NCBI GenBank assembly: GCA_021613535.1
Contig: CP075494.1
Location: forward strand, 2,790,001-2,854,000
Direction: 5' to 3'
DNA from: Adineta vaga
Taxonomy: Eukaryota; Animalia; Rotifera
DNA length: 64,000 nt
The notes below the pieces were generated by a model. That model was not told where the DNA came from. It searched no databases and saw only the letters and a list, made by a program, of their open reading frames with translations. Each line of letters opens with the position of its first letter. The stretch's first letter is position 1. Of this stretch, positions 1 through 64,000 are shown piece by piece. The position numbers and the translations under genes are program-made.

Positions 1-13870: not shown

Positions 13871-16800
13871 CTAATTTGTCGAACATTGACATGCATTGAA
13901 AAGAATATATACATTATTAGACACAAAATCAATACTAATTATATCATGACAAGTATCATTAATGAAAACATTTGTATTATTTGTATAAATGATTTGTGTT
14001 TGAAAATATCCATATCCATTTCCTAAAAGAGTATAGATCGTACCTGATGAAGGTATTCCAATAACGATATCTAAATGATTATCACCATTTAAATCATGTG
14101 TAATTATTGAACTTAACGAAACAGAAGATTCTGTAACAATTTGTTCATTAATATGAAACGAAGCATTATTATATCGATATAACATAGAGACAGTATTTTT
14201 CCAACTACGAAGAAAAACAATATCGGATTGATAATCATTATCAAAATCACCGGTTATCATTCGAGAGAAACTACTATCGAATGCAGTGAAGAACCATTTC
14301 TGTGATTGAAAAGTTCCATCAATATTTCTAAGAAATATACAAATATAAAGAGATCGATCATTGAATACAGCTATATCTAAATAAGTATCATTATTAAAAT
14401 CACCGATAACTAATTGTGTCGGATTAGTACGAAGTCCTATAAATAATGTTGATGGTGATGCAAATGTTCCATTACCATATCCAAAAAAGATGTAAATATT
14501 ATTATCATAGTCACCAACAACAATAATATCTAAATTATTATCATTGTCAAGATCGATTACTTTAATATCATTTGGATATGAGTTTATTGATAATGATTTA
14601 ATATTTTGTAGTTGATATGTTCCATCACCATTACCAAATAAAATTTTAATATTTCCTCCGTCCTTTCTTACAAGTCCTAGAATTAAATCTGCTCGACCAT
14701 CATTATTTATATCATTGGCAAAGATTTGGAATATTGTTGAATTGCTTTCGAACGAAAATGTCTTCTTTTTTTCAAATAATTCTGTGGAATTTTCAACTAA
14801 TACATACACCAACCTACCATTATTACAGGTAAAAACTAGATCACTTCGATTATTATTGTTTAAATCAGCAATCAGAGTTCGACCATAACTATTTGTTGAA
14901 CACGATGTATTTATTGATAATCGTTTGACTTTTAACTGACACGATGGTTCTAAAGAGAGAAATATTTCAATTCTGTAAAAGAGAAATGTGTATTTCATGA
15001 ACTAACTTTGTGTACTTGAAGATATTGATATTGTTGTGCTTATTGTTGAATTTAAACTTTTAATCGTTGATATATTTATCGTTGAATCTATTTCAATAAA
15101 CATTATCATTGGTGATTGTTAACATTATTCTTACCTTTTTGTCGTTGATAATATATTGAAAAAATAATAATACCTATTAATAAACATAACATTAATATAA
15201 TTAAAAATATTCTCTTGAAAAATGATCGGTTATGTGTAATAATATTGTTTCTAAATAGAAATATATTTTTATGATTTGAAAGAAAAAGAAAAATGTTTTA
15301 CTCAATGGTTATATTCTGGATATTTTTGTTAGTAGTTATAGTAGATGACCTTTCAAGAGACATAATAGAAATCATTCGTCTTCTTCGACTAGAATAGATC
15401 TTTAATCCAATTCGAACAAGTTTTGGACAAATCCATTTGAGAACAATTGTTAAACCACCTTGAAGACCAAAGATAAGAGTTGTCATATAGAGAATATCAA
15501 ATCTTTCAATACGAGTATATGAACACAATAAAGGTAAACATTGTTCATAATACGAAGAATAATTCAGTTCTATTAACTATTGTTCAATAAATAAATTATG
15601 CATAAGATCATTGTTTGTTGTATTTTGTGAAAAATAATTCGAAGTTATTAAAAGAGGAGGTGAAGAATTGTGATAATTTGTATATTGTTGAATAAGATCA
15701 AGACATGATTGATCATAGAAACATTCAAGAGTAGAAGCAAGAAATGATTCACCTGGTGTACAACCCATTTTCATACCTTTAATAGAAATCTTTTGACTAG
15801 AATTTGTTTCAATAAAAGTTGCTTGAATTGTACAATTTGGTGATAAACCACAGGAACATTGATCATCATAAATTAAAGCTTGTGCAAATCCAACAGCAAT
15901 AGAATAAAATCCAATCGATTTCAAATTGTATTCAAAATTTGTTCCATAAGTTGACATAAAAGCATTTCCATGAATAATATTTTGAGTAAAAAAGAGAAGA
16001 CGAGAAAATAAAACAGGTGCATTGGACTTACGTTGTTCAATTAAAATATTAAGACGATTATGAAATATATTTTCAGATAAAAGTTCACTACTAATTAATA
16101 ATGATGTAAGAAATTCATTAATAGAATTATTGACTGTTTTCATAGAAAGTTGACATAAACCTTGAAGATATTGTAAATGAGATGAAAGAAATCGACGATA
16201 ATCTCTTTGTTCATAAATTGATAAATTAGAAACAAGACCATTGATTAAATCAGTTCGCCATTGTTCGGAAACAAATTTACTTGAACAAATCTATAAGAAA
16301 GAATAAAAATATTTATTAAATAATGTTTATTTATTTTACTGAATGAAATATTGGTTGAATATTAACGAATTGTTGATATGTTGATGCTATTCTTGAACAT
16401 GAACATTGTAATTGTTCACCATAGATTTCTTTTAAATATTAATAATCAATAAAAGATGGTTGATCAAAATTTTTTGTCAATTGATGTGGTTGAATAATTG
16501 TATAAAAGATAAGAATAGTAATACAAACAATAAATAAAATAGTATAAAGACGAGTTGCCCATCGACCATAATATTTTGCTGTTACTCGATCAGCATCACT
16601 TCCAAGATCACGTGATGTAAAGATATTGAATTCAATTAATGTATTATGTAAAAATTGAACTGAATATTGTATCGTAATTCTCAATTGATCGATACAATTA
16701 CGATGAACTAGAATATATATATATATATTGATTTTTATTAAGCATTGAAATTTGATATTACCTTGTTCGGTTTGATTTGATTTTTTATTGAATATTGTCG

Positions 16801-19800
16801 TTAATTTTATAACGCACTTGACAAGATATGGTGTTAAAATACGTAAGGAAACAACAATTCCACCAATCATCGATGCCAATATTACAATTACTCCGAGAAA
16901 ATTTTGTTTGTGAATACTTAGAGAATAAGAACAAGATAATGGAGCACAAGATTCGTAGAATTGTTTATATGATGAAGAAGGATTCCATTGTTCAATCATT
17001 AATTCTTTGATAGTCATTGAAATCGATGTATTGGGAGGATAATGACTCATTGTTGGATCATAGATAAGAGGTTTTATACGATATAATGATGATGAAAGAG
17101 TTAATGAATCAGTATTTATTTTTGATATATAATTTAATAAAAATCGAAAACAATCAGAATCGTCATATAAACATTGAAGTGTTGATAATAAAAGCGAATC
17201 AAAAGGAGAACATCCTTCAATCCAACCAGATATATTATGATTATTAATAGAAATATTATCCTTGTCAACAATTGAATTGGCATCAGATATAACACCTAAT
17301 CTTTGACAATATGGATTTGTAGCACATACACAAATACTCAATTGTGTATTGACATCTTGAATACTGTTTAAAATAAATTTTACCTAAAAATTAACAAATA
17401 TTTACATTCAAATGTTAAATCATTTTCAGCAACAAACACATGAACGTACCTGTGCATTTTGATCATTGTTTGTTTCATTTGCTAATATGTCTATTACAAG
17501 GCCAAGATCCAAAGAATCCCCGTCAGATATTGCTGGTGCTCCAACATGAAATTGGTTAACTTGAAGAATAAGTTGTATAATGTCTTTCGTTAAATCAAAA
17601 TTATAAATTGTTGATTGATAAAATTGATTAAAATATGTTGATAATTGTGCATTAAAATCCATTTCATTGATTACAGAAGAAGAAATAAAGAATTGAGAAA
17701 GAAATTTATCAATAGCTGAATTAATCGTTTTATTAGCTAATTGACAAATATTAGATAAGATTCGAAATTGTATATATGCTTTATTACGCCAATCATAATC
17801 AACACCACCATTTCGACTATTCTTCATCACCACAGTAATCCAATCATTATGAACAAAACCACTTGAACATATCTGATGAAAAGTTGGAGAAAATGAAATA
17901 AATGTTCGATAAGATATTGTTTGATTTGTACATGGACATCGAAGTGTTGTCGAATAGATCATTTCTAACGAGTTATAAGTTGTCAATGACGGATTTGGGA
18001 CAGTCACTTTCACTATATCATTACTTAATGATGTGGAGAGACAAATGATCAATATTGATCCTAATTGAATTTAAAGAAAGAAATTTACATAAATTAGAAT
18101 ATATGCTATAAAATATTATATCTAAATTGAGGGTGTGGATGTACCAGGGATATCTATCCTCAAAAAAGCTGGCTGACAGAATTTTTCTTTAAAGAGCGCA
18201 CTCACACCGTAAAAAGGCCACTTATCATATCAAGAACAACGAATTTGAACATATTTATAGAAAAATGAGAATGACTTTACCAAATAATAAACTTAAATAA
18301 ATACGAGTAACAATTCTTTGCTGTTTGATATTCGCTTCTGTTCGTTCTTGAATGGTTTTGAATAAATTCAATTGTTTCATTGCTTGAACTGTTTTGAATT
18401 TATTCGTCTTTTGACGTCCTAGAAAATAAAAGACGTATATTTAACTGATAATCTTGTCTATTCTATTAAAAAACAAACTTACTCAAATTTCCAGTTGAAA
18501 GATATTTGAATTTGAAATAAGCATTTATTATATAAGATGAAACTAAACGAAGTATAATGATCAGACCACCATAAAGACTAATAAAAAGTGTTATTGCATA
18601 GATTAAATCTGCTCGATCTGTTCTTGTATAAGTACACATTAATGGTGAACATTGATCAAAATATATCGAATAATTTATAGTTGATGACCAATTTTTAAGA
18701 AAAAAATTCTGTACATAATCAAATACAGATTTATTATCTTGTTTTGAAGATAAAATCGAATTATTCCAATTGAAATTCGTCTAAACAAAAACAAATTATT
18801 GTCAATAGATTAAATGATACTATACAAACTTGAGTTAAATTTGGAAAATAATTCCATAACATTTGGATACATTCTATTTCATATAAACAATCCAATGTAC
18901 TTGCAAGTAGTGCATCAAGAGGAGTACATCCCATAAAGAAACCTTTGACAATTGTAGAATTCGGTATTGATGTAAATAATACTAATGTTAGAAGATCTCT
19001 TGAATCATTTGATAATGGAGGAAGAACAGCTGAAATAATTGGATTATCAGTGCCACATCTCAATAACGCTCCATTTTGATCAATAAATTCTGTTGGAGAG
19101 CCAACTGCTCCGATAGATACACCGTCTGAAATAATTGTTGCAATTCTCCAATTTGTACCAAGAGCAGAAACGAGATAGTTTCCGTCAGATGTTGTTCTCC
19201 AATAATTCAAAAATGAGATCATTCGATCAAATGCATTACTCTTTTCAAAGTCAATTGTATTATCAATTTGCATTTGAATTTGTTTACTTGAAAGAAGATT
19301 AATCGTAATAAATTCAGTATTATTAACATCGATTTCAATTTGAGATATCATTGATTGAGAAAGTGAACAAAATTTGGATAAAAGTTCAAACTAAATAAAA
19401 ATCAAATAAATATTTTTTATTGAATTTATCATCAGCGAGTCTAGAAGTTCGTAAAATGAAACAAATCTAAGTTAGATTCTTATTTACTTGTGAATAAGCT
19501 ATTTTTCTAAAATCCCATATTCCATATGAACTTGCATTTTTAAAATATAATCCTTCAATCCATTCTTTACTGATAAAAATACTTGAACAAACAGGATGAA
19601 GAGTAATATTATTCGAAAGAAATTTCTTATACGGTATTGTAATTGTTGAACATGGACATGAAAGAGTTTGATTATGTTCAAAATATAGTTGATTAAAAAT
19701 ATCAGGTGTTATATTCGATATAATAATTGTTTTTGATTCTGTTTTTCTCAAAGTTCCATAGAATAATACATAAAGACATACTAAAAGAAAGAATTCATTA

Positions 19801-20021
19801 TGATCATATGAGATAATATAAGTGGAAAACAGAAGATGTATAACATGATATTTACCTGCAAGAAGTATAACATACAACCAAGTTTTGTATTTTTGTTGTT
19901 TACGAACAATAAATGGATCTTCAATTCTATCATAGTCATGATAATCATTTTCTTCCAACATGAAAAGATTATAATTAGATACTTTTGTATAAATCCATTT
20001 AAAAAAACCTTGTATATTCAT
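13871..20021 (-). CDS. Large multi-exon, multi-pass membrane protein with three Cys-rich extracellular modules and C-terminal FG-GAP/VCBS repeats
   Basis: Co-directional ORFs linked by short introns. The module 'L.C[PS]C..I.I.Y..F......H.[VI]CSS.F....W...F.....C....GC.P..[SA].L.STL.C.Y...C...W....Y..[FY]..C.P..C.Y...GG' occurs 3 times. The last exon has 'D[LF]N.D...D[LI]...G.G.G.F' repeats. Not every exon boundary was verified. Confidence 0.75.
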
Positions 20022-22497
20022 TATGTTTGAATAAATCTTTCAAATACTTTAAAAATAATTGAAATGTTTTGCTCTAAAATAAATGATACCTTATTATAAA
20101 TTTGAAACAATGATATTCAAGAAAAAATCTTGTTCCATTCAGATATCAGCTCATTATATCCATGTGAAAATGAAACACAGGCTGGATTCGTTTAAACGCG
20201 TTTTAAGATATAGACAAAACTATCTGTTTAGTAGATACATCTAATTTCTATTTGAGAAAAAAATGCAGCCGATGGTTTAGAGGTGTTATTACGACGAGAT
20301 TTAACCGTTTTCTATAATGATAATAATAATCTCAGCGGTATTTTCTTTAAAAAGAAAAATTGTAGAGATAGAATTAAATGAAGAATATGGAATTTTTGGA
20401 AGAGAAAAAAACTCATCCTTTAAAAGTATTGTTTGAAAAAAAAAGAAAGTCATCGAAAGAAAATGGAAATCAGACAGATGGTTATTGATAAATATTATTC
20501 ACATAATTATAATTACTTCGAGACATTCGCATACCTTTTATTAATCTATCAGTCTTGAACAAAAACAAAATAGATTCTTATTCATTTTTTTATATTTAAC
20601 CAAAAGTTCAAGACTTTATCCTTTATACAAATAAAATACAATTTCACTGTATTAACTAATATTCATTTCCTTTCAATAAGTTCTAAAAGATAATCTTTAT
20701 AAAAAGAGATATCTAACTGATAGATAGATAAGCCAACATAGTTCATTGGTTCAAGTAAGTAGACATCTAATCAAATGTCCTATTCGTTGACTCTCCTGGA
20801 ATAGAAAAGTATTTTGTTTCGCAAAAAAATCTAAACGCGTTTGGATGCATGAATGATACCCATTTTAGTAAAAAAAAAAAGGTCCTTACGTAAGTTGTCA
20901 CTATTAGACACATTCTTACATAGTTCAAATACAAATAAAGATACGAACCTTAAGTTAATATATTTCGATTTGATGAATATAATGTTTTTGAAATCTGAAA
21001 AATGAAGAAATTTTAAGAAAAAAATCATAGAAGATTTCATCTAAAGAAAAATGAAAACTATTTTCCTGCCAATGTAATCAATGATAAAAAAGAAAATGAA
21101 TTTACAATTTAGTAAAATAAGAAAGAAAAATAAAAGTTATTAATTATTTATGTATAGAAATATTTCTTCGTCGATTGTCATATGACTCTCGATTTTGAAC
21201 CTCTGTTTGATTAACTAAATCATCTATATGATTTTCTTTCATAAGTATAATAAATGTTCTTAAAAATACAAAACAAGAACATCTGTATATTGACAAAAAC
21301 TTCAAGAAAATAGAAAAATTTTATATATTCGATTCGAATCTTGTTGAATTATAATCAGCTGAAATTCTCGATGAAATCCTATTTTACTTAATGAATTGTT
21401 GTTGTTGTTTTATTTTCAATAGAATTTCCATTCTGTGTGTATATCAATTACATAAAGTATTTTAACAATAAGAGAAAAAGTACATTTTTTTTCTAATTTC
21501 AATAAAACATCTGTTGTGTTCTTTCTCTCTTCATTTTATACTCTCAAATAATCAATCAATATCATTAAAATACTTTGCTTTGGTTTATTTGGAAAACTTT
21601 CATTACATAATTACGAAAGAAACTGATCATATCTCTCCGCATTCACATACTTTTATTTATGAAGAAAATTTTTGAAGAGTAAAAAGTAAACATCGCTTTA
21701 TATCATTTCTTTCGACATTTATCAGCAAAATATAAGATTATCAATTGAAGTTCAATTACTTCTTTCAACAAATGATTATTTTTTCTCGATATTTTAACAT
21801 AGAATATTCTTCAACAAAAATGTCTTCATTAAATCAAATTTACGGGATTAGAAATTTCATTAAGTCAAAAATATTCTTTTTATAATTGATGATGAATTAA
21901 CATTAACAAATACGTTGAATAAAAAGTTATTTTCATTTCTCTTTTCGATCAAAGGTAAATACTGGAGGGTGTGGTTGAGACTGTACAAGGACGCAAGTCA
22001 GTGTCTTTATCAACCTACACCCTCACTCTCATCCAGAACACAATGAAATAGAATAGTACTTGGTGGACGATGATCATGGTTGACACAGATAGCAGAAAAC
22101 ATTTATTGAAGCATATTGCTCTTTCTCTTTAGCTATAAGGATATTAGAGATTTTTCCAGATTTTTGTTTTCCGGATTTTTTCTTTTCCGGATTCCAAGAC
22201 ATATTCGAACTGAATATATAAATCTTTATTTTGATAATAAAAGATATGTTGTGTATCTCTCTACTAGATTTGCATTTTCAATGTATTCAAACGAGTGTTA
22301 AAAATGGTTTCTATAGTTATCTTTCAGAATAATTATTCAGGCATGATTTTTATTTTGCACTTTCATTTATCATTAGTAAGATTTGTCTCATTTGCTTCCT
22401 GTCATCGCAAAGAGAAAAATAAAATGAGAGAATGTTTTCTCTTTATATTCATTTTAACAAATTCTTGTCGACTCAAAGCTTAATATAAGAAGAAGTA

Positions 22498-23439
22498 ATG
22501 ATATCTAATACAGACAGGTTATATTCATTACTTATTTTACTTATTCCATCATTTTTTTGTTTATTATTCGTTCTTTATCATCTTCTTTTCGATCGGACAC
22601 TTCGTCATGCTCTTCATAATCATATTATAATCATTATTCTTTTCATTGATATGATTAGTCTAATGACAATATATCCATGGATGATCTATTATTATTATTA
22701 CGATGGTGTTTGGAAAAGATCATTATTATTTTGCGAAATTTGGACATTTCTTGATTGGGGATTCACTTTCACGCATACAATACTTTTCGCATGGGCAACA
22801 ATTGAAAGACATATTCTTATATTTCATGATCGATGGTTATCAACAAGAAAGAAACGTTTGTTTGTTCATTATCTACCAATTATTATTCTTTTTCTCTATT
22901 GTTTTATTTATTATTTCATAATTAATTTCTTTCCACCATGTGAAAATTTCGTTGTTGATTATCGGTCAATGTGTTCATCTCTATGTGTCTCGGATATATA
23001 TATAATTTCTATGTATGAGCTAATAGTTCATCAAATAGTTCCCATTTTTATCGTTCTTATATTTACTGCCGCCTTGTTCTTACGTATTTTATGGCAAAAT
23101 CATCGTGTCCATCGACACATTCAATGGCGAAAACAACGAAAAATGACAATCCAATTATTATCAATATCCATACTTTATCTTGTATTTTTACTTCCTTTCG
23201 CAATATCTGTTTTTCTTTATACATTTGTCTCGATATCTGTTGTCTCTTCTGAATATTTTTCGTATGTCTCCTTCTTTACTTATTGTCTTTTCCCCTTATT
23301 TCCTTTTGTTTCTGCTTTATCCTTATTCGAACTTCGGAAAAAACTCATGAAATTTTTACGTATACGACAAGAAGCAAGACGTGTTGGTCCTGATAGATTG
23401 CAAATGGGAACTATTATGATTACACAGAGACGAAATTAA
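22498..23439 (+). CDS. Rhodopsin-like 7TM GPCR (tandem copy 1), intronless
   Basis: 313-aa ORF, 'WATIERHILIF' (ERY/DRY-like), 7 hydrophobic segments. Confidence 0.9.
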   Translation: MISNTDRLYSLLILLIPSFFCLLFVLYHLLFDRTLRHALHNHIIIIILFIDMISLMTIYPWMIYYYYYDGVWKRSLLFCEIWTFLDWGFTFTHTILFAWATIERHILIFHDRWLSTRKKRLFVHYLPIIILFLYCFIYYFIINFFPPCENFVVDYRSMCSSLCVSDIYIISMYELIVHQIVPIFIVLIFTAALFLRILWQNHRVHRHIQWRKQRKMTIQLLSISILYLVFLLPFAISVFLYTFVSISVVSSEYFSYVSFFTYCLFPLFPFVSALSLFELRKKLMKFLRIRQEARRVGPDRLQMGTIMITQRRN

Positions 23440-24083
23440 TAAATATTTTTTATTGTAAAAATAAAATCAATGCTTTTAAAAAACAAAGGTTCAATTTATT
23501 AATGAAAAGAAATCAGCAGACTGAAGGAAATTCATTGAAAGCAATCTTTTTGTGATATTTGAAAGATTTAAATGAATACTATTAGGGAAAAATTTCTTGA
23601 GACTAAACAATTTCATAGTATATTTTTGTATCGTTAAAAGAAATAATATATATTCTCTTTCTCGTAGAGAAGAGTCCAGTAAACATTAATTGTCTGCTTG
23701 CTTGCTTGTATGTCTGCAGGGTCAAAAAAACATCGAAAATCGATTTTTCGGAAAAGACATTTCCAGAGGTATATCGATGCGGAGACTTCGAATCTGATGT
23801 TAGTTTTTTAAAATTTTTATAGAAAAAAATATTTTCTTTAATGTCTGGTGATGTAATAAGTAGTATTTTATTTTGCGAAATGAATTTTGAAGTGACGTCC
23901 ATTTACCTGACAACAAGACTGAGCTTCTTCCAGGTCTTTTACCTTTGATACCAAACATGCCTGTACTTCTTACTGATAATATCGCGTGTGAACTCGGATT
24001 ATCAAACGGTACTCAAGGAATTTTTCTAGAGCTCATATACGATGATCAAGAGAATTTAAATAATTTCAAAATTAATAGCGATG

Positions 24084-25647
24084 ATGTAGATGAAGTTGGC
24101 CACGGATTCGACTTTTTCTTAATAATATTCACCTGAGAAGGTGTGCCACCTGTCCTTTGTCGTGTGCCAGGTAGATCTCGATGAGCTCTATCCAAAAGTA
24201 TGATTACATTTTGTAACAACTTCACACAGTTGTCTACAGTCGTCAAAATGTATTTTTTCTCCATGGGGACAATTTCACAAAAATCATATTTCTTGAAAAT
24301 ATTCGCTCCCTTACTCTGCAACTCACAACAAATCATATATTTCGATGCATCTCGACGTGCTCTATCGAATGGTGTGTACCATTGCATCGTGTAAACAATA
24401 ATTTCAATGAAAATCGCCTAAAACCATCAAAAATCACCATTTTACCACATATTTCCTATATATATTCATTTCGCAATGTGTGCCACATCTAAAACCGATT
24501 TCATTCGACTCAGCGTGAAAAACTGGATCGAATGATGTATCATTGAATACATTTGAAATCATAAAATGGACCTAGAAGTTTTTCAAAACCTTTCATGTAC
24601 ATACCAATATCACTTATCCAACTTATAATTCACATATATAGATATATTCGATATAAACTTGGAAATTTCATCAAATATGAAATACTTCTATTATCTTCAA
24701 TAAAATTCTTTGTTAATTGTAATTGATAATTAGTATGGGAATGTACTAAACCATACCAGAAGGTGTTTAGAGCAATAAGTATTGAATCTTAGGTTCATGG
24801 CAGTTTTTCTTTTAGTATGTGTCAACGTTTGTATATGCATAAATATATTTCATTCAACGAATTTCATTTAGCTCTATCGATTAATATATCATACATCTAT
24901 ATTATTCATATTCTTTAAGTACTCATCCCTCAAAGCTTTCACCTGTGCATCTATGGTCTGGAGAAATAAAACTACATATTCATTGTAACACATGTGCCAG
25001 AACTGAAGCATGTACCATTCGATAGATCTCAGTTTGGCCTGTTGAATGAAGTATAATTCAGCCGTATTGGTATTACTTTTCTGGTAAAAAAATTTCAAAA
25101 ATGATCTAATGTGCTTGTTACAATGAATATACCTTCTCGATTCGTATTCAAATATGTGCCAATGTCAAAACATATGCCATTCGATAGATCTTAACTAGTT
25201 CTATCGAATGAGATACAATTCAGTATTATGTATTACCTTTTTAACTATGAAATCCGAATAATTCAATAAGGATATTTTCTGTCAGGCATCAATCTTATAT
25301 ATTGATGATAGGATATGTGCCAACGGTAATACATACAGCAATCAATAGCTCTACTTTAGTTCTATCAAATCAAATATAGATGAATGTTATTTGTATCATA
25401 TTTTCAATCTTTACTACGTACAAAATACAACCGCAGTGCTCGTGTGAAGAAATTGTATTTCCCTATTCACTGTCACACGTGTGCCACGGCCCGGATAGAT
25501 ACCATTTGACAGATTACTACTGTTAAAGCCATCGAGTGATATATAACTCAGTGTTATATATGATATCTTTGATCAGCAGCATTTGAAAAAGATAACAAAT
25601 ATCTTTCATATCAACTGTTTGCATTCCTGATTCGTATTCAAATATGT
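24084..25647 (+). repeat. Left TIR (1,564 bp)
   Basis: Reverse complement of 35880-37443. Paired coordinates sum to 61527 wherever checked, e.g. identical mirror ORFs 24889..25098 and 36429..36638. Confidence 0.92.
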
Positions 25648-27110
25648 TCCAATGTTCATATGAGTACCATTCGATATATCTCGTTTATTCCTAACAAACG
25701 AGGTATAATTAAATATTATGTGCATTATCTTTTTAACTGTTCTACTTTTCAGGTAAGAAATATGTATTTATTATCAAAATTTATACAAAGATTTACTTTC
25801 AGGCACATACTATGTTTGAAACACATACACTATCGATCCATCTCACGTAGTTCTGTCGAATGAAGCGTAATTCAACGTGAGTCATATCGCTTTTTCACCT
25901 ATATTATCTCAAAACGATGACAGATTGGCTTGCTGTTATGAGCTTAATTCATAGATTCATCTTGACAAACATGCCAGCAATTGTACGTATATTATCTCAT
26001 AGATTTCATTGAGCTCTATCAAATAACATATATTTTTACACTAGCTCTGTTAACTTTTGATCGATTGCATGCAAAGAAAACAATATGTATGTTTCCCATC
26101 GAGACATTACTTTATCAATTGATCTTCAAATATGTGCCAAGGTGCAGAGATCTGTCATTGAATAGATCTCACTCAGTTCAATTGAATGAGGTATGATTCA
26201 CGGTAGTCTGTGTTACTTTTCGGCATGAAATGTACCCGAAACTTCAATAATTGTGTTTGTACTTGAGTTTCTCTTCCAGATTCATATAAGAGTATGTGCC
26301 AATGTTGAAATACGCATCAGTCGATAGGTTTCATTCAGTTCCACTGAAAGAGGTATAATTTATTTATATATGTACAACTTTTGAAACGATATATTGTGAA
26401 AAACTCATTAGATACGAGTGCTATTAGACATTTTACTCCTAAAAATTCGTTTTTACATTTGTGCCAAAGTTGAAACATATGCCAATTGATAGATCTTAGT
26501 CTTCTGCATTGTATGAGCTGTGATTGAGGGTTGTCTGCATTGTCGTTTTAGCAATAGCACCTCAAAAACTGAACACATATACTTGATATCGAGTATTTAC
26601 TCTTTTTTTTATTCATGTTAACGTATTTGCCAAAATTGACACATACATCGCTGGATAGATCTCGGTTTGTTCTATTAAATGAGGTATATTTTAGTCTTGT
26701 TGGTGTTACTTTTTGGATGGTAATATATAAAAAATACACTATGTATTAATTTTAACTAGAATATGCATTCGAGATTTCTGTAAAAGTATGTGCCAAGACT
26801 AATATCTTTACTATTCGATAGATTCCATCCATCTCTATTCAAAAAGGTATTATTAAATGTTATTTGTTTTGTTTTTCAGCAATAATATTCCAAAAACTCA
26901 ATATGTGTGCTAATTATCGACGATTTATCTTTATTTTATTGAATTTCAGTGATGCGCCAATGTTGATACATATACTGATTGATAGTGCTTGTCTGTATCT
27001 GTCGAATGAGCTATAAATAAATGTTTGTTTAATCACCTTTGGAACTATGGCATACCGAGAAATGGACAAGGTTAACTGCAATGAAATTGTGAAATGTGAA
27101 TAGTTTTATT
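24140..27110 (+). repeat. Left-arm degenerate tandem array, ~163-bp period
   Basis: TGTGCC(A) recurs at ~24993, 25155, 25315, 25480, 25643, 25970, 26131, 26294, 26460, 26626, 26789 and 26952. Each is followed by a CATTCGATAGATCTC...TTCTATCGAATG-type palindrome. Confidence 0.85.
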
Positions 27111-27724
27111 TCATCAGAAAAGTTTTGAGCTACATACTCATTTAAAAAGATATGTCATTGATGAATTGCATTTTATCTGACGAATATCATTGAGTTGTGT
27201 AAATAATATATAGTATATCATTATCTTAACTATCTAGAAATATTGTTATGGGTAAAATGGAATTGATGAATACTCAACAGAAATATCAGATGTATTTTGG
27301 TTTGATTGAACAGGTATAAATTGTTATTGAAAGTATAAGCTACAGATTAATCCGAAAAGCTGTACTAATGATCAAATAAATATAATTAAAAGGATTTCAG
27401 CTAATTCTATTTGTCGGATAGAAACCTTATTTTATTAAAAAAAGAGTTTACGACAAGATACAACTCATTAATGATAACTTAGGTACAAACGTGTGTCATT
27501 ATATATTTAATAAAAAATCATAATATTATAGATTTGAATGGTCTGTAATATCAATTAAATTATTTCTTTTATTAGTTTGTTCTTTCCTTGCATTTTTTGT
27601 TACCTAATCCAGTATGGAAGATATATATTTCATTTCACACGTGTCTTTTATCAACAACGTTGAATATTTGTTATGAGAAAAATTTGAATTTCTTCAATAG
27701 ACGTTGCACGTGACACGTTGTATG

Positions 27725-27744
27725 TATATATATATATATATATA
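27725..27744. repeat. (TA)n microsatellite upstream of the transposase
   Basis: About 10 TA units. Confidence 0.8.
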
Positions 27745-28120
27745 GGTAAATACGTTATATAAATTTTCAAATAAGATTATAACGATCATATGCTTGATGA
27801 AAGAAGGTTTATTCATTACTTAAAAAGATGATATTAGAATCGAATTATTAATTTATTTTTATTATAAAATATAAAAAAGAAAATGATAGTATTTTTATCT
27901 AATTTTAAAGTCGAAAATCTTATTATCTTTTACAAAAATATTCAAAAGGTAGATAATTATGAATTATTGATATCTATTGAAAATATTATTCATTGTTTTT
28001 ATCTCGTTTTAGATTAGTACATAGCATTATCTGTCAGGAAGAAACTGATATTATTTATCTGCTAGATTATTGAGCTATATATGTTGGATTAATATAGCTT
28101 TTTTTATCTTCATTTTAGAT

Positions 28121-31100
28121 ATGAAACGAACATTGAAATCCAAGTATTCTGGTTCATATAGTCAAAATGTAAGCGGCAAGAAGCGTGGTAAAACCAGCAT
28201 TCCTTTGGATGAATTAATTACTGCTGTGTCACATCTTGGTAAAAAATTATCTAAACTGGATAATGATAAACAATGGCGTGCATTTACCTCTTTATGGTCT
28301 CAATTAGCTAATGATTTAGCTACTCGTCTACCAATTAAGAATGATCTTCGTATTCGAAAATACATTTATGCTACATGGCATCGCGAATCATCAAATCTTC
28401 GATCTCATTTTATCAAAGATCCATTACCAAATAGTAAAAAAACTAATCTAGAAGAACTTCCATCAACACCAAGCTTGACAAAAATGTGTACACGATCAAA
28501 AAGCGGTAGCAAATCAAGTACAAATATCGACACGAATAAAAGTCAACAACATTTAATTGAATTTTCTTATGAAGAATGGCAAAATGTATGTTTTAATAAT
28601 TAATATCTTTACAAGAAAATTCATCATTTAAGTTTCTAATAATAATTCGTTCTTTTTAGATTTACAAAAAAGAAGCTAAATCTCACTCTATGGATTCCTC
28701 ATGGAGTGATAAATTTTATGATAAATTAGTCTCTTCGAAATTAATTACTTGCAGTATTGTTTTTGATGACTCAAGACTTCGCCAATTATACACACGAAAA
28801 GTGAATAGTCCTTTATTCAAATGTCATGCCTGTTGTTCAAATTCGACTTGTCCATTGACTGTAAAAATTAATATGCTAAAATTGGCTTTACCTGGTGAAT
28901 CAGTCGTTTTTCGAGTGAAAATTATCGGTACTCCACGACATGATGATCCATTAGAGATTAATCAACGTCCATTGACAGGTGCCAAACGAGTACAAATGGG
29001 TAAGTTATCTTGCTATTTTGATTTAATAAATAGTCTTTGTCGCATTCTGTTTTGTTTAGCTAAAATGGCAAAAGAACATGGGATTTTAGCAACATACGAA
29101 AAGAATCTACTCAATGCCGATGATGATCTTCTAAAGTGCAATAATTATACTGGAGTGCATACTACACACGTGATTGCAAGAGCTGTAAAAGAACAATCCG
29201 ACAACTTGTGCCTTCATAAAGAGTTGCTCGTTGAATTGCAAATGATGTTGTTTTCTATGAGAGAATCAGATCAAACTTCTAGTATACAAAATAAAGGTAT
29301 GTTTTATTCTAATATGTATTTAATATGTTTTATTCTTCGACTATGATATGTATTTAGGTTATATACAAGTTCTTCAATTATGGCCTTTTGCTACAATATT
29401 TTTTACTGAAGCACAATTACTTCAATATATCGAATATTGTTCATCGACAAAAGATTCGTATATCTATATTGATGCAACTGGTTCCATCGTCAAACAAATA
29501 CCTAAACAACGAAAACCTTATTTATATCTTATCTGTTTTAAAGATGGCCCAGGTGCTTGTAATTTATTACCTCTAGCTGGTGCGTTATTAACGGATCATT
29601 CAGCTGCATCTATTGGTAATTGGCTATCAATTGTTCGTCGAGGTATTGCAGCTGTTAAGAACGGTCGATTTATTCGACCGAGTTACATTGTTATTGATTT
29701 TTCGCCAGCATTATTAAATGCTGTATTGTTGAGTATTAATCAAACAAATATTCAAACTTATTTACAATGGTGTTTTAATGTAATCAAAAAGAAATATACA
29801 AAGGATCAATTAAACTTAGTATCGTGCATACGATTTTGCTGTGCTCATGTAATGAATGCTTTTGCACGATCTTTATCAAAATTGAATCTTAGAAAAAATG
29901 TTCGAAAAAAAGTTATGATGGTTTTTGGTATTTTACTCAATTGCAATGAATTTAATCAATGCTACGATCTGATTGTTCTTATTGTATGGATATTTGGATC
30001 AAATGAACTGGAAAAAACCGAAGAAGCACTTGATGAAATTATCCAAGTAATAGGATACATATACACAAATATTATTTCGCACATCGATTCTCATTTTAGG
30101 TTGGTGCTGATTATTTACCTGAATTTGCAGAATTTCTTGAAGATGATAATCTTACAAATGCTGAAAGTTTAATCGAACATGAATTAGCTGAATTAGATGA
30201 CATTTTTTTGTCATCACAACCGATTCTACATCAATCAGCATTTACAAGATTGGCTCGTGAACGATCACCATTATTATCCAACATTATGGATGAACCAAAA
30301 AAAAAGAAACAACAACAAATAAAAAATCCATTATTTTCTAAAGAATTAGTTAAGGTTTTTTATAAATGGATTGCTTATTTACCACTTTTTACTGGATTAA
30401 TGTATCAATTTCAAGACCGGTAGGAAAATTTCATTTAATAAACTTTTTCTTAAATTGATTAATAATAATAGATATGCATCTGATGCTGATATTGATATGA
30501 ATTCAAAAACATTAACAAGTGGTCGCGTTTCGAATGCACCAATTGAATCTTTCTTCAAGATATTAAAACATTCTATTCTTCGGCATCAAACAAATCTTCG
30601 ACCAGGTGAATTCCTGTTGTACTTATATTCAACAACAAATGCTCGAATTAAAGCAAATCAATTTAATATTCAACAAACAGGATCAAAAAAACGTGGTCGA
30701 CGGAAAAAACAGCAAATTGATCAAATTGATTCAACCATGCTTATGGAACAATGGAAGAAACGAGGTACCGAAGTTGCAACTCGTGGTGTTTATTTTTCTA
30801 AATATGTTGAACAAAAATTATTACCAAATGATATTCGAAGTCGTCTACGAGAAAAACTTCAGTAAGTTTAAATTTCTTTAATAAGGTGCAATTGAATGCA
30901 TAATATTATTTGTATATAGAATGAGAAAAGATCGATTAGATGATGTTGAAGATAATGATGATATGCCAAACATTCCAGCAATGGATGCACCATCCGAAAT
31001 GTAAGTCAAGTTTTGTATTGCACCTTTGTATAGATTGAATATCTATCTTTGTCATAAAGAATGTATTCTATAGATCTGTTCGCATTTTATTTGTTTTATC

Positions 31101-32765
31101 TTCAAATATCTCTTTGTCTTTGAATTCTATTCCCGTTGCAATATGTATTCGAGAGAGATAAAAGCGTATTTTTTTTGAAAAAAAACATTCTTGTTGTCTT
31201 ATCAGTTCGTAAACTATTTGTCTTTCATTTAAGGTATTCTACGAAACCGGATGAAAATGTTGAAGTCGAAGAGATTCCAGAACCAATCGAACATGTTGAA
31301 ATTGAAGAAGTTCCGAAACCACTTGAAAATATTGTAATTGAAGAAATTTCGACACCTGTGGAAATTATTGAATATCAAGATGTTCCGAAACCAATTCAAG
31401 AATTAAATGTAAATACAAATTCAAAAATACCTATTCTTTGTAATGAAGGTCAAAAACTTAAGTCTGTTACTGATAGTGGTATTAGTTCGCAATCAAAACT
31501 TGATGCATTATGTGAAAAAGATTCTAACCTGAAGGAATATGTAAAAAAAATGTCACAAAAAACACGTCGTATTCATGGTAATAACGATAAGTTTATTGGA
31601 TTTTGTGAACGAAAAAATTTGCCGACATATACATTGATTGGAAATTTGAAATTACGTTTTCCACATTTCAATATTCCACCAACTTTTATTAATGCCACCT
31701 GTCAATATTCTGCTATAAATACATGCTCGTTGGATTCTTCATTATTTTTACTTTATTACATCTATATGTCACGTTCAGAACAATTTCGCTCTTTATTTAA
31801 TTCCGACATTCCAGTTTGTCTGCGATTACGGCAAACGTTTGATCTCGTCGAAAAAAAAGGATGGGATTTTCCAAGAGTGTATTGGATTACAACTAATGGA
31901 AATTATTCAAATCAAGAAGCTGGTTATTCACAAATTGATTTACATGGAACTGCTGATACCAATGTTTTTCAATATGTCAGAGAAATTCAAAAGTATGTTA
32001 TTAAATCAACCTGTACGTGTACAGAGTGTCCAAAATTGGTGCGACAAACTCATTCTGTCGATATCAGTTTACCGTAAGCTCTTCTATATTATTCTCTTTG
32101 TGATAGCTAATCAATTCTAACTTTTTAAGACAATTAAGTGGCCGTAATCGACGCATCATCAATTTAACGAGTTTTTCTGAACAATCTATTACAGATTGTC
32201 AATCTACAATTGGTCCTGATGAGCCAACATCGTACAATGGATCATATGCTCGAGATGATTTCTTTCCAGCTAAGAATGGTAAAGGTACCAGGTAAATATA
32301 GCTAGTCGATTTGAGAAAAAATATCTCCCTGATACCTTGTGAATTAGAACTATGTATGTATGTAATTCCAATCGAATTGCTGAACCGAATCAATTTGTTT
32401 ATAAATCACCACCAATTATAATTCTAAATGTTGGCCGAAGTGTAACTAATAATGAGAAAAATACAATAGTAACAATATCGGTTAAAAATTTACCGTATGT
32501 AATTGTTATTGGGAAACAACGGTGAGTCTCATGATTATATAATTATAATTTCCAAAAAAAACTAATATTTGTTTTTAGTTATAATCTAGCTGGAGCAATT
32601 TGTCCAGGAGCCGATCACTTTACTGCTACCATTGTTTATGCTAAAGGTCGATTTGCAAAATACGATGATCTAAATAAATTCGGCGTAAAAACCAATGAAG
32701 GTGGCGATGACTTTGTCGAAACAGCTGTCTATGCCATTGAAATGAACAATGATGAAGATGACTAG
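28121..32765 (+). CDS. MULE-type DDE transposase fused to a C-terminal USP-fold (peptidase C19/C98-like) cysteine protease, 11 exons, ~1,294 aa
   Basis: Exons 28121-28585, 28660-28999, 29060-29296, 29358-30046, 30100-30419, 30472-30861, 30920-31000, 31234-32073, 32130-32291, 32348-32521 and 32579-32765 splice in frame with no stop. Transposase motifs YIDATG / VIDFS / CCAH / NAPIESFF; protease motifs NTCSLDS, YNLAGAICPGADHFTA, KYDDL. Confidence 0.88.
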
Positions 32766-33149
32766 AATTTGTCTTTATTATTTGTCAACATATCTGTTTC
32801 TTCACTAGTCAGATAATTTCTTTTTTTTAAATTGTTATCTTATTATTTTTACTTGTACATATTTGTTGATCATGTAGTTATGCAAGAGCATATGCTATTG
32901 CATGTATATATAGATGATTTATAGGTGTGTTATACTGCATATTAAGAAACGTACGATATTAGTATTGGAACATCTTATTTTATCTCTATGTTCATAAGGT
33001 TAAGTGAAGGCTTTGATTCTTTTCTATCATTCGTTTTTCATGATTCTTCAATCATTTAAAATTGTTACTATTTTTCTTTCTTGAAACGTTCAATCTTTCA
33101 ATAAAAAATGGACAACAAATAAACATATCTATCTTTTTTAGGCAATGTT

Positions 33150-36100
33150 GATGCAAAAACTCAGACAGCTACTAGAATTTATACATGAGAAAAGATGACT
33201 CAATAAAACCTATCGAATGAATTATAAGTAGCTAGTTATGGCATATATTTGAGTATAAATCTATCAAATACATAGTTGCTCAAGAACATATTTCCTGAGA
33301 CTTTAAAATGTTATTGTTAAAACAGCAACATGGATAATACTGATATATATATGTCATTGATAGAATTAAGTGAGAATTATTCAATAGTGAACGTTTCAAT
33401 GTTGACACAAACGAGAAAGTCCCTAAAATAGGTAAATACTCGATAATAGTAACCTCTATTGAGTTTTTCAGTACATGCGACACAAAAAATAATATCGAAA
33501 ACATTGAATTAAACATCGCCTGATGGGGGATAGTGAGATCTATCAAATCGTATATGTATTAACACTGGCACATCCTTTAGTAGGAATCTAGAAGGTGGAC
33601 TCTTTAATACAAGCACTTTTGTTATATTTTCGACATGTTTTGTATCAAAAACTCAAACAAACATCAATCAATTATATACCATTCGATAGAATGGAATGAG
33701 ATCTACCGGATAGCAGATGTATCAGCATTGGCACACGCGTTTACATGAACCTGTAAGGTAAATTCTTAAAAAGTATGCACACATATTGAACATTTCAGAT
33801 GTTAGCATCCAAAAAGTGACATCAATAAGGTTCAGTGATACCTTCTTCGATAGAACTAAGTGAGATCTATCGATTAGTGAACGTTTCACCGCTGGCACAT
33901 ATATCAATATGAATAAAAAAAGGTAAATAGTCAATAAACAACTTCACCTGTTGAGTTTTTCAGGTCCTTTCATACAAAATATAATACGGAAAATGTTGAA
34001 TTATACATCATTCGATAGAGAGCAATAAGATCTATCGGATGGTATGTGTATTAGTCCTGGCATATATTTCAACACGAATTGTGAAGCTTCAACGTTGCTG
34101 ACAACCACACCTATGGAGTTTTCAAGATAATAATGCATGGAAAACAATACATATAGCAATAGATTGTGTTTCATTTGAAAGAGCAAAGCGAGATCTGCCA
34201 ATCGATGTACATATCGGCGTTGGCACAAAGGCATACACGAATGCAGAAAGTAGATCCTCAATAAAAAGCGCATTTGTATCGGTTTTACGATTCCATGAGT
34301 CAAATATTAGCACAGAAACTGTTCAATAAGATATCTTTCGATAGAGAAAGCTGAGATCTATCGATTGGTTTGAATAGCAGCATTGGCACAATTTTTAATA
34401 TGAATCCATACGGGAAATTCTCGATAAACAATAAATTTGTTGAGTTTTACACATATTTCAGACCGAAAAGTAACAGAGATTACCTTGAGCGATATCTCGT
34501 TTGATAGAACCAAGTGAGATCTATCGAATGATATATATTTGAATCTTGGCACACACATCAAACCGAATGTGTAAATGGAATTCTCGATAATATGCACATC
34601 TATTGAATTGTTCATCTACTAAACCTCGCAGAAAAAGAGATAATTATAAATGAATTTATACATGAATGTGTAGAACTTAATAAGTTTTATCAATTGCTGC
34701 ATATGCCAGCACTGGCACATACATGAACACGATATATCAAGGTAGATGCTTAATAACAGACACACCTGTTCAGTTTTTTTATGTATCGGTTCGAAAGATG
34801 ATATCAATAGAACTGATTTATATCTCGTTCGATAGAACTAAATAAGCTGCATCGAATAGTATATATATCAGGCATGGCACATATTGCAAAATGAATCCAT
34901 CATTAAAACTTCGGATGAGAAACATATGAGTCAAATCTTAGAGGAACATATCTGATGGAGTTTTACAAATGATAGGATGCTATTGTTAATACAACTAATA
35001 ATAAACTATATCTTATTTCATAGAATCAAATAAGACCTTTGCATTTATGCACTTACGCACGTTGGCATATACTTAAATATGAAATGCAAAGGTAACTATT
35101 TGGCAAAGCACCTGTTGTGTATTTCCCACTAAATATATGAAACGAGTAGAGACGTGTCACTAACTTATACTTAATTTTATCGAGCCAAATGAAATCTATC
35201 GAATGGTGCATGTTTCGACCTTGGCACATTCGTGAAAAAGAAATAATGATAACAACTCACAACAACAAATACTGCTCTTGTGTTTTTTCAACTATCAAAA
35301 TTGAAAAGGTGATACATATCTAGGTAAATTGTATCACATTTGATACAACTCAATATGATATATTAAATAGAGTATGTAACAACCTTGGCACATATTTGAA
35401 TATTAATCTGAAAGGTAGATTTTCAATAATTGTGCATATCATCTAATATTTTCACATTATTAAAGAAGAAAGAAACAACATGAAAGGCATTGAAATATAT
35501 CTCATTCGATAGAACAAGACGAGATCTGTTGAATGGTGTACGAATTAATCTTGGCACACATTTGAACACGAATCGAACAGGTAGATGATTGACAACAAGC
35601 ACATGTGTTGGGCATTTACATGTTATGGTCAAAATGAGAACATATTTGTACGTGAATTGTATTTTGATTGATAGAGCAGAGTGAGATCTAGCGAATGGTA
35701 TGCGTATCAGCTTTGGCACACGTTTCAGCATGAATTATGAAAATATATCTTGAGTATCAAGTACATGTGTAAGGTATCTGAGTATCTGTGGTTAAAATAT
35801 GACAAAGATAATACTGAATTGTATCTCATTCGATAGAACTAGTTAAGATCTATCGAATGGTATATGTTTTGACATTGGCACATATTTGAATACGAATCAG
35901 GAATGCAAACAGTTGATATGAAAGATATTTGTTATCTTTTTCAAATGCTGCTGATCAAAGATATCATATATAACACTGAGTTATATATCACTCGATGGCT
36001 TTAACAGTAGTAATCTGTCAAATGGTATCTATCCGGGCCGTGGCACACGTGTGACAGTGAATAGGGAAATACAATTTCTTCACACGAGCACTGCGGTTGT

Positions 36101-37390
36101 ATTTTGTACGTAGTAAAGATTGAAAATATGATACAAATAACATTCATCTATATTTGATTTGATAGAACTAAAGTAGAGCTATTGATTGCTGTATGTATTA
36201 CCGTTGGCACATATCCTATCATCAATATATAAGATTGATGCCTGACAGAAAATATCCTTATTGAATTATTCGGATTTCATAGTTAAAAAGGTAATACATA
36301 ATACTGAATTGTATCTCATTCGATAGAACTAGTTAAGATCTATCGAATGGCATATGTTTTGACATTGGCACATATTTGAATACGAATCGAGAAGGTATAT
36401 TCATTGTAACAAGCACATTAGATCATTTTTGAAATTTTTTTACCAGAAAAGTAATACCAATACGGCTGAATTATACTTCATTCAACAGGCCAAACTGAGA
36501 TCTATCGAATGGTACATGCTTCAGTTCTGGCACATGTGTTACAATGAATATGTAGTTTTATTTCTCCAGACCATAGATGCACAGGTGAAAGCTTTGAGGG
36601 ATGAGTACTTAAAGAATATGAATAATATAGATGTATGATATATTAATCGATAGAGCTAAATGAAATTCGTTGAATGAAATATATTTATGCATATACAAAC
36701 GTTGACACATACTAAAAGAAAAACTGCCATGAACCTAAGATTCAATACTTATTGCTCTAAACACCTTCTGGTATGGTTTAGTACATTCCCATACTAATTA
36801 TCAATTACAATTAACAAAGAATTTTATTGAAGATAATAGAAGTATTTCATATTTGATGAAATTTCCAAGTTTATATCGAATATATCTATATATGTGAATT
36901 ATAAGTTGGATAAGTGATATTGGTATGTACATGAAAGGTTTTGAAAAACTTCTAGGTCCATTTTATGATTTCAAATGTATTCAATGATACATCATTCGAT
37001 CCAGTTTTTCACGCTGAGTCGAATGAAATCGGTTTTAGATGTGGCACACATTGCGAAATGAATATATATAGGAAATATGTGGTAAAATGGTGATTTTTGA
37101 TGGTTTTAGGCGATTTTCATTGAAATTATTGTTTACACGATGCAATGGTACACACCATTCGATAGAGCACGTCGAGATGCATCGAAATATATGATTTGTT
37201 GTGAGTTGCAGAGTAAGGGAGCGAATATTTTCAAGAAATATGATTTTTGTGAAATTGTCCCCATGGAGAAAAAATACATTTTGACGACTGTAGACAACTG
37301 TGTGAAGTTGTTACAAAATGTAATCATACTTTTGGATAGAGCTCATCGAGATCTACCTGGCACACGACAAAGGACAGGTGGCACACCTTC
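33150..37390 (-). repeat. Right-arm degenerate tandem array, ~163-bp period (longer than the left arm)
   Basis: TGGCACA recurs at ~33566, 33728, 33892, 34057, 34220, 34383, 34546, 34712, 34875, 35221, 35384, 35551, 35713, 35875, 36041, 36204, 36365 and 36527. Confidence 0.85.
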
Positions 37391-37443
37391 TCAGGTGAAT
37401 ATTATTAAGAAAAAGTCGAATCCGTGGCCAACTTCATCTACAT
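35880..37443 (-). repeat. Right TIR (1,564 bp)
   Basis: Reverse complement of 24084-25647. Confidence 0.92.
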
Positions 37444-38951
37444 ATAGCGATGTATTTCCATAAAATACAGTCTATATAAGAAAACCATTGCACGTGCTTA
37501 GAGAAATCAACACATCGCAAGTAGAAAAAACTCTCGAAGATCTTCCTCCCAAAGTAATTCCTATTCCAATGATAACAAAACAATTTAATATCCCTATCAA
37601 GGAACTCTTCGGTCGACTGATTGAACATGTACAAAATGGAAAAAGAATTTCAGAAACAATTCAAGTTACAAGAAAGCAGTTACCAATCGTTCCTGCCTAC
37701 GCAATAACTACATATAAGGCGCAAGGACTCACAATGAACAAAATTGTCGTCGACCTTCAAGTTCCACTTGGAACGATGCAAGTGGCATCCGTCTATGTAC
37801 CACTCAGTAGAGTAAAGAGAGCGGAGGATGTGGCTATTCTTCGGCCTTTCGACACGAAGGTGCTGCAAATTCGATCCTCTCTTGTTCAAGACGCTGAACT
37901 GAAACGTCTAGATGAACTCGACAGAAAGACAAAGCAATAGTGTACCTCTTTCATTTTTTGAACGTGTATAAAGCGATAGTTGGCTAAGAGTCTAACGTTA
38001 TTGCAACCATACAAAGCGTATTATTATTTGAAATTACCTTAAAATAATTATTCAGATATGTTCATTTACTTTACCTCTCTATTTACAGTTATGCTAATTA
38101 TGGTATAATTGTCTCTTTTCTCTCATTGTATTAGATAGTTCCTATCTTGTTTTCTTGATTTCGCTTTTAGATATAATTACTCATAATATTCCCAGTTATA
38201 ATGATACTTCTTCGGAATATCTTATCCTCTATTTAACATTTGGTATAAATATCTATTGCTAGTTTTGTGCAAATATCTAATCTATGCTGGAAATAAACTT
38301 ATATACACCATAATGCACCAAAAATATAACATCTGAAAGCAGTATTTCTACGAGAAAGAGCTAAGCGAGTCTATAAAGACGAGCTTTACTTGTTCAACTT
38401 TTCTTGTCTTTTTCAGGTGCCTTGTTTTCTGATTATGATAACGAAAATCTGAATTAAACTTTTCGAAATCATTTCTATATTTAAAATTCATTATTAGATT
38501 TTGATTTTTACGAAACAAATTCATAAACTCGTACTCATCGAATAGAAATCAATGATTTTCGCTTTAAAATTTAAAAATATTCAGAAGAGGTTCTACTAAA
38601 GAAAATTTTCATTTGAAAGGAAAAAGATACAAATTAATGCTCATGTCTAAAACTATCTCAAACAAATCAAGTCTATACAGTTGGTTTTGTCTTTTTCTTT
38701 CAAAACAACTCTTCAGTCACGAGTTCGATAATAAATATACTTTTAACTTTTTTTTTTGGTACTTTCAATTATCTCTAACGATGATCATCTCTTTTAATTT
38801 GTAAAATGACGAAGAAAAAAACAAAGAGTCGTATACTTCAAGTTATTAATGAAATCAAGTGAAAAATAAAATGAGAGAAGTTTCTTTCTCTTCATATTCA
38901 TTTTAACAAATTCTTGTCGACTAAAAAAATCTTATAATATAAGAAGAAGAA

Positions 38952-39893
38952 ATGGTATCTATTACAACCTGGTTATATTCATTACTTATTTTACTTATTC
39001 CATCATTTTTTTGTTTATTATTCGTTCTTTATCATCTTCTTTTCGATCGGACACTTCGTCATGCTCTTCATAATCATGTTATTATTGTTATTCTTTTTAT
39101 TGATCTGATTAGTCTAATGACAATATATCCATGGATGATTTATTTCTTTTATCATAATATTGTTTGGGAAAGATCATTATTATTTTGTGAAATTTGGTCA
39201 TTTCTTGATTGGGGATTCACTTACACTCATACAATACTTTTTGCTTGGGCAACAATTGAAAGACACATACTTATATTTTATGATCGATGGTTATCAACAA
39301 GAAAGAAACGTTTATTTGTTCATTATCTACCAATTCTTATTCTTTTTCTTTATTGTTTTATTTATTATTTCATCATAAACTTCTTTCCACCTTGTGAAAA
39401 TTTCATTGTTGATTATCAAACAATGTGTTCATCTGTATGTGTCTTGAATATATATATAATTTCTATGTATGAGTCGATAGTTCATCAAATAGTTCCTATT
39501 TTTACCATTCTCATATTTACTGTCGCCTTGTTTTTACGTGTTTTATGGCAAAATCATCGTGTCCATCAACAAATTCAATGGCGAAAACAACGAAAGATGA
39601 CAATTCAATTATTATCAATATCCATACTTTATCTTGTATTTTTACTCCCTTTCTCAATAGCTGTTCTTCTTCAAACATTTATCACAATACCTGTTGCTTT
39701 TTATCAATATGTTTCGTTTGTCCCATTTTTAACTTATTTTCTATTTCCTTTATTTCCTTTTGTTTGTGCTTTATCCTTATCCGAACTTCGAAAGAAACTC
39801 ATGAAATTTTTACATTTACGACAAGGAACAAGACGTGTTGGTCCTGATACATTACTAATGGGAACTGTTATGATCACACAAAGACGAAATTAA
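38952..39893 (+). CDS. Rhodopsin-like 7TM GPCR (tandem copy 2), intronless
   Basis: 313-aa close paralog of 22498..23439; upstream and downstream flanks are also duplicated. Confidence 0.9.
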   Translation: MVSITTWLYSLLILLIPSFFCLLFVLYHLLFDRTLRHALHNHVIIVILFIDLISLMTIYPWMIYFFYHNIVWERSLLFCEIWSFLDWGFTYTHTILFAWATIERHILIFYDRWLSTRKKRLFVHYLPILILFLYCFIYYFIINFFPPCENFIVDYQTMCSSVCVLNIYIISMYESIVHQIVPIFTILIFTVALFLRVLWQNHRVHQQIQWRKQRKMTIQLLSISILYLVFLLPFSIAVLLQTFITIPVAFYQYVSFVPFLTYFLFPLFPFVCALSLSELRKKLMKFLHLRQGTRRVGPDTLLMGTVMITQRRN

Positions 39894-40111
39894 TAAATAT
39901 TTTTCATTTCATTATGTATTTGTTTTGTATTGTAAAAATAAAATCGATGCTTTTAAACAACAATGTTTCAATTTATTAATGAAAAAAAATCAGCAGACTG
40001 AATAAAATTGATGCAAAACAAAGTACGTATTTGTGTTACTTGAAAGATTTAAATGAATCCTATTAGAGAAAAATTTCTTGAGACTAAACAATTTCATAGT
40101 ATATTTTTCTA

Positions 40112-43100
40112 ACGTAGGATATCCTAGCTCCCGATTCGAGTTTTTCCTGGGCCGATTCGCCCATGAAAAGTTTCCAACTATGCTGACCAACTTTCCAAGT
40201 AGAACTCGATGAGCTCTACATTTTCGTTTTTGACACTTTTTCAGTCAGACCACTCCTTCCCACCCAAAAATGCAAAATACCGCAAAAAGTCGTGCAAAAA
40301 ATGTGAATTTCATGGTTTTTCCTGGGCCGATTCGCCCATGAAACGTTTCCAACTATACTGACCAACTTTCCAAGTAGAACTTGATGAGCTCTACAATTTC
40401 GTAATTGAAACTTTTTCAGTCAGACCCCTCCTTCCTGCCCAAAGTGCCAGAAACCACCCAAAATCCATGAAAACGTGAGTTTTTCCTGGGCCGATTCGCT
40501 CAAGAGCTTCTTCGAATGAAACAAACATTGTTTACAGGTAGATCTTGATTAGCACTATTGATTTCACATCTTATTTTTTAATCTCGAACGAGTTATCATC
40601 GAGAAAGAGGCTATTTAATGTTATCTTAGTTACAAACATATTCAGCTCCATCATTCATTGACTTGTTTGTATTGACCAATAGAAATAGAGCAATCAAAGA
40701 TGATCGATTTTTCCAAAAAATTTATTGTTACAAATTATCAAAATTATAATTACTGAGAAAAAAGTATTTTATTTTAATTTATTTATTTAATAGGACTATG
40801 AGAACAATATATGTGTGCATTTGATTAATTTCGAAACAATCAATCATTGTTCTCAACTAGCAGTGACATTCTGGAAAATCTTCTATTGGTCGATTTTTTA
40901 TAACGACTGAATTTACGAGAAAAGCAAGATAGCGGGATATATTGTGTAAAAGGAAGTTATTGAAGAAACAATATGGAAAAAAAATATTGCAATGAAAATA
41001 ACATTTTAAATTTATTTTTGAGAATTAAAATTAAAATTACAAATCTTTCGTTTTGGAAATTAGCAGAATGTTTTGATTTGATCTGTTCGATATCCAAAGA
41101 CTAAATATCTTGAACTTTATATTCAGAAATTTGAAAAAACAAATTTTTTGTTTCGTTATGATAAGACGTTTGATTGACTCTTATTCTTTAGCCTTCTCAG
41201 TTTTTGTTTAGTGACTCGAAAGAAGCCGATCATATTTATTTTTATCTCATAAATGAATCGGCGACTTGCAGAATTATATTTAATACCGAAAAGTAGAAGT
41301 GATGATGGCAAAGATAATACCTCCTCTCCTTTGACACTTACGATTAAAAGATAATATCATCGCTGTCTCTTGATGATCAAAAGTGAATGACTGATTGTGT
41401 TTGTTTATTGATAGTTGATGAAAGAATTTTGTTTTCTCTCTGAATTTCGTCATATGAATTTTTCGTATGAGAATATTGCACTTCTATTGGTCAACTAGAA
41501 TTAATTTTGAATAGCGAGGAAAGAATATCATTAATTTATTCTTAGTTGACAAAATCGGGCGGAAATATTTTTTTGTTTTATCATAACTTCTTCTTCTATC
41601 CTTAATCACACTACTTTTTTATTACATTTCAACTGTATCGGTATAATCAGATCATGGCTGGGAAAAAGGCAGGTAAAGAAGCTAAAAATAATATCTGGTC
41701 TCTTATTACTGTAGAACAATTGGCTACTGCTATTGCTTCTCTTGGAAATTGTATTAAGGGACTCGACAAAGAAACTTGGCGATTATCTACTCAAACTAAA
41801 TTATCAAATTCTCTCTGGGCTCAAGTTATTGAAAAATTAGGAATTAATCACAATGAAAAATATCGTCATTCGTTATACAATATATGGAATTCAAAGAATG
41901 ATACTACTAAACATTTAAAGCAAAGAATAAAAATGATAGTCATAAATGAAAATGACGATAAGACTAATACAACAGCAGATATTTCTCTTACAACGGAAGC
42001 TATTCCAAACTTACCACTTGCTCCATCATTATCGTTACCTCATAGGCTAGAAACACGTGCGAAACAATCGGAAAATGCTGATAATAATGCCACTAAAAAA
42101 TCAGTTATTGGTGAAGTATCATTTACTTTAACTGCAAGTCAATGGAAGGCTGCATTTAGCCAAACGCTTAAAAAAATGAACAAGGCGTAGACCAAAATAT
42201 TTTCTGTTAAGTTGGAGTCTTGTGGATTCAAATGTGCAGTAGCTTTCAGTAAAGCACACATAAGAAAAGGTAAACGAAAAACTACATCTAACTTTTTTTG
42301 GTGTCGTGCTAGGTGCACTAATAGCGACTGCACCAGATTATATGTTATTAGTCTTCGAAATCAACCGGATATCAATACATCTGCACTATTTCTCATGCGC
42401 ATTTATGGTACAGAAAATCATAATTCTGAAAAACAAACAATGGTATGTCAACTCGAGAGTGAGGAACGTTATCTTGTGGGTAAGTAACTGTAGTATTTAC
42501 TCTTAAAAGTTGTATTGTTATGACATATTTATTTTAGGAGAACGAGCAAATGAAATTGGTCCTTTAGCAGTATTTCGTGAACGTGTACAGGCGGCTGACG
42601 AAAATTTGCTCGCAGCAGGTAATCACACCAGCTGTGAAACAATTGAAGTAATCAAAAAAAACATCATCTGATTATCGTAAAAAATATCAAGTAGACGAAA
42701 ATATCTTCACCGCATGTCGTATTGTTGCTTCTGCTTATCGGAAAGCGGACATTACTTCTACCATTGTGAAAGGTAAACGAGTACTACACATGAGGATAAT
42801 ATATTATTAGTTTACTTTTTATTTTATTTTCTGCAGGATACATTCAAGTTATTGGCGAAATGCCATTCCGTGTACATCTATTCTCGGAGCCGCAAATTGA
42901 AAAATATGTCGACTATTGCAGAAGGGAGAAATATTCATACGTACATATTGATGCTAACGGCGACGTATTAAAACATATGACTGAACAGAACCAAACATTG
43001 CTTCATGCAATTGTTTTCAAAGGTGAAATAGATTGTACTCATACTGCTACACTTGCACATGCATTTCTTACAGATCATACGGTTCCTAGTATTAGTTACT

Positions 43101-43871
43101 TTTTGGGAAACTTAAATCATGAAATAACAGAATTCAAAAAGAAAACAGTTCTTCCTTCCTTTTTTGTAATTGATTTTTCAGCTGCCCTTATGAATTCAAT
43201 TTTTCAAGCATTCAATTTAGAAAACATTAATTCACATTTAACTCAATAGATGTGAAATCAATAGTGCTAATCAAGATCTATCTGTAAACAATGTTTGTTT
43301 CATTCGAAGAAGCTCTTGAGCGAATCGGCCCAGGAAAAACTCACGTTTTCATGGATTTTGGGTGGTTTCTGGCACTTTGGGCAGGAAGGAGGGGTCTGAC
43401 TGAAAAAGTGTCAAAGACGAAAATGTAGAGCTCATCAAGTTCTACTTGGAAAGTTGGTCAGCATAGTTGGAAACGTTTCATGGGCGAATCGGCCCAGGAA
43501 AAACTCACGTTTTCATGGATTTTGGGTGGTTTCTGGCACTTTGGGCAGGAAGGAGGGGTCTGACTGAAAAAGTGTCAAAGACGAAATTGTAGAGCTCATC
43601 AAGTTCTACTTGGAAAGTTGGTCAGCATAGTTGGAAACGTTTCATGGGCGAATCGGCCCAGAAAAAACCATGAAATTCACATTTTTTGCACGACTTTTTG
43701 CGGTATTTTGCATTTTTGGGTGGGAAGGAGTGGTCTGACTGAAAAAGTGTCAAAAACGAAAATGTAGAGCTCATCAAGTTCTACTTGGAAAGTTGGTCAG
43801 CATAGTTGGAAACCTTTCATGGGCGAATCGGCCCAGGAAAAACTCGAATCGGGAGCTAGGATATCCTACGT
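40112..43871 (+). mobile_element. 3,760-bp internally deleted Mutator-like foldback element related to 24084..37443
   Basis: 9-bp TSD ATTTTTCTA (40103-40111, 43872-43880). Termini ACGTAGGATATCCTAGCTCCCGATTCGAG and its reverse complement. TIRs 40112-40571 and 43248-43871; the right TIR has one extra 164-bp unit. Confidence 0.92.
41654..43249 (+). pseudogene. Truncated MULE transposase
   Basis: Homologous to 28121..32765 ('YVHIDANG', 'FVIDFSAALMNS', 'FFWCRARCTNSDC'). Premature TAG at 42188-42190 (Trp in the paralog), frameshift at the A-run ~42654-42661, and truncation at the inner edge of the right TIR before the catalytic Glu. Confidence 0.85.
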
Positions 43872-44080
43872 ATTTTTCTATCGTTTAGAGAATTAATATA
43901 TATACAACTTTTCTTGTCTTTTTTAAGTGTATTGTTTTCTGATTATGATAACGAAAATCTGAATTAAACTTTTCGAAATCATTTCTATATTTAAAATTCA
44001 TTATTAGATTCTTTTTATTTTTACGAAACAAATTCATAAACTTGTACTCATCGAATAGAAATCAATGATTTTCTCTTTAA

Positions 44081-46845
44081 CCCTGAAACGCCCACCTGGG
44101 GTCCATGCGGACCCCAGCTAGTTTCATTCTAATGTTTTATATATACGATGACAGATCATATCACGCCACTTTACATATGCTCTAGTGAAGAGTAGTAGAG
44201 TATACTATAGAAAGCATTCGCTTATCTCTTTAAGTCATCTATGAGATAAATTACTTCAAAGTTGATATATACGTATATTGCCCACCTGGGGTCCAACTGG
44301 ACCCCATATTATAACATTAGTTTTCTCCTAATATTTGATCATAAATTTTTCATTCTCATATTTTATACATCTGTCCACTCATGTGGGAATATTCTATAGC
44401 TCTCTAATAAACTGTGAAATATATCAGTCGCATTAAAACGGTATATTCTGCATATCTGACTATTCTTACAACTCTTCTGTTATTTTTTTAAATAATTACG
44501 TCTCCAATGTAAAAGTTGAATATTTTCATGAATAATACTTTTGTGCAGTACGACTCTACATGCATAGGTTTTTCTTTCTGCTATTGACATGACGTCACTA
44601 TATATACATATTATATGTATATCTTATTTCGTTCTGCTATCATACGTTCATACGTGCATCATTTTTCTGGTATGTTCAAGTACACATGTTTTTTTTCTCG
44701 TTCTTTCTATATAGATGACATATGCTCTCTCTTGTAGCTTCTAGTAATTCCACTTATTTCTGCCATTTTCTAGCGAGTTCTTTGATTTTCTTCATAAAAA
44801 CCTATATAAACCCATTCACTGAAATAGTAAAGTCATTATATATCTCACTACCTACGACTATTATACGAAAACATATGGATTCGAAGAAACGCTCTAATTC
44901 CAATCAATCGAAACACTGGTCTCGATATTCCAAGCACTTCAACGATGAGTCGAACGACGAAGATGATGATGTTGATAATGATTCTGAAGATGACGAAATA
45001 CCTTTTACTCTTCAAGAAAGTTCTGATGAATCAGATGGTGGCGTGGTTGAAAAGGATTCAGATGATGAATCTGGTACAAGTACTGTTGAAACTGAAAGTA
45101 ACAGTGATGATGAACCACCTAGACGTCGAGCAAAACGTCAATGAAAGGCTGAGCAATCACCAGTTCAAATATTTACAGCAAAATCTGGATGTCAATGGAC
45201 ATCAAAGGAACCTCCCAAAAGAAAAATACCATCAGCTAATATCTTACGACAGCAAAATGGTGTTGGACGACTAGCTGCAGGTATACAAACAGTGAAAGAA
45301 GCATTTCAGGTTTTGATCACTCAAGAAATGGTTCTTATCTTGGTGAAGGAAACTAATCGACGAGCGCATCTGATCTTGGGACAGTGGAATAAGAAAAATT
45401 CTGGTAAAGAATACCAATGGAGGGATACGGATCTTGAAGAAATGTGGGCTTTCATTGAGTTATTACTCCTCGCAGGTATTCATCGAGCAAAGAATGAAAG
45501 TTTGAATGAATTGTGGTCAATGATCAATGGACGACCTATATTTTGAGCAACTATGTCCAAGAATCGTTTCAAAGCCTTACTTCAGTTTTGCCGATTCGAC
45601 GATACAACAACACGAGAGGAAAGACTGAAGTCAGATAAACTAGCAGCAATACGAGATTTATGGACAATGTTCTTAGGTGGATTACAAATATGCTACACGC
45701 CTGGTGGATCGCTCACGGTAGACGAACAGCTTATTCCAACTCGTGGTCGATGCAATTTTCGTCAATATATGCCTAGTAAACCTGGGAAATATGGACTGAA
45801 GATCTTTTGGTGTTGTGATTCAGATACAGCATATCCTTGGATCAATACAGGACGAACCATTACTACAGACAACTATTTTACCAGAGCAGATTTGGCAGAA
45901 GATCTTCTAGGTGTTCAAACAACTCTTGTAGGAACTATTCGACGAAACAAAAAGGGAATTACACGGGAGCTGCAGCCAAATACACAACGTCCTGAGCAGT
46001 GATCTATATTTTGTTTCGATCGACAGCTAACACTAGTTAGTTATGTACCTAAAACATCACATACCGTGATTCTGCTGTCATCTCTTCATCATGATCAGAC
46101 AATTGTCGACGATGAAAAGAAAAAACCAGAGATTATTTTATATTACAATAGCACAAAAGGTGGTGTTGATCATATGGACCAGATGGTTCAAACTTATTCG
46201 TGCAAACGAAAGACAAAACGATGGCCAATGACTTTCTTTTTCAACATACTTGATCTTGGTGCTCTTGCTGCTTTTGTGGTATGGACAACCAAAAATCCTC
46301 AATGGAATGAAAAGAAAAACTACCGTCGATGTCTATTTCTAATGGAATTAGGTTATGATCTTGTTCAGTTGCATTTGGATCGACGACGACATCAACCACA
46401 GGCACTTCAAAAGAACGTTCTGATGGCTATACAAGCGATTGGACTAACTGTTACTACTTCACACCCATCTATTGTTTCAACGGCTACTACCAAACAACGT
46501 TGCCATCTTTGCCCAAGAGAGCGTGATCGCAAGGTTATTACTCACTGTTCAAGTTGTAATGCTCCCTGTTGTCCAGATCATCACAGAGTTGTTTGCACGA
46601 CGTGTAGTGAAACATTTTTAGGATAAAAGTAGATTATACAAAAATGTTTTAGAAATAAATGATAAAATAACGAAATATAGTTTCTTTTTATAAGCTAATG
46701 AGTGTCTAAGAGACAAACTATATACCACATAATACTAGCATAGTATACTACTTAAAAGGTGTATTATATCTATCTTATTGGGTTGGGGTCCATGCGGACC
46801 CCAGGTGGGTTATAAGTGGTAGTCCTACAGGTGGGCGTATGAGGG
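44081..46845 (+). mobile_element. piggyBac DNA transposon (2,765 bp), decayed
   Basis: TTAA TSD (44077-44080, 46846-46849). TIRs CCCTGAAACGCCCACCTG / CAGGTGGGCGTATGAGGG, with subterminal GGGGTCC-N4-GGACCCC palindromes at both ends. Confidence 0.93.
44875..46626 (+). pseudogene. piggyBac (PGBD4-like) transposase pseudogene
   Basis: 'LTVDEQL', 'QYMPSKPGKYGLK', 'TTDNYFT', 'YNSTKGGVDHMD' and a C-terminal Cys-rich domain. Three in-frame TGA stops (45142, 45544, 46000) and an apparent internal deletion after 'TAYP'. Confidence 0.9.
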
Positions 46846-47007
46846 TTAAAATAGGTTCTACTTGAGAAAAGATTTATAATCTTATGAAAAAAAAGATACA
46901 AATTGATGCGATGTCTAAAACTATTTCAAACAAATTAAGTCTTTACAATTCACTTCGTCTTTTTTCTTTCAAAAGAATTCTTCAGTCACGAGTTCTATAA
47001 TAAATCT

Positions 47008-47102
47008 ATTTCGTATTTTCAATACGACAAGAAGCAAGACGTGTTCGTCCTACGACATTTGATATGGGAGTTATTGTGATCAGACAGAGACACAATCGAT
47101 AG
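47008..47102 (+). pseudogene. 3' remnant of a third GPCR tandem copy
   Basis: Encodes 'IRQEARRVRPTTFDMGVIVIRQR', matching the C-terminus of 22498..23439. It follows spacer sequence homologous to 38590-38735. Confidence 0.65.
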
Positions 47103-49339
47103 ATAGAAAACCATTCATTTTAAACAACAAAGTTTAGATCTGTTAAAAAGAAGTAGTAGTTAGTAGAAAATTGCTGGAAGATCTAACTCAATCTATTCTA
47201 TGCAGAGAAATTTATGTAAAATCCGATCAACTAGCAATGTTTCCTTCGGAAAAGAATTTGATCATGTAAATTTGTGTTATTGATAATTTCATATTTATTA
47301 GAAATTTGAATAAAAATAATGAAGAAAGTCATTTTGTTCTCAAAATTTCTTTTCAATATGAATAAATGAGAAGAATATCTTGTGATGATTGTCGAAAATT
47401 TTATAAAATACAAATCACTGTTGAGTTTGAACGTAAGTAATTTATAAATCAAGCTGAAAATCGAACATAAAGAATTAATAATGCTTGTGGAAGGAGACTC
47501 GCTTAACCCTCGACTGATTTTAATATCATATTATATCTATCAAAATCTTTCAAAACATATACGACTACATACAGTTGTACATGCCATTCTCTTTAACTAA
47601 TGCGTCGATTATTTAAAGACAGGTAACATGTAAGTAACAACTTTTCGTATCCCATAATCCGCATAAGTTTGTAACAACATTCAATCGCACTCAAATCTTT
47701 TTACCTGTGATCGTAAACATGATGAATACAAAAATCGAAGACGAAAGCGCGTTACTAGCTCATACTGAAGAATAAAGCTACGTATATTTTTAGTCATTTT
47801 TATGATCTCGAATTCTGATTACTAGATTTTATCAACTTCAATTTCTGATAGGTAGCGAAACATTGATGAGACGGATGGGATAACATTTTTATGTTGTGTG
47901 ACCTTTGACCCTTCTTTTGTGCCTCCTCTTCCGTCATCCCACTCTCACCCTACGTTTGGTTTTCAATCTTCAAGATCGTTTTGAAGAAAATGTTTTTCTA
48001 CAAAACCCTCTTTTCAGTCGAAGAAAAAAACGACTGAAGTTACGAAAAGATTTTCATCGTCTTACACCCTCAAATTTTTATTATCTTGAAAAGCTTTCTC
48101 AAAATCAAATTCTTTTATATATATACTTTTGCATTTTAACTTGAACATTACATGAACTACCAACATAGCAAAATAGGTAGATTTGTTAACGAAAGCAATA
48201 TTTTCTTTTAAACTCTTTCTTGTCAAGTATAACTAACATAAAATATAACGTTACCAATTCAATAATACATATTTAAATCATATAATAGGCACATGCACAT
48301 GTAAGAAATAAATTTATAGTTCGATACTCGAATACAACTATTTAGTTAATCATTTATGATGTGCCTAATATGAGGAATAGAAGGTAATAACTGGATAACT
48401 GAACTGAGTACTTGAGTAATTGAATTCGAACTTTCGAATTCGATACTATATTGGGTCAAGCACATCATGTATCGATGGAGAATGAAAATTAAGAGTATAG
48501 TCTCACTCACACCCACACCCTCAAAATGATTGCGTATGAGTGACGTTCGGGCGGTAATTATGAAATCAGTGCTACCTATTTTTAATTATGCACCAATCGA
48601 ACAATTAGCAAAAAAAACACCTGTGAAATGAATATTTGCATGAGTAAGAATGGTGAAAATTTCGATAAGACATGTTTACATATGCATCGATAGTTTTCAT
48701 CATTAGAGTGAATACATAAAATAATATCATTTGAAAAACATGAAAATGTCATGTTTTCGGAACTGTGGCTCGACTACGCCCACAGTTAATAAGTAAATAT
48801 TGCTGCATTGATTCGAATTCAGACGTGAAAATCAATTGTAGTCTTTCCTTTTACGACAACTATGTTCTATTCATATATAGATCATAAATATCAGGTAAGG
48901 TAAAACTTCTCCGAACATATTACTTCATTTATTATTTTCTACAACGTATTTTGGGACAATAAAAAATAGCTGTTAAGAAGCATCGTTAAAAGCACTTTCT
49001 AATTGTCGACACGAAACATTTGTCACGTTTTGACTTTGAGTAACTTCACCTCATGTACACTGAAAAATACTGATGACAGAAGAAATTGATATTTCAGTAT
49101 TATTGAAGTATTTCTTGTCGGTTCATCACGGTTTGTTACTTTTTTCTACATTACATTTATTATTTAATTGTCTACGAACATGATCAAAAGATATAGTTAG
49201 TTACTGTTTTCAACACAAATTCTGAAGATGTAAATGATGAATATTTTTCTTTTTTAACATTATCTCTTTCTTTTTTTTTGGAAAATTCATACCTAACTTA
49301 CTGAATAATTTGCATTTAGGAAGATAATCAACATAGATC

Positions 49340-50317
49340 ATGTTTGCAGACCTTGAATACCATGTACAGTCTATTCAATATTGGAGACAACAACGCGAAG
49401 CATCACCGGAGATTGAATTCTCCTTATGGCGTACGTTTAAACATCATATTCCACGTTTTATTCTTACTGCTGTGTTTGATCTCATTCTTCCACTTGTTCT
49501 TTTTTTTGTTTTACAAAATCACCTCGAAACAGTCTATGTCCTCTTAATCTCAGGTGCGCCACCGCTGGTCATGATTTTTCTCAAAGCTATCATATCACGA
49601 ACATTCGACGCACTTGGTTTTCTTATTTTAGCTGGTTTTGTTATTTCGGCTATTGTTGCACTTGTCACAAAGAATGATACTATACTTCTGATAGAAAAAT
49701 CGTTGATCTTAGGTGTTATTTCTATTATCTTTGCCATTACATTAATTCCAATTCCATGTTGTTGTAAACGATGTCGTTGGCGACCAATCGCATACTATAT
49801 CTATCAAGATTTATTACCAACGAAACGAAAAGATATTGGATTACCTGATGATATATTCGATCATCCAACAAATAAATTATATGATTCGAAAAAGAAATCA
49901 TCTGATAAAAAAGAAGTAGCACAAGTGTATGATTGGCTGTATACAAATTGTTCATCATTTCGTCGAACATGTTATGTAATAACGGCTATTTGGGCCGTTG
50001 GGCTTTTCTTGGAATTTATTGGTCGATTAACTCTTGTTCTTATTCATTTAAGCGTCACTCAAATTGTTATTTATGCACATGTTATTTTAGGTGTAGTGGT
50101 CGTCACATGTGGTCTATTAACAGTTATTTGTGTAACAAGAGAACGTAAAAAATCGATAGCATTCGTAAAACGATGGAAAGAAGGAAATTTGAGTATAGAA
50201 GATCCACAACAACAACGATCGACTCTTTCTCTTTGGATAATAGGAAACAGTCCCAATTCCAACGGATTTGTGACCGATTTAGGAAATCTAGTACTTAATT
50301 TTGTAGATTCGTTTTAG
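49340..50317 (+). CDS. Multi-pass membrane protein, VC0807-family-like
   Basis: 325-aa uninterrupted ORF with ~6 TM segments and the pattern 'D..LPL.L....LLISG.PP....D.LG......L.E.S...G......RP......FRR....IT..W'. An AG acceptor at ~49319 may indicate an upstream exon. Family call is from memory of the pattern. Confidence 0.6.
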   Translation: MFADLEYHVQSIQYWRQQREASPEIEFSLWRTFKHHIPRFILTAVFDLILPLVLFFVLQNHLETVYVLLISGAPPLVMIFLKAIISRTFDALGFLILAGFVISAIVALVTKNDTILLIEKSLILGVISIIFAITLIPIPCCCKRCRWRPIAYYIYQDLLPTKRKDIGLPDDIFDHPTNKLYDSKKKSSDKKEVAQVYDWLYTNCSSFRRTCYVITAIWAVGLFLEFIGRLTLVLIHLSVTQIVIYAHVILGVVVVTCGLLTVICVTRERKKSIAFVKRWKEGNLSIEDPQQQRSTLSLWIIGNSPNSNGFVTDLGNLVLNFVDSF

Positions 50318-51473
50318 TTTTAAATGGTAGTAGTTCGATACATTTGATTGAATGTTTTATTGGTGAATTGTACATCTTGAATTCATCTATAATTTTGCTC
50401 TGAAGATCATCTTACAAAATCCCATAGATGATCGATCGGAAGCTGACCTTCAGAGCAAAGTTATACAAGGCGTCGAGATCTGTAAATGAGTAGTAGATGA
50501 TATTTTGTAAATTTATATTTCGATTAAATCGTTACTCCACTACAATATGTAATCTACTTAATACAAATTTGAATATTATAAACATTCAATTCAGAACTGA
50601 GCAAGTCAACTCAAAAGCTAATTCAATCTTGACGCATAAAGAAAAGAGTTTATTGTTGTTCTCTAATTAAAATATCCACGTCGATGTACTAAAACCTTTG
50701 TAGACAAAGCATAAAAACAATTTGTATATATTTAAGGAACTCTCCTACCAGAGATCAACGGTACTGCAAAATTTTAGTGCGGTCTCGTACCGTACCGTAT
50801 CGTAATTGGACTAATCAATTTAAAACAAAAGAATCATAAATATATTAATAAGCCGCATGATGAGTCTATGTAATTAAAGACGAAACCGATTATGGCAACT
50901 ATACACACCTTCAACATAATCGCAGTATATGCTTGCATTGACAATTTCAGTATCATGCAACTCTTGTGTGAAACACATGGCGGTTAAATTCGGATCTGAG
51001 ATGAACTAATGGTTAGTTTTACAAATCTTTCAATTTGAATTAGAACGCGTCTCAACGCAATCTTTTAGAGACGTTTTGAAACAACTAATATTAAAATGAG
51101 TATGGATTGGCTTTTCTCTATTTTTTTCTGAGCCGTGATTACGACTTACAATACATTATTCATAGTGGAAGAGAAGAACAAAAAAATCTTTAATAAAGTC
51201 AACGTTTGATAACGACAAAACGAAAAACTATTCAGGCATCAACTATATCTATTCATCTGATATGTGTAGTAGCGTTTCATGATTTTGATTTTCTCTCATC
51301 AACTGCAATACTAGATAAAATGTATATCTTTAGGGTGTGAGTGTGGGGTGAGGATGGGGATGTGGTATATTTATTGGTCGATCCCACCCACAACCACAAC
51401 CACCCACGCCCTCAAATGAACTCGTACAAACTCTGATTTCAAACGAACATAATTTTTGGATTTGACAAATATA

Positions 51474-52040
51474 CAGGGTGGCCCAAAAGTCACGATACCG
51501 AAATAAAAAAATTGGATATCTTCCTTATGGCTAGACCAAAGAAGCTGATTTCTTTACCACATATAGAGGCATGTTCATACTCGAAATTCATGTAGACAAG
51601 ATTAGTGAGAACCTTTGCTAAGTATCAATATTGATCTCAACAAGGAAACTTTACTTTTTCACAAGAGGGAAAAACAATTTACAAGATAGCATACGATTCA
51701 CTTTATCGAAAAGCAAACTTGAATATCTCCTTTATGGCTCGAGCTGACGAGCTAATTTTTTCATCAAACACAGAGACATGTTTGTACGCAAAATCTACAC
51801 AGACGACATTAGTGAGAACCTATGTTAAGCATAATGCTTTTTTTCTATGTATGATCAAGTAAAAAATTTCTTGTTCTAGTCAATAGTGATACCTAACAAA
51901 GGTTCTCACTTATCTTGTCCACATGAATTTCGAGTATGAACATGCCTCTATATGTGGTAAAGAAATCGGCTTCTTTGGTCTAGCCATAAGGAAGATATCC
52001 AATTTTTTTATTTCGTTATCGTGACTTTTGGGCCACCCTG
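51474..52040. mobile_element. Tc1/mariner-type MITE (567 bp)
   Basis: TA TSD (51472-51473, 52041-52042). ~140-bp TIRs begin CAGGGTGGCCCAAAAGTCACG. A degenerate third copy of the TIR core lies at ~51721-51825. Confidence 0.9.
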
Positions 52041-52110
52041 TATATTCTTAATATTTATTTAAAGAAAATCTATGATATTTTTCATGAAAAAAATATGATG
52101 AGTAAATTAT

Positions 52111-53598
52111 TTAGTTTTTCATTGAAAATAAATTGTAAATATAAAGAAGACGAGCAACTTCTCTTCGTGCACTTGATAAAGCTCCATGTGCATAACCATA
52201 AGTATCGAAATTAGTAGCTTCTCCTGCAAATAAAAGTCGATTATGAACTGGTTCAGATAAATACATTGGATCATCATAATTTTGTTCTGTTGAAATAAAT
52301 GAATATGAACCATAGGAAAATGGATCATCATACCAATTCGTAACATGAACTTCATTTGGTTGAGGAATAACAGAACCTGGAAACATTTCTTGTAAAGTTT
52401 CAATAAGTTCTTTGATTAAAATACTTCGATTTTGTATTGATAAATATTGGGGTGTTGATTTACCTGAGAAAAAACAGATAAGAGCAGGTTTATCATTCCA
52501 TTTATTAGCATTAACCCAATAATTCATTCGTGTTGGATTTGATGAAATACGTGTAAAATAAAATTGATTTGAATTCCACCAAGCCGTATTCCATATTAAA
52601 TAAACTTTTTCAAATATATTAAATCCAATTCGATCAATTGCATTGGTTTTCCATTTAGGTAATGGAGGAGAAAATTCAATTTGTTTTCTTTTTAAAACTC
52701 CTAATGGAACAGTTAGAAGAACATATTCAGCATTATAAATTTGTCCATCTTTTGTTTGTACTTCAACTGATTGATTATGAAATATTATTTTTGAAACAAT
52801 TTCATTAAATCGAATATTTGAAATTTTCTTCAATAAATAATTTGTTAATGACATAAAACCATTGTCATGAAAAATAGGTTCATCACCATAATAAACTGAT
52901 GTTAAATCAAGAAAATTTTTCGCACCAATTTCATTTAATTCGGCTCCTTCCGTATTTTCAATAATATGATTTAAATAACTATAAAAAGCATATCGTTCTT
53001 TTCTATTGAATTTCATTTTGTTAATAAATTGATTTGCATAATAACCAAGTGAATCATTTATTGAACTTATTCGTGTTTGTTCTCGTACGAAATCAATATA
53101 TTCATTAAACCAAGTATGAACATCAGAAACATTATCATTAATAGGAAAAATTTGAAGAACATCATCAAGTTGTGTTGATCGTGTTGGAAGTTTAGCTTCT
53201 CTTGCAAGATCCCATAAAGGATTTGTTAATAGACCACTTGGAATTGATCCATGAATACCATGAATCCAAGTAGCACCCATATCAAGCATATGACCAGATT
53301 GTGAACGATAAGATAAAACACGACCACCAGATCGATTTCGTCCTTCTAATAATAAATAATCAATACCTTTTTGTTCTAAGATTCGAGCAGCTTCAAGGCC
53401 AGATAAACCAGCACCGATAATTAATACTTGAGTTATTTTATTATCATTTACTTTTGTTTTTCTCGATATATCAATCTAAATGAATAATAAACCATTCATT
53501 CTTTTTTGTTTAAATCATTAATAATCACTTACACGTTGCTGCAAATGACCTTCAACTGCGGCATAAAACGCAATAAAATAAATAATATATATATTCAT
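52111..53598 (-). CDS. Flavin-containing amine oxidase (MAO/PAO family) with N-terminal signal peptide, 2 exons (53598-53533, 53475-52111)
   Basis: Motifs 'VLIIGAGLSGLEAA', 'LEGRNRSGGRV', 'DMGATWIHG', 'W..DPFSYGSYS', 'LLFAGEAT', 'HGALSS'. One phase-0 intron. Confidence 0.9.
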
Positions 53599-54952
53599 TA
53601 TGAAATATTTTCTAAAGAAAATCATCTAATCGATATTCTATTTATATATTAGTGAATATTGTTAAAAAGTGCACCATCATGCTATAAATGACGAAGCAAT
53701 TGTTCGATTAATCATTGATATTAGTTTAAGATCAATCTTAGAAATACAATTTATTTTATTTGTAAATATTTTATGTGTCTTTTATCGAAAGGATTATGTT
53801 AGTTAAGAACAATGACATTGCACTTCAAAAAGTAAAATGACTCACTAAAAATACATATAAATGTCATTAAATGTGCTTAGGTATTTCGAATAACAAATAT
53901 CGATACATCAGGAACTATTTTACAAAATTTAATACTTGTAACAAGATAAGATCTATAATATTTGATCATATATATCCAAATATTTTGATTTTTTGACATT
54001 GTTTGTTAAGAACGACTATCGATTCATTAAGATCATTGGGTAGTCCGTAATTTTTCTGTTGATATTATTTTCATACCATCATGAAAATCATAAATTTTAA
54101 GATTCATTATTTGTACATATGGAAAATACGGTAGTAATTTAATAAAATGTGCTATTTTGATTCCTCCGAGTGTCAAATCTCGAACTTTCGTCTTTGCTTT
54201 TATGAATTGAGAACAAAGATATTCCGAGACTGTAGGCATATCATCATCTATAAATAAATATTTCTCGTGAAATGAATGTAATTGAAATAAACGAAGTTTT
54301 GGGAAAGAAGATAATGAATAATCGACAAATAATTATTCGTTTCCTATATAGACGTAAGTGGCAAAATTTCATCGTAATAGTGTCGTCATTAGGAAAAACC
54401 GTTGAAACTAACGTACGTATTGTAGAGAAGAAGAAAAGGAAATGACAATTTTCTTTTTTCTTTCGATGTATTTTTCAAAGATTTCCTTCATAAATATAGA
54501 TTAATGATTAATTAATATTGTTGATAATTTATTATTACATCGAAGTTCAAAAAATCATAATATGTCATTACCATGACAACGACATATATATTGAAAATCC
54601 AAGCACTTTATTATAAGTTTATTTTATTTTAGTTGTTTATTAGAGCATACTGATTGACATGACAAAAAAAATTCAAAAGTATGAATAAAATAATGCAACC
54701 AGTTGTATTTAGATAATTATGAATTTTCTTGTTTTATCTTCTTTTCATAAGGTCTAATTGATAGTTTTTTTAAACTAATTTTTTATCACTATTGATAATA
54801 AAAGATAGCAAGCAGAACTTGTGACATTGACTTATGAAATTCTCTCCTTGAAAAGAAGACATATAATAATTCTTGCAGATTATCTTACAATATTCATATA
54901 TTTTTTATTAACACATTCTATTAAAAAAAAATACACACGGAAGATAATCATC

Positions 54953-55963
54953 ATGACATTAATATTCGATGCTCAACAATTTACAATCTACGTTGGTTTC
55001 TTCTTTCTTATAGTAGGTGTTATTGGTAATGGAATGAATATTTTAGTATTTTCAAAAGTACGCAGATATCGTTCAACTCCTTGCACATTTTATTTTCTGA
55101 TTGGATCAATCAATAACATGCTTTATATACTATTTAATATTTCTGCTCGTATTTCAAGTGTAAGTTATGGTTTTGATTTAACCATCATGTCGCGCGCAGG
55201 ATGTAAATTACGAAACTATTTTCTTGTAATTCCTACTGTCATTGGAATGAGTTGTTCGTGTTTAGCTGCAATCGATCAATTTTTAGTCACATCAAAAAGT
55301 ATTTCTATTCGAAATTGTAGTAATATAAAACGAACACATCGAATTATTCCTATTGTTATTCTAATCAGTTTTTTACATGGAATACCACTTCTTTTCTACT
55401 ATGATATTTCATCGATTAGCAATACTTGCGTAATCATGAATGCAAATTATTATAATTATGCTTTATTTTATCTACTTGGTCTTGTTTGTGTAATACCATG
55501 TGCGATTCTGATTCTATTTGGATGGTTAACATATTATAATATTCAACAAACAAGAGTTCTTGCTGAATCACATGCTGATCGTCAATTAGTCAAAATGACT
55601 TTGGTTCAAGTCATACTTGTTGTTATCAGTCTCATTCCATATGGTATCTATACTGCTTACAGTTTGAGTACACGTGGAATTGCTAAAGATTATGATCGAC
55701 AATTGAAAGAATATTTTGCATCAACGGTTATCAGTATGACAACATATTTTTATTTTTCTGTAGGTTTAATTCATTTCACTGTTCTGATATATTTATACGT
55801 GTTATCTTTTATTTTCTAGGGAAGTTGTTACGTATTCTTGATTTCATCAAATCGTTTTCGACAAAATATCAAAGATCAAATATTCTGTTTGAAAAAACGA
55901 AATCAAATAAATCCGCATCAAACTCTAACACTTCATATTAGTTTACATCCGACAAAGAATTAA
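54953..55963 (+). CDS. Rhodopsin-like 7TM GPCR, 2 exons (54953-55759, 55820-55963)
   Basis: 'GVIGNGMNILVF', 'CLAAIDQF'; TM7 and 'SNRFR' are completed by a phase-0 intron. Confidence 0.85.
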
Positions 55964-56352
55964 TCTGAAATAGAAAACACTATTTATATATTCTCTTTTA
56001 TTTTAATTGCTCTATTTAAAAGAAAATAAAAGATCTCGTTCAGAAATTAACATAAAAGCAACGATAATCATGAACACGCATGTATGCACAGGTTTTTATT
56101 TTGTAAAGATGAAAGTAGTATAAAATCTATCTTGATAGTGTGGATGTGAGAGTATTATTACTTAAACACCCTCACCCTCGAAGTAGATCGTGGTTGTTGC
56201 CAAGAATTTTGATCTTAAAGTGAAACTTTTTGCCCTCGACTTCGTTCAAGATACGGTTAAAAAACTAAGTGATTAGAATCACACCTACCCTATTAAATTT
56301 TTATTCTTATTTTTTGACATTATTATTTGATACTTCAGTATGTAGTCTTTTA

Positions 56353-57074
56353 CTAGACATGTAAAATCACGCCCTCGATCGCTGCTGTTGTTGTAGGAGA
56401 TAATTGACATTTTTGATCGACAGATTCGAAACGAGTAATTGCAATGTCATAAGATGGTGGTGAAACCTGTGCAAGATGATTATCATTGACAATATCGTAT
56501 CGAAGGTGGAAGTGTTTCGAATAGAAAAGAAATTGTTGATACCGATAGTTTCTTATCATCTTGTTTAGAATCATTCGATTTTGATTGTTCTTAAAAGTTT
56601 TAGAAATAGACCGATAACAGCGTGGTATATAAACATACGGCAACAATTCCAGCAAGTATTTGTACACCGAGTGGGAGTGAATGAGATGAAGATGAATGAT
56701 ATACTATGGTATATCGAAATAATTTGGTTGTGTAAAATGAAATATTATGGTAGGAATGGTTACTAAAGTTTTCTCATCACAAGTATTGACTACAGTTCCA
56801 CATTCATATATCGTTTCTAGTACGAAATACTAAATAAATCATTTCAATCTTTTAGAAATTTTCTCTTACCTAGACAACACCAATAAGACGATGTTCCAAA
56901 AGAACAAGTCCTGCCTAAATGAAGGAAGAAATAATTTTATGATGAATTTTTGTGATCCTAATCAATAGTATACATACCATATGACGAACAATTTCTACCA
57001 TATACACTCGTAGATTTATTGAAAAGTAACAGAATGAGAATATAATATATAATATTACTCAATTGATTAAACAT
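56353..57074 (-). CDS. Small multi-exon protein with signal peptide, Cys-rich N-terminus and PPxY motif (may be frameshifted)
   Basis: Micro-exons give 'MFNQLS...ILILLLFN...RNCSSYG-RTCSFGTSSYWCCL-ETIYECG...C'; the C-terminal ORF has 'PPSY'. A TM-like stretch 'LGVQILAGIVAVCL' lies in another frame. Confidence 0.4.
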
Positions 57075-57777
57075 TGTATTTGAAATCAATTATCTATAAA
57101 AGAAAAGTTATTTTATAGATATTTCAATGTGAATACGAATACATTCATGATATTGCACAATATTTATCTGATAGACATTCGACTATAGACACATTATACG
57201 ATTATAAGATAAAGAGAAAACGAAATAAAAGTCTTCAAAATACTTTATCAATTAATCTTCATTTATACTTGTTTCGAATTATAACATATAGATGAATGAC
57301 ATCACTCACTTCGGTGTGACTATGACGATATTTTCTCTACATTTTAAACTCTCATCCATCCAATTTCTTTCTAGAAAGGATTAGAACTCAATAATAACAA
57401 ATACATATATTGACTCATAACACGCGACTAAATCGTTAATGCACAATAATAATGGCCACATTTTTCGCATTTAACTTCATCAATATATCGTATGCGAAGA
57501 TCATAATTATGACAATGTTCACCACTATCAAGATATTTCTGAACTACACGAGTTAAAAAAATCTATAAGAATTATCTTTTATTAGATGTTCGTATTCCAA
57601 CCAATGGTATCAAATTCTTCTTCATCGATAACGACCAGGCATGTAAATATGTCCTTAAGAATTTAACGAAAAAAAAACACACATACACGTGATATATACT
57701 ATAATCGAGGGTATATGACTGATAGGAAGAAGAAACAATGTTTACACTTGATTATTTTACATCGTTCAGTATAGTCA

Positions 57778-58640
57778 TGAAATTTGAATTAATACCAACT
57801 AAAATTCTTATTGAAATCTTTGAATATCTTACTACATATGATATTTTTTATTCATTCAATCGATTAAATAATCATTTTAATGAAATTATTCGAAGAATTC
57901 CATTACATTTAAAATTTACTAATAGTAAAAAATGTTTCTTTGATAAATTTTGTCAACTTTGATTATCAAATCCTGAAATACAAAATCAAATTTATTCATT
58001 AGAATTATCCAATAAAGAAACATCAGATCAAATAAAAACATTCTTGTCACTTTTTTCATTACATGATTTTCATTATCTTCATTCATTAACATTAATTCAA
58101 ATTCCAGATACTATTCTACAAAATATAACATTTATATTATCACAATTACATTCCTTTCATTTAATTGATTCCAATGAGATTTATTTAAATATTTCATTCA
58201 AATCTAATTTACAAATTTTATCAATTCCAACATTATCATCAATTACAAATCTTACAATATCTGGCTGTTCACTTGATCAATTACTTTCTTATGTATTCAA
58301 ATATGTACCAATGTTAATTCATCTTAATATTGAATATTTTTCCAATTATTATTCTTGGAAACTAAATAATTCAGATAATGATAAATACATTTGATCGTGT
58401 TAAACATGTAATGGTATATCATAAAGTAAATAGAGAATCATATGAATATTATCTCATTTTGAAATTGAAACTTCACGTGTATTATTAGAAGTTTTACAAT
58501 CATTACCAAAACTATCATCATTAATGATGAATTATCGTAATTTCGTACATTTTACATCTAATAAAGAATTATGCGAATATTTAAATAAAACGATTAAGAA
58601 ATTAGATATTTATAAATATCATTCATCTTTATTTAAATAT
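57778..58640 (+). pseudogene. F-box protein pseudogene
   Basis: 'KFELIPTKILIEIFEYLTTYDIFYSFNRLN' F-box. In-frame TGA at 57960; later fragments are broken. Confidence 0.65.
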
Positions 58641-59118
58641 CCTTATGAAATAATAGATTTGTGTCAAATATTTTGAGGGTGTGGGTGAGATTGATGAGTA
58701 TATAAGTACATTTTTGTACAATCAAATGAAGATTTCGGTGCAAAAAGAATTGTACTATTTCTATGGGACGACTAAAAAGAGAGAGAATGTTGAAAGCGTT
58801 TTCTGCTCTATGCAGTTTCCTTGTATAATAAAAAGATACAGTACGAAATGAAGTGACTGAAGATACGAGCAAGAAGGAATAGTTCAATCGGATGCTTCAG
58901 GTGAATACACATAATTTGGCTTCCTAGTGGAGAGTGAGAGAGCATATGAGTGTGTACTATTTCGACGTCCATACCCATATTTACATCCTCAAGATCGTGA
59001 TAAAATAGATTGATCAAGAACACTTTTATATTTTAAAAATTATAAAAGACCTTCTACTCAGTTAACTCTTGTTTATTGCGAATGTCAACAAAAAAAATTA
59101 TTCTAAAAAATTGAATGT

Positions 59119-59298
59119 TTACTGTATTCGAACCATTGTTTGAAAACATTGAGTAATACGACGTTGTCCTAAACAAGGATCACAGCAGAGTTGTTCAACA
59201 CAACGACATACTGGAACACATATTGGTGGTGATGGTGGAGGACAACACGGAGGAGGAGGAGGAGGACAACACGGAGTGATACTTTGACCAAAAATCAT
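59119..59298 (-). CDS. Small Cys/Pro-rich peptide (start uncertain)
   Basis: 'PCCPPPPPPCCPPPSPPICVPVCRCVEQLCCDPC': strongly non-random composition in AT-rich DNA. Confidence 0.5.
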   Translation of the reverse strand: MIFGQSITPCCPPPPPPCCPPPSPPICVPVCRCVEQLCCDPCLGQRRITQCFQTMVRIQ

Positions 59299-60551
59299 AT
59301 TAATTTTATTTGCTGTTGTTGATATTGTTATTGAAAGAAAACATATGCAGATGGGACTTATATAGTTTGATACATGTTTGGTTGTGGGTGTGGGTTTTTT
59401 CAAGATATTATCCTAAATTACATATAGATTGCGTAAGAATTAATTACTTACTAATGATGAATATAATGACGCAATATTATCTATGAATCATGAAAGAAAA
59501 TAAATCAAATGCTTATTATTTCGAAGGTCATGCTTTATTCTTATCAATTGATGTTCTTGCACAATAGAATGGTAAGAGAAAAAAAAATTTTACAAGTCGA
59601 TCATCGATATATTTATTCGTTTGTATTCATAAAAATAAAAATGAGGTTAAAATATTTGATTTTCGTTGATAATCTTTCGTTTGATCCATTACATTTCATT
59701 TCTGTACACTATGCAATACGTGCAAATAAAGATTCTACTGTTTTATTTGTATTTTTATCATCTAATATTCAAATTTATCAAGGAGAAAAGTGTAGACACC
59801 TGAACATTTGTAAGTGTTAGTAGGTGCTGTCCATATTTGACCTGAATTTTGCGCCCTTGTGGGCTATGAAATCTTTCTTTCTTCTGATAAAATAGAAACT
59901 TTCAAGATTCTGTCTTACGCCTTATTAGCATCTTGAACTGATGTCATCGACAAGTTTTCATTAGAGACAAAAGTCATTTCTTAAAAAACACTACATGATC
60001 TGTAAGAGGATCAGTCGAGAAGATAAATTATTAATACTGAAGATCTTTTGTAACTTCAATTCAATGATTTTACTGTTAAAATGACATTAGTATTTGACGA
60101 GAAAACTCAGAAAATTCCTAAAAAATGATAACCACTCCTTATCAATCTTCGCTATAATTCTACATGATGGCAAACTAAAATTCGTGACCAGATTTAGATC
60201 TTTCTAGGGTAACTTGAACAATATTGTACGTTGTTCCTTGCAATTCACTCATAGATATCGCAGAATTCTTCTATTGTTGTCCCATACACTGAGAATATTA
60301 ATTAGCAAACTGATATCGTCATGTGTGACTACAAAGACTTTATCACCATTGATGTGACAAATCTTAGATCTCTCAAAACGCTGAAGTATAGTCACAATTT
60401 AGTACTCAGTTCAATTCACAACAACAAATTGATCTTTATTTGTATATAACGAAGAGAAATATCAAAGAGCAGAATGTAACATTGTCCGTATGAGCAATAA
60501 TATTCACATCATCTATATCTTTCATCATAGTTAACTTATCTTTTGTCTTGA

Positions 60552-61253
60552 TCAATTCGTATAAGCAACAGCAGCAGATTGAAAATTTTCAGCTTCTTCA
60601 CGTCTTTTCTTTTGTATCTCATTTTTAACAAATTTGACCGAAAGAAATGTAAAAACACCAGTAATCAAGACCGATGCACCACCAGCAGAAAGTAGAGCAA
60701 TAGCTGCAATAACACTTGGCTGTTCCCATTGAGCAACCGATGGATTTCTAGTATCATACCAACATGAATATGTAGAGCCATTCTAAATAAGATAACAAAT
60801 TTCGATTGATATGCTATCTTTCCCCATGATACGGCCGGTTGCTATAGTATATTAAAAGATATAGATCGACCTTGCTCGTATCTATCATTTAAACAAATCT
60901 CATTCGGTATATCATCTTACTTTGAATTCTTGTGATCTTGTAAGTGCATTTGCATAGTCTCGATATCGATTATCTTCTTCTACTGTAGCGAATACAGTAT
61001 AGTTGTCTCCATGATGTGCTTCCCATAACCCACCATAACACGTATATCTACTGTTTCGTGTTGCACATTCATAGGTTTTGACTGAACTTGAGTTAACTAA
61101 ACACGTACTAATTGCATAGTTCACAACTTTGGGGTTTGTTTGCACGTATATAACAGTACCTATCGTGAAAAATATAATCACGGACGCTAAACCAAGTGAG
61201 GCAAGGACAATACAAACAATTGCCTTAGGATCTTTGATACAACATTGTCGCAT
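60552..61253 (-). CDS. Two-TM protein with Cys-rich extracellular loop (topology like the BK channel beta subunit), 2 exons (61253-60921, 60782-60552), 187 aa
   Basis: In-frame phase-0 splice gives TM1, a loop with 4 Cys ending 'YSCWYD..NP', then TM2. Confidence 0.7.
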
Positions 61254-62116
61254 CGAATAATGAAAGACTCTAGAATGAAAAATGATATTTTTCTAGCAAC
61301 TCATTCTTTTCGTCGCGAGAAAAAAACAAGTCGACGCGTTTGATGACGTTATATATAGGGGTATGATTCATATGAAGGGAAAACGTGTTGCGAAGGTAAA
61401 TGTACTAAGCAAACAGAAGTTAACAGGGCGCAAAATAAAGGACTGATTATTCAATTTAAAGTTATACTGACATACTATAGAGAAATTATTGCGATGCTAT
61501 GGCAATCGGTTGCAAACATTTTCCATTCCTTCTCATGCACAGCTAGAGATCGCACTTTTTCACAAACTTCTGATACACACCATTTCATCTATTCTGTTTT
61601 CTTTTATTTTTCTCCGTTCTCTTTCATCTTGTCCTTCGTTCTTTAAATCACTTGGTTGTGATGACAAAGGGCGATATGAGTCATCAACGTCAAGTACAAG
61701 CATTCTTGTAAAGAAATATAGCAAAATATACCAAACTCCTACTGACACATCAGAAAACTCAAAATGTTTTATTCACATCATTGACAGTCGCAATCCCAAC
61801 AAATGAATTAGACAAGAGTCATCTGGAAATGACATTGTTTCTACCCAACAACCACATTTCCAACATAAGAAAGAAATGAAGTCATTTAACATACAGCGGA
61901 GCGGCGTGAAACAATTTGCCATGACACGTGTTTCGATCTTGTTTAAGGATTTCATCAGATGGCATAATCTAAATGGATTGAAATATTCTGTATAGATTTA
62001 TCTTACTTTTTAGAGGGTATATTTATGGTTGAAAATTGTTTTCATCTCGTATTAGAGATGGTGATAAGTATTTTTACAAAACATTATTCTTTAGTTAAAA
62101 ACAAAATAATCATTTA

Positions 62117-62363
62117 CAGGGTGAGGGTGTGGGTGTCAGACGGATGTAGTACTCACAACGATCTCTCTAGTAAAAGGTTATGTACAAGCCGGTATAGGGT
62201 GGATGTGGGTGTGGGTGTGAGTGAGTGTCTGCGTTTTTCTATTTACACACCCACATCCTCAATGATCGAACATACGTTGTTGATTATAAATTTGCTTAAA
62301 ACATCGATGCAGAAAATAACATTTCAGCTAAATAAAATTATCTTCACCCACACCCACACCCTG
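62117..62363. repeat. Nested inverted telomere-like (TGTGGG/CCCACA) motifs
   Basis: Outer pair CAGGGTGAGGGTGTGGGTG...CACCCACACCCACACCCTG, with an inner pair at 62196-62260. Confidence 0.6.
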
Positions 62364-62768
62364 TTTACTAGTAGATAAAACAATAATCAAACAAATGAAC
62401 TTGTTGATGTTTCTATCAACAGTTCAAACACAATCATGGACAAATGTTTATACATGTTATATAAAAAGAATGAATAAATAAAATTTTCTTTATGCAAATA
62501 GTTGTGTAACATGATATTCCAATTCACATATTGCTTTCATCTAAACGTTTTATTGTTCTCGCTGATGTATAAAGAAAAGTGAATCTTTGGACGTATACAG
62601 AGTTTAATTGATCAAGATTAATTTATAAGAAGATGAAAACAAGAAAAAGAACTACAATTGCCTGTAATAAACTGTGATTATAAAATAAAAGTAAAAAAAT
62701 CATAAAGTGCGCTTTGGATTATACTCTTGATATCTGATTCTTATCGAACGATTACATTTAGAAAAAAA

Positions 62769-64000
62769 ATGTCCGAACAAAAGGCAAATGGTAAATCGGT
62801 ACATATTTCTGCATCCAAAATATCTCCGGCAATTGAAAGTAAATATCGATTAGACTTTTTTTAGATTCATTCTCGATTCTTTAGATCCACAACGAGTGTC
62901 ATGTCGATTAGATTGGGCTGAATCATCTTGGATAAGATGGATACAAATACCATTGTTTCTATGGCTATCACCCATTCTCTCTCTGGCTAATAAACGTTCT
63001 CTTGTTGAAAATGATCTTAATGATCTTTCTCTCAATGATAAATGTGGAATTATATTAAACAGAGTAAATCAATATAATTCTAAATGGCCTGGTGCATGGA
63101 AAATATTTCGAGGAATATTCTATAAAGATTTTCTGACAAGTATCTTACTGGTTTTTCCACTCACAATGGCTCGTATATCACAACCATTACTTATTCGTCA
63201 GTTGACTATTTATATTAAAGATCAATCAGGATTACCTGTTTATTCTGGTTATTTATTTGCTATTGCTCTTTACATTGCTGTACTCGTACAAGCAACTTGT
63301 CAACAACAGATTATGTTTCGAAATGTACGTATAGGAACTCGAATTCGTAATGTATTCTCATCCGTTATCTATCAGCGCTTATTAAATATCAATACGGCAG
63401 CTCTTCATAAGACGACTGCTGCTCAGACGATTAATTTAGTATCAAATGATGCAAATAAATTTGCAGAATTAAGTATTTTTATTCATGCTTTAATAATGGT
63501 ACCTTTGGAAGTCTTTGCAACATTTGGTCTTTTATGGTGGAACATTGGTCTACCAACTTTATTCGGTTATGCAGTATTAATTTCAATAATACCAATACAG
63601 GCCATGTTCAGTCGACTGTTCGGTAAATATAGAAAAGGTACAATGTCATACACGGATAAACGTGTTCAAACGATCAATGAACTTGTTAATGGATGTCAAA
63701 TTATAAAAATGTACAATTGGGAAAAAGCTATGGAGCAACGAGTATGCGAAACACGTCGATTGGAACTTTCAAATATTCGAAAAGCGAGTAGTTTGAGGGC
63801 TCTTAATGTTGCTATATCTTTTGTAACAATACCTTTAGTTTCTCTTGCTACATTTGGAGGTAGTTGGCTTATCAAACGTACTTTACTACCAGAGAATATT
63901 TTTTCAACATTAGCTTTCTTTTCAATGGTTCGAGTTCCATTAACAATTACAATGCCATATTTCATTGAAAAATTTAGTGAAGCTCGAATTTCTGCAAGAA
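62769..64000 (+). CDS. ABC transporter subfamily C (MRP4-like), 5' part; runs off the window
   Basis: Exon 62769-62790 plus exon from 62885. TMD1 motifs 'WLSPIL...L.ENDL', 'INLVSNDA', 'TDKRVQTINELVNG.QIIKMY.WEK'. Confidence 0.85.

Follow-up and report, generated by a model that had tools for sequence, protein, structure and literature searches.

A complete single-copy transposon of the Mutator superfamily in Adineta vaga, with a transposase very probably fused to a highly diverged USP-fold domain

The 64,000-nucleotide stretch of the genome of the bdelloid rotifer Adineta vaga analysed here (the window) harbours a gene on the + strand, at 28121-32765, that raises the question of whether a DNA transposon carries, within its own transposase, an enzyme able to remove ubiquitin or a ubiquitin-like modifier (Ubl). 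The initial annotation, made from the letters alone, had proposed an intact transposase fused to a USP-fold peptidase. Here we examine the gene, its two halves and the element around it.

The gene possesses 11 exons, and all ten introns are bordered by GT..AG (Table 1). A stop-free frame of about 1,294 amino acids had been claimed, and a script that walked the exon coordinates codon by codon reproduced it, with 3,885 nt from ATG to TAG and 0 internal stops, corresponding to 1,294 codons plus the stop. The motifs listed in the initial annotation (DATG, DFS, CxxH, ESFF, NTC, the Cys pair, PPIIILNV, DHFTA and KYDD) were all located. The protein is predicted to comprise, in this order, an N-terminal domain, a Cys/His finger, a D-D-E core, an acidic repetitive linker and a USP-fold cysteine peptidase domain. 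The G+C content is 32.7% in exons and 24.2% in introns, and nine introns measure 52-74 nt, while the one after exon 7 measures 233 nt. The linker in exon 8 includes a 36-bp tandem repeat of 3.9 copies (31253-31393).

Exons 4, 5, 8, 10 and 11 are covered by colinear alignments of homologues, and exons 1-3 and 6 likewise by eye. Also by eye, the IPLDELITAVSHLG stretch of exon 1 resembles the IGLDQFVAAVASLG stretch of rotifer relatives, and the C-x4-C...H pattern of exon 2 is present in the homologues P0076 and P0080; the Pfam search of exon 2 gave no match to the finger-like block. Exons 2 and 3 are colinear with P0076 and P0078 without a gap, and the junction at intron 2 is supported, since homologues continue without the 20 residues that read-through of the intron would insert. 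Among the homologues, exons 7 and 9 have no clear homology support, and exon 9 aligns poorly. Both exons remain putative, as their lengths are multiples of three and skipping either would leave the frame unchanged. Compared with a related strain, the intron after exon 9 differs far more than exon 10. The search for RNA runs found none covering the gene, and thus no transcript support for any junction.

Table 1. Window coordinates of the transposon ends, exons and putative functional residues
Feature	Position	Strand	Location or basis
Left copy of 9-bp target-site duplication, ATAGCGATG	24075-24083	.	read directly
Left terminal inverted repeat	24084-25733	+	inverted pair I1
Exon 1: start codon and N-terminal domain	28121-28585	+	frame; by-eye homology
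Exon 2: Cys/His zinc-finger-like block, ~28816-28941	28660-28999	+	C-x4-C then His
Exon 3	29060-29296	+	frame; homologue colinearity across exon 2 junction
Exon 4: transposase catalytic core	29358-30046	+	alignment A3; homologues
First D (DATG)	29471-29473	+	exon 4
Second D (DFS)	29696-29698	+	exon 4
CxxH	29837-29848	+	exon 4
Exon 5: helical insertion domain of transposase	30100-30419	+	tblastn; alignment A3
Exon 6: catalytic E (IESFF) and basic tail	30472-30861	+	A3 profile; alignment A3
E (ESFF)	30545-30547	+	exon 6
Exon 7: acidic linker, putative, 81 nt	30920-31000	+	GT-AG sites and open frame only
Exon 8: repeat linker, then first half of USP-like domain	31234-32073	+	phmmer, BLASTP
Cys box NTC, putative catalytic Cys codon	31724-31726	+	exon 8
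Cys pair C-x4-C, first pair of zinc ribbon	32012-32029	+	exon 8
Exon 9: fingers region, putative, 162 nt	32130-32291	+	open frame and GT-AG sites
Candidate third zinc-ribbon Cys		+	exon 9
Exon 10: fourth zinc-ribbon Cys (YVCN) and PPIIILNV strand	32348-32521	+	BLASTP, hhalign
Exon 11: His box, Asp box, stop codon	32579-32765	+	BLASTP, hhalign
His (DHFTA)	32616-32618	+	exon 11
Asp (KYDD)	32664-32666	+	exon 11
Right terminal inverted repeat	35794-37443	-	inverted pair I1
Right copy of 9-bp target-site duplication, ATAGCGATG	37444-37452	.	read on reverse complement

The USP-like domain begins at about 31637, within exon 8. Its sequence is very diverged, past Pfam recognition. No Pfam family matched any exon searched separately, UCH, UCH_1 and C98 matched no family member even at E <= 10, and a profile search of PDB sequences with the family found nothing. 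Relatives of exon 8 found with phmmer number 71. The fold was modelled with AlphaFold2 on residues 343-660 of P0034, a homologue from Rotaria with about 30% identity to the window, based on a 36-row alignment (pLDDT 87.8, pTM 0.83). In the Foldseek comparison with the PDB, the best 50 of 443 matches (E <= 0.001) were all USPs, with E-values from 4e-11 to 8e-9. Similarly, the best 50 of 470 chains in VIA-align (Z >= 8) were all USP-fold and include USP30, USP35, USPL1, USP1, CYLD, USP46 and USP7 (Z 13-14.8; alignments of 212-250 residues spanning model residues 3-318). The best viral structural matches were giant-virus UCHs and coronavirus PLpro regions. By language-model features, Pfam UCH accounts for 11 of the 30 named clusters nearest to the C-terminal domain. 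The modelling of this homologue supports the proposed USP fold of the tail with Cys-His-Asp order, not the Ulp1 fold.

Exon 8 aligns with P0034 at a BLASTP E-value of 1e-17, and NTC falls on C34, the first residue of the helix 34-49 in the model, in which the His opens a strand. Exons 10 and 11 align with residues 207-232 (E 2e-6) and 264-312 (E 1e-5) of the same homologue. C34 is nearly invariant in family alignment A2, and every row of alignment A1 that extends into the C-terminal half has the His and Asp. Using hhalign, the PPIII, His-box and Asp-box motifs were paired in order with those of three host USPs (E 0.016), PPIIILNV with LPxVLIIQLKRF, HFTA with GHYxA, and YIYD with WYxFDD. As far as alignment can tell, the putative catalytic Cys, His and Asp of the window correspond to the catalytic residues of USPs.

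The initial annotation had called for dN/dS across copies. Values are 0.19-0.55 in unsaturated copy pairs, and pN is lower than pS in all deep pairs; the peptidase half is under purifying selection among copies. The coding differences listed between the window and the related strain comprise 14 synonymous and 13 non-synonymous changes. Some paralogues lack the catalytic Cys, such as L007, in which the box reads NTY, or carry stops.

We lean towards an active isopeptidase. The domain could otherwise be non-enzymatic in this copy, either a pseudo-enzyme that binds ubiquitin or a Ubl, or a silent, decaying relic whose frame is open only through young insertion. Either state would fit the damaged paralogues, the divergence past Pfam recognition, the lack of RNA evidence found for the gene, and a single copy without a family of derivatives. 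Nonetheless, the window and its relatives from rotifers, a clam and metagenomes retain the Cys, His and Asp together with the four zinc-ribbon Cys, dN/dS between copies stays below 1, roughly half of the differences listed from the related strain are synonymous, and 11 out of 11 exons are open with every splice site intact. We regard a non-enzymatic domain as unlikely.

The predicted complex of the USP-like domain with ubiquitin scored 0.41, against 0.13 for the best control, and its runs share at least 46% of contacts, with a partner pLDDT of at least 76. Among solved complexes, 51 of 78 reach the pass mark, as do 2 of 108 mismatched pairs, and passing scores of 0.60 or lower comprise only 5 of the 78 solved complexes but all 4 passing mismatches. 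The prediction weakly supports ubiquitin binding, with a score that cannot separate ubiquitin from its relatives. The substrate is unreadable from the fold, because the Z values of USP30, USP35, USPL1, USP1 and CYLD differ by no more than about one unit.

The domain might also serve mainly as a self-processing protease, comparable to coronavirus PLpro or the picornavirus leader protease, that frees the transposase or itself, with deconjugation as a secondary activity. The structural matches include coronavirus ORF1a regions (E 5e-6 to 2e-4), a leader-protease cluster (Peptidase_C28) is among the feature neighbours, and a long low-complexity linker tethers the domain. However, exons 1-10 contain no Gly-Gly, which leaves the linker without an LxGG-type site, and cellular and giant-virus deubiquitinases are nearer than the polyprotein proteases, with lower E-values. 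In addition, the zinc-ribbon fingers, which grip ubiquitin in USPs, are retained, and the ubiquitin complex passed, although weakly. Self-processing as the main function is therefore, in our judgement, quite improbable.

The joining of the two halves is found beyond the window. An intronless metagenomic family, consisting of P0080 and 11 relatives of 814-1,721 aa, encodes finger, DDE core and USP-like domain together in a single ORF without interruption, and nine cover the whole 761-residue query. This order recurs in the rotifer gene models P0075 and P0076, and core and tail stay adjacent at four paralogous loci of the genome. The arrangement is conserved across phyla, in rotifers, a clam and metagenomic eukaryotes. 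In L031, a diverged relative in the same genome, a match to the transposase family profile (E 2.4e-19) is followed by Pfam UCH (66.5 bits) and Peptidase_C48 (Ulp1, 36.8 bits). Judged by these sequences, the transposase/USP-like fusion is real, because the intronless family holds both parts in a single ORF; for the copy in the window, one transcript across both parts is a prediction. In a gene-model artefact, exons 1-6 (the transposase) and exons 8-11 (the USP-like protein) would belong to separate genes of one element, like mudrA and mudrB of MuDR. In favour of this reading, neither exon 7 nor the 233-nt intron that follows is typical or supported, no transcript evidence was found, and the L031 domains are separate ORFs in the six-frame view. 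Two genes are nevertheless very unlikely, given the 12 intronless relatives, an exon 6 that reaches a good GT donor without a stop, and a frame that is kept with or without exon 7. Moreover, the USP part has no ATG-initiated ORF with an upstream region of its own, and the ORF at 31136 starts with TTG inside an intron.

In the transposase half, the D, D, CxxH and E show no variation within the family (alignment A3). Exon 4 is 37-41% identical to rotifer homologues, exon 5 is 41% identical to P0034 (tblastn), and the A3 profile matches exon 6 at C5:2820455-2820817 (E 3.4e-12). By language-model features, MULE accounts for 25 of the 30 named clusters nearest to exon 4. Pfam MULE matches in three homologues fall in the right place but are weak and under the curated cut-off, and a comparison by hhalign with one bona fide MULE from the same genome gave no significant match. 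The Atlas fold search with the predicted core gave a NOF-FB-type cluster (TM 0.60 by query, 286 residues aligned, rmsd 3.3) and MULE clusters (TM 0.49-0.54), and the best PDB match is the IS256-family transposase ISCth4 (E 1.8e-4). The MULE core of the initial annotation is thus upheld as a Mutator-like D-D-E core with the Mutator-type CxxH motif.

The gene is housed in an element of 13,360 bp (13.4 kb; 24084-37443), and the reading as a transposon holds. Its terminal inverted repeats are 1,650 nt each, with arms 98% complementary and the outer 400 nt of both 100% identical. Degenerate repeat copies go on inward to about 27000 in the left arm and from about 33400 in the right arm (inverted pairs I7-I25). 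The 9-bp duplication outside the ends is perfect, with identical letters. One gene makes up the coding content, and the search for other ORFs of at least 90 aa in the element found, apart from the exons, just a few short ORFs within the arms. Because the inverted ends are 98% alike, the duplication is perfect and the gene is single, 24084-37443 is a complete single-copy DNA transposon, of the Mutator superfamily, broadly defined (NOF-FB/Rehavkus-like, with long, Foldback-style inverted ends). Recent mobility is not demonstrated, as the element is single copy and its ends have only three distant relatives in the genome. A second, truncated relative with its own inverted ends and 9-bp duplication lies 2.7 kb downstream, and the genome contains five or more diverged, low-copy lineages of the family. 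Domestication, by which a former transposase would have become a host gene and no longer be a mobile element, would agree with the single copy, many introns, intact frame and signs of purifying selection, but is highly improbable for a gene lying exactly between such inverted ends and target duplication, with the truncated relative nearby and these lineages in the same genome.

Overall, the locus is very probably a transposon whose Mutator-type transposase is joined to a USP-fold domain. The best explanation of the whole, and a probable one, is a complete transposon with a single 11-exon transposase/USP-fold gene that acts through removal of ubiquitin or a Ubl. The transposase would move the element by cut-and-paste, and the tethered USP domain would take off the modifier, for which ubiquitin is favoured and SUMO, NEDD8 and ISG15-type modifiers are candidates. 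The modifier may be removed from the transposase itself, or from chromatin or host proteins at the element; the transposase might then be shielded from degradation, or a modifier-dependent host restraint opposed. A specific protective role for the element is doubtful.

Transposon-borne deconjugases are already known, namely Ulp1 in MULEs and NOF elements, and OTU, VTD and UCH in Helitron-like elements. Among named structural matches, the core comes closest to the cluster of the '120.7 kDa protein in NOF-FB transposable element'. Similar to NOF-FB and Rehavkus (Rehavkus features from PMC6446971), the element is flanked by a target duplication of 9 bp, has long inverted ends that contain internal repeats, and bears a single large ORF with a C-terminal module predicted to be a modifier-removing peptidase. 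The initial annotation had suspected a similar tail in FB-NOF-type proteins. A peptidase is indeed often present, in 45% of the cluster, but it is Peptidase_C48 (Ulp1, His-Asp-Cys order) and not a USP fold; 34% of members have a PHD finger. The protein of the window carries instead the putative USP-fold Cys-His-Asp domain, with no Pfam match to C48 or PHD, whereas L031 has UCH as well as C48.

Plant KAONASHI-type MULEs are Mutator-superfamily elements with an Ulp1-like cysteine peptidase of the ubiquitin-like-modifier system, generally viewed as a captured host gene and often present as a separate ORF. They differ from the present element in peptidase clan and fold (C48 versus the modelled USP) and in that the peptidase here appears to be the C-terminal domain of the transposase. 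In Helitron-like elements, deubiquitinase domains (OTU, VTD, UCH) are fused to or adjoin the transposition protein (PMC9741609; PMC11417382). Deubiquitinase activity has been demonstrated for the VTD domains (PMC9741609), and HLE2 elements are reported to include Pfam UCH and Peptidase_C48 as stable domains (PMC11417382). However, Helitron-like elements encode a rolling-circle RepHel, whereas the element of the window is of the DDE, presumably cut-and-paste, type, and their UCH domains are Pfam-recognisable, unlike the domain described here.

Cellular USPs and USPL1 (MEROPS C19 and C98) share the fold of the P0034 model (Z 13-14.8), the order of Cys box, zinc-ribbon fingers, His box and Asp box, and a His-to-Asp spacing of 16 residues. 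The P0034 model differs in four short extra N-terminal beta-strands before the Cys box, and the family has no sequence-level match to Pfam UCH, UCH_1 or Peptidase_C98. Vertebrate C14orf28 (DRIP1) is described as a papain-like deubiquitinase domain accompanied by another, fingers-like one (PMC10318531). Among structural clusters, it matches the Atlas's own P0034 model best (TM 0.69 / 0.66, 261 residues aligned), with canonical USP clusters lower (0.54-0.60); the family profile gave no sequence link to C14orf28, and a possible relationship is a lead only. What differs here from the known systems is the apparent joining of a Mutator-type transposase to a very diverged USP-fold domain.

The gene of the large element lies in the middle of a unit with long inverted ends and a target-site duplication, whose positions are collected in the table below. 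The reading of this gene as a domesticated host gene was rejected, because the inverted ends and the target duplication are present. Both arms of the element hold further degenerate inverted copies (pairs I7-I25), a filling of the arms that it has in common with Foldback-type elements. No other substantial ORF was found inside the element. Scans of the 100.8-Mb assembly, in six contigs, detected only three distant relatives of the ends, with 72-81% identity, so the large element is single-copy and has no derivative family. In bdelloid rotifers, the copy numbers of transposons stay very low.

The window contains a second element of this kind, which is smaller and encodes a truncated transposase. 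This transposase is 59-74% identical to Rotaria proteins, and is nearer to those than to that of the neighbouring large element. The termini of both elements share CGATTCGA(G/C)TTTTTC.

Positions of the two elements, their parts and related loci (window coordinates unless prefixed; C1, C3 and C5 are contigs of the genome G000)
Feature	Position	Strand	Size or similarity	Remarks
Large element	24084-37443		13,360 bp	gene mid-unit; inverted ends and target duplication
Terminal inverted repeats of large element			1,650 nt, 98% alike	outer 400 nt identical
Target-site duplication of large element			9 bp, perfect	ATAGCGATG, both flanks
Gene of large element	28121-32765	plus		11 exons
Tandem repeat inside exon 8	31253-31393		36 bp, 3.9 copies	73% matches
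Predicted catalytic codons (Cys, His, Asp)	31724-31726, 32616-32618, 32664-32666			exons 8, 11
Second element	40112-43871		ends 394 nt, 98% alike	9-bp duplication ATTTTTCTA
Truncated transposase of second element	41651-43246			without USP part
Diverged relative L031	G000:C1:534000-543000	minus		core profile E 2.4e-19 and 1.1e-8
Family locus	C3:17633363-17635749
Family locus	C1:15660380-15662943
Family locus	C1:17829727-17832314
Family locus	C3:2314389-2316757
Family locus	C5:16302913-16303431			others also present
Clam gene of P0059	L033:8001-12810			Mactra antiquata chromosome
Ubiquitin unit used in complex prediction	L034:1495-1722			this genome

The exons were read from the sequence and checked by script. 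As the initial annotation had proposed, they join into one stop-free frame with GT-AG introns (10 out of 10), which stays open from its ATG to the TAG over 3,885 nt. Intron length is 52-74 nt in nine cases and 233 nt in one, and the G+C content is 32.7% in exons versus 24.2% in introns, in a window with 25-36%. Exons 4, 5, 8, 10, and 11 are colinear with database homologues, and at the junction of exons 2 and 3 the homologues continue straight across and lack the 20 residues expected if the intron were left in. Exons 7 and 9 are frame-neutral, and no homology support was found for them. Contigs of a related strain are 95-99% alike, with nine substitutions and an indel in the 56 nt of intron 9, and 11 substitutions in the 174 nt of exon 10. 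No listed sequencing run was both recorded as RNA and contained the stretch, three putative RNA runs had no contig on 28000-32900, and the run of the related strain presented only unspliced DNA pieces at the gene, with no splice joints. Inside exon 8, the tandem repeat codes for an acidic linker rich in Pro, Glu, and Ile, which separates the transposase from the USP-like domain.

Exons 4 to 6 encode the transposase core. In the alignment of the core family (A3), the first D (DATG), the second D (DFS), the CxxH, and the E (ESFF/ESYF) are invariant in rotifer and metagenomic members, in agreement with the MULE-type catalytic core first described from DATG, DFS, CxxH, and ESFF. The D-D-E residues together with C/DxxH after the second D are reportedly a signature of Mutator transposases. 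The 9-bp target duplication, within the 8-11 bp of Mutator elements, and the long terminal inverted repeats also correspond to this superfamily. No Pfam family matches any exon of the window, and MULE (PF10551) was matched neither on the paralogue L017 nor, in a genome scan, on the family of the window's transposase. Three homologues have a sub-threshold Pfam MULE match at the expected place (E 0.009-0.036, 15-17 bits versus a cut-off of 27.6). Comparison of the core alignment with one bona fide MULE of this genome by hhalign paired the second-D regions and was not significant (E 0.24). By language-model features of the core, MULE accounts for 25 of the 30 nearest named clusters.

The structure of the core was modelled on residues 95-520 of P0075, a rotifer gene model (pLDDT 72.8). 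In the ESM Atlas, the closest match is an unnamed arthropod cluster (TM 0.70). The cluster named '120.7 kDa protein in NOF-FB transposable element' ranks next at TM 0.60, ahead of six MULE clusters with TM 0.49-0.54. The best PDB match is ISCth4 of the IS256 family (E 1.8e-4), above RAG1, Hermes, and the P element. The modelled core thus appears, with moderate confidence, closer to Mutator/IS256 than to other RNase-H-fold transposases.

Because the conserved residues, the fold matches, the 9-bp duplication, and the long ends come together, the large element is assigned to the Mutator superfamily, broadly taken, with the NOF-FB/Rehavkus side as the nearest. Rehavkus transposases are described as having a PHD finger, and elements of this group as having a minisatellite ahead of the 3' inverted end (PMC6446971). 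No PHD finger matched any exon of the window, and no array was found before the 3' end of the large element with Tandem Repeats Finder at score >= 80. The large element thus lacks the PHD finger of the described group (PMC6446971); it also lies below the Pfam MULE cut-off. A KDZ/Zisupton reading, suggested by PF18758 on the Rotaria socialis protein P0077, the only protein with a KDZ match, was rejected, as the KDZ fragment of P0077 is not homologous to the core of the window's family. In this protein of 446 aa, the KDZ fragment (29 bits) is N-terminal and joined to a USP-like copy 95-98% identical to that of the Rotaria protein P0034. P0077 is most likely a chimeric gene model, or probably a nested insertion.

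The C-terminal domain has relatives among database proteins. The informative part of exon 8 served as a phmmer query; among 1.84 billion representative proteins, 71 matched at E <= 0.001, most of them exon-sized fragments. Longer matches, continuing through the His box, were the Rotaria proteins P0032 and P0034 and the protein P0059 of the clam Mactra antiquata. Named relatives belong nearly all to bdelloid rotifers of the genera Rotaria and Adineta. The N-terminal ORF of the paralogue L017, on contig 3, has the same sequence as the first ~280 residues of P0078 (I4U23_016505, Adineta vaga), so the genome belongs to A. vaga or a very close relative.

In the alignments of the domain family, the Cys of NTCxxD is nearly invariant (A2, 36 rows), and a C-x4-C pair, a second Cys pair, and a PPIIIxN strand were found in A1. 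Each row of A1 that reaches the C-terminal half possesses a His box, YxLxAxI...HF(T/A)A, and an Asp box, YxYD(D/N). As candidates for the zinc ribbon, the C-x4-C pair is nearly invariant and the Cys of WxC(N/D) is conserved; the third Cys lies in the poorly aligned exon 9. Exons 8, 10, and 11 map onto the catalytic and PPIII residues of the homologue. Against three host USPs of the same genome, hhalign set the PPIII, His-box, and Asp-box in register (pairwise E 0.016), pairing the His and Asp boxes with GHY and FDD of the host proteins.

Profile libraries do not recognise the domain. UCH (PF00443), UCH_1 (PF13423), and Peptidase_C98 were absent from all 36 members of A2 at E <= 10, and none of the 113 matches of PF00443 in a six-frame genome scan lies in the window's element. 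Across the exons, the paralogue ORFs, and the 36 family members, Pfam detected no UCH, UCH_1, C98, C48, MULE, or PHD. The profile of the C-terminal family had no match among PDB sequences, even at E <= 10. Since Pfam UCH, UCH_1, and C98 miss the domain entirely, its membership in C19 rests on fold and motif order, not on a profile.

The fold was predicted on a homologue. Residues 343-660 of P0034, from Rotaria magnacalcarata and ~30% identical to exon 8 of the window, were folded by AlphaFold2 on A2 (pLDDT 87.8, pTM 0.83). The Foldseek comparison that the initial annotation had proposed for this region was run on this model, and USPs make up all of its best 50 PDB matches (E 4e-11 to 8e-9). 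VIA-align gave Z 13-14.8 with 212-250 residues over the whole model, and the scores of USP30, USP35, USPL1, USP1, CYLD, USP46, USP18, and USP7 differ by no more than about 1.5 Z units. Structures of USPL1, at Z 13.7-14.0, are tied with USP30, USP35, USP1, and CYLD, and no match to Pfam Peptidase_C98 was found. In the model, helix 34-49 begins with C34 and strand 276-282 with H276, 16 residues before D292. By its structural matches, the predicted structure of the homologue has the fold of a USP catalytic domain (thumb, palm, and fingers), and the predicted order of Cys, His, and Asp, with the Cys at a helix N-terminus, is that of USP/C19. The family alignments, the hhalign comparison with host USPs, and the homologue fold bear out the USP motif order Cys-His-Asp claimed for the tail. 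Language-model features of the domain also point to UCH clusters, and viral structural matches of the model include giant-virus UCHs and coronavirus PLpro regions.

An Ulp1/C48 reading of the tail was rejected on residue order, which is Cys-His-Asp here versus His-Asp-Cys in C48, and on fold. Peptidase_C48 (PF02902) matched no exon, and no C48 structure was among the top matches. The Atlas's own P0034 model reaches its highest TM (0.69 / 0.66, 261 residues) with a cluster of chordate proteins, 'Chromosome 14 open reading frame 28', which ranks above the canonical USP clusters. According to PMC10318531, C14orf28 combines a deubiquitinase domain of the papain-like class with an additional fingers-like domain. 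No sequence link to C14orf28 or to any named non-rotifer protein was found with the family profile. The likeness of the modelled domain to C14orf28 may reflect shared ancestry or domestication.

The association of transposase and USP-like domain is also present in relatives. P0080 is an ORF of 1,477 residues on a 5.8-kb metagenomic scaffold (5,783 bp, L032). In P0080 and eleven relatives (814-1,721 residues), nine of which span the whole 761-residue query, a single uninterrupted frame covers the USP-like domain as well as the finger and the D-D-E core. In two relatives, P0103 and P0106, the C-terminus carries an extra Macro domain (PF01661, 35-36 bits). The short P0080 contig showed no inverted ends. 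P0080 and P0098-P0109 form an intronless metagenomic family, and by eye the tail of P0080 has an IFDGNHRL motif resembling ParB-like domains. The rotifer gene models P0075 and P0076 possess the same domain order, and at four paralogous loci of this genome core and tail are 1.5-2 kb apart on one strand.

The diverged relative L031, detected on contig 1 with the profile of the core (A3), belongs to the transposase family of the large element. It possesses a downstream ORF with Pfam UCH (66.5 bits), including a Cys box NNCWFNS and a His/Asp box GHYYT...WYKLDDD, and a further ORF with Peptidase_C48 (36.8 bits). Inverted ends were not found within the 9 kb examined, and hhalign of the USP-like profile against the UCH ORF alone was not significant (E 0.21). 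The transposase lineage as a whole therefore carries USP-type domains, and in one branch, that of L031, a profile can still recognise the domain. The genome harbours at least five diverged lineages of the family, 30-40% identical and with one to three copies each. Some copies carry stops or lack the Cys (L007 reads NTY). In the clam gene model P0059 (529 aa), the C-terminal E motif of the transposase (ESWFNIVK) precedes a USP-like domain that looks more canonical (NTCTIDN ... HKENHYAAV ... WYDGL). The fusion therefore occurs outside rotifers.

The domain shows signs of purifying selection. The proposed dN/dS comparison across copies was computed on the first half of the USP-like domain, and values in unsaturated pairs were 0.19-0.55: 0.19 for L011/L012, 0.36-0.41 for L002 versus L008 and L009, and 0.55 for L004/L007, where the Cys of L007 is missing. 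Throughout the deep pairs, pS (0.64-0.85) clearly exceeds pN (0.35-0.52). Compared with the related strain, 14 out of 27 coding differences are synonymous, among the 40 of 74 differences listed.

When the folded homologue was modelled in complex with the ubiquitin unit of this genome, the score was 0.41 versus 0.13 for the best control. At 0.60 or below, no more than 5 of the 78 solved complexes reach the pass mark, and so do all 4 passing mismatches. Overall, 51/78 solved complexes and 2/108 mismatches reach it. Agreement between the runs is at least 46% of contacts, with partner pLDDT of at least 76. The pass may reflect likeness to solved USP-ubiquitin complexes, and the score does not separate ubiquitin from SUMO, NEDD8, or ISG15. 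Ubiquitin binding by the domain is thus weakly suggested by the prediction.

On the function of the domain, an unlikely explanation is a PLpro-like protease that would cut its own fusion protein; exons 1-10 contain no Gly-Gly, which argues mildly against such a self-cleavage site. By analogy with the discussion of the Helitron VTD (PMC9741609), the USP-like domain may instead shield the transposase from ubiquitin-dependent degradation or lift a modifier-dependent host restraint at the element. The cassettes observed are a USP-like domain alone in the window, UCH with Ulp1 in L031, and USP-like with Macro in P0103 and P0106. It seems unlikely that both parts of a wider reading hold, namely that such domains are interchangeable 'modification-eraser' cassettes on the transposase, acting as counter-defence against ubiquitin, SUMO, or ADP-ribose control, and that C14orf28, an orphan human gene, has a direct common origin with the diverged USP-like domain and is a domesticated transposon part.

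Transposon-borne removers of ubiquitin-like marks suggest that hosts restrain transposases or nearby chromatin via such marks. In the predicted protein of the large element, a DDE transposase of the cut-and-paste type shares one chain with a predicted USP-fold domain that is invisible to standard annotation, and the fusion is conserved in rotifers, a clam, and metagenomic eukaryotes. Fold-level searches can recover transposon accessory enzymes missed by profile libraries. The ~370-residue domain with its predicted catalytic Cys is an easily expressed object for testing which modifier a transposon must erase, and the rotifer element, whose gene is complete and whose ends are perfect, offers a convenient setting for this question.

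Ulp1/C48 peptidases are present on plant MULEs. The initial annotation had considered that FB-NOF-type proteins may have a similar tail; a peptidase is indeed carried, with Peptidase_C48 in 45% and a PHD finger in 34% of the members of the NOF-FB-named structure cluster, but its class is C48 (Ulp1). The searched literature, with Repbase Reports outside its scope, yielded no account in which a transposase of the DDE or Mutator type is fused to a USP-fold domain. Helentrons carry OTU and VTD domains, and deubiquitinase activity was shown for VTDs (PMC9741609). HLE2 Helitron-like elements are reported to include Pfam UCH and Peptidase_C48 stably (PMC11417382). Previously the USP class is reported only for rolling-circle Helitron-like elements, and Mutator-type elements are known for Ulp1.
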